From: Marispirochaeta sp.
Lineage (GTDB): Bacteria > Spirochaetota > Spirochaetia > JC444 > Marispirochaetaceae
Length of the DNA: 64,000 bases
NCBI GenBank assembly: GCA_963676835.2
Contig: CAXXFF010000002.1
Coordinates: forward strand, 352,001-416,000
Reading direction: 5' to 3'
This document shows positions 1 through 64,000 of this stretch, in pieces (within the stretch, counting starts at the first letter, position 1; the number at the start of each line of letters is the position of its first letter). A program made the position numbers and the translations under genes. The notes under the pieces were generated by a model. That model was not told where the DNA came from, searched no databases, and worked only from the letters and a program-made list of their open reading frames with translations.

Positions 1-1
1 C

Positions 2-397
2 GGCGATGCACCGGTAGTGGATGTAATAAACTACGGTGAACAGGTGAAAACAAAGGGGTTGAATCTTCTTCAGGGGCCGGGAAACGACATAGTTTCCATC
101 ACCGCCCTGGCGGCTGCCGGGGCTCAGCTGCTGCTTTTTACCACCGGCCGGGGAAACCCCCTGGGGGCACCGGTTCCTTCAATCAAGGTTGCCAGCAACA
201 ATGAACTGGCAGCCCGCAAAAAACACTGGATCGACTTCAGTGCCGGTGATCTTGTAGAGGTCGAAGGCTGCACCATGGAGGTTCTGGAGGAGCGGTTCAT
301 GGATAGCATTCTGGAACATGCTTCAGGTAAAAAAGCCAGAAACGAAGAGAACAATAACCGTGAGATCGCAATTTTCAAGGACGGAGTGATCCTCTAA
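2..397 (+). CDS. uxaA: Altronate dehydratase family protein, C-terminal part (5' truncated by window edge)
   Basis: Frame open from base 2. PGND..SITALAAAGAQLLLFTTGRGNPLG and WIDFSAG..ARNE..REIAIFKDGVIL match the UxaA C-terminus. Confidence 0.88.
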   Translation, partial: GDAPVVDVINYGEQVKTKGLNLLQGPGNDIVSITALAAAGAQLLLFTTGRGNPLGAPVPSIKVASNNELAARKKHWIDFSAGDLVEVEGCTMEVLEERFMDSILEHASGKKARNEENNNREIAIFKDGVIL

Positions 398-1338
398 GCT
401 TCGAAATCTTCCGGATTATCAATTATCTGCTGGGAGAGGCCGTACCTCTCCCGGTGTTCTCCCCTTCCCAGGGGTTCAATATGTACAATTACATCGTAGA
501 TATCCGGAATCCGGGCTGTTATGGCCCGTTCCACCTGTCCTGCTATGGCATGACCGGCTGATACTGTTTTATCCCCGTCAACTTCTATATCAAGATCCAC
601 AACCTGCATTCTCCCAATACGCCGGATTCTGGTCCGGTGGGGGTTGTGGGCACCCTTTACCGTTTCAACGGCATTGAAGATTTCCCGGTAGACATGAGAG
701 TCTTCCGTGCCGTCCATCAGTTCCGTGGAAGTCTCAAAAAAGATCCCCAGGGCTACCCGCATAATCCAGATACTCAAAAGAAAGGCTATAACAGGGTCGA
801 TTACCGGCATGTTGAGAACATAGGTGGAAAACAGCCCGATTAAAACCGTGGTAGAGATCAGAATATCATTACGCATATTCTTGGCATCCGCTATCAGCAT
901 ACTGCTGCCGGTTGCCCGGCCTACCCGGTACTTGAATACCGCCAGAGCGGTTTTTGCCGCAATTGAAACCAGAGTGACACCTACAGCAATATAGCCGGGA
1001 ACACCCATTTCTGTTCCCAGCACAAGCTTTTTAACCGTAACAATGGCAAGCTGGGCACCGGCAAAAAAGATAACAAAACTGAGTGCCTTGGTGGCAATTG
1101 TCTCTGCCCTGGTGTGCCCGTAAGGATGCTGCACGTCCGGGGGTTTTTCACTTATTTTGATGGTTATCAGGGTAATGAGGGAGGTAAGAATATCAGTTGC
1201 GGAATCAATACCATCGGAAACAACCGCATAACTGCCGGAAATAATCCCGAGAATAATCTTGGCGGCAGCCAGCAGTGCATTTGCAATAATACCTATAAGA
1301 GATGCCCTTGCAATAGAACGGGCCCGGGATTCAACCAT
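394..1338 (-). CDS. Cation diffusion facilitator (FieF-like) transporter
   Basis: SDGIDSATD, PPDVQHPYGHTRAE, ADAKNMRND and C-terminal VIVHIEP. Start moved to ATG 1338, 6 nt downstream of a -10 box. Confidence 0.9.
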   Translation of the reverse strand: MVESRARSIARASLIGIIANALLAAAKIILGIISGSYAVVSDGIDSATDILTSLITLITIKISEKPPDVQHPYGHTRAETIATKALSFVIFFAGAQLAIVTVKKLVLGTEMGVPGYIAVGVTLVSIAAKTALAVFKYRVGRATGSSMLIADAKNMRNDILISTTVLIGLFSTYVLNMPVIDPVIAFLLSIWIMRVALGIFFETSTELMDGTEDSHVYREIFNAVETVKGAHNPHRTRIRRIGRMQVVDLDIEVDGDKTVSAGHAIAGQVERAITARIPDIYDVIVHIEPLGRGEHRERYGLSQQIIDNPEDFEA

Positions 1339-1344
1339 ACTTTG

Positions 1345-1373
1345 AGCATAACGAAAAGAAGCACCAACAGCAA
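1345..1373 (-). promoter_or_regulatory. Sigma70-type promoter of the CDF gene (leaderless geometry)
   Basis: TTGCTG-17nt-TATGCT-6nt-ATG on minus strand; no SD. Confidence 0.6.
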
Positions 1374-1448
1374 TCCAAACAGTTTTTTTCGTTGCCAAAA
1401 AGAGATTTGATGCATACTCTTTAAACAGAACAAACGAAGGAGTTTTAG

Positions 1449-1823
1449 ATGAAAAAACTGATACTGACCCTGACGATTCTGTTTTTGGCCGCAGGTTTCA
1501 TAACGGCAGAGACATTTGATCTTGGAAAGTTCCCCAACGGAACCTGGATAGATAACAACTTTGATGCAGTATGGGAACTTTCGGTAGATAATATCCGCAT
1601 CCTCGATACCGCCGGCGGAGTCTATTACGATTTCAGTGAAGCCACCGTTCCGGATTTTGATGTTTCAGCAGATCTGAAAGGTGTCACAATAACCTTCTCA
1701 TGTGATGAGACCGGAAAAGCCTACAAACTGTACAAACCGACTTCCACCGGAACCTCCATAACCCTGGAGATTGATCCCCCCTCAGGAGTACATTACAAGG
1801 TGGAAATGCCTTTCAGGAAGTAA
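1449..1823 (+). CDS. Hypothetical exported protein
   Basis: AAGGAG SD; MKK + hydrophobic signal peptide ending ITA; followed by a terminator hairpin. Confidence 0.8.
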   Translation: MKKLILTLTILFLAAGFITAETFDLGKFPNGTWIDNNFDAVWELSVDNIRILDTAGGVYYDFSEATVPDFDVSADLKGVTITFSCDETGKAYKLYKPTSTGTSITLEIDPPSGVHYKVEMPFRK

Positions 1824-1838
1824 CTTCCACTAATCAAT

Positions 1839-1869
1839 AAATCCCCGGCTTTTAAAACCGGGGATTTTT
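1839..1869 (+). terminator. Intrinsic terminator
   Basis: aaatccccgg-cttttaaaa-ccggggattt followed by further T residues. Confidence 0.75.
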
Positions 1870-1888
1870 CATATATACTGATACAGAA

Positions 1889-2116
1889 ATGAACGAGTGC
1901 GAATTCATCGAGCAGTGTCCCTTTTTCAACGGCCAGCTTCAGGGAGATCTTCGGAAAATAGAAGCAATGAAGCAGAAGTACTGCCGGACAAATAATCTCA
2001 ATTGTGCCCGTTATATGGTCGCGCATGCACTGGGAAAGGATCATATGCCGAAAGACCTGTTTCCCGACCAGAAGACAATCGCCTACTCGGTTATCGCAGA
2101 ATCTTCCCTTTCATAA
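1889..2116 (+). CDS. Small Cys-rich hypothetical protein (4 Cys, possible metal binding)
   Basis: 75 aa; C-x5-CPFF ... YC-x6-CARY ... P.DLFP; fills the gap between terminator and NUDIX gene. Confidence 0.75.
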   Translation: MNECEFIEQCPFFNGQLQGDLRKIEAMKQKYCRTNNLNCARYMVAHALGKDHMPKDLFPDQKTIAYSVIAESSLS

Positions 2117-2515
2117 TCCATAAACACCTTGAGCAGCCGAAACTATTTCGGCTGCCGGAATATCCGCCGGCGCAAGATCGAAGGCAAGCAGATTCGCAGG
2201 AAGCACCCATTGTAACTGCTCATGTTCATGGGGGTGAGGGATTCCCGCGGTAATAGCCGCATAATATACCGCCAGATCAATTTTAACTTCGGGATAGGAA
2301 AAAGGGAAAACACCGATCTTTTCGCCGATTTCCGCCGTAATACCCAACTCTTCCTGAAGCTCCCGCATCAGACAGGCTGAATCACTCTCACCCTGCTCAA
2401 CCTTCCCTCCGGGAAACTCCCAGAGAAGCGGACGGGACTGAGATGTGGACCGCCGGGCAATAAGGATTTTATTTTCTTTAACCAGCACGGCGGCGGTGAC
2501 GCGGACGGGGGTCAT
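2111..2515 (-). CDS. NUDIX hydrolase, MutT/NudG (d)NTP pyrophosphohydrolase family
   Basis: Nudix box WEFPGGKVEQGES..ACLMRELQEELGI; C-terminal LAPADIP. Confidence 0.9.
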   Translation of the reverse strand: MTPVRVTAAVLVKENKILIARRSTSQSRPLLWEFPGGKVEQGESDSACLMRELQEELGITAEIGEKIGVFPFSYPEVKIDLAVYYAAITAGIPHPHEHEQLQWVLPANLLAFDLAPADIPAAEIVSAAQGVYGL

Positions 2516-2530
2516 ACCGGGACAAAACTC

Positions 2531-3259
2531 CTAATACTCCTGATTTTCGAAAAAGAAACCATACTCTTTAAAAACATTGACAAGATGACTGCGCATACTG
2601 TCAGCAGCAGCCCTGGGATCTCTTTTTTCAAGACAATCGATAATCTGGTCATGCTCAACCACCGATGCGCGGAGTCGCTCTTCAGTAACACTTCTTTCCC
2701 GTCCCTGATCCATAATTTCCCAAACCCTCAGTAAAGGACGGGCAATAAAAGAATAAAGAGCAATTAAGGTGGAATTCCCGGAATTTCGAACAACTTCCAG
2801 ATGAAAAAAAATATCGTCCTCAACCGCTCGGCTGGTTCCGATATTCCGTAAAAACTCGTTATTGGCATATCTGAGGTTCTGCAGTTCCCTGTCGGTAATC
2901 CTGGATGCTGCCGACTCTACCGCATAAATCTCCAGAATTCCTCTGGTCCTGTACAAGGAAGCCGGGTCCATTGTCTCCTGAATATTCAGGATATTGGTTA
3001 ACAGGCCTTTTAATATTTTTACATTAATATCTGCAAGATAAGTTCCGCTCTGAGGCTTGGTCTCAAGAACACCATAGAGCTCAAGCTTTTTAAAGGCAGC
3101 CTTCAACTGCTGCTTAGCAACGCCAAAGGTTTTCTGAAGCTGAACTTCCGATGGAAGCTGATCTCCCGGAGAAAGTTTCCCCTCCTCCAGAAGATCCAGA
3201 ATTTGCTTTATGATCAGGTCGGGAATATTCGGTAATTCAATTTTATGAAAACCGGGCAT
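2531..3259 (-). CDS. GntR/FadR family transcriptional regulator
   Basis: N-terminal wHTH (LSPGDQLPSE..L..FGV), FCD domain (DIFFH, EHDQII, MRSHL). Confidence 0.9.
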   Translation of the reverse strand: MPGFHKIELPNIPDLIIKQILDLLEEGKLSPGDQLPSEVQLQKTFGVAKQQLKAAFKKLELYGVLETKPQSGTYLADINVKILKGLLTNILNIQETMDPASLYRTRGILEIYAVESAASRITDRELQNLRYANNEFLRNIGTSRAVEDDIFFHLEVVRNSGNSTLIALYSFIARPLLRVWEIMDQGRERSVTEERLRASVVEHDQIIDCLEKRDPRAAADSMRSHLVNVFKEYGFFFENQEY

Positions 3260-3298
3260 TACGAATATACCTTCTTTACAGGAATTAGAGCCTTAACG

Positions 3299-4267
3299 TC
3301 AGCGTTTTCGGCTTTTCCTATAATAGATCATAATCATTATTAATACTATTAAACCGTTGGCGATTTTCCTTCCTGCTTCGGGAATCTGTATAACTGTCAG
3401 AATTCCTTCAAGCATGATAATAATCAACGCCCCTGCAGCCGTACCCAGGTAACCGCCTTTACCTCCGGTCATGGCGGTACCGCCGACAACAACAGCGGTG
3501 ATTGACCACATGGTGTACTCTTTCCCTGCCTCGATGAACGCACGGGAGGTATTCCCTGCCAGAAGCGCACCGGTAAATGCCGAGAATGCCGCGCTCAGAA
3601 CATATACCAGGGTCCTTATTTCCCTGACTTTTATGCCGCTGAACTTGGCCGCTGTTGCGTTGGTTCCGATATAGTAGATTTTTCTGCCGGTTACCGACTT
3701 CCTTAAAAAGAGGAGAACAAGAACCGCCGTCAGCAACCAGATCCATACAATTACCGGAAGACCCATAAAGGCTCCTGCACCAAGCTTTTCCAGCCAGGGT
3801 GATGCAACACCACGGGGAGCACCGTTTATGGAAATCAGAGTAACACCGCTTACCAGAGAACTTACAGCAAGAGTCATGACCAGAGGGGAAATACCAAGAT
3901 AGGAAACCCCTACTCCGCTTATAAGACCGAATCCCGCACCGATAAGAACTATCAGGATGAGTCCTGAAACGGTATTGCCGTTGCTTCCGTTTATAAATAG
4001 ACAGCCGTAAATCTGCCCCATTGTTATAAGAGCACTGACTGTCAGATCAATACCGCCGGTAAGAATTACAAATGTCTGTCCCACTCCGCATAATCCGACA
4101 AAGGCTGCAGTCCTGAGAATATCCTTTACATGACTGAAGGAGCTGAACCCCGGAGACAGAAGCTCCCCCAGCAGCAGCATTCCAATAACAACAAATGCCA
4201 GCAGTATAATGGTAAAGTTCTGCCGGACACTTTCCATCAGCTCTTTTCGCTTCAACAATGTTACCAT
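3299..4267 (-). CDS. Sugar-type (RbsC-like) ABC permease
   Basis: GQTFVILTGGIDLTV; ITAVVVGGTAMTGGKG. Confidence 0.92.
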   Translation of the reverse strand: MVTLLKRKELMESVRQNFTIILLAFVVIGMLLLGELLSPGFSSFSHVKDILRTAAFVGLCGVGQTFVILTGGIDLTVSALITMGQIYGCLFINGSNGNTVSGLILIVLIGAGFGLISGVGVSYLGISPLVMTLAVSSLVSGVTLISINGAPRGVASPWLEKLGAGAFMGLPVIVWIWLLTAVLVLLFLRKSVTGRKIYYIGTNATAAKFSGIKVREIRTLVYVLSAAFSAFTGALLAGNTSRAFIEAGKEYTMWSITAVVVGGTAMTGGKGGYLGTAAGALIIIMLEGILTVIQIPEAGRKIANGLIVLIMIMIYYRKSRKR

Positions 4268-5271
4268 CAGTTCAGCCCTCCTTTTCTGCCTGGAAAAATC
4301 TTTTTCAGGAGAGAACTTTTTCCTTCGGTTCCGGATGCCGCATTCAGGGAGGTAAATGCCAGGGCAATGATAATAACAAGACCTTTTGCCACATACTGAT
4401 AAAAGGTTGAAACACCTACAAGGTTAAGAATATTGTCAATGAGATAGTAAATATATGCTGCACCGAGGATTCCCTGAACTCCACCCTTGCCTCCGGTAAG
4501 AGCAACACCTCCAATTACCGCCACCGCAATGGAGTTCATAATGTATGGTTCGCCTACCAGAGGATCCGCAGAGATCATCATTGCCGAGAGAAAAATACCG
4601 GCAAGCCCGGCATATACACCGGAAACTCCGTATACCATCATTTCAATACGCTGTGCGGGAATTCCGGATTCCTCGGCTATCTGCCTGTTTCCTCCTACCG
4701 CATAAACAGATCGTCCGAAGACTGTTTTTCGCAATACATAAAAAGTTCCAAAAACCGTAACAAGGATAATAATCAGCGGCATGGGAATAATGCCGAGGAA
4801 ATTGCCGGACAGAGTACGGTAGATGCCCATGGCAATGTCTCCGCCGGGCTCTTCCATTATGAGCAGTGTAATACCTGTCCAGATTGTCCCTGTAGAGAGG
4901 GTGACAATAAATGGAGGGAAACCCCAACGGGTTATAATGAATCCGTTGGAAAGCCCTATTGCACCGCCGACAATCACAGGCACAATAATCCATAACAGCA
5001 CATTTACCGGAGTACCGACGAACGGCAGGCTTGCTGCAACTACATTGGTAATGCCTATAATTGCACCGATTGAGAGATCTATTCCCCCGGTGAGAAGAAC
5101 AAACATCTGCGCTATTCCGGCAAGAAGCAGCGGGGCAATCCGGGTAAAAAGGTTTACATTGTTTGCCCAGGATAAAAACCTTGGCTGCAGAATACAGGCA
5201 ATTATGTATATACCGGCCATAATCACATAAACCGGAAGATATAGGAGTAAATCCCGCTTTCGCTCGGTCAT
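4267..5271 (-). CDS. Sugar-type (RbsC-like) ABC permease
   Basis: LLTGGIDLSIG; FGRSVYAVGGN; IAVAVIGGVALTGGKG. Confidence 0.92.
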   Translation of the reverse strand: MTERKRDLLLYLPVYVIMAGIYIIACILQPRFLSWANNVNLFTRIAPLLLAGIAQMFVLLTGGIDLSIGAIIGITNVVAASLPFVGTPVNVLLWIIVPVIVGGAIGLSNGFIITRWGFPPFIVTLSTGTIWTGITLLIMEEPGGDIAMGIYRTLSGNFLGIIPMPLIIILVTVFGTFYVLRKTVFGRSVYAVGGNRQIAEESGIPAQRIEMMVYGVSGVYAGLAGIFLSAMMISADPLVGEPYIMNSIAVAVIGGVALTGGKGGVQGILGAAYIYYLIDNILNLVGVSTFYQYVAKGLVIIIALAFTSLNAASGTEGKSSLLKKIFPGRKGGLN

Positions 5272-6788
5272 CCACGAACCTCCTGGCCTTGCAAGTCAAT
5301 TGTTGAAACAGCACCCTTCATAATCTTTTCCTCTGTTATATCTTCCCCTGTGAGCTCAGCGGTAAAAGAATGATTATTCATTACCAGAACCCGGTCACTT
5401 AAACCGATCAGCTCCACCATATCGCTGGTATAGAGAACAACCGCAACATCATTATTCGCCAGATCACGGATAATCCGATAAATCTGCTGCTTGGTACCAA
5501 CATCAACGCCTTTTGTAGGCTCCAGCAGAATTACCACCTTCGGATCGGCGATAAGCCATTTGCCGATAACAAGCTTCTGCATATTCCCGCCGCTCAGGGA
5601 ATTGGCAGGCTGCCGGGAAGACGTGTATTTTATCTTCAACTTTTCAGTCACACCCTCAACAGCCTGTCCCTCTTCCCTGGTCTGAATAAAACCAAACTGC
5701 TGATGTGAATCAAGAGTAACAGATGCAAGATTTTCATAGACCGATGAGATAAGAAAAACACCTTCATCTCCCCGGTTTTCGGGTATCAGAGCGATACCGG
5801 CTTTAACGGCATCCTTCTGATTTCGTATCTTCTTTTCTTCGCCGTTTACTGCTATATGAAGAACTTCTGTCAGTTCCAACCCGAAAACAGACTGGAGGAG
5901 CTTTATCTGGCCCTGTCCCTGAAGACCGCCTATTCCTAGAACCTCACCTTTTTGAACAGAAAAATTACTCTTTTTGGGTGAATTACGGTACTGTACCTCA
6001 ACATCGAGAATACTGGATTTGGTTTTAATTTCTGTTTTTTCGGGGAAGATTTCCTTAAGTTCCCTTCCTACCATTGAAGAGATGAGACTATTCTCGGAAA
6101 AATAGCCGATTTTTTCTGTAATTACCTTCTGTCCGTCCTTGATAACAGTAACTCTGTCGGCAAGTTCAAAAACCTCTTCCAGTCGATGAGAAATATAGAT
6201 TATTCCTTTGCCCTTTTCCCGGAGATCCTTGATGATCTCGATCAGGGTCTGAACTTCTTCCTTTGAAAGCGAAGCCGTGGGTTCATCAAAAATAATCAAA
6301 TCGGGTTTCTGGCTGAGAACCTTGCCTATTTCAACCATCTGCCGTACGGCCATTGGAAGTCCGCCGATAAGCTCACTGGGATCAATATTCAAGTTAATAT
6401 CTGCCAGAACCTCTGCCGCCCGGGATTCAATAGTCTTCCAGTCAATCCGGCCGCCCCGGGTATTCCAGCTGCCGAGGGCAATATTCTCAGCTATACTCAG
6501 GTCTGGAAGAAGAGAAAGTTCCTGGTAAACAATACCGATCCCTTCCTGCCGTGCAACGGCATTATTACGCAGAACCGTCTCTTTCCCGCGCAGAAGAATT
6601 TTTCCTTCATTGGGCTGGTGTACTCCGGCAAGCATTTTAATCAGAGTACTTTTGCCTGCTCCGTTTTCACCGACGATACAATGGATTTCCCCTGCATAAC
6701 AGTCAAAGCTGACTGAATCTACTGCCCTTGTTCCGGGAAATTCCTTTACAACATTTTTCATTTCCAATAGAAGCTTATCTGTCTGCAT
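5268..6788 (-). CDS. Sugar ABC ATP-binding protein (RbsA/MglA-type, two NBDs)
   Basis: Walker A GENGAGKST, DEPTASL, LSGGNMQK. Confidence 0.93.
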   Translation of the reverse strand: MQTDKLLLEMKNVVKEFPGTRAVDSVSFDCYAGEIHCIVGENGAGKSTLIKMLAGVHQPNEGKILLRGKETVLRNNAVARQEGIGIVYQELSLLPDLSIAENIALGSWNTRGGRIDWKTIESRAAEVLADINLNIDPSELIGGLPMAVRQMVEIGKVLSQKPDLIIFDEPTASLSKEEVQTLIEIIKDLREKGKGIIYISHRLEEVFELADRVTVIKDGQKVITEKIGYFSENSLISSMVGRELKEIFPEKTEIKTKSSILDVEVQYRNSPKKSNFSVQKGEVLGIGGLQGQGQIKLLQSVFGLELTEVLHIAVNGEEKKIRNQKDAVKAGIALIPENRGDEGVFLISSVYENLASVTLDSHQQFGFIQTREEGQAVEGVTEKLKIKYTSSRQPANSLSGGNMQKLVIGKWLIADPKVVILLEPTKGVDVGTKQQIYRIIRDLANNDVAVVLYTSDMVELIGLSDRVLVMNNHSFTAELTGEDITEEKIMKGAVSTIDLQGQEVRG

Positions 6789-6818
6789 TTACCATCCTCG
6801 GCTTCATCTAAAATCTGA

Positions 6819-6852
6819 AAACAAAAACAGGGAGCAGTGCTGCTGCTCCCTG
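6819..6852 (-). terminator. Hairpin between SBP and ATPase genes (partial terminator or mRNA stabiliser)
   Basis: cagggagcag/ctgctccctg 10-bp stem (6828-6852) followed by TTTTTGTTT on minus strand. Confidence 0.65.
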
Positions 6853-6870
6853 AAAAACCGGAAATTTTAA

Positions 6871-7905
6871 TCAGTTTTCAAATACTTTTTTCACAATCTC
6901 GTCAGGCAGCTGGCTGTTACACCAGAAACTGTCTGAAAGATTTACCCTGACATAATCTTCTACAGTCTCATTTGTGATAGTAGGAATAGGAATAATACTT
7001 TCCTTGGCAACTTCTTTGCCGTCAAGAGCATCAATTGCAACCTGAATAGCCGTTCTGGACATCCAGGTAGGACAGCTGGTAGCAATTGAATCGAAGTCAG
7101 CACCATCATCCTTCAGCTTTTTCCAGATCTTGAGAAAACCATTTCCGTCTTCTCCAGTGATAGGAGGAATAGCCTTGCCGCGCTCAAGATATACCTTGAT
7201 AACTGCTTCACTCATTGCTCCGCCCTGAGACCAGATACCGTCTATCTGTACATTGGAAGCAAGGATGTTTTCCATGGCACGCTTTGCCTTGGCAAAATCC
7301 CAGTCTGCATAGATGGTGTTTACAATCTCAATGTCCGGATACTGATCAAATACATCTGTTGCACCCTTAAAGCGGTCAGCCGAAGTGGATGTTCCCTTCA
7401 TACCGTTGAAAGCGAGAACCTGACCTTTTCCATCCATGGCTTTAACCAGCCATTCCGCCTGAACCCGGCCGAAATCAATCTGGTCTACAATGATGTGGCT
7501 TGTTACATTGTCAGTATCAACCATATTGTCGAAGTCAACCACAACAATCCCGGCAGCCATTGCCTTTTCAACAACAGGAACCAGGGCCTTGGGGTTTGCA
7601 GCAGTTATACAGATAGCATCAACTCCACGGGCCATAAGGTCCTCGATATCAGCAATCTGCTTGGCTGTGTCACCGTTGGCTTCAGTTGTAATCAATTCTG
7701 CAACCCTCGGGTTATTCGCTGCCTCGTGCTTGGCTTCTTCCATCATCTGCACACGCCATGAGTTACCAAGCGAGAAGTTACTCAACCCGATGACATAGGC
7801 ATCCTTGGGTCCCTTTGCTGCAGTTTCACCCTGTCCGGCTGCAAAAATGCTTACAGAGCATATCAGCATAGCCGCAATCATCAGAGCTCCAATTCTTTTA
7901 ACCAT
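6871..7905 (-). CDS. Sugar-type ABC substrate-binding protein (periplasmic binding protein type I)
   Basis: Signal peptide; GNSWRVQM, QIADIEDL..GVDAI, IPPITGED; AGGAGG SD. Confidence 0.92.
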   Translation of the reverse strand: MVKRIGALMIAAMLICSVSIFAAGQGETAAKGPKDAYVIGLSNFSLGNSWRVQMMEEAKHEAANNPRVAELITTEANGDTAKQIADIEDLMARGVDAICITAANPKALVPVVEKAMAAGIVVVDFDNMVDTDNVTSHIIVDQIDFGRVQAEWLVKAMDGKGQVLAFNGMKGTSTSADRFKGATDVFDQYPDIEIVNTIYADWDFAKAKRAMENILASNVQIDGIWSQGGAMSEAVIKVYLERGKAIPPITGEDGNGFLKIWKKLKDDGADFDSIATSCPTWMSRTAIQVAIDALDGKEVAKESIIPIPTITNETVEDYVRVNLSDSFWCNSQLPDEIVKKVFEN

Positions 7906-7962
7906 AAAATCCTCCTGATTAAATTTTAACTAACATTACCGTTAGCTGATCACTGTTACTAA

Positions 7963-8610
7963 CTACTCCACAATTGCAATTGCCCTGCATGGAGAGCCTT
8001 CCCGGCCTTCAAGCATCAATGGGAGCGCACACATTTTGAACATATTTTTTGAACCCAGCAGAGCCAGATTGGCCAGATTCTCCACAATAGGAATTCCGGC
8101 ACCAAGTACTTTCTTATGCCTGGGTGACGGCTTGTCCTCTACATAATCAATGCTGGTAGCATCGGTCATATATGCCCGTATTCTTTTTTCGATAAGCAGT
8201 TCGATGAGCTCATAGGAAGGAACCGGAAACAATTTATTATACAGCTCCGACTCAGCATAAACATCAATACCGGTATGAAGTACAAAAATTGTATCTTCAG
8301 GAATCTCATCCTGATCAGAGCAGATGTCGCTGATGAGTATTTCCTGTCCTGCCGGTTCTGCATTTACATGAAAGATTGCTGCATTCCCGTAAAAATGATC
8401 AAGGGGCATGGAATCTATAGTCACACCATCTGCTACATAGTGCAGCGGTGAATCAACATGGGTTCCTGTATGGACCAGCATTGTTGATCGGGTAAGGTTA
8501 TATCCTTCCGAATTCGCCCTGCCGATCCAGCTGAAGGTAGGACGCTCTGTCTCCGGATAAACCAGCATGGAATCCTTAACCGGATAGGTTAAATCAATTA
8601 TTTCTGACAC
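7963..8610 (-). CDS. Cyclase family metal-dependent hydrolase (kynurenine formamidase-like)
   Basis: HTGTHVDSPLH (HxGTHxDxPxH), IVENL, LPL..EGSPCRAIA. Confidence 0.9.
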   Translation of the reverse strand: MSEIIDLTYPVKDSMLVYPETERPTFSWIGRANSEGYNLTRSTMLVHTGTHVDSPLHYVADGVTIDSMPLDHFYGNAAIFHVNAEPAGQEILISDICSDQDEIPEDTIFVLHTGIDVYAESELYNKLFPVPSYELIELLIEKRIRAYMTDATSIDYVEDKPSPRHKKVLGAGIPIVENLANLALLGSKNMFKMCALPLMLEGREGSPCRAIAIVE

Positions 8611-8627
8611 TCTCTAATCAACTCCGT

Positions 8628-8689
8628 GAATCTAATAGACTAATCGATCAATCTGACCAATGATAAAAGGTGAAACCCGGTATTGTCAA
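8628..8689 (-). promoter_or_regulatory. Promoter of cyclase-ABC operon with possible FadR-type operator half-sites
   Basis: TTGACA(8689-8684)-18-TATCAT(8665-8660), immediately followed by tggtcagat-tgatcgat-tagtctat. Confidence 0.55.
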
Positions 8690-8721
8690 TATTTTTTTAC
8701 CAATTTAATAAACAGACCATT

Positions 8722-9573
8722 TCATAGCAGGAATCTTTCATTCAGCCAGCTGAACATATACTCAAAAACCTCTTCACGCTCCGGTTCATTAAAAATCTCA
8801 TGATAGAGGCCGGGCCAATGTTTCATGGTTTTATCGCTGCTCCCGCAGTGCTCATATACATATTCAGCTGCCGATGTACTGATAACCTTGTCATCGCCTC
8901 CGTGCATTACCAGTAGAGGAAGAGTAACCTCAGCCATGCGCCGGTTGACTTCAGTCTGTGCTTTTAAGAGCTGGCTCCCGGTACGTGCCCTCACCTTTCC
9001 ATGATACTGCAGGGGATCTTTGTCGTCTTCGGCCCGCATTTCCATATTTCGGGTAACTTCGGACAGATCCACATCCTGCACCGGCAGATTAGGCAGTACT
9101 GCCGCTACAATACCGGCAAGTGCCTTAATGAAGGGACTGATGCCTTCAGGCATTTTGACCATGGGCCCGCTTAAAATAACAGCCGCGTATTCATCCTGAT
9201 GGTCCAGAAGCTGAAACAGGGCGAACATACCGCCCATGCTGTGACCCACAAGAACTGCGGGAACACCCGGGGTGTTCTGTTTCGCCAGCTGGGTAAGAAT
9301 ATGGACATCCTCCCGGATCAGATCACTGCCTTCAATATCCGCAAAGACCTTCTGACTGTGCCCGTGCCCCCGGTGATCCGGAACATAGGCAGCAAATCCG
9401 GCATCCGCGAAGGCCTGGAGAACATGGGCATACCGGCCGGAATGCTCACCATAACCATGAAGAATGATAACGATACCCTTAGCCTCAACGGGCATTACAT
9501 GCCGGTAAAACAGCTCTCGGCCCTTGAACCCCTGATATGTAGATTCATGGATAGTTTTTATATGCGCTTTCAT
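8722..9573 (-). CDS. Alpha/beta hydrolase, lysophospholipase/monoacylglycerol lipase family
   Basis: HGYGEHSGRY, DHRGHG, nucleophile GHSMGG, HGGDD, YHEIFNEPE. Confidence 0.92.
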   Translation of the reverse strand: MKAHIKTIHESTYQGFKGRELFYRHVMPVEAKGIVIILHGYGEHSGRYAHVLQAFADAGFAAYVPDHRGHGHSQKVFADIEGSDLIREDVHILTQLAKQNTPGVPAVLVGHSMGGMFALFQLLDHQDEYAAVILSGPMVKMPEGISPFIKALAGIVAAVLPNLPVQDVDLSEVTRNMEMRAEDDKDPLQYHGKVRARTGSQLLKAQTEVNRRMAEVTLPLLVMHGGDDKVISTSAAEYVYEHCGSSDKTMKHWPGLYHEIFNEPEREEVFEYMFSWLNERFLL

Positions 9574-9608
9574 GAAATCACTGTACCACAGATTCTTTTG
9601 GCGGGCAT

Positions 9609-9640
9609 AAAAAAAGACCGGCCCCCGAAGGGACCGGCCG
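9609..9640 (-). terminator. Intrinsic terminator of pckG
   Basis: ggccggtccc-ttcg-ggggccggtc followed by T7. Confidence 0.85.
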
Positions 9641-9664
9641 AAAAATGCTTTTCAAGCGCGGATA

Positions 9665-11599
9665 TTAGCCGAGCTTGTCTACAGGAACAACTGCACCGAA
9701 CTTCTCTTTAAGAGCGTTGAGTTCAGCTTTCTGCTGTTCGTAAACCTTGAAGAGCTGGGGAGGAAGGTTGGTTTCCTTGCTGTATGCTTCTTCCTGGATT
9801 GCAATTCTCTTGAGGATGTTGTCCACATAGAGTGCAAACTGCATGTCGTAGAGACTCTTGGGGTACTCTTTGCTGATTCCGTCGAAAAGTTTCTTGAGGT
9901 CCTCATATTTGGGGATAAATCCAATGGGAGTCTCAATAGCTTCAACGTCACCGTTTGCATAAAGCTCAAGCCAGCCGAGCCATACCTTTACGTCTTTCTT
10001 CTCACCGAGAAGACCCTTTCCGGAGCTTCCGCGGTTCTCATGGGTAAGGAAGTAGTTAAGACCTGCCATGATGGGCATGCTCTTGATTTTACCGGAGTTG
10101 AAGAACTTGAACTGTGCATCCATGTAGTCGGAAAGTGCACCGGGTACGAAGGGGGCATTTGCCCAGGGCTGACGGTTAACACCGGTAGCTCCAACCTCGG
10201 TAGCAGTTGCCTTGGAAACTACGGAAGCTCCGATGGCAACACCGGCGTCAGCGCTCTTGGCAACCCAAACGGGAACCATGGTGTCCGCATCACGTCCGGA
10301 GTAGGTAATAACCTGAAGGTGGACACCGTTGGGATCTTCAGCATCTTTCGCATTGTAGTTGTCAATGGCAGTACAAGCGAGGGTACAGCGGCTGTTGGGG
10401 TGCGACATGGGAACATCCTTCATTGCAGGAGTCCATTCGCCCTGAAAGTTGGTTCCCTTTGCAGGAATCTCTTCACCATCACCGATCCAGCGGGGTTTCT
10501 TGTTCTCGTCGATAAGAACGTTGGAGAAGATAACAGTAGTACCTTCGTTGCGGAGACGTTTCATGAGGTAGGGGTCGCCCTCTTCATTTACATCTTCTAC
10601 AATTCCGAAGATACCTGCTTCAGGGTTGATTCCCCGAACAGTTCCGTCATCTGCAATCCAGATCTGTGCAAGGTCGTCACCGATGAAGTCGGTACCAACC
10701 ATTGCGGTGGTAGTCTTTCCACAACCGGAGGGTGCAGCACCTGCGAAGTAGGTCTTACGTCCGCCAGGGCCGGTCATACCGGTAATAAACATGTGCTCGG
10801 AAAGCTCTTCCTCAACCTTGTAGTAGGTTGCCCGGTCTACCGCGAAACGGTGATTACCCTTCTTGAGAAGCAGGGTGTTACCGGCATAGGTACAGTAGGT
10901 TGAGTAACAGGTCTGCCAGGAGCGGTCCATGTAGATCCGTGCATTGGGCACGTCTTCGGGCCGGTTGGGTCCCTGGCTGTGTACGTTGGTAAGGAAAGTT
11001 CCCGCACGTTCTGCTTCTGCGTCGAAGTCAGAGAAAACGTTACGGTAAAGAAGATCACCACTGGTCTGTACATAGGTGGAAGAGGTGATCATAAGAGCAG
11101 GAAGAGAAGCCTTTGCACCGACAGGTCCGCGGTTCAGGAAGGAAACGTACATGGTAAGTCCCTTCATGATTCCCTTCATCTCTTTTTTGATGTACGCGTG
11201 AGACTCAGAGCGGAGCTCTTTTTTAGCCAGTGCGCTGATGTCTTCGTCTTCGTTTACGATGTAGAAAGTCTGCTTTACCAGACGTCCCTGATCCTGGGGA
11301 AGGTCAAAGTGGATAGTGTGATCTTTGATTGCCAGGGGTGCTTCTTCACCGGTTTCAATACTCTTCTGCTTTACATAAGCAGCATCTGCAGCGGAATCAT
11401 CGATAATGAAAACACTGTCGGGCTCACACATGGAAATTGCGTTAGCAATCTTCAGCAGGGCCTCTTCGTTCTTGATTTTGTTGATTTTTGCCAGGTTGGC
11501 TGCATCAAGGTTGGATTCAAATACCTTGCGGGCTTCGTCAATAGACTTTACACCGCCGACGTCTGAAAGGATATCTACCCCTTTCTTCATCTCTAACAT
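9665..11599 (-). CDS. pckG: Phosphoenolpyruvate carboxykinase (GTP)
   Basis: YAGN..LKK, LSEHM, kinase-1a GAAPSGCGKTTTAM, IGDDLA, INPEAGIFG, SHPNSR. Confidence 0.93.
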   Translation of the reverse strand: MLEMKKGVDILSDVGGVKSIDEARKVFESNLDAANLAKINKIKNEEALLKIANAISMCEPDSVFIIDDSAADAAYVKQKSIETGEEAPLAIKDHTIHFDLPQDQGRLVKQTFYIVNEDEDISALAKKELRSESHAYIKKEMKGIMKGLTMYVSFLNRGPVGAKASLPALMITSSTYVQTSGDLLYRNVFSDFDAEAERAGTFLTNVHSQGPNRPEDVPNARIYMDRSWQTCYSTYCTYAGNTLLLKKGNHRFAVDRATYYKVEEELSEHMFITGMTGPGGRKTYFAGAAPSGCGKTTTAMVGTDFIGDDLAQIWIADDGTVRGINPEAGIFGIVEDVNEEGDPYLMKRLRNEGTTVIFSNVLIDENKKPRWIGDGEEIPAKGTNFQGEWTPAMKDVPMSHPNSRCTLACTAIDNYNAKDAEDPNGVHLQVITYSGRDADTMVPVWVAKSADAGVAIGASVVSKATATEVGATGVNRQPWANAPFVPGALSDYMDAQFKFFNSGKIKSMPIMAGLNYFLTHENRGSSGKGLLGEKKDVKVWLGWLELYANGDVEAIETPIGFIPKYEDLKKLFDGISKEYPKSLYDMQFALYVDNILKRIAIQEEAYSKETNLPPQLFKVYEQQKAELNALKEKFGAVVPVDKLG

Positions 11600-11735
11600 G
11601 ATAAGCTCCTTCCGTTCTTTGTAGGAAATTATATTGGCGTAATCCGGCGTCCCACACCGGAACTACATACATGATACGGGCTATATGATAGTGAATTTTA
11701 AGGGGCAGGGTCAAGATCAACCCCCATTTCAGCTA

Positions 11736-12764
11736 TTATTTCCGACCCTTATACTTATATACATCCTTTACGGACCTGGATATCTGCTTCCATTTCTTCA
11801 GTTCTTCCTGCCTTGCCTGATAATCCGTACGTCTCTCCAGATATTTCAGCTCTTTCCGCAGTTCCAGATAGGCTTCATAGCGGTCTGCAGCAATGGCCCC
11901 CTCTTCCACCGCCTTCAGAACCGCACATCCCGGTTCCGAGATATGGGTGCAGTCCCGAAACCGGCAGTCACCGGCAAAGCTGTCAATCTCACTGAATACC
12001 GTATTGAGAGAATCTTCTCCGCCCCAGAGCTGCAGCTCCCGAAGGCCCGGGGTATCAATCAGAAAACCTCCGGAAGGGAGTGCCACCAGATTACGGGAGG
12101 TTGATGTATGCCTTCCCCGCCGGTCCTGATCCCTCTGAGCTCCCGTATCGAGCAGTTCACTTCCGGCCAGGGCATTTATAAGGGAGGATTTGCCCACTCC
12201 GGAAGGGCCGACAAGCACCGCTGTTGTATCTGCAGTGACCGCTCTCTGCAGCTCAGAAATTCCATCCCCGGTTAAGGTGCTGGTAAGAATCAGCTTTACA
12301 CCGGGGGCGGCTTCTTCTGCTTCAACAAGCACAGTCGCCAGATCTGAACAGAGGTCAAGCTTATTAAGGATCAGAACAGGTTCAGCTCCGCTTTCCACTG
12401 CCAGAGTAAGATAGCGTTCAATACCCCTGCGGGTAAAATTGCGCCCTCCGTCCAGGCCGGCAACAATGCCGACAATATCAACATTGGCTGCAAGAATCTG
12501 TTCTTCGCTCTTTTCCCCGGCGCTCTTTCGGCTTATGGCACTTTTCCGGGGTAGAATCTCATCTATCACTTCCCCCTCATCACGCAGCCGGACCCAGTCT
12601 CCCACTACGGGAAAATCCGACTTCTTCTCCGCGCTATGGCGAAACGATCCGGAAACAGAACAGGTAATATCCTGTTCACCGATACGAACTCTGTAAATAT
12701 GGGTACCTTCTCCGGTAACCCGGCCGATACGGCTGTTTTCACTGTTATTGTGTATATCTGACAT
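11736..12764 (-). CDS. rsgA: Ribosome small subunit-dependent GTPase A (circularly permuted GTPase) with C-terminal helical extension
   Basis: PVVGDWV, LNKLDL, GPSGVGKSSLIN, RGRHTS, DTPGLRE, zinc finger CRFRDCTH..EPGC. Confidence 0.93.
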   Translation of the reverse strand: MSDIHNNSENSRIGRVTGEGTHIYRVRIGEQDITCSVSGSFRHSAEKKSDFPVVGDWVRLRDEGEVIDEILPRKSAISRKSAGEKSEEQILAANVDIVGIVAGLDGGRNFTRRGIERYLTLAVESGAEPVLILNKLDLCSDLATVLVEAEEAAPGVKLILTSTLTGDGISELQRAVTADTTAVLVGPSGVGKSSLINALAGSELLDTGAQRDQDRRGRHTSTSRNLVALPSGGFLIDTPGLRELQLWGGEDSLNTVFSEIDSFAGDCRFRDCTHISEPGCAVLKAVEEGAIAADRYEAYLELRKELKYLERRTDYQARQEELKKWKQISRSVKDVYKYKGRK

Positions 12765-12946
12765 AGTATTTCCTCACAGCCGGCGGAAATCCCGCAGCTG
12801 CAGTATGGACCTATCTGTACGGCGCAATTTTGTTCGTTATTTGCGGTACAGCCATTGAGATGTTGTATTTACGGATAGGGTGTTCCCGGAAAGAAAAGTC
12901 AGGAAAAGGAGAAAATTTTTAAATTGTGATCCCACGTTCCTGGGTA

Positions 12947-12982
12947 TCAGCCGGGGAAAGACCCTCGAATAACTGCAATCAT
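12947..12982 (-). CDS. Putative leader peptide MIAVIRGSFPG upstream of rsgA
   Basis: GGGAGGT-7nt-ATG ATT GCA GTT ATT CGA GGG TCT TTC CCC GGC TGA; lies between a promoter and rsgA. Confidence 0.65.
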   Translation of the reverse strand: MIAVIRGSFPG

Positions 12983-13045
12983 CAAAACTACCTCCCGAAA
13001 AGAGATTGGATCAGATTCAGTATGAATCCTTGTTATCCTGAGCAT

Positions 13046-13075
13046 ATCCTACATCCTGCTGTCCAGAACCGTCAA
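13046..13075 (-). promoter_or_regulatory. Putative promoter of the rsgA leader transcript
   Basis: TTGACG(13075-13070)-18-TAGGAT(13051-13046). Confidence 0.55.
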
Positions 13076-13133
13076 GTAATTGTCTGTTTCTATCTAAAGA
13101 TGAATAAAACAGATGATAACTCGATAAAGCCTT

Positions 13134-13865
13134 TCAGGATTTATACTGAATACTGCAGGCGAAGGATTCACTGCCGTCGGACAGTATTCCCCGCACGGTT
13201 GTAGATCCCTCAGCATCGCTCCGCTGAAGCAGTACCCGGTCATTCCAGGCGGCAGATTTCGCGTAGCTCACAGCAAACCCGGAAGGTTCCACCCGGTTGA
13301 TCTCCTCCGGAGCATAACAGTCGGTTGCCCAGCGGAGGTAACGTATATTGTTTACATGTCCCTGCTGATCAAGATCCGAATAGCGGGCGGTAACCTCGAG
13401 TTCAGAGCGGATATCTCCTGAAGGAGGAATTTTCCCGGCGGTTCCGGGGATCGCTTCTCCGGCAGCAGAGAAATCAAACTTTTCAAACACCGCTTGCGGC
13501 CGAACGGGTCGGAGGGAACTGGTGTCGAGCAGCATCCAGCCGCTGGTGGCTCTGACTATTTCAGCCCCGCTGCTGTCGAGAATACGGTAATCCCTTCTGG
13601 CCAGTGGGCCCTGGGGGACCTTCGGCCAGGTTTCGACAACAATACTTTCCCGGTGTCCGGGAAGGCGGACGATCTCGGTCTGCAGCCGGGAAAGAACCCA
13701 CATACGGCCTTCTTCGCGGCAGTAGCTTTCACCGAAACCGTGGACCTCCGCCTGAAGAAGGGCCGCCTCCTGAAAGAGGGCGGAAATCGCCGGCAGGGTC
13801 ATAAGGCCGCGGATACCGGTTTCACTGTAGATAACGGTATGGTTGAAGGAATACTGCAGATCCAT
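13134..13865 (-). CDS. Acyl-ACP thioesterase (double hot-dog)
   Basis: WVLSRL, ETWP, RYSDLDQQGHVNNIRYLRW; GGAGG SD. Confidence 0.9.
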   Translation of the reverse strand: MDLQYSFNHTVIYSETGIRGLMTLPAISALFQEAALLQAEVHGFGESYCREEGRMWVLSRLQTEIVRLPGHRESIVVETWPKVPQGPLARRDYRILDSSGAEIVRATSGWMLLDTSSLRPVRPQAVFEKFDFSAAGEAIPGTAGKIPPSGDIRSELEVTARYSDLDQQGHVNNIRYLRWATDCYAPEEINRVEPSGFAVSYAKSAAWNDRVLLQRSDAEGSTTVRGILSDGSESFACSIQYKS

Positions 13866-14039
13866 AAACTGCCTCCGGAACTTCGGTAAATCTGGATTAT
13901 GATTCGGTCTATCCTAAAATCATTCACCTTCCTATGGCAAGAGTATGACACGAGCATAGGCACACATGCAGCATGGGCATAAAAAGAGAATTACATGGGT
14001 TTGACAAAAGCATGATATTATATCCAAAGGAGGATGTTT

Positions 14040-14516
14040 ATGGAAAAAGTAGAGGATTGCAAATACTGTGCAAACGATGAACGGGTATCATCGATCATGA
14101 TAAAAGTGCGGGACCTGAACGTATCAACACTGCATCTGTTCAAAGAGCAGACCTACCGGGGACGCTGTATTCTTGTCTTCCGGGGGCATAAAACCGAATT
14201 GTTTCAGCTTGGGCCGGAAGAACGGACAGGATTTATGAACGACCTTGCCGAGGCGGCCGGAGCCATTTCCAGGGCTTTTTCTCCGGATAAAATAAACTAT
14301 GCCCTTTTCGGCGACACCGTGCCTCACATGCATGTACATCTGGTACCGAAATATGCAGGAAAAGATCAGTGGGGCACCGTTTTTACCATGCAGCCCGAAC
14401 CGGGGAGCTATCTGTCCGAGGCGGAATATACTACAATGATATCCGACCTGAACAGGGAGCTTGCAGCATATGGACAAACCGCTAAAAACCCTGCTGGAAA
14501 CAATAGGCAGCAGTAA
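14040..14516 (+). CDS. HIT family hydrolase
   Basis: CxxC near N-terminus; KINYALFGDTVPHMHVHL (HxHxH). AGGAGG SD favours ATG 14040. Confidence 0.88.
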   Translation: MEKVEDCKYCANDERVSSIMIKVRDLNVSTLHLFKEQTYRGRCILVFRGHKTELFQLGPEERTGFMNDLAEAAGAISRAFSPDKINYALFGDTVPHMHVHLVPKYAGKDQWGTVFTMQPEPGSYLSEAEYTTMISDLNRELAAYGQTAKNPAGNNRQQ

Positions 14517-15426
14517 AACAGTTTACATTCAAAGCCACGACTTTCCCGATCACGATTCCATCGCTTCGGCATATGGACTTTCGGTACTGCTGAAATTTTT
14601 CAGTATCCATACCGGGCTGGTCTATGAAGGAACTGTACAGAGGGACTCCCTCAAACTCCTGATGGAAGAGCTTAAAATTCCCATGCTGCATGTGTCCGAA
14701 CACGATCTTACCGAAAGCGACCAGATTCTTATTGTAGATGGCTGTAAAGGCAACAAAAACGTTACAGACCTGGTGGGAACAGAAATCGGTGTGATAGACC
14801 ATCATAATGTACAGCATCCGGAGGACGTACCCTTTGGAGATATCCGGCCCGACTACGGTGCCTGCAGCACCATCATCTGTGAATACTTCCGCGAAGCGGA
14901 TATCGAAATACCCGGCAGTGTTGCTACCGCCCTTATGGTAGGCCTGCTGGTTGATACAGCCCAGCTTACCCGGGGCGTTTCCCAGGCTGACGTGGATGCC
15001 CACAGCTGGCTCTACCGCATCTGCGATACCGCCTTTGTAAATGCCCTGCTGCGCAATAACATCCAGCAGAAAGACCTTGCCTTCTACCGTCAGGCCCTGG
15101 AGAGAGTTCAGATTGAACAAGCAATCGCCTACTGCTGGTTTCCCGAAGGGTGCAAACAGAATCTGATGGGGATCATCGGGGACTTTTTCCTCTCATTGAA
15201 AGAGGTGGAATTCGTCTGTCTTGCAGCAAAAAACGGCAACCGGGTCAACTTTTCCCTGCGCAGTGAAAACCGGCAGTGGAATGCCGCGGCGGTCATCAAG
15301 GAACTGCTCCGGGGGATCGGCTTCGGCGGCGGCCATACCGATATGGCCGGAGGAATAGTACAGGATCCCTCAAAATTCAATCCCGACAAGGTGCTGCCCT
15401 TTCTGCTGGAGCTGCTCTCCCCCTGA
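14470..15426 (+). CDS. DHH/DHHA1 family phosphoesterase
   Basis: HDFPDHDS, IVD, IDHH, DT, SLRS, GGGH..AGG; start at ATG 14470. Confidence 0.9.
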   Translation: MDKPLKTLLETIGSSKTVYIQSHDFPDHDSIASAYGLSVLLKFFSIHTGLVYEGTVQRDSLKLLMEELKIPMLHVSEHDLTESDQILIVDGCKGNKNVTDLVGTEIGVIDHHNVQHPEDVPFGDIRPDYGACSTIICEYFREADIEIPGSVATALMVGLLVDTAQLTRGVSQADVDAHSWLYRICDTAFVNALLRNNIQQKDLAFYRQALERVQIEQAIAYCWFPEGCKQNLMGIIGDFFLSLKEVEFVCLAAKNGNRVNFSLRSENRQWNAAAVIKELLRGIGFGGGHTDMAGGIVQDPSKFNPDKVLPFLLELLSP

Positions 15427-15471
15427 TACGGGTAGACCGGCAGATCTTTCTTCCGTATCTTTTTTACCAGT

Positions 15472-17031
15472 ATGGCTGAACACCTTATTTACAATGCACA
15501 CATTCTTAAAGTTTCTTCAGATGATACCGCAGAGGCTGTAGCCTTTAAAGACGGCTGCATCACTTTTGTCGGGACAAGCGCGGAAGGACTTTCCCGGGAT
15601 ATCCCCCCACAGAACCGTGTGAACCTCAATGGCGCCGTGCTTATTCCCGGATTCAACGACAACCATCTGCACCTCCATTCAACCGCCGACATTCTTACCC
15701 GGCCTCAGCTCCACGGCCTGAGCCGCACTCAGATTATTGAACTGTTAAAAGAGCAATACAGGGAGATCACTCCAGGACAGGTGATCAGCGGAATGGGCTG
15801 GGACTACCCGGATTGCCCGGACCCAGATAAGTCATTGCTGGATAAGGAGTTTCCGAATCATCCTGTTGTGCTATTTCAGTTTTCCGGCCATGGGGCATGG
15901 GTAAACAGCAGAATGCTGAAACTAATGGGCATTACCTCCTCCACCCCGAATCCTGCGGGTGGAGAGATCGTAAGAGACGGGAGCGGCAACCCAACGGGTA
16001 TCCTGAAAGATGAGGCAGTTACTCCCCTACACAACCTCCGGCTCAAGGAGATACGCAGGCGGAAGGATCTGCGGCGGCAGCTTTTCGATACCGCCCAGGA
16101 TTTTCTGGTAAAAACCGGCATAACCTCTATCCAGGACAACACCTGGCACCCGGCAACAGCCCGGGATATGGCTGCCATGGTTCCATATGATGACCTTAAA
16201 ATGCGTATCAACTGCTGGGCCTACGGCAGTATATTCCGCTGGAATATGGGTATGCGGATGATTCCTTTTTCTGGAGAGTGGGTCCGCAGAGGGCCGGTTA
16301 AATACTTTCTCGACGGCACCTTTTCCACCAGGACCGCCTGGCTCAAGGAGGAATACGCAGACCAGCCGGGTAATTTCGGCACCCCATCATACAAAGCCGC
16401 GGACATTGAAAGGTTTCTGCGGACTAATACAAAAAAGGGCCGGCAGACCGCGTATCATGTTATCGGCGACCAGGCCCTTCATGCTCTTGCCTCAGCGGCC
16501 GAGAAAGTACAAAAAGAGTATCCTGACCTGGTAAAACTCCGCATAAGGGCTGAACATTCCCAGCTTATCGACAGGAAGGACCTGACTCTTATGCAGAAAA
16601 CAGGCATGCTGGCATCCGCCCAGCCTCATGCAATGTGGAACTTCGCTAAAGACAGAGCATTACTAGGAGAAGAGAGAGCTGCCGGAGCATATCCCTACCG
16701 CTCTCTTCTGGATGCAGGCATACCCCTCTCTTTCGGTTCGGATGTACCGGGAGAAGCAACCTACGCACCCCTGTACGGAATCCATCTTGCAGTTAGCCGT
16801 GAATCTCCGGAAGCAATTACTCCCCTGGAAGCACTGCGGGCCTATACCCTGGGATCAGCCTATGCGGAGTTTATGGAAGATAAAAAGGGGAGTATTGATG
16901 TGGGGAAACTTGCAGATTTCACCATTCTTGCAGAGGATCCGACCAGTATTAACCCGGCAAAAATCCGGGACATAGAAGTGCTGGGAACCTACGTGGGCGG
17001 CAGGCAGGTATACTCAGCCGATAAAGCTTAG
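15472..17031 (+). CDS. Amidohydrolase (YtcJ-like, Amidohydro_3)
   Basis: PGFNDNHLH, KYFLDG, HVIGD, RAEHSQ, FGSD, GKLADFTIL. Confidence 0.9.
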   Translation: MAEHLIYNAHILKVSSDDTAEAVAFKDGCITFVGTSAEGLSRDIPPQNRVNLNGAVLIPGFNDNHLHLHSTADILTRPQLHGLSRTQIIELLKEQYREITPGQVISGMGWDYPDCPDPDKSLLDKEFPNHPVVLFQFSGHGAWVNSRMLKLMGITSSTPNPAGGEIVRDGSGNPTGILKDEAVTPLHNLRLKEIRRRKDLRRQLFDTAQDFLVKTGITSIQDNTWHPATARDMAAMVPYDDLKMRINCWAYGSIFRWNMGMRMIPFSGEWVRRGPVKYFLDGTFSTRTAWLKEEYADQPGNFGTPSYKAADIERFLRTNTKKGRQTAYHVIGDQALHALASAAEKVQKEYPDLVKLRIRAEHSQLIDRKDLTLMQKTGMLASAQPHAMWNFAKDRALLGEERAAGAYPYRSLLDAGIPLSFGSDVPGEATYAPLYGIHLAVSRESPEAITPLEALRAYTLGSAYAEFMEDKKGSIDVGKLADFTILAEDPTSINPAKIRDIEVLGTYVGGRQVYSADKA

Positions 17032-18102
17032 CACTTCGGCAACAACTCTGTTCTTTCCCGACCTTTTCCCTTCATACAGAAATCTGTCAGCCCTGGCAAT
17101 CAGAGAGGAATCATCCTCTCCGGGTTGAAACTCAGCCACGCCTATGGTGGTACTTACGGTAACGCTCTGGCCCTGGTACTCAACAGGGCTCTCGCATATA
17201 TTCTGCCGCAGGCGCTCCGCAACCTCCGCTGCTTCTTCCATCCCCGTTCTGGGAAGCACCAGAAGAAACTCTTCTCCGCCCCAGCGACCCATGGCATCGG
17301 ATTTCCGTAAAACAGTTGCGGAACGTCTGCAGACCTCGCGCAAAACCGCATCTCCGCAATCGTGGCCGTAATTGTCGTTTACCGCCTTGAAATCATCCAG
17401 ATCGGCCAGGGCGACACTGAACCGGCCTCCGGAAAGTTCGGCAGATCGTTTTACCTCTATCAGCATGTCATGAATTGCCCTTCTGTTGGCGGTTCCGGTT
17501 ACCTCATCGGTATTGGCCAGACGCATCAGTCTTGCCTGGGCACGGGAAAGACCATGTTCGACAAATATAAGTGCCCGCCGATACCGTGCCAGACTCACAC
17601 CGATAGCACTGAAGGCCGTCAGCAGGTTAAGGTCGCTGATAAAGCTGACAACAGAAAAGGAAAGGAAATATACAGGTTCAGCATAGAGCAGCAGATGGCG
17701 AAGAGCAAAATAGCAAACAAGAATACATCCATCAATTATCAGGGTAGTTCTGTCGGACACACGGGCAGATGCCGGAACCAGCACACATCCAGCCAGAAGA
17801 TAATAATGGGCTCCCAGTGACCATCCCAGAAGAAAGTCGCACAGCACAGCAATCATGGTGATACTTAACAGGGCAAGGGGCATGGCGATACGGAGCATTT
17901 GCCGTTTAACCAGAACAAGGGAAATATAGAAAAGCAGTGCAGCAAAGGCGCATACCCCGGCAACAACCGGAACACCGAGAATAAGGTAGAGCAGAGTAAA
18001 CAAGAGAGATCCACCGAAACTGAAGGTATATGCTGTTGTCTGAAAGACCTTTAGAGGACGGCCTTCACTTTTAATCTTATTTTTCTGCTTACTTTTTTGC
18101 AT
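17014..18102 (-). CDS. Membrane-anchored diguanylate cyclase
   Basis: About 6 TM segments; DLDDFKAVNDNYGHDCGD; RKSD I-site; RWGGEEF. Start may be ATG 18102 or GTG 18117. Confidence 0.9.
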   Translation of the reverse strand: MQKSKQKNKIKSEGRPLKVFQTTAYTFSFGGSLLFTLLYLILGVPVVAGVCAFAALLFYISLVLVKRQMLRIAMPLALLSITMIAVLCDFLLGWSLGAHYYLLAGCVLVPASARVSDRTTLIIDGCILVCYFALRHLLLYAEPVYFLSFSVVSFISDLNLLTAFSAIGVSLARYRRALIFVEHGLSRAQARLMRLANTDEVTGTANRRAIHDMLIEVKRSAELSGGRFSVALADLDDFKAVNDNYGHDCGDAVLREVCRRSATVLRKSDAMGRWGGEEFLLVLPRTGMEEAAEVAERLRQNICESPVEYQGQSVTVSTTIGVAEFQPGEDDSSLIARADRFLYEGKRSGKNRVVAEVLSFIG

Positions 18103-18160
18103 AGATGACAGTATCACCTATTTTATGAAATTATTCAAATAATCTTTTTCGTCACCCGCC

Positions 18161-19207
18161 TCATGAGGCCACTACCATATTCTTGCCTGAGCGTTTACCT
18201 TTATAGAGAAGCTTATCAGCCCTGGCGATAAGGGTATCATCCGAGTCCTCCGGTAAAAACACAGAAAGGCCTATGGTTATGCTTATCTGTATCTCTGAAC
18301 CCTTAAAAGAGACCGGCACATCACAGACTGCACGCCGAAGACGTTCGGTAATCTCGTTAACCTCACTATATCCGGCCCCGGGAAGGAGAATCAGAAACTC
18401 TTCTCCACCCCAGCGCCCGATTGAATCGGATTTTCGCAATACTGAACCGAATCGCTGACACACTTCACGCAGGACAGCATCTCCACATTCATGCCCCCAG
18501 GTGTCATTTACATCCTTGAAATTATCCAGATCGGCAAGGGCCACAACAAGGTCACTCCCGGTATCGATTGATTTCTTCATTTCGGCAAGCAGCTGCTCAT
18601 GGACCGCCCGCCTGGAGGATATCCCGGTTACCGTATCCGTATTGGCTATATCAAGAATTCGCTGATTGGCCTGCGTCAGCCCATCCTGCGCCCGTAGGAG
18701 AGCACCCCGATAACGGTAGAGGGTTACGCCGATAGCACTATATGCAGTCAGAAGATTGACATCCCGGACAGCAAGATAAACATTACGCGGAAGATAAAGA
18801 GTCGGAATATGCCGTATAAGAAAAGCGCGAATTACAAGAAACACCAGAAAAAGAACTATAACAAGCACCAGTATCTGCTTCTTTCGCAGCCGGGTTGAGG
18901 CAGGTATAAGCATACAACCGGTAACCAGATAGTAATGTGCCCCGTATGACCAGCCCAGATAATAACCGATCAAGACTGCCATCACAAGCAGAGCGGTAAA
19001 TGCAAGGGTAAGGGCAATACCGATATGGTTTTTTCTCACCTGCAGATAGGACAGGAGAAAAAGTATAGCATTTGCCCCACAAACCTCAGCAACCTCTTCC
19101 ACACCGAGAAACAGATACATAACGACAAACAAAGAGGACCCGATAAAGGAGTAGAGATAGATACTGGTAAGGAAAACCTTGAAGGGCTGGCTGTTCTGAC
19201 CGGTCAT
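18161..19207 (-). CDS. Membrane-anchored diguanylate cyclase (paralog of adjacent gene)
   Basis: TM N-terminus; DLDNFKDVNDTWGHECGD; RKSD; RWGGEEF. Confidence 0.9.
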   Translation of the reverse strand: MTGQNSQPFKVFLTSIYLYSFIGSSLFVVMYLFLGVEEVAEVCGANAILFLLSYLQVRKNHIGIALTLAFTALLVMAVLIGYYLGWSYGAHYYLVTGCMLIPASTRLRKKQILVLVIVLFLVFLVIRAFLIRHIPTLYLPRNVYLAVRDVNLLTAYSAIGVTLYRYRGALLRAQDGLTQANQRILDIANTDTVTGISSRRAVHEQLLAEMKKSIDTGSDLVVALADLDNFKDVNDTWGHECGDAVLREVCQRFGSVLRKSDSIGRWGGEEFLILLPGAGYSEVNEITERLRRAVCDVPVSFKGSEIQISITIGLSVFLPEDSDDTLIARADKLLYKGKRSGKNMVVAS

Positions 19208-19375
19208 TTCGCTTAATTATTACGTTTTGGCAAAAAAAGAGCAATCGAATCGGCGCAGAAAAACTCTTTCACGAAAAATAGAGAAAACGGCAATGGTGCG
19301 TATCTGAAACTCGGCGTCCGTTATGTCTTTCTCAGCGAAAACTTTTAGCCCGATGGGGCTCCCCCGGATGCTGCA

Positions 19376-19406
19376 ATAAAAAAGACCGCCCCTTTCGGAG
19401 CGGTCT
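19376..19406 (-). terminator. Intrinsic terminator of oadGAB
   Basis: agaccgctcc-gaaa-ggggcggtct followed by a T run. Confidence 0.85.
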
Positions 19407-19444
19407 GATTAACTTATCTGAAAGTCTAAAGAGAAAGACAGCTG

Positions 19445-20719
19445 TCAGCCGCCTACCATCTTGGGGATAACACCCAGAAGTACTCCGGCGGCTACGGCAG
19501 AACCGATAACTCCGGCAACGTTGGGTCCCATGGCGTGCATAAGCAGGAAGTTCTGAGGATTCTCCTCTTTTCCTACCTTGTTGGCAACACGGGCCGCCAT
19601 CGGTACCGCGGATACTCCCGCTGCACCGATAAGGGGGTTGATGGGCTTGCTGCTCAGCTTGTTCATCAGCTTGGCCAGAAGCAGTCCTGCAGTGGTACCT
19701 ACCGCAAAGGCAATCAGACCAAGGGCCAGAATTCCCAGGGTGGTAACATTAAGGAAGGCCTGTGCCTGCATCTTTGACCCAACCGCAAGACCGAGCATAA
19801 TGGTTACAATGTTCATCATGGCATTCTGCATGGTATCGGAAAGACGGGTAATAACACCGCACTCCCGTCCCAGGTTTCCGAACATCAGCGCACCGATAAG
19901 GGGCGTTGCAGAGGGCAGCAGGATAATACAGGTTACCAGTACAACCAGCGGGAAGACAATCTTCTCGGTTTTGGTAACATGACGCAGCTGCTCCATCTTG
20001 ATGCCCCGCTCTTCCTTGGTGGTAAGAAGACGCATGATGGGTGGCTGGATAATGGGTACCAGTGCCATGTAGGAATATGCGGCAACAGCAATTGCTCCCA
20101 GGTAGTAGGGTGCCAGTCTGGAAGAGGTATAGATAGCCGTCGGACCGTCGGCACCTCCGATAATTCCGATTGCACCGGCCACGTGAAGGATACTGTCAGC
20201 AAGCTGAGTACCGTCGGCGGCATGCACAAAGGAGAACCCGGGGATCAACTCAAGGGCAACCGTTCCAAGAACAGCAATAAAAATACCGAACTGGGCTGCT
20301 GCACCGAGAAGGAAGGTCTTCGGGTTGGCAAGGAGGGGACCGAAGTCGGTCATGGCTCCAACACCCATGAAGATCAGCAGGGGAAAGAGACCGGAGGCAA
20401 TTCCGAAGTCATAAAACTGACCGATAAAACCGCCGTAAACCTCGATAATCCCGTGAGCCGTATGGTTGTAGAGAACTTCGTGGTTCTCTCCGACAAAATA
20501 GACTGCATGACTGGCAATTTCCGCAAAGGGAATATTGGACAGGATTGCACCGAACCCGATGGGTACCAGCAGGAGCGGTTCAAATCCCTTCTTGATTGCC
20601 AGATAGAGGAGCAGAAAACCTACGGCAATCATTACCGCGTTCTGCCAGCCTCCGGCCTGCATGAAGCCGTAAAGACCGGTGGTTTTCCATAGTTCGTAAA
20701 AAGCGCTTCCGAAATTCAT
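19445..20719 (-). CDS. oadB: Na+-translocating decarboxylase beta subunit
   Basis: [58 protein letters not shown]. Confidence 0.95.
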
Positions 20720-20733
20720 TCGTGGGCCCCCTT

Positions 20734-22530
20734 TTACTGGATCTCAACCAGAGTGTCGCCGGCGGCTACCTGATCGCCCTGTTTTACGGGAATGACTGCA
20801 ACCACACCGGAGGCCGGGGAGTGAATCTCATTCTCCATCTTCATGGATTCCATAACCATGATAACTTCACCTTCGCTTACGGAATCACCCTCTTCCTTAA
20901 CCAGGCGCAGGATAAGTCCGGGAAGCGGTGCAGCTACCTTAACACCCTCTCCGCCGCCTGCGGCAGCTCCGGATGCTGCGGCTTCCATACCTTCGGAAAC
21001 CTCAACGGTGTAGCTCTTGCCGTTAACCACTGCCTTGTCGCCTTCCAGCTTGACTGCGTAGTTTTTACCGTTGAGCTTAACGGTGTAACCGTCTGCGGAA
21101 GGTGCTCCGCCTTCAGATTTCTTATTGGGATCGATTTTCCGAACACCGGTCTTTGCTTCACCCTTGAGGTAGGCAATTCCCTTCTCTTTACAAGCCGCAG
21201 CAATAAAGATGTTCTCATCGGTCTCTTCAATGCCCGCTTCCTTAAGCATAGCCTTTGCAGGTGCAATACCCTTTTTGGGGTCTGCATCATTGATCTCAAG
21301 AACCTTCTTGGTGGTGGGCTCAAGACCAAGCTGCTCGGCAGCAATCTTTACAATTTCGGGATCCGGTGCAACGGGAGTTTTTCCGAAGTAACCGAGAACC
21401 ATCTTGCCGTAACCTTCGGCAATCTTCTTCCAGGGACCCATGAGGGTATTGTTGAAGGCCTGCTGGAAATAGAACTGGCTTACGGGGGTTACAGAAGTAC
21501 CGAATCCACCGCGGCGTACAACTTCGCCCATGTTTGCGGCAATCTCGCCGTACTTGTCCATGAGGCCGTTGTCACGGAGCATCTGGGTATTGGCTGTAAG
21601 CGCACCGCCGGGCATGGGGCTGAAGGGAATCAGGGGCTCTACAGTCTTTGCCTCGGGAGGCATAAAGTAGTCAGCCATACATTCCTTGAAAACCTGTTCT
21701 GCTTTTTCAATCTTGTTGATATCCACACCAAGGTCGAACTCGGTTCCCCGGAGAGCGTGCCACATGGTCATAACGTCGGTCTGACATGTACCGCCGGAAC
21801 AGGGGGCAAGAGAAAGGTCAATCTGGTTTGCACCGGCGTCGAGGGCTGCTTTGTACTGGAGTACACCGATACCGGCAGTTTCGTGGCTGTGGAATACCAG
21901 CTGAACATCATCACCAAGCATCTGACGAGCCTGTTTGATGGTTTCATATACCTTGGAGGGAACAGAAGTACCGGAAGCATCCTTGAAACATACGGAATCA
22001 AAGGGAATACCCGCATCAAGGATTCCCTTCAGGGTATCCATGTAGAATTTGGGATCGTGTGACCCTTCGCATCCGGGAGGAAGCTCCATCATGGTAACAA
22101 CAACTTCGTGCTTCAGTCCGGCGTTAACAATACACTGACCGGAGTAGATCAGGTTGTTAACATCATTGAGAGCATCGAAGTTACGGATGGTAGTCATTCC
22201 GTGCTTTTTGAACATCTTCGCATGAAGATCAATAATGTCAGAGGACTGTGAATCAAGTCCAACAACGTTAACTCCCCGGGCAAGGGTCTGCAGATTTGCA
22301 TCGGGACCGGCTGCCTGGCGGAAAGAATCCATCATATCGAAGGCATTTTCGTTGGTGTAGAAGAAGAGGGACTGGAACCGTGCTCCACCGCCTGCCTCGA
22401 AGTGATTAATTCCTGCTTCAACTGCCGCTTCAACTGCAGGCAGGAAGTCTTTGGTAAATACACGTGCTCCGTATGCGGACTGGAATCCGTCACGGAAAGC
22501 AGTAACCATGAAATCTACGCGCTTTTTCAT
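20734..22530 (-). CDS. oadA: Oxaloacetate decarboxylase alpha subunit (carboxyltransferase + biotin carrier)
   Basis: RDGFQS, FDALND, KDASG, HSH, PGG, VTPVSQ; biotinylation site ESMKME. Confidence 0.92.
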
Positions 22531-22549
22531 GTCAATTCTATTCCTTTGT

Positions 22550-22762
22550 TTAAGATGTAAATGCTTTTACAGCTGCGATCACGGCAGCTACTTCTGCGTC
22601 CCCGGAACCCGAGGTTTTTGCTGGTGCCTGCTCTTCCGGTTTATCCGGGAAGTAGCGAATGACAATAGCGGAGAGGACGTTCATAAGAATGACAAGCAGT
22701 GTCAGAAACGAAAACACTACTGCCATGCCGACAACTGTTAATACTAACCCTTGCGCAAACAC
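22550..22762 (-). CDS. oadG: Oxaloacetate decarboxylase gamma subunit
   Basis: GL.LTVVGMAVVFSFL TM helix, linker, EVAAVIAAV; AGGAG SD 6 nt before GTG 22762. Confidence 0.9.
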   Translation of the reverse strand: MFAQGLVLTVVGMAVVFSFLTLLVILMNVLSAIVIRYFPDKPEEQAPAKTSGSGDAEVAAVIAAVKAFTS

Positions 22763-22889
22763 GACATGCTCCTGTTGATTTATATTGATAGGACTCAAAA
22801 TACGTAAATGAATCCATCCGTTCGCAAAGATAATAGTCTGTCCAGATAGTGAGTTTCAAGGCCTGAGGGTATCTGAGGCTTCTAAAGGA

Positions 22890-22923
22890 GGGAAATTGAG
22901 GGCTCCGGCGAGTACCGGAGCCC
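22890..22923 (-). terminator. Hairpin ending the hsp20-microprotein transcript
   Basis: gggctccgg-6nt-ccggagccc perfect 9-bp stem (22900-22923); weak U tail. Confidence 0.55.
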
Positions 22924-22947
22924 GGAAAGGGAGAGTTCCTCTATAAA

Positions 22948-23073
22948 TCAGTAATCAGAATCGTGACGATTCCGGTTATCCTGAATGGTTCTGAGGACTT
23001 TACCGACAAACTGATCAAGCTGGGGTTTGAAAAAATAGCCCAGGGCAACACCGACAATCAGCCAGAAAAGCAT
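22948..23073 (-). CDS. 41-aa single-TM microprotein MLFWLIVGVALGYFFKPQLDQFVGKVLRTIQDNRNRHDSDY (not in ORF track)
   Basis: ATG 1 nt after the hsp20 stop; SD GGAGGTG inside the last hsp20 codons; hydrophobic N-terminus. Confidence 0.75.
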   Translation of the reverse strand: MLFWLIVGVALGYFFKPQLDQFVGKVLRTIQDNRNRHDSDY

Positions 23074-23074
23074 A

Positions 23075-23584
23075 TTACACCTCCTCCTTTACAATTTTTA
23101 TCTTTACCCCTTCGGGGGATTCCTGTTCCACCTTTGCAGGTACGGTTACCGTAAGCACACCGTTTGCATAGACTGCCTGTACCGCATCCCGGTCAAATTT
23201 CTCTGCCGGAGCAAAATACTTCTGGTCCACTATTTCCCGGAACTTAAGCCGCCGCTTCAGGAATTTGATCTCATCGTCCTTGACGGTTCTTTCTTTGGGG
23301 ACCGCCGCATTGAGAATCATGTAATCCCCCTTGAATTCAAGCGAAATATCACTCTCGTTGAAGCCCGCCAGGGCGAATTCAAAGACCAGGCTCTTTTCCG
23401 GAGTAACATAGACATTTGACGGGGGATAGGAGTAGGCCGGATAATAATCCGTGTTTTCATCCCAGGCAAAGGGATTGCCCGGCCGTGACTGGAAACCTTC
23501 CTTGAAGGCTCCGCCGAAGTTCTGGGTTGCCTCAAAGATATCATCCATGATCTGGCCCAGGTCGATAATGATTTTGTCTTTCAT
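23075..23584 (-). CDS. Hsp20/alpha-crystallin family protein
   Basis: YPPSNVY, EFALAGF..DI, A.YANGVLTVTVP; AAGGTGGAG SD before ATG 23584. Confidence 0.88.
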   Translation of the reverse strand: MKDKIIIDLGQIMDDIFEATQNFGGAFKEGFQSRPGNPFAWDENTDYYPAYSYPPSNVYVTPEKSLVFEFALAGFNESDISLEFKGDYMILNAAVPKERTVKDDEIKFLKRRLKFREIVDQKYFAPAEKFDRDAVQAVYANGVLTVTVPAKVEQESPEGVKIKIVKEEV

Positions 23585-23713
23585 AGCTCCACCTTTTTCG
23601 CAATAAAGCGAGGAGTGTATGATGTTCCGCACCCGTACGGGCCGCGGCTGTTTCCGCCCCGCTCCTGCGGCGGCGGACTGCACTGCATTGCAGTGTCTAT
23701 ATAAAATATAACA
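23585..23713 (-). promoter_or_regulatory. hsp20 promoter, palindrome and structured 5' UTR (possible RNA thermometer)
   Basis: Extended -10 TGtTATATT (23713-23705); CACTGCA-n-TGCAGTG (23681-23695); GC-rich hairpins; UCGCU facing the SD. Confidence 0.5.
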
Positions 23714-23917
23714 ACAAATGGCCCGAAAAGTGTTCCTCAAGTCTCCCTTTTTTTCTTCATCATCTTTTATCTCTTCCCCATTCTTCCTTCTTCATTCTTC
23801 CTACTTCCCTTTTTACTCCCTCTGCCCGAGGACTTCACCTGTGGCAAGAAACTGGTGTAAGGTAGAGGTTCTCCGGTATATCGAAACAAGGTCAGTTCCG
23901 GAGAGAAAGGATTCATC

Positions 23918-24736
23918 TTGTCTGTACGTATCTTCTGCATGGGCGAAATAGTCGGCAAAGCGGGTGTTTTCTGCGTTAAATCAATGCTCAATGATCTTCG
24001 CAGCGAAAAGAAGATTGATTTTGTCATTGCCAACGGAGAGGGAACCACCGGCGGTTTCGGTCTGGGAAAAAACCATTCCATTTATCTGCATAAACTCGGC
24101 ATAGACTGCATTACCGGCGGTGAAAAGCTCTACTTCAAGCGGGATATGGTCAGCCATATCCGCAAGGCGCCCTATATTCTGCGGCCCGCCAATTATCCCC
24201 CGGGAAACCCGGGCCGGGGCTACCGCATCTTTGATGTGGGAGAATACAAGATAGGGGTTATCTCCATGCTGGGTCAGTCAGGATTTCAGCGGGTGCACCT
24301 GAGCAACCCCTTCGGCTATCTGCCCCAGATTGTAGAACGCATAAAAGAAGAGACGCCCATAATCATACTGGATTTTCATGCCGCAACCACGGCGGAAAAA
24401 TACTCTATGTTTTATCATGCCGACGGAATGGTTTCCGCCGTTGCGGGAACCCATAACAAGGCCCTGTCTGCCGATGAAGCCATCCTTCCCCGAAAAACCG
24501 GGATAATCTGCGATACCGGCAGAACGGGAAGCATTGATTCCGTGGGAGGCCTGGAGAGCGGAATCGAAATCCAGCAGTTTATCAGCCAGATACCCGAGCG
24601 TTCTCAGGAGACCTGGGAAGGACTTGAAATGCAGGGTGTAATCTTCGAAATTACTCCCGACGGAAAAACAAGCTCAGTGGAACGAATACGCATTCCCTGC
24701 ACGGAGGAACCCCTTGACCGAGCTAGTGAGAATTAA
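23918..24736 (+). CDS. ymdB: YmdB/TIGR00282-type metallophosphoesterase
   Basis: GEIVG, IANGE, ILRPANYP..PGRG, DFHAATTAEK, GTH, DTGRTG; TTG start after AAAGGA. Confidence 0.85.
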   Translation: MSVRIFCMGEIVGKAGVFCVKSMLNDLRSEKKIDFVIANGEGTTGGFGLGKNHSIYLHKLGIDCITGGEKLYFKRDMVSHIRKAPYILRPANYPPGNPGRGYRIFDVGEYKIGVISMLGQSGFQRVHLSNPFGYLPQIVERIKEETPIIILDFHAATTAEKYSMFYHADGMVSAVAGTHNKALSADEAILPRKTGIICDTGRTGSIDSVGGLESGIEIQQFISQIPERSQETWEGLEMQGVIFEITPDGKTSSVERIRIPCTEEPLDRASEN

Positions 24737-25124
24737 AGAGATCGACGGCAGCCGGGTGCTCTGCACCTGTTCAACTTCCGCCTGCAAATCATGCAGCGGC
24801 AGCGGCTTCTGCAATATAAAAATCCGCGAAATAGAAGTCCGGAACCCCAGAAATCTGGAGGTACATCCCGGCGACACCATTGAGATCTACCTGCCTCCGG
24901 GAAAAACAATCTTTGCAGGTTTTCTGGTTATGATCTTTCCCCTGCTTCTCTTTGGTCTGTTTTTTATGCTTACAGGCAGGATATTCCCCGGAACAGGTGA
25001 AGGAATCAGGGTTCTGGCAGGAGTAGCCGGAATCACCGCCGGATTCCTGATCAGCTGGGCTTATTCAAAGCTGACCAACAGCCGCAATATTCCGGAAATA
25101 GTAAAAGTAACAGATCAGGAATAG
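24714..25124 (+). CDS. RseC/MucC family membrane protein
   Basis: SACKSCS..FC Cys cluster, GDTIEI, two TM helices. Confidence 0.8.
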   Translation: MTELVRIKEIDGSRVLCTCSTSACKSCSGSGFCNIKIREIEVRNPRNLEVHPGDTIEIYLPPGKTIFAGFLVMIFPLLLFGLFFMLTGRIFPGTGEGIRVLAGVAGITAGFLISWAYSKLTNSRNIPEIVKVTDQE

Positions 25125-26281
25125 GACGGCTTTTTCACCAGCCGGGTAAGGGTATCAGCCATTTCCGGCAGCTTGACTACATGATCAAGGTAGTTGTGGT
25201 CCGCAGCTACCTTGGGCATACCGTAGACAACACAGGAGTCTGCATCCTGTCCCACAGTAACACCGCCGAGACGCTGAATAGTGCCGATCTCTCGAGCACC
25301 ATCCCGCCCCATGCCGGTCATAATAACCGCAACCACCCGGTTGGCAAATTCCCGGGCAACAGATTTGAAGAGCACATCAGCCGACGGGCGGTGCCCGTTG
25401 ACCTGGGGCGCATCAGATAGGTGAACAATACTTGAAAGCCTCATTTTTTCCACTTCCATATGCTTGTCGCCGGGGGTAATCAGAATTCGTCCCGGAACAA
25501 GAACATCTCCCTCTTCCGCTTCCTTAACGTCGAGACGGCAGATACGGTCGAGACTGCGGGCAAACTCAAGGGTAAATCCAGGGGGCATATGCTGGACCAC
25601 TACAATGGGAACCGGGAAATCCCTGTCCAGGGAAGCAAAAACTTTCCGCAGGGCATTCGGTCCCCCGGTGGAGATACCGATTGCCAAAAGATCAATACCC
25701 TCCGGAACGCTTCTCTGTCCCGGAGCAGCAGGAGCCGGAAAATCGGGATAAAGAGAGGCACGGGATACCGGCGCTGCGGGCCTTGGAGGCGGAGTACGTA
25801 CGGGAGGGGCACTCTTATACGCAGCCGGCGTTCCGGGGAACAAAGGCTGATTATTGGTATGCTGCCGGTACTGACTGCCGTAGGCCTTAACGGTTTCTAC
25901 AATATGATCACCGATAACATGGATATCTTCTGAAATGGACCCGGAAGGCTTCATGATGAAATCAGAAGCACCAAGATTCAGGGCTTCCATGGTAACCTGA
26001 GCCCCCCGGCGGGCAAGGGACGAGAGAATTACCACAGGGATATTTATTCCCTGCTTGCGCCGCTCCTTGAGGAATTCAATTCCGTTCATTTCGGGCATTT
26101 CAATATCGAGAAGAATAATATCCGGTTTCAACAGAGGAATCTTCTGCAGGGCAAATTTACCATTCATGGCCTTACCCACAACAGCAAGGCCCTCCGCCCC
26201 GTCAATTATCCGGGATATAAGGTTGCGCATCAGCGCAGAGTCATCACATACAAGTACGCCTAAAGGCATATTTTCACTCAC
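25115..26281 (-). CDS. cheB: Chemotaxis methylesterase CheB
   Basis: REC domain (DDS, LDIEMP), Pro-rich linker, GISTGGP, VQHMP, HRPSAD, MTGMGRDGA. Confidence 0.95.
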   Translation of the reverse strand: MSENMPLGVLVCDDSALMRNLISRIIDGAEGLAVVGKAMNGKFALQKIPLLKPDIILLDIEMPEMNGIEFLKERRKQGINIPVVILSSLARRGAQVTMEALNLGASDFIMKPSGSISEDIHVIGDHIVETVKAYGSQYRQHTNNQPLFPGTPAAYKSAPPVRTPPPRPAAPVSRASLYPDFPAPAAPGQRSVPEGIDLLAIGISTGGPNALRKVFASLDRDFPVPIVVVQHMPPGFTLEFARSLDRICRLDVKEAEEGDVLVPGRILITPGDKHMEVEKMRLSSIVHLSDAPQVNGHRPSADVLFKSVAREFANRVVAVIMTGMGRDGAREIGTIQRLGGVTVGQDADSCVVYGMPKVAADHNYLDHVVKLPEMADTLTRLVKKPSYS

Positions 26282-26295
26282 TGAACACCCCGGAC

Positions 26296-27114
26296 TCAGA
26301 TAAATTTGCGATAGATACAGGCCCAGTCGGTCTTAAGAAACTCAAAATCGGTCTTCATGCCAAAGAGTGATTCGGAATGACCGATAAAAAGATAGGAGTG
26401 GTTACCCATGGATTGCCAGAACTTCTGGATAACAGCCTCCTGAGCAGGCTCATCAAAATAGATAATAACATTGCGGCAGAACACCAGATCAAGTCCCCGC
26501 TGTCCGGAATCGAACTTGAGATTGTGATAATCGAACTTTATCAGCTTCTTGATCTCGTCCTTTACCCTGTGCCCGTCGGCGGAGGGCTCAAAGTACTTTT
26601 TCAGATACTTCTCGGGGACACCGTTCAAACGGGATTCCGGATAGTACCCTTCCTGGGCGGTCATCAGGGATTTAAGGCTCAGATCCGAGGCGGTTATCTC
26701 TATACTGAAATCAAGGGGAAGAAGATCCTTGAAAACCATGGCAAGGGAGTAGGGCTCTTCTCCGGTGGAACAGCCGGCACTCCAGATACGGATTTTGTGA
26801 TCCCTGGCCGCCTGTTTGTGCTGAATCAGTTCTGGAATAACATGGTACTCCAATGTCTGAAAGTGGGCGGTATTGCGGAAAAACCGGGTAAGGTTGGTGG
26901 TTACTGAATCGAGAAGGACTTTCAGTTCCCCCTCGTCTTCACGAATCTTCTTAAAATAGAGTGCCGGAGTCTCGATCTTTGTATTGCGGAGCCGCTCTTT
27001 GAGCCTGCTTTCCAGAATCGATCTGTTGGAAGCAGAAAAATGGATGCCGCTCTCGTTGTAGATGAGATCTCTGTATTGATCAAATTCCTGATCAGTTAAA
27101 AACAGTATTGCCAT
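26296..27114 (-). CDS. cheR: Chemotaxis methyltransferase CheR
   Basis: TTNLTRFFRN, IWSAGCSTGEEPYS, FCRNVIIYFD, GHSES. Start at ATG 27114; the upstream extension overlaps the divergent gene. Confidence 0.95.
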   Translation of the reverse strand: MAILFLTDQEFDQYRDLIYNESGIHFSASNRSILESRLKERLRNTKIETPALYFKKIREDEGELKVLLDSVTTNLTRFFRNTAHFQTLEYHVIPELIQHKQAARDHKIRIWSAGCSTGEEPYSLAMVFKDLLPLDFSIEITASDLSLKSLMTAQEGYYPESRLNGVPEKYLKKYFEPSADGHRVKDEIKKLIKFDYHNLKFDSGQRGLDLVFCRNVIIYFDEPAQEAVIQKFWQSMGNHSYLFIGHSESLFGMKTDFEFLKTDWACIYRKFI

Positions 27115-27129
27115 AATCGTCTGAGGTAA

Positions 27130-27158
27130 AGTGTATGAGGTGAATGAACAGGTGTCAA
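27130..27158 (-). promoter_or_regulatory. cheR promoter
   Basis: TTGACA-17-TACACT. Confidence 0.65.
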
Positions 27159-27214
27159 CTTCACATGAGAAATTTCCGAAAAATGAGTATACAGGTGCTA
27201 TACTGAAGAAGGTA

Positions 27215-27697
27215 ATGAAGAAGATGCTGGTGCGTGCGCAAATACACGGAATTGCCCTGGAACAGGAATCACAACTTCCTATTGTTCTGCTGAAAACAAA
27301 ATGTCCTGAAGGAATACTCCCGATGCCCGTAGGGCCTGCGGAAGCAAGCTCCATCATAGTGGAGATTGAAGGGGTGCACCCTCCCCGGCCGCTTCCCCAC
27401 GACCTGATTGCCGATATTTTCCGCCGCCACCGCTTTGTCATGGAATACTGTGAAATCCGGGAGCATCTGGATGATTTTTTCACCGCCTACATTCATTACC
27501 GCCGGGGCTTCAGGAAATTCTCCATGGAAGTCCGGCCCAGCGACGGCATCGCCATGTCCCTGAAGCTTGAAACTCCCATAATGGTCAATCCCGAACTGCT
27601 TGCCCGGGGGGAATCAGATGCCGAAGTCTTCAGCTATCTCCATGGTGAGGATATTCTGCTCCTGGAACCGTCACATCTGAAAAACGAAGCCGTCTGA
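27215..27697 (+). CDS. Bifunctional nuclease family protein (DUF151)
   Basis: PIVLL, LPMPVGPAEA..I, PRPLPHDL, RPSDGIA. Confidence 0.85.
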   Translation: MKKMLVRAQIHGIALEQESQLPIVLLKTKCPEGILPMPVGPAEASSIIVEIEGVHPPRPLPHDLIADIFRRHRFVMEYCEIREHLDDFFTAYIHYRRGFRKFSMEVRPSDGIAMSLKLETPIMVNPELLARGESDAEVFSYLHGEDILLLEPSHLKNEAV

Positions 27698-27759
27698 CAG
27701 CTCCATCCCGGGGTCTCCAGGTTGACCTCGGCACCCATATTCCGGGATAATCGGTGTAC

Positions 27760-29370
27760 ATGAAGAAATACATATTCGTCACCGGCGGAGTATGCTCCAG
27801 TCTCGGTAAAGGTATAGCCGCTTCCTCCCTGGGAAGCCTTTTGGAATGCCGCGGCCTCAAGGTCCGTATGATCAAGATTGACCCCTACATCAACGTTGAT
27901 GCGGGAACCATGAGCCCCTATCAGCACGGGGAAGTATACGTCACCGATGACGGTGCGGAAACAGACCTGGACCTGGGCAACTACGCCCGCTTTACCAACA
28001 GCCCCTTAAGCCAGGCAAACTCCATTACCACCGGACAGGTATACCAGTCGGTAATTACCAAAGAGCGTGAAGGACGCTACCTGGGACGCACCGTACAGGT
28101 CATTCCCCATATTACAGATGAGATCAAGCAGCGGATTTTCCGCATCGGCGAAGCGCAGGAGGCGGAGGTAACCATCATTGAGGTGGGAGGCACCGTCGGC
28201 GATATTGAAAGTATCCCCTTTCTGGAAGCAGCCCGGCAGTTCAGCCACGATGTGGGCAAAGGGAACGTAATTTTCGTTCACCTCACCCTGGTGCCGGAGG
28301 TAACCGGCGGCGAGATGAAGACAAAACCCACCCAGCACTCGGTAAAACAGCTGCTGGAAATCGGTATTGTCCCGGATATGCTCCTCTGCCGTTCCACCAA
28401 GCCCCTGGAAGAGAGCATGCGCTCAAAAATAGCCCTCTTCACCAACGTTGACGACGAGGCGGTAATTTCAGCCCACGACGCGGCTTCAACCATCTATGAA
28501 ATTCCCATTGCCTACCACAACGAAGGTCTTGATGATATTGCCGTGGCAAAGCTGTGTCTGGAAACACCGCCCATCGACCTGAGTGCCTGGGAAAAGGTTG
28601 TGGCAACCCTGAAAGAAGCGGAACACACCGTAAAAATTGCCCTGGTAGGAAAATACATCGACCTCAACGACACCTATAAATCAGTCCACGAGGCCCTGTA
28701 TCACGGCGGAATCGCCAATAATGTCAAAGTGGATATTATCAAGGTTGATGCGGAGCACCTGGAAAAAACAGACAATCCCGGTGAGTACCTTGAAGGGGCC
28801 CACGGAATACTTATTCCCGGCGGATTCGGCCAGCGGGGAATTAACGGAATGGTGAAAGCCGCCCAGTACGCCCGGCAGCAGGCCGTCCCCTGTTTCGGCA
28901 TCTGTCTGGGACTGCAGGTTATGGTCATAGAGTATGCCCGCAACGTCCTCGGAATAGAAGACGCAGACTCCTCGGAGTTCTCTCCCGACGGGAAGAACTC
29001 CGTTATCAGCCTTCTGGAAGAGCAGGTTGATGTAACCCACTACGGCGGAACCATGAGACTGGGCCGCAGCGAGACCCACCTTAATCCGGATACCATGATC
29101 CGGGAGATCTACGGCAGTGAAACTGTCTTTGAGCGGCATCGTCACCGCTATGAGGTATCCAATAAATACCGGGAACAGCTGGAAGGGGAAGGACTGATTA
29201 TCTGCGGACTCACTCCCGACAAGGCCCTGGTTGAATCCGTACAGTGGCCGGACCATCCCTGGGGAATCGGGGTTCAGTTTCATCCGGAATTTCAGTCAAA
29301 ACCGACAGAGTCACACCCTCTTTTCCGCAGCTTTATCGCAGCCAGCAACGAGGTGCGGGGCCGGAAGTGA
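27760..29370 (+). CDS. pyrG: CTP synthase
   Basis: KYIFVTGGVCSSLGKG, DPYINVDAGTMSPYQHGEV, KTKPTQHSV, GICLG, ERHRHRYE, QFHPEF. Confidence 0.98.
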   Translation: MKKYIFVTGGVCSSLGKGIAASSLGSLLECRGLKVRMIKIDPYINVDAGTMSPYQHGEVYVTDDGAETDLDLGNYARFTNSPLSQANSITTGQVYQSVITKEREGRYLGRTVQVIPHITDEIKQRIFRIGEAQEAEVTIIEVGGTVGDIESIPFLEAARQFSHDVGKGNVIFVHLTLVPEVTGGEMKTKPTQHSVKQLLEIGIVPDMLLCRSTKPLEESMRSKIALFTNVDDEAVISAHDAASTIYEIPIAYHNEGLDDIAVAKLCLETPPIDLSAWEKVVATLKEAEHTVKIALVGKYIDLNDTYKSVHEALYHGGIANNVKVDIIKVDAEHLEKTDNPGEYLEGAHGILIPGGFGQRGINGMVKAAQYARQQAVPCFGICLGLQVMVIEYARNVLGIEDADSSEFSPDGKNSVISLLEEQVDVTHYGGTMRLGRSETHLNPDTMIREIYGSETVFERHRHRYEVSNKYREQLEGEGLIICGLTPDKALVESVQWPDHPWGIGVQFHPEFQSKPTESHPLFRSFIAASNEVRGRK

Positions 29371-29957
29371 TCCGGGCCGCCAGAGTCCTCTGCAATCTGC
29401 TGTTTTTCCTGCCCGCTGTTTCTCTGCTGGCAGGAGCCTGCAGCCTGGACTACCAGGAGCTCGCTGAAGATCTGGACGAAAACACCCCGGCAGTTGAAAT
29501 GATGGGGGTCCGTCTGGTGAGCGTGGAAAACGGCAGAGAGCACTCCAGGGTGGAAGCCGAAAGGATTGCGGACTTTGACAAACTCTACAAGAGAACCATA
29601 GAGGGCGGAAAATTCACCGAGTACGATGAGCCGGGAGATATAAGCGCTGAAGGAGAGGCGGTTCTGATAACCATCGACACCAGGACCGACAATGCGGTTC
29701 TTGAAGGACATATCCGCTTCAATTCAGTCCGCGACAAGGCAACGGTCAGTGCAGAATACCTGGAATGGAACGACAGTGACCGCCTTCTCTCCGGAAATCC
29801 CGCCGGAGAGGTTCTGCTGGAGAAAGAAGACGGTACAACTATCCGGGGCACCGGCTTCAGCGCCGATTTTCCTTCCCGGATCTTCCGCTTTGCAGGCAGA
29901 GCCTCCGGTATATGGAAGGGGAGCGATAAAAGCGATACAGAAGCAGGTCTTCCCTGA
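29367..29957 (+). CDS. lptC: LPS export periplasmic protein LptC
   Basis: GTG overlaps the pyrG stop; lipobox-like LAGAC; beta-rich (LEWN, IRGTGFSAD); sits before lptAB. Confidence 0.75.
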   Translation: MIRAARVLCNLLFFLPAVSLLAGACSLDYQELAEDLDENTPAVEMMGVRLVSVENGREHSRVEAERIADFDKLYKRTIEGGKFTEYDEPGDISAEGEAVLITIDTRTDNAVLEGHIRFNSVRDKATVSAEYLEWNDSDRLLSGNPAGEVLLEKEDGTTIRGTGFSADFPSRIFRFAGRASGIWKGSDKSDTEAGLP

Positions 29958-30652
29958 TGAAAACCGGACTCCTGAATTTGTGCGCCCTTCTATTCTGTAT
30001 ATCAGCCGCATACTCTATCTTCGGCGAGAGCCAGCTTACCTTCTCTGCGGATTCAACCGTCGCCCGCTTTGCAGCCGGAAAGGAAGAGACCGATCTCATC
30101 GGCAACGCCAGGGTTGAGACCGATGAAATTGATATCTCCGCCGATCAGATAGAACTTTTCGGCGAAGATTTCCGCTACCTCCGCTGCAGCGGTTCGGTTG
30201 AACTGAATCACAAGACACGGGACTTTCTCATCTCCTCCTCCCAGCTGTTTGTAGACAGAGATGAGGAGATTTCCCGGATAACCGGCTACGCAGAGATGCA
30301 GGACGGCGCCAACGGGCTGCTGATCCGTGGCGGCTTTTTTGAAGACCGGGGCGGCGAAGAGGGGATCACCCTCATACAGATGGGTGTACGAATAATGAAA
30401 ATCGCCGACGGAGAGGTTATGATCTGCCGCTCCGAGTTCGCCCGCTATTTCCGGGACCGGAAAATTCTGGAACTCTCCGGGCTTCCCCGGGTAGACTGGA
30501 AGGGAGATGTTTACCAGGCATCCCGAATCCTCATAGACCTTGAAACAGATGAAATACGGCTGGAAGGCCAGGTAACCGGAACCGTTGAAACTGAAGAATC
30601 TCCCCAGGCGGCCGGGAATAGCCAAAACAGCGATGGACTGGATGCGGAATGA
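29957..30652 (+). CDS. lptA: LptA/OstA family protein
   Basis: Signal peptide; FSAD, L.GNA.V, ISADQI, LELSGLPRV; sits between lptC and lptB. Confidence 0.8.
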   Translation: MKTGLLNLCALLFCISAAYSIFGESQLTFSADSTVARFAAGKEETDLIGNARVETDEIDISADQIELFGEDFRYLRCSGSVELNHKTRDFLISSSQLFVDRDEEISRITGYAEMQDGANGLLIRGGFFEDRGGEEGITLIQMGVRIMKIADGEVMICRSEFARYFRDRKILELSGLPRVDWKGDVYQASRILIDLETDEIRLEGQVTGTVETEESPQAAGNSQNSDGLDAE

Positions 30653-31374
30653 GTGAACTCTTTGTAGAAGGCCTGAAAAAAAGCTTCGGCAAAAAGACTG
30701 CGGTACGTGATGTAAGTTTCTCGATGAAGAATGGCGAGATTGTCGGACTGCTTGGCCCCAACGGTGCCGGAAAAACCACGGTATTCTATATGATCGTTGG
30801 CTTCATAAAAGCCGGAGGCGGATCAATCCGCATGGATTCTGAGGAGATCACCAGAATGCCCATGTACCAGAGAGCCCGCCGCGGCATTACCTACCTCCCT
30901 CAGGAAGCTTCGGTTTTCCGCAAACTTTCCGTGGAAGACAACATAAGGGCGGTACTCGAAACACGGCAGGATCTTTCCCGGGAGCAGAAAAAGGAGACCC
31001 TGGAGTCGCTGCTGGAAGAACTGGGCATCGCCCATGTTCGGACCCAGAAAGGCTACACCCTCTCAGGCGGAGAACGGCGCAGAACGGAAATTGCACGCAG
31101 CCTGGCCTCATCTCCCCGGTTTCTCCTTTTGGATGAACCCTTTGCCGGCATAGACCCCATTGCGGTTCATGAAATAAAACGTATAGTCCAAGCACTTTCA
31201 GCCAAGGGAATCGGCATCCTGATTACCGACCATAACGTCAGGGATACCCTGGAGATAACCGACCGCTCATATATTATCAACATGGGTGAGATTCTGGTCT
31301 CAGGCGGAAAAACCGAAATACTCGAGTCTGAGACAGCCCGCGAAATCTATCTTGGTGCCGAATTCCGGATGTAA
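30649..31374 (+). CDS. lptB: LPS export ABC ATPase LptB
   Basis: GPNGAGKTT, YLPQEASVFRKL, LSGGERRR, DEPFAGIDP, ITDHNVRDTL. Confidence 0.96.
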   Translation: MSELFVEGLKKSFGKKTAVRDVSFSMKNGEIVGLLGPNGAGKTTVFYMIVGFIKAGGGSIRMDSEEITRMPMYQRARRGITYLPQEASVFRKLSVEDNIRAVLETRQDLSREQKKETLESLLEELGIAHVRTQKGYTLSGGERRRTEIARSLASSPRFLLLDEPFAGIDPIAVHEIKRIVQALSAKGIGILITDHNVRDTLEITDRSYIINMGEILVSGGKTEILESETAREIYLGAEFRM

Positions 31375-31392
31375 ACCCGGAAGCAGAATCAA

Positions 31393-31421
31393 TTGACAAA
31401 AGGGCCCGGCACGCCTAGTAT
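31393..31421 (+). promoter_or_regulatory. rpoN promoter
   Basis: TTGACA-17-TAGTAT. Confidence 0.65.
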
Positions 31422-31451
31422 TAATCATAGCAGCTCCCTGGAGGATCTCAG

Positions 31452-32822
31452 GTGCAGTACCAGAAGCCTGTATTAGTTCAGCAGCAGAAGCTCAAAATGA
31501 GCCCTCAGCTTTATCAGTCCATACAACTCATGGCCCTTCCGATACAGGATCTGCGCCTGAAAATACGGGAAGAACTTGAGCGGAATCCCGCCCTGGAAAT
31601 AGTCTCGGAAAAGCAGGCTCTTTCCATCGACGAAAGTAAAGGCAGCGGCGAAGACTACGATGCATTTGAAAACTCTTCCGACCCGGGCTACAGTTCCAGT
31701 TTTGACAGGGATGCCAGCGACCGTAAACAGAAATTTCTGGAAGGCGCCCTCTCCCGGTCGGAATCCCTGCAGGACCATCTGCTCTGGCAGTGGCGGCTGC
31801 AGCCCCTTGATGACGATCTGTTTAAACTGGGAGAACTTCTTATCCAGAACCTTGATCAGGACGGCTTTCATCAGGAAAAACCGGAATCGTTCCTGAAGCC
31901 GGAACAGGCCCTCCGCCTTTCCGAGGCTGCAAACCTGATTCAGGCCCTTGAACCCGTGGGAACCTGTACCGCAGACTACAAGGAGAGCCTGATCGTCCAG
32001 GCCCGTCTCTCCGGCACAGCTCCGGACAAGATCGAGGAGGTTATAAACCGCCACCTTGAACTCCTGGAACGCGGCCGGCTCCAGGAAGTTGCCCGCAAAA
32101 TGCAGATCGGCCTGGAAGATGTAGAGGATATCCTCCTGTTCCTGAAAACCCTGAACCCCTTTCCCGGCAGGGCCTATTCATCGGATGAATCCCGTTTTGT
32201 AATCCCCGATGTCATGGTTGCCATGATCGACGGGGAATATCAGCCTATCCTCAACGATGAAGAGGTCCCGATTTTGGGGGTCAACGATTTTTATACTCAG
32301 CTGCTGCGGGAAAACCAGGTTCAGGATCAGAAATCTGTCCGTCATTTTGTAAAAGACCATGTTAAAGATGCTCAGTGGTTCATCCGCTCGGTTAATCAGC
32401 GGAACCAGACCCTGCTGCGGATATCCCGGGCCATTGTTGAGTTCCAGCGGGATTTTTTCCGCAGGGGACCTAAATACCTCAAGCCCCTGACCCTCAAGGA
32501 CATTGCACAGGAAGTGGATGTTCATGAGACAACAGTTTCCCGAATCGCAAATTCTAAGTATATTCAAACTGAATGGGGTATCTTTGAACTTAAGTTTTTC
32601 TTTACCAATTCAATCTCCGGAGCAGGCTCCGGGGGATCACAATTCTCAAAAGAGGGGGTTAAACACAGAATAAGGGAAATTATCGATGAATACGGCGGAG
32701 AGAAGAAGCTTTCCGACCAGAAAATCGCAGATATCCTCGCTGAGCGGGGTATCAAGATCGCACGGAGGACCGTTGCCAAGTACCGGAAGGAGCTGGACAT
32801 ACTCTCTTCCTACGATCGATAA
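31452..32822 (+). CDS. rpoN: RNA polymerase sigma-54 factor
   Basis: Gln-rich region I, NPALE, HETTVSR, RpoN box ARRTVAKYR. Confidence 0.97.
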   Translation: MQYQKPVLVQQQKLKMSPQLYQSIQLMALPIQDLRLKIREELERNPALEIVSEKQALSIDESKGSGEDYDAFENSSDPGYSSSFDRDASDRKQKFLEGALSRSESLQDHLLWQWRLQPLDDDLFKLGELLIQNLDQDGFHQEKPESFLKPEQALRLSEAANLIQALEPVGTCTADYKESLIVQARLSGTAPDKIEEVINRHLELLERGRLQEVARKMQIGLEDVEDILLFLKTLNPFPGRAYSSDESRFVIPDVMVAMIDGEYQPILNDEEVPILGVNDFYTQLLRENQVQDQKSVRHFVKDHVKDAQWFIRSVNQRNQTLLRISRAIVEFQRDFFRRGPKYLKPLTLKDIAQEVDVHETTVSRIANSKYIQTEWGIFELKFFFTNSISGAGSGGSQFSKEGVKHRIREIIDEYGGEKKLSDQKIADILAERGIKIARRTVAKYRKELDILSSYDR

Positions 32823-32848
32823 ATCAACCTTTTTAAGGGAGGACCTTT

Positions 32849-33142
32849 ATGCACTTTGAACTCAAAGGCGTCCACTACCATGTAAGCGACAACACCACCG
32901 AATACATCGAGAAAAAGATGCAACGGCTGGAATCAGTCAAGGACAAACTGGAAACACTTCACTTTACCATTACCAAAGAGAAGAACCAGTTCAAAGTAGA
33001 GGTCAATTTCCATTTCGCCTGGGGCTCACCGTCCCATATAAAAGTGGAAACCCATGATCTGTGGCCCGGAATCGACCAGGTATTCGACAAGCTGGTTGTA
33101 AAAGTGAAAAAGGAAAAGGAGAAAATTGTCTCTCACCATTAA
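32849..33142 (+). CDS. hpf: Ribosome hibernation promoting factor (HPF/RaiA)
   Basis: Follows rpoN; 97 aa; EYIEKK..RL, DL...ID..DKL. Confidence 0.85.
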   Translation: MHFELKGVHYHVSDNTTEYIEKKMQRLESVKDKLETLHFTITKEKNQFKVEVNFHFAWGSPSHIKVETHDLWPGIDQVFDKLVVKVKKEKEKIVSHH

Positions 33143-33163
33143 TCAGAGACAGCATACCTACCT

Positions 33164-34147
33164 ATGGAGAAGTTTACCGTTCTGGATCTGCTTGATCTGG
33201 ACCTTAAGGAGCAGAATGATCTCAACCTTGTCTGCATCGGCGGAAGGCCGGGGCTGGAGAATGAGATCAGTGTGCCCGATATAAACCGGCCCGGTCTTGC
33301 CCTGAGCGGATTCTTCGACAGCTTCGGCGGAGAGCGACTTCAGCTCTTCGGCCGGGGCGAATATGCCTATCTGCAGAAACTTGAGGAAGAGAATAACTGG
33401 TCCACCATAGAGGAGTTCTTTACTCACTCCGTTCCCTGCTGCATATTCTCACATTCCCTGCAGCCCAATGAGCGCTTCATAGAGATTGCCTCCGATGCAG
33501 GCTGCCCTGTACTGCAGTCGAATCTTAACTCCAGCGAGTTCGCCATCCGGCTGTTCCGGGCTCTGGGAAATATATTTGCCCCTACACGGACCATCCATGG
33601 TGTTCTGGTTGAAGTATTCGGCATCGGTGTTCTCATTACCGGGGATTCCGGGGTGGGAAAAAGCGAAACCGCCCTTGAGCTTATTGAACGGGGGCATCGG
33701 CTCATTACCGATGAATCTGTGGAGCTTAAATGTGTAAGCGGCAGTATCGTCCAGGGATCATCGGCCAACAGTGTTGCCGGGCACCATATGGAAATCCGCG
33801 GACTGGGTATTATTAATATATCCCATCTCTTCGGTGTCGGTGCAATCCGGGACAAAAAACAGGTCCAGCTCATTGTAGATCTTGAAGAATGGGATGCAAC
33901 AAAGGTTTACGACCGCCTCGGAACCGGCGATAATGTAACAGAGATTCTGGGAGTAAAAATCCCGACTGTAACGGTGCCGGTCAAACCGGGAAGAAACATA
34001 CCGATTCTCATTGAAACAGCGGCAATGAATGAAAGGTTAAAGAAAATGGGCTATTTTTCAGCCCGTGAGTTTAACCAGAATATTTTGAAATGGCTGGAGA
34101 GCGAAAATGCCCGCTCCCTCTATTTTCAGCAGAAAGACATCTTTTAG
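33164..34147 (+). CDS. hprK: HPr(Ser) kinase/phosphatase
   Basis: INRPGLALSG, HGVLVEVFGIGVLITGDSGVGKSETALEL, EIRGLGII, PVKPGRN. Confidence 0.97.
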   Translation: MEKFTVLDLLDLDLKEQNDLNLVCIGGRPGLENEISVPDINRPGLALSGFFDSFGGERLQLFGRGEYAYLQKLEEENNWSTIEEFFTHSVPCCIFSHSLQPNERFIEIASDAGCPVLQSNLNSSEFAIRLFRALGNIFAPTRTIHGVLVEVFGIGVLITGDSGVGKSETALELIERGHRLITDESVELKCVSGSIVQGSSANSVAGHHMEIRGLGIINISHLFGVGAIRDKKQVQLIVDLEEWDATKVYDRLGTGDNVTEILGVKIPTVTVPVKPGRNIPILIETAAMNERLKKMGYFSAREFNQNILKWLESENARSLYFQQKDIF

Positions 34148-34156
34148 GAAGTAACC

Positions 34157-34423
34157 ATGGTTTCCAAAGAGGTAACGATCAAGAACCGGGCAGGGATTCA
34201 CGCCCGCCCGGCGGCAATGATCGTACAGACAGCAAACGAGTATGATGCCCAGATTTATCTGGAGAAGGAAAACAACCGCATTAACAGCAAGTCCATTATG
34301 GGTATAATTACCCTGGGCGCTTCGTACAACACCAGACTGCAGGTTGTAGCCGAAGGTGAGGACGAAGAGGAGGCTGTAGACGCTATAGTCAAACTCTTTG
34401 AAAACAGGTTTGAAGAAGAGTAG
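34157..34423 (+). CDS. ptsH: Phosphocarrier HPr
   Basis: GIHARPA (His15), NSKSIMG (Ser46). Confidence 0.96.
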   Translation: MVSKEVTIKNRAGIHARPAAMIVQTANEYDAQIYLEKENNRINSKSIMGIITLGASYNTRLQVVAEGEDEEEAVDAIVKLFENRFEEE

Positions 34424-34946
34424 ATATCTCATTATTCTTCTTTTTGCCCTGGTGCCGGCATTGTACGGAGAAAACAGCGGGGAAAGCTTCGACATACAGA
34501 TCGTTACAGGTGGGACAAATTCAGATTACAGCTGTAACATTACCGGCCTGGATAATGAACGTATTCTCAGCGGCCTCGATGGCGGAGATACAATTCGCAT
34601 CCGGCTGTGGGTAAAAGAGTGGACAGAATCCGGAAAAGGCTGGAAAAAAGAGAGTATCCAGTCCATCTATACTGTCCATGCATCATGGAATGTTATCGAT
34701 AAAATGTATGTAATTGAAAAAGAGAACAGCAGAGAATATTATCTGCACAAGGACGCTTTCCTGGAAAACCTGCTTACCTTTTCTTCTGTTCCCGTTAAGG
34801 GTTACCCCCTGACAGCACAGATACGCATGCGGGCGGACATTCTCTGGCAGGTACTGCCGCCGCCTTTGAATATACTCAGCCCTCTTCTGCCAAAGCTGCG
34901 CAGCTCTATTCCCTGGACAACCGTGTTTCCGGAGGAAGGCCCATAA
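34398..34946 (+). CDS. Hypothetical exported protein preceding the NtrY-like kinase
   Basis: Signal-like N-terminus; stop overlaps the kinase ATG (TAATG); start uncertain. Confidence 0.65.
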   Translation: MKTGLKKSRYLIILLFALVPALYGENSGESFDIQIVTGGTNSDYSCNITGLDNERILSGLDGGDTIRIRLWVKEWTESGKGWKKESIQSIYTVHASWNVIDKMYVIEKENSREYYLHKDAFLENLLTFSSVPVKGYPLTAQIRMRADILWQVLPPPLNILSPLLPKLRSSIPWTTVFPEEGP

Positions 34947-36703
34947 TGAGACATAGAGAACCCCGCAGCAGACTCAACAGCCTCATTGTCTTTACCCTTC
35001 TCTATTTTCTGCTGACGATCCTGGTGCTTTTCTTTGCCCGGCAGATACTGATGGATGTATCCACAGGCACCCAGCTGGGAAATGCGGTAATCATTCCTCT
35101 TGGAATAGTCCTTCCCGCCTTTTTGCTGGGATCGGTGCTGATACAGGCCCTGCGGCTGCTGCAGGATAAAAAGCATAACCGGCCGGGAAGCCGGTTCAAA
35201 CTGAAACTGGTCATATTCTTTGCGGTGATTACCCTCTTTGCATCCCTGCCGCAGATGCTTTTGTCTCTCTCTTTTATCGATACCGCCATGCAGACCTGGT
35301 TCTCTTCAGACATGGAGCAGGCCATGTCCGGCGGCATAGAAATTGCCCTGGCATATAACAGTGAGCGGGTAAGCACCCTTACCTCACTGGCGGAGAGCTC
35401 CCTCCTGAGGGACCTGCTGAGAAAGTCACAGCCGGAAACAGTCTGGCAGGCTTTATCAGAGATGAACCCCACCCTGGACGGCATGCAGTTTTTTGACAGC
35501 CAGGGAAAAAGCATGCGCTTTTTTGGAGACCCCCTCCTCAGCCTTGATGCTCCACCGAAAATGATTGCTGAGAATGGGATTGTGCCCAAGGAGTTCCTGG
35601 AAACCGTTACCATCCAGCGGGTAGTCCACCGCTACCGCAGCGACTCCGGAGCAGTATATCAACTGGTGTTTTCCAGCCGTTACATTGAAGACTTCGGAGC
35701 CTACGCCGAGAATCTCACCCGAAGCCGCAATACCTTCCGGCAGTACGCGGAATACAAACCCCTTTTCCGCCTGGTGATGGTCTTTTTCTTCGCCTTCTTC
35801 TCTTTCCCCGTCTTTCTGCTGGCAATCCTGATAAGCTTTCAGCTGAGTAACGAGCTGATCCGGCCGGTGGTTTCCCTGGAAGAGGCAACCCGGAAAGCCA
35901 TGCAGGGAGACTTCTCCTACCGCATTCTCGGACGCTCCCGGGATGAACTGTCGAACCTGACAGCCTCCTTCAACCGGATGATGTCGGAACTGGAAAACTC
36001 ACGACGGACCACCCTGCAGACAGAGAAGGTTACCGCCTGGCAGGAGATAGCCCAGAGACTCGCCCATGAGATCCGCAACCCCCTGACGCCGATCAAGCTG
36101 TCGGCCCAGCGTATCCTCCGGCGCTTTCAGAATGATCCGGCCAGCATCGAAGAGGTCCTGGAGCCTTCGGTACAGGCAATCGTCCGTGAAGTGGAGAACC
36201 TCGATCTGCTGCTTACCGAATTCCGCTCCTTTGCCCGGCTTCCCCGGCCTTCACGCGCCCCGGTACGGCTCCTTCCCCTGTTAAAGGATATTGCCGACGG
36301 CTTTATTACCGGCTATCCGGAGGTTGATTTCAACTTCTCCTCCTTTGACCCGGAAGTGGAACTCCCCCTGGACCGGGAGCAGATCAGCCGGGTTTTTACC
36401 AATTTATTCAAGAATTCCATAGAAGCCATGGAGAGTGCCGGTCGCATCTCCATACGCAACGACCTTGTACGAAAGGGCAATACAAGCTATTGTAGGATCC
36501 AGGTAGAGGACAACGGCTGCGGGATCCCGGAAGATTCCCAGCGGGAGGTTTTCAACCCCTACTACACCTCTAAAAGTGACGGCACAGGACTTGGTCTTCC
36601 CATTGTTGAGCGAATCATCTTCGATCATCAGGGGCAGATCTGGTTTGAATCCGCTCAGGGTCTGGGAACGACCTTCTTTATCGATCTGCCGCTGAATTTG
36701 TAA
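34946..36703 (+). CDS. NtrY-like membrane sensor histidine kinase (HAMP-HisKA-HATPase)
   Basis: AWQEIAQRLAHEIRNPLTPIKLSAQR (NtrY-type H box), N box, DNGCG, GTGLGL. Confidence 0.9.
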   Translation: MRHREPRSRLNSLIVFTLLYFLLTILVLFFARQILMDVSTGTQLGNAVIIPLGIVLPAFLLGSVLIQALRLLQDKKHNRPGSRFKLKLVIFFAVITLFASLPQMLLSLSFIDTAMQTWFSSDMEQAMSGGIEIALAYNSERVSTLTSLAESSLLRDLLRKSQPETVWQALSEMNPTLDGMQFFDSQGKSMRFFGDPLLSLDAPPKMIAENGIVPKEFLETVTIQRVVHRYRSDSGAVYQLVFSSRYIEDFGAYAENLTRSRNTFRQYAEYKPLFRLVMVFFFAFFSFPVFLLAILISFQLSNELIRPVVSLEEATRKAMQGDFSYRILGRSRDELSNLTASFNRMMSELENSRRTTLQTEKVTAWQEIAQRLAHEIRNPLTPIKLSAQRILRRFQNDPASIEEVLEPSVQAIVREVENLDLLLTEFRSFARLPRPSRAPVRLLPLLKDIADGFITGYPEVDFNFSSFDPEVELPLDREQISRVFTNLFKNSIEAMESAGRISIRNDLVRKGNTSYCRIQVEDNGCGIPEDSQREVFNPYYTSKSDGTGLGLPIVERIIFDHQGQIWFESAQGLGTTFFIDLPLNL

Positions 36704-36715
36704 CTGGAGCACGCA

Positions 36716-38080
36716 ATGAGCCTGATACTGGTAATCGACGACGAACCTGGAATCAGAACGGTTCTCAATGACATACTCACCGACGAAGGCTACCAGGTCC
36801 TCACCGCCGAAGACGGAATTGAAGGCCTGGCGCTGCTGAATGAGAATCCCGTTGATCTGGTTATCCTCGATGTGTGGCTTCCCCAGATGGGGGGCATTGA
36901 TGTACTCAAGCAGATCAAAGAAAAACATCCCACCCTCGAGGTTGTGATGATTTCAGGCCATGCCAATGTTGATATTGCCGTAAAGGCAGTCAAACTCGGG
37001 GCCTTCGACTTTATAGAGAAGCCCCTTTCTCTGGATAAAATTCTGACAATCTGCCGCAATGCCCTGAGCCTTGAAGAGCTGCGCAGGGAAAACCGGGACC
37101 TCAAACGTTCACTGTTTATTGAAGATGAGATGATCGGGAGCACCTCTGCAATGGACCGTATCCGGAGCCTCATAGCTCAGAGTGCCGATTCTGATGCGAA
37201 GGTTCTGATCCTCGGAGAAAACGGTACAGGAAAAGAGCTGGTTGCCCGTGAAATTCACCGCCGGAGCAGCCGTGCCGCCCAGCCCTTTATAGAAATCAAC
37301 TGTGCCGCCATTCCGGATACCCTTATTGAGAGTGAGCTCTTCGGCCATGAAAAAGGAGCTTTTACCAGCGCAGTATCCCGCAGAAAGGGCAAGTTTGAAA
37401 CGGCCCATATGGGCACGCTCTTTCTGGATGAAATTGCGGATATGTCCCTCAGTGCACAGGCAAAAGTCCTGCGGGCAATACAGGAGCAGCAGTTTCAGCG
37501 CCTTGGAGGAGAAGAGCTGATTCAGGTGGATGTCCGGCTTCTGGCGGCAACCAACAAAGATCTTCAGCAGGAAATCAGGGCCGGCCGCTTCCGGGAGGAT
37601 CTCTATTTCCGGCTGAATGTTGTACCCATTACCGTACCGGCTCTGCGTGAGCGGACTGACGACCTGCCCCTGCTTATCAATTACTTTCTGCAGAAGTTTG
37701 CAGCTCCGGAGACAGAAAGCAGGAGAAGCTTCAGCCCGGATGCCCTGAAGGAGCTGTCCAGATACAGCTGGCCCGGGAACATAAGGGAATTGAAAAATTT
37801 TGTCGAGCGAATTACCATAATGAGCGACGAGGACAGTATTTCCGCGGAAACTGCGGTATACTTCCTTGGAGACAGGGCTCCCGAAACAGTGGACACACAA
37901 TTCGCCGACTATATGGATCTTCAGCTGAATGAGGCCAGGGAACTCTTTGAAAAACGATTTCTGGAAACAAAACTGCAGGAATGGGGTTACAATATTACCC
38001 AGGCGGCGGCAAATCTTGGAGTCTATCCAAGCAATTTGCATAACAAGATCAAAAAATTCGGAATAGAGATCAGAAAATGA
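36716..38080 (+). CDS. NtrX/NtrC-like sigma54-interacting response regulator (REC-AAA-HTH)
   Basis: DDE, LDVWLP, GENGTGKE, ESELFGHEKGAFTSA, FLDEI, FREDLYFRL, WPGNIREL. Confidence 0.93.
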   Translation: MSLILVIDDEPGIRTVLNDILTDEGYQVLTAEDGIEGLALLNENPVDLVILDVWLPQMGGIDVLKQIKEKHPTLEVVMISGHANVDIAVKAVKLGAFDFIEKPLSLDKILTICRNALSLEELRRENRDLKRSLFIEDEMIGSTSAMDRIRSLIAQSADSDAKVLILGENGTGKELVAREIHRRSSRAAQPFIEINCAAIPDTLIESELFGHEKGAFTSAVSRRKGKFETAHMGTLFLDEIADMSLSAQAKVLRAIQEQQFQRLGGEELIQVDVRLLAATNKDLQQEIRAGRFREDLYFRLNVVPITVPALRERTDDLPLLINYFLQKFAAPETESRRSFSPDALKELSRYSWPGNIRELKNFVERITIMSDEDSISAETAVYFLGDRAPETVDTQFADYMDLQLNEARELFEKRFLETKLQEWGYNITQAAANLGVYPSNLHNKIKKFGIEIRK

Positions 38081-38682
38081 AAAAACTGACGAATCGACAG
38101 ACAGAAGTTCTCGGGTTTCTCCGCGATTATTTTTCAGATCATCACTATCCTCCCACCATCAGGGAAATTGCCTCATTCTTCTCAATCTCGGTGAAAGGTG
38201 CCTACGACCACGTTAAAGCTCTGGAAAAGAAGGGACACATCCGCTCAGGTTCAAGCAAAAGCAGAGCCATAGAAATTATTGCCGACACGGAAAACCGCGA
38301 GGAGATCCTGGAAATACCGATACTGGGCAATGTGGCGGCAGGACTGCCCCTGTTTGCCGAGGAAAACCATGAGGGAAACGTGCGTATCCCGGCCAGCCAG
38401 CTTTCCCGGGGAGAACATTTTGCCCTGATGGTAAAGGGAGACAGCATGCAGGATGCGGGTATTCTTGATGGGGACACCGCTGTGTTCCTCAAAACCGAGG
38501 CTGCCGCCAACGGCGATATAATTGTTGCCCGGGTTAACGATGAGGCAGTTACCCTGAAGCGCTTCTACCGGGAAAAAAACAGGGTTAAGCTGAAGGCGGA
38601 AAACCCCGTATATCCTCCCATCTACACCCAGAATGTACGTATTCTGGGCAAGCTCCAGTATCTGCTGCGTAATTATGAGTAA
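38077..38682 (+). CDS. lexA: SOS repressor LexA
   Basis: LT.RQ..L, YPPTIREI, cleavage site VAAG, catalytic GDSM and VTLK. Confidence 0.95.
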   Translation: MKKLTNRQTEVLGFLRDYFSDHHYPPTIREIASFFSISVKGAYDHVKALEKKGHIRSGSSKSRAIEIIADTENREEILEIPILGNVAAGLPLFAEENHEGNVRIPASQLSRGEHFALMVKGDSMQDAGILDGDTAVFLKTEAAANGDIIVARVNDEAVTLKRFYREKNRVKLKAENPVYPPIYTQNVRILGKLQYLLRNYE

Positions 38683-39676
38683 AAATGCCTATCTGCTGCT
38701 GGGACCGGAAGCGGGAGAGAAGAACCGTTTTGTTACCGGCCTCAGAGAACGTCTTGAAAAGCAAGCCGGCGGAGAACTTGAAACCTCAAGCTACTACCCC
38801 TATGAAACCTCCATGGCCGAAGTGGTCTCCAGCATGCTGAACGGATCGCTCTTTTCCAGTGAAAAACTGGTCAGAATAGGCAACGTGGAAGACCTGAAAA
38901 AAGACGGCATCGATGCTCTGACTGAATACCTGAAAAGCCCGGCAGACGGCGTAACCCTGCTGCTGCTTTCAGATGAAATTAAAGTTTCCGAGCGTATACA
39001 GAAACTCATTCCCAAGGAGAACCGTAAAATTTTCTGGGAACTCTTTGATAATCAGAAACAGGGCTGGATCAACTCCTTTTTCCGCGACCAGGGCATGTCT
39101 ATTCACCCCGACGGACTGGAGCTGCTCCTTGATCTGGTGGATAACAATACAGTTGACCTGAAAGAGGCCTGTCAGCGGCTGGCCCAGGATTTCGCCTCCG
39201 CCGGAGACGGGTATCAGATAAGCCCGGAAGATGTTGAAGCCAGGGTTCTCCACAGCAAGGAAGAGAATGTATTTACCCTGTTTGCCAAGGTTTCAGAAGG
39301 GGATCTCCCCGGCTCCCTGGATATCTGCACCAAGCTGATACAATCCGGTTCCGGACAATCGGTACAGATTCTCGGCGGTCTTATATGGCAGTTTCGCCGT
39401 CTCCATGCCCTGAGACTCATGCTGGACAGTAACTTCAGCAGCACAGATGCCCTCTCCCGGGCGGGAATACGGGGAAAGAGAAACGGACAGATTTACCTCA
39501 AGGGTTGTGAAATCTATACCTCAGAAGATCTCGGCAGGATACTGGGTCTGCAGGCACGCTATGACGGACTGCTGCGCAGCACCCCGGCAGATGCCCATCA
39601 CCACCTGTTAAGCATGTTTCTCTACTATGCAGCTGTTCGCAAAGGGCTGGAGGAAGAACCGGTCACCTGCTGCTGA
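38675..39676 (+). CDS. holA: DNA polymerase III delta subunit
   Basis: YLLLGPE, SLFS, E.NVFTL, ILGGLIWQFRRL; ATG overlaps the lexA end. Confidence 0.85.
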   Translation: MSKNAYLLLGPEAGEKNRFVTGLRERLEKQAGGELETSSYYPYETSMAEVVSSMLNGSLFSSEKLVRIGNVEDLKKDGIDALTEYLKSPADGVTLLLLSDEIKVSERIQKLIPKENRKIFWELFDNQKQGWINSFFRDQGMSIHPDGLELLLDLVDNNTVDLKEACQRLAQDFASAGDGYQISPEDVEARVLHSKEENVFTLFAKVSEGDLPGSLDICTKLIQSGSGQSVQILGGLIWQFRRLHALRLMLDSNFSSTDALSRAGIRGKRNGQIYLKGCEIYTSEDLGRILGLQARYDGLLRSTPADAHHHLLSMFLYYAAVRKGLEEEPVTCC

Positions 39677-39762
39677 CCGGTTGCCGCTCCTCCATGCACC
39701 ATTGTTTCCAGATCTTCTAAAAAAGATGCAGGCAAAGGGTAAGCAAAAGAGTTAATGAGGTG

Positions 39763-40779
39763 TTATTCCTCCGGATCAACTTCAAGCCGCACCAGAAGGC
39801 CGTAATGGTCCGAAGGATAGGCACCATAGGTCTCCTGATTAAAGACAATACTGCTGCTCCGGCTGCGAATCCCCTCTCCCCGGATAAGTACATAATCAAC
39901 ACGGTCCTGTGAGATTCCCGCAGCATACAGGTCTCCAGCTTCTGAAGTGTTGGGGTTATTCTCCTCATCCCAGGTTGCACCGCCCCTCTCCCGGGTATCA
40001 CGGAAGCCGGCATTCTTCAGCACTGCCAGCTCCTCGGATTCGGGATGAACAGCTAATGTTCCCATAAGAATTGCCGGCTCACCCCCGGCAACCTCATTGA
40101 TAAAATCCAGGGTAGCCGCCGCCTGTTTCAGCCGCAGCTCCCGGGATTTTGCCGCCCTTTTTATCAGGGCAGTCAGCTCTTTCGTGTCAATCTCTTCACT
40201 GTCATACTCTTCTATCAGCAGTTTAAGATCACTTTCACGGGAATAAAGAGATTCATCCCAGTGGGTAATAAACAGATGTACCCGGCGATCCTCTATTTCA
40301 GTTACCCCGTACAGCACCAGCGCAGCGTCACCAATCTGGAGCAGTTCACCTGGCATGCCGCCGGTCAGCTTGCGTACAGCACGGTCTTCCAGGGGAAACT
40401 CCTTCCCGCAGAACAGGGCCATACCGCTGCGCAGATTGGCAGGAAGCCCCACCGGACCGATTCGCACCCCCCCCCGGTCGGCCTGGTACACACTCTTCAG
40501 GGAAAAAGTCTCCCCCAGGGATTCCGCACTTTTCGGCAGGGGATTCAGCTCAAGCAGACCGAGGATATCCGGCTCATACTCTGCTATCCCCCGCTCCAGA
40601 AGTTCCCGGCGAAAATCTCTGGCTCCGGGCTCTTCCAGATCCTTCTCGGCAAAGAATCCCCCCCGGGACAGACCATTCCAGGTGTTAAAAAGCAGTAGAT
40701 CCACCGTCTCGGCAGGCGCCTGAGACACGAAAATAAGGCTTAAAAGCAGCACAATGGCCGCAAAAGGTAACTTTCTCAT
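39763..40779 (-). CDS. Exported endonuclease/exonuclease/phosphatase (EEP) fold protein
   Basis: Signal peptide; FNTW, PDILGLLE, THW, RVDYV, PSDHYG; GDxN motif reads GTLA. Confidence 0.8.
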   Translation of the reverse strand: MRKLPFAAIVLLLSLIFVSQAPAETVDLLLFNTWNGLSRGGFFAEKDLEEPGARDFRRELLERGIAEYEPDILGLLELNPLPKSAESLGETFSLKSVYQADRGGVRIGPVGLPANLRSGMALFCGKEFPLEDRAVRKLTGGMPGELLQIGDAALVLYGVTEIEDRRVHLFITHWDESLYSRESDLKLLIEEYDSEEIDTKELTALIKRAAKSRELRLKQAAATLDFINEVAGGEPAILMGTLAVHPESEELAVLKNAGFRDTRERGGATWDEENNPNTSEAGDLYAAGISQDRVDYVLIRGEGIRSRSSSIVFNQETYGAYPSDHYGLLVRLEVDPEE

Positions 40780-40785
40780 ACTTAT

Positions 40786-40814
40786 GTTATACCGCACCTT
40801 GTATGGGATTGCAA
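40786..40814 (-). promoter_or_regulatory. EEP gene promoter (leaderless geometry)
   Basis: TTGCAA-17-TATAAC-6-ATG; no SD. Confidence 0.65.
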
Positions 40815-40934
40815 AAATATATGACTGTGAAAAAACCTGAATATGTATCTGCCCGAAACCACTGTTCACCCTCAAAAAAATAACCGGACTTTAAGGATCA
40901 TCATAAAAACCACTGCAGAAGAAGGAGTCGCCGC

Positions 40935-42773
40935 CTAATCCCCGGCTTTGTCTTTCATAAGCGGAGCAAAAGCTTCTGCGACCTTTTCCGCCACCGCTTC
41001 CGGAAGCCCTGCGCGCAGCATAAGCTGTTCATAACCGGCAGCAGCAATTCCTTCAACACCGCCGAATTCCCGGATAAGAGCCGATGCCCGCTGTTCACCG
41101 ATTCCGGGTATCTCCGTCAGTTTTTTGAGGTGAAGATCGCCGGTCCGCTGCCTGCGGCTCAAACTGGTGGCGAAGCGGTGGGACTCATCCCGCACAGCCT
41201 GCAGGATCTTCAGCGCTTCTGCAGTTTCGGGAAGACTGACCGGTTCGGAACGGTCCGGGAGGAAAATCTCCTCCCGCTTTTTTGCCAGACCGATTACTGT
41301 TATTTCCGTAAGGCCGAGGCCGTGAATAATCTCCCTTGCAGCATTGAGCTGTCCCTTACCGCCGTCTATGACCACCAGATCCGGAGGATCCAGACCCTCA
41401 TTGAGAACACGGGTATAGCGCCGGGCCATGGCCTCCCGCATGGACTGAAAGTCATCCACCTCCCCTGGTGCAAGGGTACGGATATTGAAGGAACGGTAGT
41501 TCTTTTTATCGGGATTTCCGTTATAGAAGGAAACCAGGGAAGCAACCGTATGCTTGCCGGCAAGATGGGCAATGTCAAAGCCCTCAATACGCCGTGGCAT
41601 GGACTTCATACCCAGAACAACTCGAAGTTCTTCCACTCCTGCCAGGTTGGCATTCTTTTTCTGCCGCCTCTGGGCATCCATCTGAGCATTTTCTTCCGCC
41701 ATGCGTATCACCGCCCGGTGGCGTCCCCTGGAGGGAACGAGGACTTTGACTCCGGCCCAGCCGCTTGAACGTAGATACTCCTCCACCAGGGAACCGTTCA
41801 CCCCATGAGACAGATAAACTCTCTCCGGGGGCCTGCGGTTTTCGCTGTAATACTGCAGAATAAACTGCAAGAGGAGTTCGCTCTCTTCCTGGGGGCTCAC
41901 ATTTCCATACAGTTCCCGGCCTACAAGCTTGCCGCCGCGCATCTGGAAAACAGCAAAGGAGGCAAATCGTCCGGCCGTCGAGACAGCCAGATAGTCCCGA
42001 GACTCTGCCAGAAAATCCTCCACCTGCTGACCTTCATCCACAGAACTCACCGCCAGCATTGAGTCACGGAATCTGGCAGCCTTCTCAAACTCAAGAGAGG
42101 CTGAAGCATTCTCCATCTCTGTCTTGAGTTCCTTTTTCAAAGCCGCCGTGTCGCCGGAAAGAAGCTTCTTCACCCGGCCCACATCCTCAGCATATCCGGC
42201 CTCGTCCACCTTCCCAACGCAGGGGGCACGGCAGCGTCCGATGTGGAAATAGAGACAGGGGGCATCCCGCTTTTTCAGTTTCCCCCGGCATTTACGCAGG
42301 GGGAAGAGGCGCTCTATAAGTTCCAGATAGCGGTCCACCGCCTTTGCATCCGGATAAGGGCCGAAATAGAAAGATCCATCACGGATAATACGCCGGGTTC
42401 TGAATACCCGGGGGAACTTCTCCGCGGTAATACGAATTACCGGATAGCTTTTTCCGTCTTTCAGGTTAACGTTATATCTGGGAGTCCACTTTTTTATCAG
42501 GTTATTTTCAAGCACCAGGGCTTCGTACTCATTGGCAGTTACAATATATTCAACCGTTGCCACCCGCTGCACAAGAAAGCGGGTTTTGCGGTCTTTATTG
42601 CCGGTGAAGTAGGAGGAGACCCGCTTCCGCAGGCTCACGGCTTTGCCTACATAGATTATCCGTGAAGACTCATCCTTCATAATGTAGACTCCGGGACTCA
42701 GGGGAAACTCGCGAATTTTCTCTTTTATTGCGGGGATATGTGAGTTTTCCGGAGAGACATTCAGGTCGCTCAT
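40935..42773 (-). CDS. uvrC: Excinuclease ABC subunit C
   Basis: GIY-YIG PGVY..IYVGKA, Cys cluster, FEKAA..RD, RIEGFDIAH, IDGGKGQL, RDESHRFA, HhH. Confidence 0.97.
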   Translation of the reverse strand: MSDLNVSPENSHIPAIKEKIREFPLSPGVYIMKDESSRIIYVGKAVSLRKRVSSYFTGNKDRKTRFLVQRVATVEYIVTANEYEALVLENNLIKKWTPRYNVNLKDGKSYPVIRITAEKFPRVFRTRRIIRDGSFYFGPYPDAKAVDRYLELIERLFPLRKCRGKLKKRDAPCLYFHIGRCRAPCVGKVDEAGYAEDVGRVKKLLSGDTAALKKELKTEMENASASLEFEKAARFRDSMLAVSSVDEGQQVEDFLAESRDYLAVSTAGRFASFAVFQMRGGKLVGRELYGNVSPQEESELLLQFILQYYSENRRPPERVYLSHGVNGSLVEEYLRSSGWAGVKVLVPSRGRHRAVIRMAEENAQMDAQRRQKKNANLAGVEELRVVLGMKSMPRRIEGFDIAHLAGKHTVASLVSFYNGNPDKKNYRSFNIRTLAPGEVDDFQSMREAMARRYTRVLNEGLDPPDLVVIDGGKGQLNAAREIIHGLGLTEITVIGLAKKREEIFLPDRSEPVSLPETAEALKILQAVRDESHRFATSLSRRQRTGDLHLKKLTEIPGIGEQRASALIREFGGVEGIAAAGYEQLMLRAGLPEAVAEKVAEAFAPLMKDKAGD

Positions 42774-42822
42774 AACTGTTTAGAAAAATACTCTTTTTAG
42801 CTATGAGATTAAAGCGGGAACA

Positions 42823-43500
42823 TCAGGACTTTTTATCATTCATGACAAACTGCAGGGAGCGCAGAACATGATCTTTCATCAGAACTTCTGCCTTCTCTCC
42901 TTCCCGGTTTTTTATAGCCATATAAATGTCTTCATGCTCTTTCCAGGCACGGAGAGACTCCTCCTGACTGGATTGGGCATTTATGCGAAGCTGAACGTCA
43001 AAGGTGTGCATCATGCCGATAAGACGCATGATATGAGGGTTGTCTGCAATATCCCGCACCATTTCATGAAAAACTGCATTTGCTTCAATCCGATCCCGCC
43101 GGGTCCCTTCACTGGCACACTTTTTCATATACTCAAGCTGAATTCGCATGGCTTCAAGGTCTTTTGCCTTTGCTTTTTCAGCAGCCAGCCGGGCAATTAC
43201 CCCGTCCATGGCGGCACGGATCACCGTATTCTCCTCCATGCGCTCGGAGTATGATTCTATGACAAAGGTACCTTTTCTCGGGCGTATTTCTACAAGCCCC
43301 TCAATGCTGAGCATATTGAGAGCGCGTTTAACTGTGGTTGTACTGACTCCCATTTCTTCTGAGAGATAGCGGTCACTGAGACGGGTCCCTGGCCTGAGGG
43401 TCCCGTCAAGAATAGAGTCTTTTATTTTTTCATAAGCCGAATCGGTCAAAGACCGTAATTCGTCTGACCCCATTTTCAGGGGTGATTTTTTCTTCATCAC
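42823..43500 (-). CDS. GntR family regulator (FCD domain)
   Basis: LRPGTRL..LSEEMGVSTTTVKRAL..L..EGLV..PRKG; N..FH; EH..I; M..H. Confidence 0.92.
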   Translation of the reverse strand: MMKKKSPLKMGSDELRSLTDSAYEKIKDSILDGTLRPGTRLSDRYLSEEMGVSTTTVKRALNMLSIEGLVEIRPRKGTFVIESYSERMEENTVIRAAMDGVIARLAAEKAKAKDLEAMRIQLEYMKKCASEGTRRDRIEANAVFHEMVRDIADNPHIMRLIGMMHTFDVQLRINAQSSQEESLRAWKEHEDIYMAIKNREGEKAEVLMKDHVLRSLQFVMNDKKS

Positions 43501-43604
43501 ATTCCTGCAGAAATCGTCCGTGCCGATCCTAAATGGCGGCGACGCTTATTATACACAAAAAGCGCCGCCTTTTTAGACATCAGCTGTGATTTTCAGCAGA
43601 AATC

Positions 43605-45119
43605 TTACTTCTCCTCTGCGGCTTTATTGAATTTTTGCAGGAAGATAACAAAGACAACTGTCAGGATAAGGAATACCAGGCTGTCCGGTTCAGTGAAGAA
43701 AATCAGCGGACTATTATGAGACAGAGAAAGTACCCGCCGGAAATACTCTTCAAAAAGCGGTCCCAGCAGGGCTCCCAGAATGAACGGAACAGATGGATAA
43801 TCCTGGTTACGAAGGAAGTAGATTGCAACACCCACACCAAGGGCTACAAACATCTGGAAAACCGAGTAGGTGGCAGCATATGCGCCGGTCAGAGAGATTG
43901 CCGCAATGCTTGAGTAGAGAACCAGGCGGTTGATCTTTACGATCTTGATGTAATACGGCCCGAAGAGAAAAAGCGAAAGAGGCATAAGCACAGCTGCTGA
44001 GAAGAAGAGAGCCGCGTACATAGGCGCAACAAGGTAGAGCTGCTTGGTAAGAATCTCAGGCCCGGGAATAACACCATAGATCATCAGCACGCCGAGAACT
44101 ATTGCGGTAATAGCATCTCCCGGGATACCAAAGGTAAGCATGGGAACCAGAGCTCCGCCGCAGACCGCATTGTTGGCTCCTTCGGCACATGCAATTCCTT
44201 CGTAAAACCCCTTTCCATATTTTTCAGGGTGCTTGGAAGAACGCTTTCCTTCAGCATAAGAAACAAAGGCAGCCATACTTCCACCGGCACCGGGCAAAGC
44301 TCCGATAAAATAGCCTATCAGTGCGCTTTTTACATAGCGCCAGAGACCTACTGCTTTAATCTCAGACCAGGGCGGAAAAAAATCTTTCCTCCGGATTTTA
44401 AGCCCTGATGAGGCTGCTGCCATTTTCTGATAATCAGCATTACTGATCTTTGACTGTGTCAGCAGCTCGGATATTGCGAAAGCACCGATAACGATGGGAA
44501 CAAAATCCAGTCCCTCCAGAAGCGAAATGGTTCCGAAGGTAAATCGCTGGGTCGGGCGCATTACACCCATACCGACTGTGGCAAGAACCAGTCCGAAAAG
44601 TGTCATGATGGCAGCTTTCGGCCAGTTTTTACCCTGCAGCGAGGCAATAACAATAAAAGCAAAAATAATCAGTGAAGCTTTACCGGGTGTTTTAACCAGC
44701 AGTGCTATCTTGATGGCCAGAGGCGATATAGCAATAAGCAGGATAACACCAATGGTACCGCCGATGGCGGAAGCAATTGTAGAGTGTCCAAGAGCCTTGG
44801 CGCCCTCTCCACGCTTCATCATCTCATGACCGTCAATTGCGGTCATTGCTCCCGAAGGGGCTCCTGGAATATTTATGGTTATCGCTGTGATACTTCCGGA
44901 ATACATACCCGCCATGTAAATTCCCATACACATAAAGAGGGAAGCATTCATAGACATGGAGTACGTCATTGGCAGAAGAAGAACTATTGCCAGGAGTGCT
45001 GTCAGTCCGGGAATAGATCCGAAAATAACTCCGACGAGAAATCCAAACATCAAAACAAGAATAAGTGTCGGATCTCCCAGGAGGGTAAATGCATCAAATA
45101 TTTGTCCTAGTGCAGACAT
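43605..45119 (-). CDS. tctA: Tripartite tricarboxylate transporter large subunit TctA
   Basis: GSIPGL, INIPGAP, GALPGAGG, EGANNA, PMLTFGIPGD. Confidence 0.93.
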   Translation of the reverse strand: MSALGQIFDAFTLLGDPTLILVLMFGFLVGVIFGSIPGLTALLAIVLLLPMTYSMSMNASLFMCMGIYMAGMYSGSITAITINIPGAPSGAMTAIDGHEMMKRGEGAKALGHSTIASAIGGTIGVILLIAISPLAIKIALLVKTPGKASLIIFAFIVIASLQGKNWPKAAIMTLFGLVLATVGMGVMRPTQRFTFGTISLLEGLDFVPIVIGAFAISELLTQSKISNADYQKMAAASSGLKIRRKDFFPPWSEIKAVGLWRYVKSALIGYFIGALPGAGGSMAAFVSYAEGKRSSKHPEKYGKGFYEGIACAEGANNAVCGGALVPMLTFGIPGDAITAIVLGVLMIYGVIPGPEILTKQLYLVAPMYAALFFSAAVLMPLSLFLFGPYYIKIVKINRLVLYSSIAAISLTGAYAATYSVFQMFVALGVGVAIYFLRNQDYPSVPFILGALLGPLFEEYFRRVLSLSHNSPLIFFTEPDSLVFLILTVVFVIFLQKFNKAAEEK

Positions 45120-45128
45120 ATCTCTCTC

Positions 45129-45617
45129 CTAATACAGACCAAAGAACATTTTTTCGAACTGGACTTTAAAAATAACCCAGTAGAGAAGGTAGACAACCCC
45201 GGTTATCAGAAGTGCATACAGAAACTTCCTCGGGAGCTGCTGAACCTTATCATCGAAAAAGACCAGAAAAAGAAACACATATATCAGCACTGCGGGAATA
45301 AGACCTGCAAAATGAAAAAGTACGATATACAAAAATGAAACAAGAGAGAGTATCAGCGGAGTTGTTACAATCTTGACCTTCTCAGGCGCTTTCTCGACAG
45401 TTTCAGTTTTTACTTCTTTTACAGCATCTACAAGCAGTTTTATGGCAATAGGAATGCCGATGATTCCAAGAAGCACTGGAAAAAATGACTCACTGGTCTT
45501 TTCTCCCATAAACAGGGGTCCCATGCTCAGTCCCATTGTCAAATAGATAACCAGAGCCGCCAGAACGGCTGCGGGAACCATAACTTTTGAATGCAGATAT
45601 GGATTTTTCAGTTCCAT
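45129..45617 (-). CDS. tctB: Tripartite tricarboxylate transporter small subunit TctB
   Basis: 4-5 TM helices, FFP motif; between tctC and tctA; AAGGAG SD before ATG 45617. Confidence 0.8.
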   Translation of the reverse strand: MELKNPYLHSKVMVPAAVLAALVIYLTMGLSMGPLFMGEKTSESFFPVLLGIIGIPIAIKLLVDAVKEVKTETVEKAPEKVKIVTTPLILSLVSFLYIVLFHFAGLIPAVLIYVFLFLVFFDDKVQQLPRKFLYALLITGVVYLLYWVIFKVQFEKMFFGLY

Positions 45618-45705
45618 CTTAATACTCCTTTTTCCTGCCTGAATAAAGAATACGGCGCCCATTACCAATGGACGCCGCAACTCATCTACAGGAAAGCTCA
45701 AAGTC

Positions 45706-46695
45706 TTACTGAATAAGACCCTTTGCTTTCATGGTATCCAGTGCTTTAAAGGATTTTTCCTGTACGGCACTTACAAAATCCCGGGCCTTGTCCTGTCCGA
45801 ACCAACCGGCGGTTACACCGACAGATTTGGTCCAGCTGCGGAACTCATCGGAGTGCTGTGCATCGTAGTAGAGCTGCTCGATGGCATCAACTGTCGCCTG
45901 AGGAGTGTCGATGGGCGCTACAATTACGATGAAACTTCCAATTTCCATTTCGGCATGTCCAAGGGAAGCGATGGTGGGAACGTCTGTGTAAGTAGCGTTC
46001 TGAATGGTTGAGTATTCAACCAGACCGCGTACCTGACCGGACTGAAGAACAGCTGCGAAGTCACCGAGGCTGGTGATGGCAGCATCACACTCACCGGAGA
46101 GAAGTGCTTCACGCTGGGGACCTGCACCGTCAACATACTCAATCTGGGAGAACTCTACACCGTAGATCTCTTCAGTCTGCATGGTAATCATGGAAGGACG
46201 TCCGCCGATAGCAGTAATTCCGATAGTGATTTCGCCGGGAGCAGCCTTGGCAGCAGCAATAAACTCATCGTAGGTTTTCCAGGGAGAGTCTGCCTTAACC
46301 ATAAGTGCATCGGCTTCCTGAGTTACGATACATACAAACTTAAGCTTATCCAGGTCATACTGGGGAATCAGCTGGTAGTAAACAGCACCGACAGTAGATC
46401 CGTAGGTAAGGTTTCCGATGGTGTATCCGTCGGGACGGGCGCGCATTACGTCGAAGGGACCTGCTGCCTCACCGGAACCGGGTTTGTTGATAACCGGCAT
46501 GCTTACATCCATGTTTTTTTCGATGATAGAAGCAAGCTTACGGGAAATAGCGTCAGTTCCTCCGCCTGCACCGCTGTTACAGACATACTGAATGTCCTTT
46601 GCAGGGAAGGGTTTTTCCTGTCCGCCTTCTGCAAAAAGAGCAGAAGCTACAGAAAGAATAAGAACTGCAGCCAACAATGTTTTGAGAGTTTTCAT
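45706..46695 (-). CDS. tctC: Tripartite tricarboxylate transporter binding protein TctC/Bug
   Basis: FP.K.I, AGGGTD..SR, NKPG, PDGYT, DVPT, P..TP; SD favours ATG 46695. Confidence 0.93.
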   Translation of the reverse strand: MKTLKTLLAAVLILSVASALFAEGGQEKPFPAKDIQYVCNSGAGGGTDAISRKLASIIEKNMDVSMPVINKPGSGEAAGPFDVMRARPDGYTIGNLTYGSTVGAVYYQLIPQYDLDKLKFVCIVTQEADALMVKADSPWKTYDEFIAAAKAAPGEITIGITAIGGRPSMITMQTEEIYGVEFSQIEYVDGAGPQREALLSGECDAAITSLGDFAAVLQSGQVRGLVEYSTIQNATYTDVPTIASLGHAEMEIGSFIVIVAPIDTPQATVDAIEQLYYDAQHSDEFRSWTKSVGVTAGWFGQDKARDFVSAVQEKSFKALDTMKAKGLIQ

Positions 46696-46708
46696 AAACA
46701 CTCCTTTC

Positions 46709-46755
46709 TAATGTGTGATGCATCACACATTATACTAGGTTGTACCGGTTGTCAA
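46709..46755 (-). promoter_or_regulatory. tctC promoter with perfect 24-bp palindromic operator
   Basis: TTGACA(46755-46750) and TATAAT(46734-46729); TAATGTGTGATGCATCACACATTA at 46709-46732. Confidence 0.8.
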
Positions 46756-46793
46756 TTTTTTTATGAGTAAATCGTTAAAAATTTATTTTTATT

Positions 46794-48305
46794 TTAGATT
46801 GAAACCGGCTTTCTGACCCTGCTGAGAAAAAGAACGAAGAAAACCGTCAGCAGGAGAAAGACCAGACTGTCGGGCTCGGTTACAAAAACAAGCAGGTTGT
46901 TATGGGAAATAGAGAGCATTCGGCGGAAAAATTCTTCAAACAGCGGCCCCAGAAAGGCTCCAAGAATAAAAGGAACAGGCGGGTACTGCTGCCTGCGCAG
47001 AAAATATACTGCCACACCTACACCAAGGGCTCCGAACATCTGAAAAACAGAATGAGTAGCTGCAAAGGCGCCGGTAAGAGAGATAACTGCAATCCCCGAA
47101 TAGAGCACCAGGCGGTTCACTTTCATTACCTTTATATAATATGGACCAAATAGAAAGAGTGACAGAGGAAGCAGAACGGCCGCAGAGAAAAACAGGGCAA
47201 TAATCATAGGCGCCACCATGACAAACTGATGGGAAAGCATATCCGGCCCCGGAGCTATTCCGTAAATCATCAGTACCCCCAGAATAACAGCAGTAACGCC
47301 GTCGCCCGGAATGCCGAAGGTCAGCATGGGCACAAGAGCTCCTCCACATACCGCATTATTAGCGCTTTCAGCACATGCTATGCCTTCATAATAACCCAGG
47401 CCATAAAGTTCAGGGTGGCCCGAAGAACGCTTACCTTCCACATATGCAACAAAGGCAGCCAGGCTTCCTCCCGCCCAGGGAAGCACTCCGATAAAATAAC
47501 CGATTATCGAGCTTTTAAGATAACGCCATATACCTACACTCTTTACTTCATGCCATGGGGGAAGGAAATCCCTGCGCCGGATCTTTAATCCTGAGGCTGC
47601 TTCGGCAATAAGCTTGAACTCTTCGTTGCTGTAGTTGGACTGGATTAGCAGTTCGGAGATAGCGAAGGCGCCGATAATAATCGGAACAAATTCAAAGCCT
47701 TCAAGAAGAGAAAGAGAACCGAAGCTGAACCGCTCGGTGGGGTACAGAACTCCCATTCCAATGGTGGTGAGGACCATTCCCAGAATAGTCATCATGGCAG
47801 CCTTGGGCCAGTCTTTCCCGGAAAGGGCCGAGATGATGACGAAGGTAAATAGAATAAGAGAAGTCTTTCCCGGAGTCCGTATAAGCAAGGCAATTTTAAC
47901 CGCCAGAGGAGACACCGCAACCAGCAGAATAACTCCGAGAACTCCTCCTATGGCGGATGCCAGAGTTGCATGTCCGAGAGCCCGGGTACCCATTCCCTTT
48001 TTCATCATACTGTGTCCATCCAGAGCAGTCATTGCTCCTGCAGGGGCACCGGGAATGTTCAGGGTTATGGCAGTAATAGACCCGGAATACATACCGGCCA
48101 TATAGATGCCCATGCAGAGAAAAAGAGCTGCATTCATGGGAAGGCTGAAAGCAATGGGCAAAAGAAGAACTATGGCCAGAGTAGCTGTAAGCCCGGGAAT
48201 TGACCCGAAAACAAGACCTACAAAAAATCCGAGGGAGACAAAGAAGAGCAGTATCGGGTCGGCCAGAAGCTTGAAAGTGCCGAGAATCTGAACAAGCGTT
48301 GACAT
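46794..48305 (-). CDS. tctA: Second TctA paralog
   Basis: Collinear and highly similar to 43605-45119; GVLPWAGG in place of GALPGAGG. Confidence 0.9.
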   Translation of the reverse strand: MSTLVQILGTFKLLADPILLFFVSLGFFVGLVFGSIPGLTATLAIVLLLPIAFSLPMNAALFLCMGIYMAGMYSGSITAITLNIPGAPAGAMTALDGHSMMKKGMGTRALGHATLASAIGGVLGVILLVAVSPLAVKIALLIRTPGKTSLILFTFVIISALSGKDWPKAAMMTILGMVLTTIGMGVLYPTERFSFGSLSLLEGFEFVPIIIGAFAISELLIQSNYSNEEFKLIAEAASGLKIRRRDFLPPWHEVKSVGIWRYLKSSIIGYFIGVLPWAGGSLAAFVAYVEGKRSSGHPELYGLGYYEGIACAESANNAVCGGALVPMLTFGIPGDGVTAVILGVLMIYGIAPGPDMLSHQFVMVAPMIIALFFSAAVLLPLSLFLFGPYYIKVMKVNRLVLYSGIAVISLTGAFAATHSVFQMFGALGVGVAVYFLRRQQYPPVPFILGAFLGPLFEEFFRRMLSISHNNLLVFVTEPDSLVFLLLTVFFVLFLSRVRKPVSI

Positions 48306-48350
48306 CAGGTTTCCCCCTACAGAATTTTCATAAGAACTTCAGCATACAAT

Positions 48351-48379
48351 AAAAAGGCCCGGGAGTGAATCCGGGCCTT
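48351..48379 (-). terminator. Intrinsic terminator of the uracil permease gene
   Basis: aaggcccgga-ttcact-cccgggcc followed by T5. Confidence 0.8.
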
Positions 48380-48424
48380 CTGAAAAGAAGCAAATCAGCA
48401 GAGAAAACAGCTTTCAGCCGCTTC

Positions 48425-49720
48425 TTACGCCTCTTTGCTGCCGGCATCAAGGGTTTTGGGCAGCACCAGATTCAGAATAATTCCCACAAGGGTAGCCAGA
48501 GCAACATCGGCAAGTTCAAAATTCAGTCCTTCAGAAATGGGGAAGAACACTTTTCCACCGCCGATACCGATAACCAGAATTACTGAAGTAATGGTCAGGT
48601 TCCGCTTACAGGTGTAGTCAACGCCGCTTTCCACCACGGTACGAATACCGGCAGAAGCAATAATTCCGAAGAGCATCATACTGATTCCACCCATAACAGG
48701 GGTAGGAATGGTCTGAATAAGCGCTCCCACGGGCTGAAAGAAGGAAAGGACCAGGGCAATAACAGCAGCGCCGCCGATAACCCATACGGAATAAACCCGG
48801 CTGATAGCCATGGCACCGATATTTTCTCCGTAGGTGGTGTTGGGTGGTCCACCGAAAAGGGCCGCCAGAGCGGTTGCCGCACCATCACCTGCCAGCGTAC
48901 GGTGAATACCGGGATCTTTGTAGAAATCGCGGCCTACAACCTTGCTGACAACCATGGTGTCCCCCAGGTGTTCTGCAATGGTTGCGAAAGAGACCAGCAG
49001 GAAGGTCAGAATCGGAACAAAACTGAACTTGGGTATGGCGAACTTTGCAATTCCCAGTAAGGGAGCATTTACCACCGGAGCAAAGTCCACGATTTTGAAG
49101 GAGGGAACAAAGCTTCCCATAATCAGGGTGAAAATATATCCGCCGGCAATTCCGATAAGAATTGGAATAACCGTAAAGAATCCCCGCAGTACAATTGCAG
49201 AGATAATAGCGATTCCAAGGGTTACCGCAGCAATAATAACAAAGGAGCCGTTATAGCCGTTACCGGCATCCGCAAAGGGATACATAGCCATATTCATTGC
49301 AACCGGAGCAAGCTTCAGTCCGATTACAATAATGACACTTCCGATAACCACCGGAGGAAGCATCCGGTCCAGCCAGCCGATACCAATGCGGCTGATAATA
49401 AATGCAACCAGCAGATAGAAGAGTCCGACACAGAAAGCGGCTCCCAGGGCGTACTCAACTCCGAAGGTTGCAGAAACTGCAGTCAGAGGGACAATGTAGG
49501 CGAAAGAGGAACCAAGATAGGTAGGGACTTTTCCGCCGGTTATAAGAATATAGAGCAGCGTTCCGATACCGGAGGTAAAAAGAGCAGTAGCAGGACTCAG
49601 CCCGGTAAGCAGGGGAACCAGTACGGTGGCACTGAACATGGCAAAAACATGCTGAAAACTCAGGGGAATCCATTTGGAAAGTGGGGGACGATCATTCACA
49701 TCATAGACCGGTGACGACAT
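48425..49720 (-). CDS. uraA: Uracil/xanthine permease (NCS2/NAT family)
   Basis: QHVFAMF..TVLVP, YLGSSFA, EHLGD, GGPPNTTYGENIG; AAGGAG SD before ATG 49720. Confidence 0.9.
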   Translation of the reverse strand: MSSPVYDVNDRPPLSKWIPLSFQHVFAMFSATVLVPLLTGLSPATALFTSGIGTLLYILITGGKVPTYLGSSFAYIVPLTAVSATFGVEYALGAAFCVGLFYLLVAFIISRIGIGWLDRMLPPVVIGSVIIVIGLKLAPVAMNMAMYPFADAGNGYNGSFVIIAAVTLGIAIISAIVLRGFFTVIPILIGIAGGYIFTLIMGSFVPSFKIVDFAPVVNAPLLGIAKFAIPKFSFVPILTFLLVSFATIAEHLGDTMVVSKVVGRDFYKDPGIHRTLAGDGAATALAALFGGPPNTTYGENIGAMAISRVYSVWVIGGAAVIALVLSFFQPVGALIQTIPTPVMGGISMMLFGIIASAGIRTVVESGVDYTCKRNLTITSVILVIGIGGGKVFFPISEGLNFELADVALATLVGIILNLVLPKTLDAGSKEA

Positions 49721-49907
49721 GTAACACTCCTTCTGCAAGGGCGTTTCGGACCGGGCATAATAACAGCACCCCTGCTCTTCGTTTGGATGATTATATACCT
49801 GATTATTTTAATAAAAGCAAGTTAACCCCTCTGGAGAGAATGGAGTAGATTATCCTCTCCAGCTGCCTTATAATGAAAGCACGATAATCAATACACCGGA
49901 GCACACT

Positions 49908-51479
49908 ATGCTATCCACCCGGGAAGAGGCCCTCTCTCAGCTCGTTCGGACCAGCAGCCTCATATCCGAAGAATTTCAATTCCGTACTCTTATTTCCCGT
50001 CTTGTGGAACAGGCGCAGGATGTGACTCAGTCAGACCTGTCCGCCCTCTATCTGTTTCAGGATCCGGAAGCAAAGCGGAGCTCCCTGAAACTGGCCTATA
50101 AACGGGGCCGCTACCCAATTACCGGAACCCTTGCTGCGTCAAATGAAGTTGCCGATTTTGTACAGGACTGCGGAGAGGCGGTAATCCTTACCGAACGCAA
50201 ACCCAGCCCCTTCATAGGGCTGCTTCTCCACGAAGAGATGAAAAGCGGCGTGGCTGTTCCCATTAAAACCGCCAAAGGGCGCATCGGCATTCTCTATCTC
50301 AACTCCAGGCAGGCCAACTTCTACAGCAGTATCCGCTTCAGTTTCATTGAAAGCTTTACCCGTCTTGCGGGGGGAATGCTGCATAACGCCAGACTCTTCC
50401 AGGAGACCCGTGAATACCTGCAGCGCATAGAAGAGATGGAACGCTATCAGGAAAGCATCTTCTCATCCATGACAAACCTGCTGATAACCACCGACGATGC
50501 CGGAACAATCCACTACTTCAACAAGGCAGCCGCAGAACGGATGCAGCTGACAGAAAAGGATCTGGGCAGGGATCTGGGCGATTTCTTCAGTAAAAAGATA
50601 GGCAGAAAGGTTATCAACGCCCTGAATGCCAGTCAGGAGAGCGGTAAAGAGGTTCTGGGTATAGAAGGGATATACCGGGGCGCAGAGAAGGAGATGGACT
50701 TCTCTCTGAATGTATCTCCACTGCAGGGGAAACGGGGCCGACACGAAGGACTTACCCTGCTGTTTACTGACCAGACCAGTGAACAGGAACTGAAGGCCAG
50801 CATGGAGGTAGCCAAAGAGGAGCGGCGGGTTATCAAGGATATGTTCGCCAGGTACATGTCCAACGATGTTGTGAGCGAACTGATGAACACCCCGGATCTG
50901 GTCAAACCCGGAGGGGATCAGAAACGGGCAACCCTCTTTTTTGCGGATATTGTGGGATACACCGCCTTTTCCGAAGGCAAGGAAGCTGCCTACATAATCG
51001 AACTGTTGAATGAATTCTTCTCTGAAGCCGTGGAGGTGGTTCTCCGCAATAAAGGCTACATAGACAAGTTCATCGGTGACTGTATTATGGCCGCCTGGGG
51101 CGTCCCTCTTTCTTCAGAAAAAGAGGATGCTATCCGGGCGGTGAGTACTGCCGTGGAAATCCAGAGGATGGTGCGGGACAAAAACCGTCGCTTCTTTACC
51201 GGAAAGGCCAAGAATCTGAAACTTGCCATCGGCATGAATACCGGCCCCCTGGTTGCAGGAAATCTCGGATCAAGCCAGCGGATGGACTATACTGTCATCG
51301 GAGATACCGTTAACCTTGCCGCCAGACTTGAAGGTGTTGCCGCTGCCAACGAAATTATCATAACCCAGGACACCATGGACCTCATTGACGGTGAGTTCAA
51401 GGTTCAGAAACGAAACCCGGTACAGGTTAAAGGCAAAGCCAAACCTATTCAGATATACAACGTTATCGATTTTCGCTGA
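49908..51479 (+). CDS. GAF-PAS class III adenylate cyclase
   Basis: FADIVGYT, DKFIGD, GNLGS..RMDYTVIGDTVNLAARLE; upstream TAGATT-17-TATAAT. Confidence 0.9.
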   Translation: MLSTREEALSQLVRTSSLISEEFQFRTLISRLVEQAQDVTQSDLSALYLFQDPEAKRSSLKLAYKRGRYPITGTLAASNEVADFVQDCGEAVILTERKPSPFIGLLLHEEMKSGVAVPIKTAKGRIGILYLNSRQANFYSSIRFSFIESFTRLAGGMLHNARLFQETREYLQRIEEMERYQESIFSSMTNLLITTDDAGTIHYFNKAAAERMQLTEKDLGRDLGDFFSKKIGRKVINALNASQESGKEVLGIEGIYRGAEKEMDFSLNVSPLQGKRGRHEGLTLLFTDQTSEQELKASMEVAKEERRVIKDMFARYMSNDVVSELMNTPDLVKPGGDQKRATLFFADIVGYTAFSEGKEAAYIIELLNEFFSEAVEVVLRNKGYIDKFIGDCIMAAWGVPLSSEKEDAIRAVSTAVEIQRMVRDKNRRFFTGKAKNLKLAIGMNTGPLVAGNLGSSQRMDYTVIGDTVNLAARLEGVAAANEIIITQDTMDLIDGEFKVQKRNPVQVKGKAKPIQIYNVIDFR

Positions 51480-51518
51480 TAACCATTCAAGAGCGATTTC
51501 TATACATTGGAGGATTCT

Positions 51519-54107
51519 GTGAATATTGCAGAAATTTTGAGCTCAATGCCCCTTTGGGTATACATTCTCGACGGCGTAATCATCGCCGCGATTCTTGCCG
51601 TCATTGTACGGACACTGATTCAGAATACACTTCTGAAAAAACGGCTGGAAAAAGCCTGCCTGGACAGGGAAGCAGCCCAGCTGCTGATTCTTGAAAAATA
51701 CTCCTACCAGGTACTGCTGCGGAAGTCAGCCTATATTGAAGCGGCGGTCGACAAATACGGCGATGCCCTGATTGATTATCTGGATATTGCCGACAAATGG
51801 GTGGAAGAGCTGAAGACCCGCAGACGGATTAAGGATATCCGCCGGGTGCTTAAATACATCCCCGAGAAAGGGCTTTTCTATGTCTTTCTTGCAGTCCTGG
51901 AAAAACCGAAAAGAGTTCAGCTTCTCTCAACCTGGCTGAAAGAGAGCGGAGACCTGCTGGCCATGCGGCGAATTGCCCTCTCCGGCAGGGGAGAAAACTT
52001 TGACGGCGCCAGGGCCCTGGGAATATTCGAGGAATACATTCCCCAGATCCGGGAAATGACCGGGGACCCCGAATGGGCATCCCGCTATTTTGCGGTAAAG
52101 ATTCTCCTCCACCATGATGATGACCGGTCACGCCGGGCGGTCTTCGATTCACTCCACGACTCCCACGCGCTGGTACGCCGCACTGTTGCAGGTGAATACA
52201 TTCACAGCGATGAAGAGGCCTTCTACCGGGAACTGGTATTTATCTTTACCGAGGATCCCGTATTCGAGGTACGAAGGACAGCCAAAGAGCGGCTGAACAG
52301 TGATTATGCCGACAGGGAAATTCTGGATGTTAAGAGTCTGAATGATGTACAGGCTTTTCATATCCTCGATCTGATGAATCCCGAATTCGCCCAGGATGAG
52401 AATACCGCCCTCTCCTTTCTGGACAGCGACAACCTGGAACTCAGACTCAGCTCCGCCTACTTTCTGGACTCAATCAAGGCACTGGACAGACTCTTTCTAC
52501 AGGCAGAAGCCGGAGACAGGGAGCAGTTCAACCGCAACTACAAGCTGTTGAAAAAGTCCTCGGAAGTGGGCATAACCTCCTTCCTGAAACTTGTAGAGAG
52601 CACCAAAAATCCGGCCAGCCTGCTTATGGCTGCCAGACTGCTGCAGAAAACCGGCTCCCGGGAAATTATAACCAGTCTGACCCCCACGGTATTCGCTCTC
52701 TCACCGGAAGAGAAAAATCATGCCGACTACCGGGAACTCTATGATGAAACTCTCAAGGCAATAAAGTATAACGGCAATGCCGATGCTGTACGTCTGCTGT
52801 ATACAGAACTGGAAAAGTTCAAATACCGTGAAGATTTTCTCAATAGAATTCTACCGAATCTCCCGGAGAACGGGGATAACATTCTGGTGCCCCTGCTTAT
52901 CGGCATGCTCAAAGACCCGAAGGTCCCGGCCAGGGATCTGCTCAGAGAGACACTGCTTAAATACCGGGAGTGTTTTTTCCTTGGAGAGATTATCTCAATC
53001 CTCAAGGCCGAGCGGGGGATCTTCCCCCATCAGGTCCGTATCGATGCACTGAAGCTCCTTGCCCAGCTGAAAAAACCCTACTGCCTGCAGCAGGTACTGG
53101 AGAATCTCTCCATACTGCCCCTGGATCAGGCCCGTATTTTTACCACCCTTTTAGCAGAGTTCAGCGGAGACCTTTTCAGCAGTCGGGTTGATGTTATCCT
53201 GAAGGATGACGACGCCCAGGTAAGAGCAGCCCTGATTGCAGCCCTGCCGGCTACCGGTTTCAAGGAGTTTGTTACCCCTATACGGAAAGCCCTGAAGGAT
53301 GCGGATCCGGATGTACGCATTGCCGCCGTCTGGGCCCTGCATGACTACCAGGAACAGCGATCCCTCAACTCCACCGTCGACATGCTGCGGGACCCGGTTG
53401 AGCGGGTCCGCGTGGAGGTTGCCCGGGCGCTGGGCTCCTACGGCAGTGAATCAACCCTGGATCGGCTCAAGGAGCTCCTGTTTGATGAAAATGAGGTGCC
53501 CACAATAAAAATTGCCGCCACCACCGGCCTCGGTTTTTCTGAAACCCAGGGCAGCGTTGATGTGCTGGTGGAAAAACTTCGGGATATGACCGGCGAACTC
53601 CATGAGGAAATTATCGAAGCCCTGTCGGTCAAACATGATGTTAAAGGCCTGACAAGGATGGTGGAAATCTTCAAGGATGCGGAACCGAAGATCAGGGAAA
53701 AAATGAGCGAAGCCTTCAAGCGGATGCGCATGAAAGGGGAACCGGCACTTATCAATCTTATTCAGGAAGATATCCCCAGCCTGCTTCCCCTGGTCTATGA
53801 CATCCTGGAAGAGACCGGCTGGGTGGAGAGCATAATCCGCAGACTGGCCCATAAATCACCGGAAGTACGCCGGGAGGCCGCCTCATTGCTGGCAAAAATC
53901 GGAACCAGAGCAGCCTTCCGGGGAATTGTACTGGCCGCCAGAGATCCTGACGAGGATGTACGGGTGGAAGTAACCAGGGCCCTGGAAAACCTCAACAGCG
54001 GCGAGGGCACTGAAATTCTCCACGATCTGGAGAATGATCCCGACAAACGGGTGCGGAAATACACCCTCTGGGCCCTGGAACGGATAAAGGCGAAGAACAC
54101 CGATTAA
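51519..54107 (+). CDS. Membrane-anchored HEAT-repeat protein
   Basis: One N-terminal TM; repeated D.D..VR..A..AL units; GGAGG SD before GTG 51519. Confidence 0.85.
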   Translation: MNIAEILSSMPLWVYILDGVIIAAILAVIVRTLIQNTLLKKRLEKACLDREAAQLLILEKYSYQVLLRKSAYIEAAVDKYGDALIDYLDIADKWVEELKTRRRIKDIRRVLKYIPEKGLFYVFLAVLEKPKRVQLLSTWLKESGDLLAMRRIALSGRGENFDGARALGIFEEYIPQIREMTGDPEWASRYFAVKILLHHDDDRSRRAVFDSLHDSHALVRRTVAGEYIHSDEEAFYRELVFIFTEDPVFEVRRTAKERLNSDYADREILDVKSLNDVQAFHILDLMNPEFAQDENTALSFLDSDNLELRLSSAYFLDSIKALDRLFLQAEAGDREQFNRNYKLLKKSSEVGITSFLKLVESTKNPASLLMAARLLQKTGSREIITSLTPTVFALSPEEKNHADYRELYDETLKAIKYNGNADAVRLLYTELEKFKYREDFLNRILPNLPENGDNILVPLLIGMLKDPKVPARDLLRETLLKYRECFFLGEIISILKAERGIFPHQVRIDALKLLAQLKKPYCLQQVLENLSILPLDQARIFTTLLAEFSGDLFSSRVDVILKDDDAQVRAALIAALPATGFKEFVTPIRKALKDADPDVRIAAVWALHDYQEQRSLNSTVDMLRDPVERVRVEVARALGSYGSESTLDRLKELLFDENEVPTIKIAATTGLGFSETQGSVDVLVEKLRDMTGELHEEIIEALSVKHDVKGLTRMVEIFKDAEPKIREKMSEAFKRMRMKGEPALINLIQEDIPSLLPLVYDILEETGWVESIIRRLAHKSPEVRREAASLLAKIGTRAAFRGIVLAARDPDEDVRVEVTRALENLNSGEGTEILHDLENDPDKRVRKYTLWALERIKAKNTD

Positions 54108-54454
54108 AAGGTAATTACCTTATAGCCCTTTTCAATATAACTGCTCATTGAGGGGTGACCTTTCAGGTCGCCTCCAAGGGGCAGTCCCTGGGCTTCAACC
54201 TCTTTGAGCACTCCCAGCTTGGCGGAACAGGCCTGGCAGACAATATCGATGAGTCCTGAATCTTTGAGCTTCACCCAGAGATTACCAAAAGGAGCATCCG
54301 GCTTAACCAGCTCCCGGGCAACGGTAACCGCCGAGCCTTCCAGCACAACCTTCACATCGTATCCCTTCTCCTGCATGTCAAAGGCGTTGAGCATTACATG
54401 AACAAAACAGACAGGATCTCCATTAAACGCGAACAGTACAAATTTCTCAGCCAT
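54104..54454 (-). CDS. DsrE/DsrF-like small protein
   Basis: CFVH.MLNA.D, VVLEG, VCQACS, GYKVITF; GGAGG SD. Confidence 0.75.
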   Translation of the reverse strand: MAEKFVLFAFNGDPVCFVHVMLNAFDMQEKGYDVKVVLEGSAVTVARELVKPDAPFGNLWVKLKDSGLIDIVCQACSAKLGVLKEVEAQGLPLGGDLKGHPSMSSYIEKGYKVITF

Positions 54455-54586
54455 ATCAGCCTCCATTTTTAACCCGATATCCCGATTATACCCCGATCAG
54501 GCCATAAGAGGCTGTCTAATCTTGAATTTATGGCCCTGTACTGGTACAAAAAGACAGTAATTTTCTTCAAGCAGAAGGGGTGTTCC

Positions 54587-55195
54587 ATGCGTATTGTCTG
54601 TCTCGACCTGGAAGGGGTTCTGGTACCTGAAATCTGGATCAATGTAGCTGAAAAAACCGGAATCGAAGAACTGCGGCTGACAACCCGGGATATCCCTGAT
54701 TACGATGAACTGATGACAAAGAGGCTTGGAATCCTTGATGAGCACAATCTCAAGCTCAAGGATATACAGGATGTGATTGCGGGAATGAGCCCCCTTGAAG
54801 GTGCCAATGAGTTCCTTGAATCACTTCGTTCCGCCTACCAGGTGATTATCCTCTCGGATACCTTCGATCAGTTTGCCTCCCCCCTGATGCGTCAGCTCGG
54901 ATGGCCGACACTTTTCTGCAATACCCTGGAGATATCCGATGACGACCGTGTGACAGGATATACACTCCGCCAGAAAGATGGCAAACGCAAGGCTGTTGAA
55001 GCGTTAAAATCCCTGAATATGCATATAGTCGCCTCCGGGGACTCCTATAACGACCTTACCATGCTGCTCAATGCACATGCAGGTATTCTCTTCTGTCCTC
55101 CGGACAGCATAATAGAAGAATACCCGAACCTTCCGGTAAGCAGAGAGTACTCAGATCTCCGCAGGGAGATCGATAACAGTTTCCGTACTATTTAA
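54587..55195 (+). CDS. thrH: Phosphoserine phosphatase / homoserine phosphotransferase ThrH (HAD)
   Basis: CLDLEGVLVPEIWI, TTRDIPDYD.LM, ILSDTF, GDSYNDLTML. Confidence 0.92.
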   Translation: MRIVCLDLEGVLVPEIWINVAEKTGIEELRLTTRDIPDYDELMTKRLGILDEHNLKLKDIQDVIAGMSPLEGANEFLESLRSAYQVIILSDTFDQFASPLMRQLGWPTLFCNTLEISDDDRVTGYTLRQKDGKRKAVEALKSLNMHIVASGDSYNDLTMLLNAHAGILFCPPDSIIEEYPNLPVSREYSDLRREIDNSFRTI

Positions 55196-55215
55196 TACCG
55201 AAGACACATAGGAAT

Positions 55216-55245
55216 TTGCATATTTACCTCTTTTACTGATATTAT
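55216..55245 (+). promoter_or_regulatory. Promoter of the OmpA-DUF4230 operon
   Basis: TTGCAT-18-TATTAT with extended TG. Confidence 0.55.
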
Positions 55246-55306
55246 AAGCGGAGATGTCTATCTCCGGTTATAGTTCCGGTATGAAGTTAAATATGTGAGG
55301 ACCAAC

Positions 55307-57850
55307 GTGCAAAACCACCGTATTCTGCTTTTGTTGTCTGCCCTTATTCTTATACCTCTGCTCCCTCTGCAGGCAGGAGGACAGCAGGAGATACCGGCGG
55401 ATCAGCTTCCGGCCGTGGATCAAAGTGCACCTTCCGGTGCACAGCAGGATCCAGTTGAGCTTTTTATTTTTTCAGACCCATCAGTAAGCGAACAACTGCT
55501 CTCTCCCAACGGAGATGATTTTCTTGAAAAAACAAGCATAGGCTTTTCCCTGAAAACAATGGCGGAAACAATGCCGGCGGAAGATGCGGTATTCGGGATA
55601 AGCATAGCCGGACCCGATGGCAAAGAAGTTTTCCGCACCACCAGTTCAAGTATTCCCGCCCCGGGGTACCGGAGCCATTTTGACCTGACCTGGGACGGGG
55701 CTGACCAGGATCGCATGGTTCTGGCAGACGGGCTCTATACTCCCAGACTCTTTGTCTATCAGAACGGCGGCATTGCCGCATCTCTGGTTCTGGATCCGAT
55801 TGAGCTGGACAGTACTCCGCCGGAGATCAATTTCATAAAGCCGGAAAATCTGCTGTTCAGTCCCAACGGCGACGGCTTCCATGAAACCCTGACCATAAGC
55901 CATATAGCAGAAGAGGCAGACTGGACTGCCTTCCTCATAGACAGGAACAAAGACATTGTCCGGCAGTACTATTGGAAAAACCAGGTTCCCGAGCCGATTA
56001 CCCTGGATGGAACAGACGACAGCGGCCGCAAGCTCCGGGACGGACTCTATTTCTACAAGATCAGCGGAAAGGATGCCGCGGGGAATTCCACCGGCGAGAT
56101 ACTCCTGGAAGGTATCGAAATCGATTCAACCCTCCCGGAGCTCGAGCTTTCCGTCAACTATGACGCCTTCTCACCCAACAGCGACGGGTATCAGGATACG
56201 GTTCTGGCCATTCCCCAGTTTACCTACCGCGACAGGGTTGTCGACTGGGAAGGAACTGTGGAAGGCACCGATACCCCCTTCAGCATGAGTTTCCGGGGAA
56301 GAAAAAAAGATCCCTTCCCTTTTACGTTCAAAGGGCTGAATGAAGAAAACGGCCCGCTCCCCGAAGGGATCTACCGTATCCGCTACAGCCTGACCTACAG
56401 AAACGGAATTCAGCTTACCCAATCGGTGGACGTGGAAATCGACCTCACCTTTCCGGATGTGGATATCCGCTACGAAGAGAAGTTTACCCCCAACCAGGAC
56501 TTCAACAATGATGAGGAAGACATCGTAATGTCCTCCGATGAGGGCGTTACCTTCCGGGGCGAAATCGTCAACCAGCAGGGAAAGGCCCTGAAGGTTTTCT
56601 CAGCCATCGGAACCTCGGCAGCAGTCTCCTGGGACGGCTCTGATCAGTTCGGCAAAGCCGTCCCGGACGGCACCTACTATCTTGCGGGACGCTATCAGGA
56701 TCCTGCAGGCAACGGGGCCAATCTCGATCCGCCGTATCCCATTCTGGTCGATTCCAGGCCTACCGGTATCGATATGCAGATCCCTTCAGGATTTTCACCC
56801 AACAAGGATGATATAGACGACCTTCTCCCGGTGGGAATTATTCACGATGTTCCAAACATTCTGAAAACCTGGAAAATCACTTTTGAATCTGAGGGGGGGA
56901 CAAAGATTCAGTCCTACTCCGGGGGTGAAAATATTCCGGACACGGTGTTCTGGGACGGCTCCATAGCCGGAAAAACCGGTACCACCGCTGAGGACGGCCG
57001 CTATCTGGCCCGTCTTTCTCTAACATACAAGGACCGCAGTCCCGTTGAGTTTCTCTCCCGGCCCTTTCTGCTGGATACCCACCCGCCGCGGATTCGGCTT
57101 CAGGTGTCCCCCGCCAATTTTGAGCGCGGCACCGACCGGGTCTTCGGTACCGTACCGATTACCATCGGCGCTGAAGATGAATCCGATGTGGGCTACTGGA
57201 TTCTGGATATAAAAAACAAGGAAGGGGAAATTGTCCGCAGCTATGAAGGCGACGGCGATCCCCGGGAGCATATATGGTGGAACGGCCGGGATAATGACGA
57301 CAAACCCGTGGAAGACCCCGACCAGTACACCTTCCAGGTAACGGTAATTGATAAACTGGGAAACAAAGGCGTCCTTCAGGAAGATCACGATATTGACGTG
57401 GTGGTAATCTGGAAGGATGGTAAATATTACCTGCTGGTACCGAACATTATCTTCGGAGCCTATAAGCACGACATAGACTCCGCCGGGCCGGTTATGCTCA
57501 AACGCAACAGGGAAACCCTGCGTAAGGTACTGAAGGCCTTCACAAAATATCCGGACCGCAGCCTCACCCTGGAAGGACATGCACTGAATATCTACCGCGG
57601 CGGCCCCGGAGAAGAGGGAGAGGAAGATATCCTCGGCCCCCTGACACAGCGGAGAGCCTCAACCGTACGGGATGAACTGATCAGTATGGGATTTGATCCG
57701 GAAAGAATATCAGTGGAGTTCTTCGGCGGACGGGAACCAATGGCACCGGTGGATGATCTTCGGGTGCGCTGGAAAAACCGCCGGGTTGAGTTTGTCATGT
57801 CCGGAGAGGAGTTGGCGGAGCCCCCCGAAGATGCAGGGACAAATGAATGA
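55307..57850 (+). CDS. Exported protein with ~6 FlgD-Ig-like repeats and C-terminal OmpA-like domain
   Basis: Repeated (F/L)(S/T)PNxD and WDG..DG.Y motifs; LEGHA, L.QRRA..V, NRRVEF. Start GTG 55307 (or 55295). Confidence 0.85.
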   Translation: MQNHRILLLLSALILIPLLPLQAGGQQEIPADQLPAVDQSAPSGAQQDPVELFIFSDPSVSEQLLSPNGDDFLEKTSIGFSLKTMAETMPAEDAVFGISIAGPDGKEVFRTTSSSIPAPGYRSHFDLTWDGADQDRMVLADGLYTPRLFVYQNGGIAASLVLDPIELDSTPPEINFIKPENLLFSPNGDGFHETLTISHIAEEADWTAFLIDRNKDIVRQYYWKNQVPEPITLDGTDDSGRKLRDGLYFYKISGKDAAGNSTGEILLEGIEIDSTLPELELSVNYDAFSPNSDGYQDTVLAIPQFTYRDRVVDWEGTVEGTDTPFSMSFRGRKKDPFPFTFKGLNEENGPLPEGIYRIRYSLTYRNGIQLTQSVDVEIDLTFPDVDIRYEEKFTPNQDFNNDEEDIVMSSDEGVTFRGEIVNQQGKALKVFSAIGTSAAVSWDGSDQFGKAVPDGTYYLAGRYQDPAGNGANLDPPYPILVDSRPTGIDMQIPSGFSPNKDDIDDLLPVGIIHDVPNILKTWKITFESEGGTKIQSYSGGENIPDTVFWDGSIAGKTGTTAEDGRYLARLSLTYKDRSPVEFLSRPFLLDTHPPRIRLQVSPANFERGTDRVFGTVPITIGAEDESDVGYWILDIKNKEGEIVRSYEGDGDPREHIWWNGRDNDDKPVEDPDQYTFQVTVIDKLGNKGVLQEDHDIDVVVIWKDGKYYLLVPNIIFGAYKHDIDSAGPVMLKRNRETLRKVLKAFTKYPDRSLTLEGHALNIYRGGPGEEGEEDILGPLTQRRASTVRDELISMGFDPERISVEFFGGREPMAPVDDLRVRWKNRRVEFVMSGEELAEPPEDAGTNE

Positions 57851-58443
57851 TACAGACAGCCGCAGCACGGCGGGTCGGGTTTCTGCTCTACTTTCTTCTG
57901 ATCATAAGCCTGTTTTTCATCGTAACCGCGATCGGATGCAGCAATAACCAGTTCCGCGAACTTGATGTTGTTCAGAGGCAGATCCGTTCAGTACTGGAGC
58001 TGCCTTCTTATGAGCATGTTTATCATGAAGTGATATATCTCGGCGAGGAGAGCAGTTTTCTCGGGATAAAAACCAGAGACAAGAGACTGCTTTTCTCTCT
58101 GGATATGCATGTCCTGGCCGGAATCGATCTGGATAAGGGAATCAAGCTTATACCCGGAAAAAAAGGCAGCCTGGAAGTAACGCTTCCTCCACCGGCGGTC
58201 CTGCTCATAGATGCCGATGAGGAGAGTATTCATCAGTATTTCATTCTGGAAAGGGGCAGTGCCGTAACCCAGACCGATTTCTACCGGGAGATTGAGGCAA
58301 GCAAGGCTTCAATCATGGAGGACGCCCTGCAGCGGGGGATTCTTCAGAAAGCCCGGGAAAATGCCAGGGATATGGTTCGGTCCATTCTACAGGGTGCAGG
58401 ATTCTCGGATATCCGTTTTGCCGAAGCCCGGAGCGAATCATGA
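57847..58443 (+). CDS. DUF4230-like anchored/lipoprotein
   Basis: ATGA overlap with the OmpA gene; TM then IGC; LEL, V.AGIDL, LPPP, GIL.KA.ENA. Confidence 0.75.
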   Translation: MIQTAAARRVGFLLYFLLIISLFFIVTAIGCSNNQFRELDVVQRQIRSVLELPSYEHVYHEVIYLGEESSFLGIKTRDKRLLFSLDMHVLAGIDLDKGIKLIPGKKGSLEVTLPPPAVLLIDADEESIHQYFILERGSAVTQTDFYREIEASKASIMEDALQRGILQKARENARDMVRSILQGAGFSDIRFAEARSES

Positions 58444-58456
58444 AAAGAGGAGAAGC

Positions 58457-59164
58457 ATGAAAATACGCACCATGATCTCCCTGGCAGTTTCCATTATTCT
58501 TTTCTGTCTGTCCGTCCTTCTTCTGCTGAAGATTAACCCTTTCGCCTGGAATCTTCCGGATCTGTCCATTATTAAAACAGAGAAAACCTCCGCCCGGGAC
58601 ATACTCCTCAAAGAGGCCCGCACCGTCTACAGGCTCAATACGGTGGAACTGGTATATAAATGCGTATTTCCCTACGATTATCTGCCGGAAAACCCGGACT
58701 GGCAGGCACTGTTTTACAACGAAGCTGTGGGTCAACTTTCAGCGGAAGAAAAAGAACTGATGGAGTTTTACCGCTTCTGCCGCAGCCTTAATATCGATCC
58801 TGTTTCACGGGATCATTCCTTTGCAGTAGTAACGGTTATAGTAAAAGCAGGATTCGACCTGGAAGATTATCCTTTACCGGAGAAGATTGTCACCGAGGGA
58901 ACCCGGGTTGAGTTTACCCTTCCCTCACCTGCGGTAACAGAGATCATCATACATGACCCGGGAGAATCGGATTACCCCTATCCCGGCATGGAAATAAGCC
59001 CGGAAAACTGGAAAACACTGACTGAGTTTATTAAAACCGGCGTTGATGACATTGTCAGGGAAACGGGCCTGCTGGAAAAAGCCGCCGCAAAGGGAGAAGA
59101 ACTCTTCAGCCGTCTGGCTGCTCCCGGCGGCTTTTCGGATATTCGTTTCAGCTATTTGGAATGA
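58457..59164 (+). CDS. Second DUF4230-like membrane-anchored protein
   Basis: GAGGAG SD; N-terminal TM; VKAGFDL, LPSP, GLLEKA. Confidence 0.7.
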   Translation: MKIRTMISLAVSIILFCLSVLLLLKINPFAWNLPDLSIIKTEKTSARDILLKEARTVYRLNTVELVYKCVFPYDYLPENPDWQALFYNEAVGQLSAEEKELMEFYRFCRSLNIDPVSRDHSFAVVTVIVKAGFDLEDYPLPEKIVTEGTRVEFTLPSPAVTEIIIHDPGESDYPYPGMEISPENWKTLTEFIKTGVDDIVRETGLLEKAAAKGEELFSRLAAPGGFSDIRFSYLE

Positions 59165-61512
59165 CGCAGAAGGATCTGTTCAGCGGCTTTGCTGAATACA
59201 CCGAAAGCATCTTCGAGGCTCATCAAATTCAGGGCACAGGCATCGCTTTTTTCGTCTCTCGCTGAGGCTTCAAGTTCCGCAGCACGGTTGCCGAGCCTGC
59301 GGGCCATAAGATTCCAGGAGCTGCCTTTTATGGAATGGGCATCCTTACACACCGTATCAAAGTCCTCTTTTCTCAGGGCCTCTTTCATTTGGAGAATCTG
59401 CTTCTCAACCTTGGGAAGAAAGCCTTCAATAACACTGATAACTACAGCAGTATCTCCCATGAAGGTTTCAACAGCTTCATCAAAATTAAAGACCTCCGGA
59501 TCAATCTCCACCGGAGCTTCCTCCTGGTGAAAACTTTCACTGTCCCTGCGGGCGACCATACTTCCCATGGCCCATTTATCCAGCATAGGCATGAGATCAT
59601 TCTTTTTAAAAGGCTTGGTGAGGAAATCATCCATTCCCACATCAAGACATTTTTCCTGTTCACCTTTGATAGCCGACGCGGTTACCGCAATAATGGGAAC
59701 TTCGATCCCCTCTTTCCGGATAGCCTTTGTCGCCTCATAGCCGTTCATCTCGGGCATCTGCACATCCATGAAGATCAGCTCAAAATGCTCCTTCTTCGCC
59801 GCTTCCAGGGCTTCCCTTCCGTTATTGGCAATGCGGACGGTATAACCGTTGTTCTCCAGGATGGTCTTGAACAGGGTCTGGTTAACCTGGTGGTCTTCGG
59901 CTACCAGAATTGTACCCTTTTCAATGGTGAGCAGTGAGTCGACCTCTTCAAGAAAATCAATATCCTCAACACTTTCCAGCTCTTCCTCTTCATTGATCAG
60001 CTTGAAGAGAAGTTCAAAAAGCTGGTTCTTCTTGATAGGCTTGTTCAGATATCCGTCAAACCATTTGAGAAGCTTCATCTTGGCTTCTTCACCGCTGCGT
60101 CCGGCGGGACTCATGAGCAGCCGCCGCACGGTTTTAATACGATCGTCGGCATTTATCTCACTCACCAGCTGCCAGCCATCCATACCGGGCATCATCTGAT
60201 CAACCAGCACAACATTAAAAGGACGCTGCTCTTCCGCCCGCTGGCGCATAAGCTCAAGGGCTTCTGCTCCTCCGGGAACCTGATCAACCAGGCATCCCCA
60301 GCCTTTCAGGTAGGAGGTGAGAATTTTCCGGGATGTATCATTATCATCACATACAAGAGCCCGGCTTCCTTCAAAAAATCCACCGGTAAGATTTCGGTAG
60401 AGACTTTCCTCGTTCTGCTTCGGCAGACGGCAGGTAAACCAGAATATTGAGCCCTTGCCGACTTCACTCTCAACGCCGATCTCCCCGTCCATCATATGCA
60501 CCAGGTTACGGGATATGGAAAGACCGAGACCGGTTCCTCCGTACTTGCGGGTAGTAGAGGAATCCACCTGGGAAAAAACCTTGAACAGACGATCTCGTTT
60601 ATCCTCGGGAATACCGATGCCGGTATCGCGGACCTCAAACTTTAACTCAACAGCAGATTCATCTTCCCTTTCCAGCGAGACAACCACAACAATCTCACCT
60701 TCATGGGTAAACTTCACAGCATTATTGAACAGGTTGACCACAATCTGGCGCAGCCGCACCGGATCTCCTTTTAAGAGATGGGGAACTTCCGGCTTGAAGA
60801 AAACAGCAACCTCAAGGCCTTTTTTATGGGCTTCCATGGAGACCAGTTTTACGGAATCTTCCACCAGGTCATTGAGATCGAAATCAATGGATTCCAGCTT
60901 CAGATGCCCCGCCTCGATCTTGGAAAAATCAAGAATATCGTTTATCAGACTCTGAAGGACATCGGCGGAATACTGAATCTGGGCGGCATACTCAATCTGC
61001 TCCGCATCCAGTGCGGTATCCAGAAGCAGCTCGGACATGCCGGTAATGGTGTGAATAGGAGTACGTATCTCATGGCTCATATTTGCCAGGAAATCGGATT
61101 TTGTCTGGGCGGCCTTGCGTACCTCTTCGTTCTCCTCTTTAAGCCGGAGGGCATCCATTTTCTGGCTGGAGACCTCGGTAATTGAAGCCAGTGGAACAGT
61201 CCCGTCACCGGAAAGATCATCAATGAGAATCCACTCAAGACGGCACCAGCCGACGGTTCCGTCTTTCTGCAGATAGGGCAGTTCGAGAATACTCTCTTTG
61301 CCGGGGTTCTGCATAAACTCATCAAAGCTGCGCATCAGTTTCTGTGCATCCGCGGGGGAAAAACAGGCCCCGAGGGGTTCCCCCGGTTGAACAGGACCGC
61401 CTCCCCGCATGGCGGTAAAAGCCGAGTTGGCTTCCTGAATACCCATATGGCTGTCCAGGATAACGAGCCCTGTGGAGAGATGGTTAAAGAGTGCCTTATA
61501 TACAGTTTTCAT
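59152..61512 (-). CDS. Cytoplasmic hybrid histidine kinase (PAS-HisKA-HATPase-REC-REC-HPt)
   Basis: FLANMSHEIRTP, GDPVRLRQ, GGTGLGL, two REC domains, AHSIKGSS. Confidence 0.93.
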   Translation of the reverse strand: MKTVYKALFNHLSTGLVILDSHMGIQEANSAFTAMRGGGPVQPGEPLGACFSPADAQKLMRSFDEFMQNPGKESILELPYLQKDGTVGWCRLEWILIDDLSGDGTVPLASITEVSSQKMDALRLKEENEEVRKAAQTKSDFLANMSHEIRTPIHTITGMSELLLDTALDAEQIEYAAQIQYSADVLQSLINDILDFSKIEAGHLKLESIDFDLNDLVEDSVKLVSMEAHKKGLEVAVFFKPEVPHLLKGDPVRLRQIVVNLFNNAVKFTHEGEIVVVVSLEREDESAVELKFEVRDTGIGIPEDKRDRLFKVFSQVDSSTTRKYGGTGLGLSISRNLVHMMDGEIGVESEVGKGSIFWFTCRLPKQNEESLYRNLTGGFFEGSRALVCDDNDTSRKILTSYLKGWGCLVDQVPGGAEALELMRQRAEEQRPFNVVLVDQMMPGMDGWQLVSEINADDRIKTVRRLLMSPAGRSGEEAKMKLLKWFDGYLNKPIKKNQLFELLFKLINEEEELESVEDIDFLEEVDSLLTIEKGTILVAEDHQVNQTLFKTILENNGYTVRIANNGREALEAAKKEHFELIFMDVQMPEMNGYEATKAIRKEGIEVPIIAVTASAIKGEQEKCLDVGMDDFLTKPFKKNDLMPMLDKWAMGSMVARRDSESFHQEEAPVEIDPEVFNFDEAVETFMGDTAVVISVIEGFLPKVEKQILQMKEALRKEDFDTVCKDAHSIKGSSWNLMARRLGNRAAELEASARDEKSDACALNLMSLEDAFGVFSKAAEQILLRHSK

Positions 61513-61553
61513 CGATCAAATTCCCGGATACGTAAAAAATTAGGTAAAAATAG

Positions 61554-62810
61554 TTAAAATGTGGCGCCCAGTACTTCCGCCGCTTTCCGCAGCAGCTTTT
61601 CCGGTTTCAGCGGTTTCCGCAGATAGGTACGAACCCCATACTCCTGAGCCTTAAGAACTGTCTCTTTTTTGGTAAGAGCCGAGAAGATAATTACCGGAAC
61701 ATCAATATTCCTGGACCGCATATCCTGTAGCACCTCAAAACCGTTCATTGTTGGCATCATCAGATCCAGAAAAACCAGATCGTAGTGGCTCTCGTCAAGA
61801 GTATCCACAAACTCTTTCCCATCGGGAAACTGACTGATAGTCCAGCCGGTACTTTTAAAAACCGTTGCTATCAGCGTGCGGATAACCATATCGTCATCCA
61901 CCACAGCCACGGTTGCTTTTCCTTTAAGAATATCTATCATCTGGCCCATGGCACCTTCCCCGGCAAAACGCATGGACATGCTTCCTTCGGTATCACCGCC
62001 GCCTTCAGCATGATTTCCGATTATCCTCTCACGGACCACATCATCGTGGGCAAAGGCATCCGGCTTAAGGCCGATGAGGTCATCCATAGCTTTTTCGAGA
62101 CTGTCCGTCAGGCCGATCTGCTTGAGATCCTCGTTGGAAGCCAGAACCCGGGCGACCTCTTTGGACGAACTGAGAACCTTTATAAAATGGGGATTCCCCT
62201 GGGCCTCGTTAAGGATAGTTTCAAAAAGAAGAACCAGTTTTTCCGCATCCCCCACTCCTAACTCAAGTCCGGCCAGCATTATAAGCACCTTTGGTATTTT
62301 CTGATTGTACAGGGCCAGGAGTTCACGGATTTTATATTTGAGCAGGACGATCTTCTCGGTGTTGAGCCCCTGGGCAACCTCAATAAAAAGGATGTCTTCA
62401 TTAAAATGGGCTTCGATTATAGACGGTGTGGGATCCACCGTAAGGGTAACCCCCAGAAATTCGGACAAAGTATCCAGCATGGCATCAAGCTTCAGCGGCT
62501 TGGTAAAAACCTTTTTTACCCCGAACTTTGCAAGCTCCACTATATGCTGACTGCTCAGCTTGTTTGCCATAAGAATAACCGGGACATTTACCGTATTGGG
62601 ATTCCGCATTTTTTCCTGCAGAACCTCCTGAGAGCTTTTCCGGGAGAGCATGTAGTCCATTATTATAAGATCCGGCAATTCGCTCCGCATCTTCAGCATT
62701 CCATCAAGACCATTACCGGACTGAATTACTTCAATACCGTGGGTAACCAGTTTCTTGCTGAGATAGTCGCGAACCAGCGGAGATTCTTCAATAATAAGAA
62801 TTTTTTTCAT
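61554..62810 (-). CDS. Response regulator with N- and C-terminal REC domains, no obvious output domain
   Basis: ILIIEES..IIMD..KP and VVDDD..FLDLMMP..KP. Confidence 0.88.
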   Translation of the reverse strand: MKKILIIEESPLVRDYLSKKLVTHGIEVIQSGNGLDGMLKMRSELPDLIIMDYMLSRKSSQEVLQEKMRNPNTVNVPVILMANKLSSQHIVELAKFGVKKVFTKPLKLDAMLDTLSEFLGVTLTVDPTPSIIEAHFNEDILFIEVAQGLNTEKIVLLKYKIRELLALYNQKIPKVLIMLAGLELGVGDAEKLVLLFETILNEAQGNPHFIKVLSSSKEVARVLASNEDLKQIGLTDSLEKAMDDLIGLKPDAFAHDDVVRERIIGNHAEGGGDTEGSMSMRFAGEGAMGQMIDILKGKATVAVVDDDMVIRTLIATVFKSTGWTISQFPDGKEFVDTLDESHYDLVFLDLMMPTMNGFEVLQDMRSRNIDVPVIIFSALTKKETVLKAQEYGVRTYLRKPLKPEKLLRKAAEVLGATF

Positions 62811-62883
62811 CTCTCTCCTCTTTTCGGGGAATATCCTCTACTACAGTTATTCCACATTGGACGGAGATATGCAAGGAAAAATC

Positions 62884-64000
62884 CTACCTGAGAATGGAAC
62901 TGAGAATTTCCCTGGTCACATTATAGAGAGGAGGAATTCCTTCGGAGGGATGAAGCCGCGCACTGAGAGAACTGCGGTGTCCCAGGGGAAGGTCGGATAC
63001 ATAATAGAGAAAACGGGTCGGGATCTGCCGGGGGATTACATTCAGCTCCATTGCTTCCAGTATCTGACGGTAATAGAATATACCCTCCATCTCGAGGCCG
63101 ATACAGTTCCAGATATGCCGGTAGAAACTGAGCATGCTTCTGTTCTGCATCAGGGTTCCAGCCACTGTCAGAATAGGCCCGGTGTGAACCGATGATCCGG
63201 CGGACATCTCTTTCAGCCTGGCCGAAAGACCCGTATCGGGATCATCCAGGGGATAGAAGCGGTCGCTGGTCTGCTCAATAAAAGCATCCGGAACCAGAAT
63301 ATCTCCCCGTTTACCAACCAGAGATCCCGCTTTTCCCAGGACGTTGATGCTGGCCAGATTGCGTCCAAAGAGCAGAATAAGGCTGCGGATAATATCCTCC
63401 GCCTGTTCTCCAAAGGCGTAATCGATATTGACGATGAGGCTTCGCTCCGGGGAGGCTGAACAGTGAACAGCAGGATCGAGCCCCTGGGGATCGAGTTTCC
63501 CCGTATCAATGAGCTGAACCTGTATGCCTGTGGAGGCGGTCTCCTTGAGCCTTAAAATACCGCATGAAACCTCATCGCAGCGGCGCAGCCCGGGATTTGC
63601 CTCCCAGAATGAGGGCCCCAGGGCATACATAAGATCCGACGGATTTTTCCACTCACCTTTCATAAACGGGTGACTGGTATCATCCGCCCAGTCCAGTATC
63701 ATATCCTGGTAAGTACGGAAATCGGGGCTGATACAGTTTACCACCGAATGATCATTGGAACTTATAATGTGTACCGGAATGTCCGGATCAAGATCGGCTG
63801 GTTCAAATCCGGTCAGACTGCCGGCGGCATCTGCAACCTGGTGGGTCCAGTTCTGGGACCGGTGCAGATGAAAGGTGGGAACATGACGGCGGAAATCAAT
63901 ATTTATACTCTCCCGGTGCCGGACAATCTCACTTAAGGTCTGGAGGACCCTTCCCGGCCAGAGGGACTGCAGCCCCGCAATTTCCGCCCGGGAGAAATCG
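62884..64000 (-). CDS. Conserved hypothetical protein, DUF6909-like with nucleoside-phosphorylase-like C-terminus (5' truncated by window)
   Basis: Frame has no stop from 63744 to the window end; PVHIISSNDHSV, IDYAFGEQA, GKAG, GLEMEG..Y, YYVSD.P. Confidence 0.7.
   Translation of the reverse strand, partial: DFSRAEIAGLQSLWPGRVLQTLSEIVRHRESINIDFRRHVPTFHLHRSQNWTHQVADAAGSLTGFEPADLDPDIPVHIISSNDHSVVNCISPDFRTYQDMILDWADDTSHPFMKGEWKNPSDLMYALGPSFWEANPGLRRCDEVSCGILRLKETASTGIQVQLIDTGKLDPQGLDPAVHCSASPERSLIVNIDYAFGEQAEDIIRSLILLFGRNLASINVLGKAGSLVGKRGDILVPDAFIEQTSDRFYPLDDPDTGLSARLKEMSAGSSVHTGPILTVAGTLMQNRSMLSFYRHIWNCIGLEMEGIFYYRQILEAMELNVIPRQIPTRFLYYVSDLPLGHRSSLSARLHPSEGIPPLYNVTREILSSILR

Follow-up and report, generated by a model that had tools for sequence, protein, structure and literature searches.

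The locus

The window, a stretch of 64,000 nucleotides from a Marispirochaeta genome, carries on its minus strand a leader located between an acyl-ACP thioesterase gene and an rsgA gene, with a gene for PEP carboxykinase next beyond rsgA (Table 1). A short upstream open reading frame (uORF), preceded by a Shine-Dalgarno (SD) sequence, ends 182 nt before the rsgA ATG at 12764. All the leader features listed in the earlier note were recovered in place, including the pyrimidine tract, both downstream helices and the last hairpin (12800-12777). The anti-RBS, complementary to the ribosome binding site (RBS) of rsgA, pairs through CUGAC (12902-12898) with GUCAG (12762-12758), and through UUUCC (12892-12888) with GGAAA (12773-12769).

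Table 1. Position of the rsgA leader features and of the neighbouring genes in the window.
Feature	Position	Strand	Remarks
Acyl-ACP thioesterase gene	13134..13865	-	upstream neighbour only; syntenic in 5/5 same-genus genomes
Sigma-70-type promoter candidate TTGACG-18-TAGGAT	13046..13075	-	-35 at 13075-13070, TAGGAT at 13051-13046
CATACT	13019..13024	-	at the place of the -10 in the kin alignment
uORF Shine-Dalgarno GGGAGGT	12990..12996	-	7 nt ahead of ATG 12982
uORF MIAVIRGSFPG-stop, 11 codons	12947..12982	-	putatively translated
P1 5' arm	12951..12965	-	uORF codons 6-11; starts at +18, just past an initiating ribosome
Anti-SD pairing with the uORF SD (helix A0 of the OFF state)	12907..12912	-	seen in this leader
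Anti-RBS of rsgA	12888..12902	-	within the P1 loop; two bases common with the P1 3' arm
P1 3' arm	12877..12889	-	complementary to 12965-12951
Stable internal hairpin	12815..12851	-	probability 0.82-0.98 across modelled states
Constitutive hairpin just 5' of the rsgA SD	12777..12800	-	0.99-1.0 in every modelled state
rsgA SD GAGG (12775-12772) and ATG (12764)	12764..12775	-	probably the former RNHCP start
Accessory RsgA, 342 aa	11736..12764	-	zinc finger and 48-residue C-terminal helix, residues 293-340
GTP-dependent PEP carboxykinase gene	9665..11599	-	downstream neighbour only; own promoter candidate at 11714-11685

The leader of the window is an unremarkable folder (z = -1.27, 21 of 200 shuffled sequences being equally good), and an unbiased search for the best helix paired the uORF with a different segment (z -0.7). 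No match above gathering score was found when the window was scanned with Rfam. In the window by itself, the leader features are not beyond chance, and it is the comparison with relatives that makes the case. A second short frame, MAVPQITNKIAPYR followed by a stop (12854-12810, minus strand), has no Shine-Dalgarno and probably arose by chance.

An accessory RsgA clade

RsgA is a GTPase stimulated by the 30S subunit and active in the release of RbfA. The protein encoded here scores 168.4 bits with TIGR00157, for a curated cut-off of 100, and displays the RsgA motifs NKLD, GPSGVGKS and DTPG in the G4-G1-G3 order, as well as a CxxxxCxHxxxxxC zinc finger. At 67% identity, its nearest titled relative is a Marispirochaeta protein. 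Two RsgA genes are present in the genome, this accessory one and a housekeeping one, so that the second rsgA envisaged in the earlier note does exist. In a quick tree of 47 proteins, 30 accessory and 17 housekeeping copies split with an SH-aLRT of 100. Accessory copies have 54 to 74 residues after the zinc finger (39 in one truncated row), against 25 to 42 in the housekeeping ones. In the structure model, residues 293-340 form a single helix of 48 residues (mean pLDDT 81.9); the C-terminal helical extension noticed earlier is therefore real in the model, and marks the accessory clade.

Matches to the accessory RsgA (E at most 1e-55) were present in 143 of the 401 Spirochaetia genomes, and the clade is also present in many other phyla. 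Our literature search found no functional study of it. Several side observations concern these proteins and their neighbours. Switch I reads GRHTST in this genus (residues 217-222, approximately 12115-12098 in the window; L002, L003 and L005), versus GxHTTT or HTTS in most accessory copies; the altered Thr of HTST may be the G2 residue. An RsgA-like match occurs in 193 plasmid records, and on a Lysinibacillus plasmid (L195:3920-5442) the gene immediately after the accessory rsgA is annotated as FosM, for fosfomycin resistance. In one family (L042, L043, L049), a gene that we identified by eye as encoding a MATE-like membrane protein lies 3' of rsgA.

Conservation of the uORF

The comparison used 129 accessory loci of Spirochaetia, the window among them, some 20 of the weakest or contig-edge matches being left out. 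The start was callable in 127 loci other than the window, and in 123 of these the upstream sequence was 300 nt or longer. A uORF was scored when a GGAGG core was followed by an ATG and a frame of 8 to 25 codons ahead of the first gene, rsgA or RNHCP. This rule was met in 83 of the 123 loci, covering 30 of the 41 families; 8 loci had a weaker core and 32 no uORF, some of the latter being misses with GGGGG or GAGAGG cores. The background was taken from the other genes of this genome whose upstream region has 250 or more free bases; of these 740 genes, 8 passed the rule. None of 18 housekeeping rsgA loci did, a weak control since most of them lie inside operons. An ATG was found 4-11 nt after GGAGG at 85 of 99 leader sites, versus 13 of 232 sites within rsgA. 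In all five other genomes of the genus, an SD, an ATG and a short ORF occupy the syntenic place. The SD-uORF pointed out in the earlier note is thus kept in orthologous leaders, across the class as within the genus, and these counts indicate that it is not there by chance.

When a profile was made from the leaders of the 5 kin, the window being excluded, its top match in the genome was this leader (E 0.0017). Profiles from distant RNHCP-type leaders, or from a 37-nt start block, did not pick it out, meaning that the case for homology outside the genus is positional and architectural. Among the non-spirochaete loci, only 3 of 40 passed the rule. Two frames were remarked along the way. In 16 Bacillus/Gottfriedia accessory rsgA loci (L054, L057, L058, L061-L067, L069-L071, L074, L086, L089), a conserved upstream frame of 20 codons (MGKLINLVQKKV...), outside the uORF rule, ends about 36 nt ahead of rsgA. 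A GGAGG-led frame of 13 codons before an EF-G gene (C1:147690-147830), counted as background, overlaps the flank of a tRNA-like gene on the opposite strand.

No description of a leader for rsgA or RNHCP turned up in the literature search, which covered neither subscription papers nor preprint supplements; the present leader might figure unnamed among the motifs tabulated in such supplements.

Constraint on the RNA and helix P1

The peptides of 96 curated uORFs, 4 of them added by hand, have only a loose common start, with Ser at residue 2 in 39 and Val at residue 5 in 44. The 3' half behaves differently: its CCTGT motif, carried by 41 uORFs, falls in one frame in 26 of them and in a second frame in the other 15. 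In 22 sequences of the same register (231 pairs), synonymous divergence pS was 0.00 in codons 8-11, compared to 0.84 in codons 6-7 and 0.46 in codons 2-5; in the latter, pN was 0.33, that is a pN/pS of about 0.7. The use of two frames, the frozen synonymous sites and the covariation with the P1 3' arm described below together indicate that the 3' half of the uORF is conserved as RNA, not as a peptide.

Permissive duplex folding of the uORF against the leader was too loose to define P1, and a local-helix search was used instead. Covariation was examined in 34 leaders of the RNHCP type, aligned with plain MAFFT; they are the 40 shortest minus 5 leaders of the genus and one near-duplicate. P1 was paired in 89.6% of the cells, and two-sided changes numbered 17, versus 5.1 after shuffling (reached in 0 of 500 shuffles), far above slid registers; these counts are inflated by kinship, and the structure was taken from one member. 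Helix covariation, which the earlier note had looked to as a check, is therefore found for P1 in these leaders. The window is absent from this alignment and its P1 (12965-12951/12889-12877) was matched by position; its genus kin have different sequences paired at that place.

Of the 40 best-supported leaders, 21 have a P1 that starts at +17 to +22. An initiating 30S gives a toeprint at +16 (PMC9226507), so that P1 would begin just past it, a point we counted in favour of the reversed switch proposed below. No conserved stalling peptide was found among the 96 uORFs, where only a weak hydrophobic bias at the N-terminus was seen; the macrolide motif R/K-x-R/K occurs in only 11 of them and is absent from the window. 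The idea that the 3' half of the uORF copies the downstream RBS in sequence was rejected (longest common word 4.74, for 4.52 expected), and conservation of the capture of the uORF SD by helix A0 was not supported (median z +0.25 over the 96 leaders, 6 of them below -1.5).

RNHCP and its loss in the window

Rather than rsgA itself, a gene for an RNHCP zinc-ribbon protein (PF12647) comes first in 58 of the 127 loci. All five same-genus genomes have the order thioesterase, promoter, uORF, RNHCP, rsgA; among loci L001-L049, RNHCP lies 3' of rsgA in four (L022, L024, L026, L027). No RNHCP was detected elsewhere in the present genome (97% complete) by tblastn, with a profile of our own or with PF12647. 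The RsgA of the window has 13 residues ahead of the first conserved strand, the commonest number being 26. Its start is nearer to the RNHCP start than to the rsgA start of kin in 5 cases out of 5 (scores 17-27 versus 14-16); the RNHCP-start score was reached by 1 shuffle in 500 for L005 and for L006, and by 14, 45 and 119 of 500 for the others. To judge from these sequences, an in-frame deletion probably placed rsgA under the RNHCP start, with the loss of RNHCP. The N-terminus of this RsgA, MSDIHNNSENS (12764-12730), resembles RNHCP N-termini of kin (IHHTQENT). Elsewhere, leaders L099, L113 and L114 have a short RNHCP-like start remnant (ATGTCC) ahead of rsgA, which suggests repeated RNHCP loss.

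Promoter region

The promoter candidate of Table 1 matches at 9 of 12 positions; 6 such matches were found, versus 3.6 expected. Its TTGAC is unchanged in the 6 sequences of the genus, and a TTGAC..xAxxxT promoter precedes 52 of the 96 uORFs, mostly 29-34 nt ahead of the AUG. Transcription would start near 13039. Relative to the kin alignment, the window has an insertion of about 28-33 nt between CATACT and the -35, and transcription may also begin near 13012. Inside this insertion, absent from kin, four AGGAT words occur within 32 nt (13057-13026, minus strand), the sole such cluster in the genome. They resemble the consensus of CsrA sites, and csrA is present in the genome; a short tandem duplication is a simpler cause of the cluster.

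Overlap with the anti-RBS and modelled ribosome positions

In 58 of 92 leaders, for 35.5 expected, the 3' arm of P1 overlaps with the segment that pairs best with the downstream RBS. The sequences involved vary by clade: GGACAU faces the RNHCP start AUGUCC, UCCCCUG faces CAGGGGA, and AGAGUUUCCG faces CGGAGACUUU. The GGACAU:AUGUCC anti-start helix is 88% paired, without covariation.

Ribosome positions were represented by equilibrium folding models with an assumed footprint of 30 nt. In the nascent leader RNA of the window, P1 is predicted to fold first (0.88-0.98). The complete leader without ribosome would be a near-even mix, with P1 at 0.39-0.55 and a cost of 3.9-4.0 kcal for opening the rsgA start, which is paired in the minimum free energy (MFE) structure. 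With a ribosome at codons 1-2, the predicted values are 0.70-0.88 for P1, 0.05-0.10 for the anti-RBS and 3.4-3.9 kcal for the opening cost; at codon 1 specifically, P1 rises to 0.83-0.88 from its ribosome-free level, and the cost shifts by just 0.1-0.2 kcal. With a ribosome at codons 10-12, P1 is melted in the model, the anti-RBS reaches 0.89-0.98, the uORF SD is captured and the opening cost is 6.9-7.4 kcal, an increase of about 3.3 kcal/mol. More generally, occupancy of codons 6-12 would close the rsgA start; with a ribosome at codons 1-5, its openness would match or slightly exceed that of the free state. The competing helices of the earlier note are not the main switch in the models: 12879-12870/12819-12810 is minor (0.02-0.62 over the states), and 12851-12841/12827-12815 persists (0.82-0.98).

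The same calculation was extended to other leaders. Blocking the last rather than the first codon gave a predicted opening cost more than 1 kcal higher in 42 of 81 leaders and lower in 7, compared to 28 higher and 47 lower among 162 versions with a shuffled middle. This effect is modest (median +1.06 kcal); by family, the means are above +0.5 in 27 of 35 and below -0.5 in 1. Relative to the free state, the modelled codon-1 state is more open in 14 of the 35 families and less open in 5, and the last-codon state is more closed in 25, with no family showing the opposite. Within the genus, L001 and L004 are predicted to switch clearly and L006 partly, and L002, L003 and L005 have no last-codon closing. 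The Brevibacillus leader closes in the models at middle codons and does not close at the last codon. In one clade (L022, L024, L026, L027, also L149 and L153), the uORFs end with GSQG and the modelled switch is very strong, 3-8 kcal.

Proposed mechanism and alternatives

Sequence comparison and folding models lead us to favour, with some reserve, the view that the conserved leader works as a reversed translational attenuator of the accessory RsgA. The 3' half of the uORF would pair with an element that otherwise hides the rsgA start. Nascent RNA would fold P1 first, keeping the anti-RBS off. Normal ribosome traffic through the uORF would melt P1 and let the anti-RBS form, turning rsgA off; with no ribosome, or with one held at codons 1-2, P1 would be kept and the rsgA start would be more open. 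Candidate inputs are a shortage of 30S, poor initiation, or drugs holding ribosomes at or near the start codon, and the output would be extra RsgA, plus RNHCP in most relatives, to act on small subunits that are immature or under stress. Termination by Rho within untranslated rsgA may form a second layer. Since the 3' arm of P1 overlaps the anti-RBS, the folding models give a logic opposite to that of erm or toiL: mutating the uORF ATG is predicted to raise rsgA expression rather than abolish it, and late stalls are predicted to repress it. In these models, the C/U tract is explained as an anti-SD plus an anti-AUG. The idea of a uORF-based switch, put forward in the earlier note, thus finds support in the leader conserved in loci of the class and in the covariation of P1, its switch states coming from the folding models.

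A Rho-dependent attenuator of the corL/mgtL kind would act in the same direction with a different output step: P1 would hide a rut site, translation of the uORF would expose it, and Rho would stop transcription before rsgA. Rho is present in the genome, the tract has a C-minus-G count of 14 in 60 nt (top 6% of 1097 upstream regions), the median of this count is 11 for leaders versus 6, and corA is controlled via Rho and rut (PMC11552253). A simple scan found no intrinsic terminator in any of the 96 leaders, nor on the minus strand of this one. However, C-richness is expected from the anti-SD and P1 arms regardless of Rho, the strong C tract is absent in 3 of the 5 kin (scores 2, 8 and 8), and the overlap that is conserved is with the RBS; we hold this scheme to be unlikely. 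The classic attenuator of the erm/toiL type, in which the RBS is closed by default and opened by a ribosome stalled in the uORF, was the model of the earlier note, and we rate it as quite unlikely. It agrees with the paired rsgA start of the ribosome-free MFE structure and with the families more open in the codon-1 state than free (14 versus 5 of the 35). Moreover, 65 of the 96 uORFs have Ala, Ser or Thr at residue 2 or 3, compared to a background of 37%, which would suit early stalls of the chloramphenicol type (by the context rule given in PMC12121999). Against it, late-codon occupancy closes the RBS in the models, the last-codon state being more closed than the free one in 25 of the 35 families and more open in none, and the uORF pairs here with the anti-RBS, whereas that of toiL pairs with the RBS. 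An erm-like switch, turned on wherever a ribosome stalls in the leader, does not agree with the closing predicted for codons 6-12, and no conserved stalling peptide accompanies it.

We see little likelihood that the hydrophobic N-terminus (M-S/T/L-V/A/D-I/F-V) is an arrest peptide specific for one drug or metabolite, the fold just reporting an early stall. Besides the frequent Val at residue 5, the uORFs have 1.72 hydrophobic residues at positions 3-5 versus 0.95, several synonymous codons are in use for the N-terminal residues, and the uORF of Streptomyces rimosus begins with MAVIAM; but the pN/pS of about 0.7 in codons 2-5 (0.33/0.46), the lengths varying from 9 to 25 codons and the rarity of R/K-x-R/K, which the window lacks, speak against such a sensor. 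It is highly improbable that this copy is no longer regulated, the SD-uORF serving for stabilisation or as a standby site for ribosomes, or surviving as a relic from before RNHCP was lost. The insertion in the promoter region, the loss of RNHCP and the unremarkable fold at this locus would fit such decay, but the SD, the ATG, the open frame and the P1 complementarity are kept even though the P1 sequence differs from that of kin, and the modelled switch is intact in the window.

A further reading, possible though doubtful, is that of a feedback gauge of ribosome biogenesis: without any drug-specific peptide, the leader would read the number of competent 30S able to start and to move off a perfect SD, and would release the long-tailed RsgA and RNHCP to repair or mature small subunits. 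Were this true, it would represent an undescribed 30S quality-control module, extending from spirochaetes to Streptomyces and Bacillota. If the input is the supply of 30S, the leader would feed the capacity for initiation directly back to a factor that matures the small subunit. In any case, the leader is a cheap route into the accessory RsgA clade, and the prediction that loss of the start codon derepresses while late stalls repress separates the model from erm-type switches. According to the folding models, the leader likely senses ribosome trouble.

Comparison with known systems

HflXr and the ARE-ABCF proteins are accessory translation-factor paralogs that are controlled by a uORF and serve in intrinsic resistance or rescue. 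The housekeeping RsgA/YjeQ/CpgA (TIGR00157; PDB 5no2, 1t9h, 6h4d) has in common with the accessory protein the circularly permuted GTPase, the OB-like N-terminus and the zinc finger; it forms a separate clade, without the uORF leader. The best sequence match of the accessory RsgA in the PDB has an E of 2e-39, and no match covers the tail.

A link with translation stress, proposed in the earlier note, is supported through Streptomyces. SCO6149 of S. coelicolor, a member of the WblC/WhiB7 regulon, is an RsgA paralog activated by WblC, 68.4-fold under tetracycline when the wild type is compared to a wblC mutant, and the Ada-like gene SCO6150 comes next in its operon (PMC7157823, Table S2). This control is exerted by a transcription factor and is no test of the leader; the part of that paper used here reports no leader, function or resistance phenotype for SCO6149. 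On a plasmid of S. rimosus, rsgA belongs to the accessory clade and is followed by a gene for an AlkA N-terminal domain. Given this gene order (rsgA-Ada/AlkA), SCO6149 is likely the ortholog of the S. rimosus accessory rsgA, and it is by gene order that it is placed in the clade. The S. rimosus leader has a GGAGG-led uORF of 23 codons, whose end pairs with the flank of an anti-SD hairpin; the same fold switch is predicted, with a modelled shift of only about 0.6 kcal.

Three known leaders deserve comparison. toiL-topAI of E. coli has, like the present leader, a short uORF and translational control by long-range pairing, possibly with secondary Rho termination, and it responds to ribosome drugs including start-codon arrest (PMC12121999). 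The toiL uORF itself base-pairs with the RBS of topAI, which opens wherever the ribosome stalls, and induction falls when the start codon is mutated (PMC12121999); here, by contrast, the uORF pairs with the anti-RBS, and late occupancy is predicted to close the rsgA start. For uORF(MIN) of vmlR in B. subtilis, and for cplR and vga(A), arrest at the start codon turns on the gene of an accessory translation factor (PMC9226507, PMC12121999); such arrest may favour the ON fold here too, the models giving a higher P1 and an almost unchanged opening cost. In vmlR, however, an intrinsic terminator is used and induction needs initiation on the uORF (PMC9226507), whereas no terminator was found in the 96 leaders and the untranslated state is predicted to be ON-like.

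The leader departs in a defining feature from each known leader family to which it was compared. By the folding models, the closest logic is that of corL-corA and mgtL-mgtA in E. coli and Salmonella, where efficient translation of the uORF represses the downstream gene, as modelled here, and where loss of the uORF start derepresses it, as predicted here (PMC11552253). Their OFF fold also sequesters the SD of the uORF, like helix A0 in the window (PMC11552253). They differ in acting via Rho and rut, while the conserved target here is the downstream RBS, and in sensing Mg2+, through Pro and acidic codons in the case of mgtL, ahead of a Mg transporter rather than RsgA and RNHCP (PMC11552253); among the 96 uORFs, there is no conserved pattern of Pro or acidic codons.
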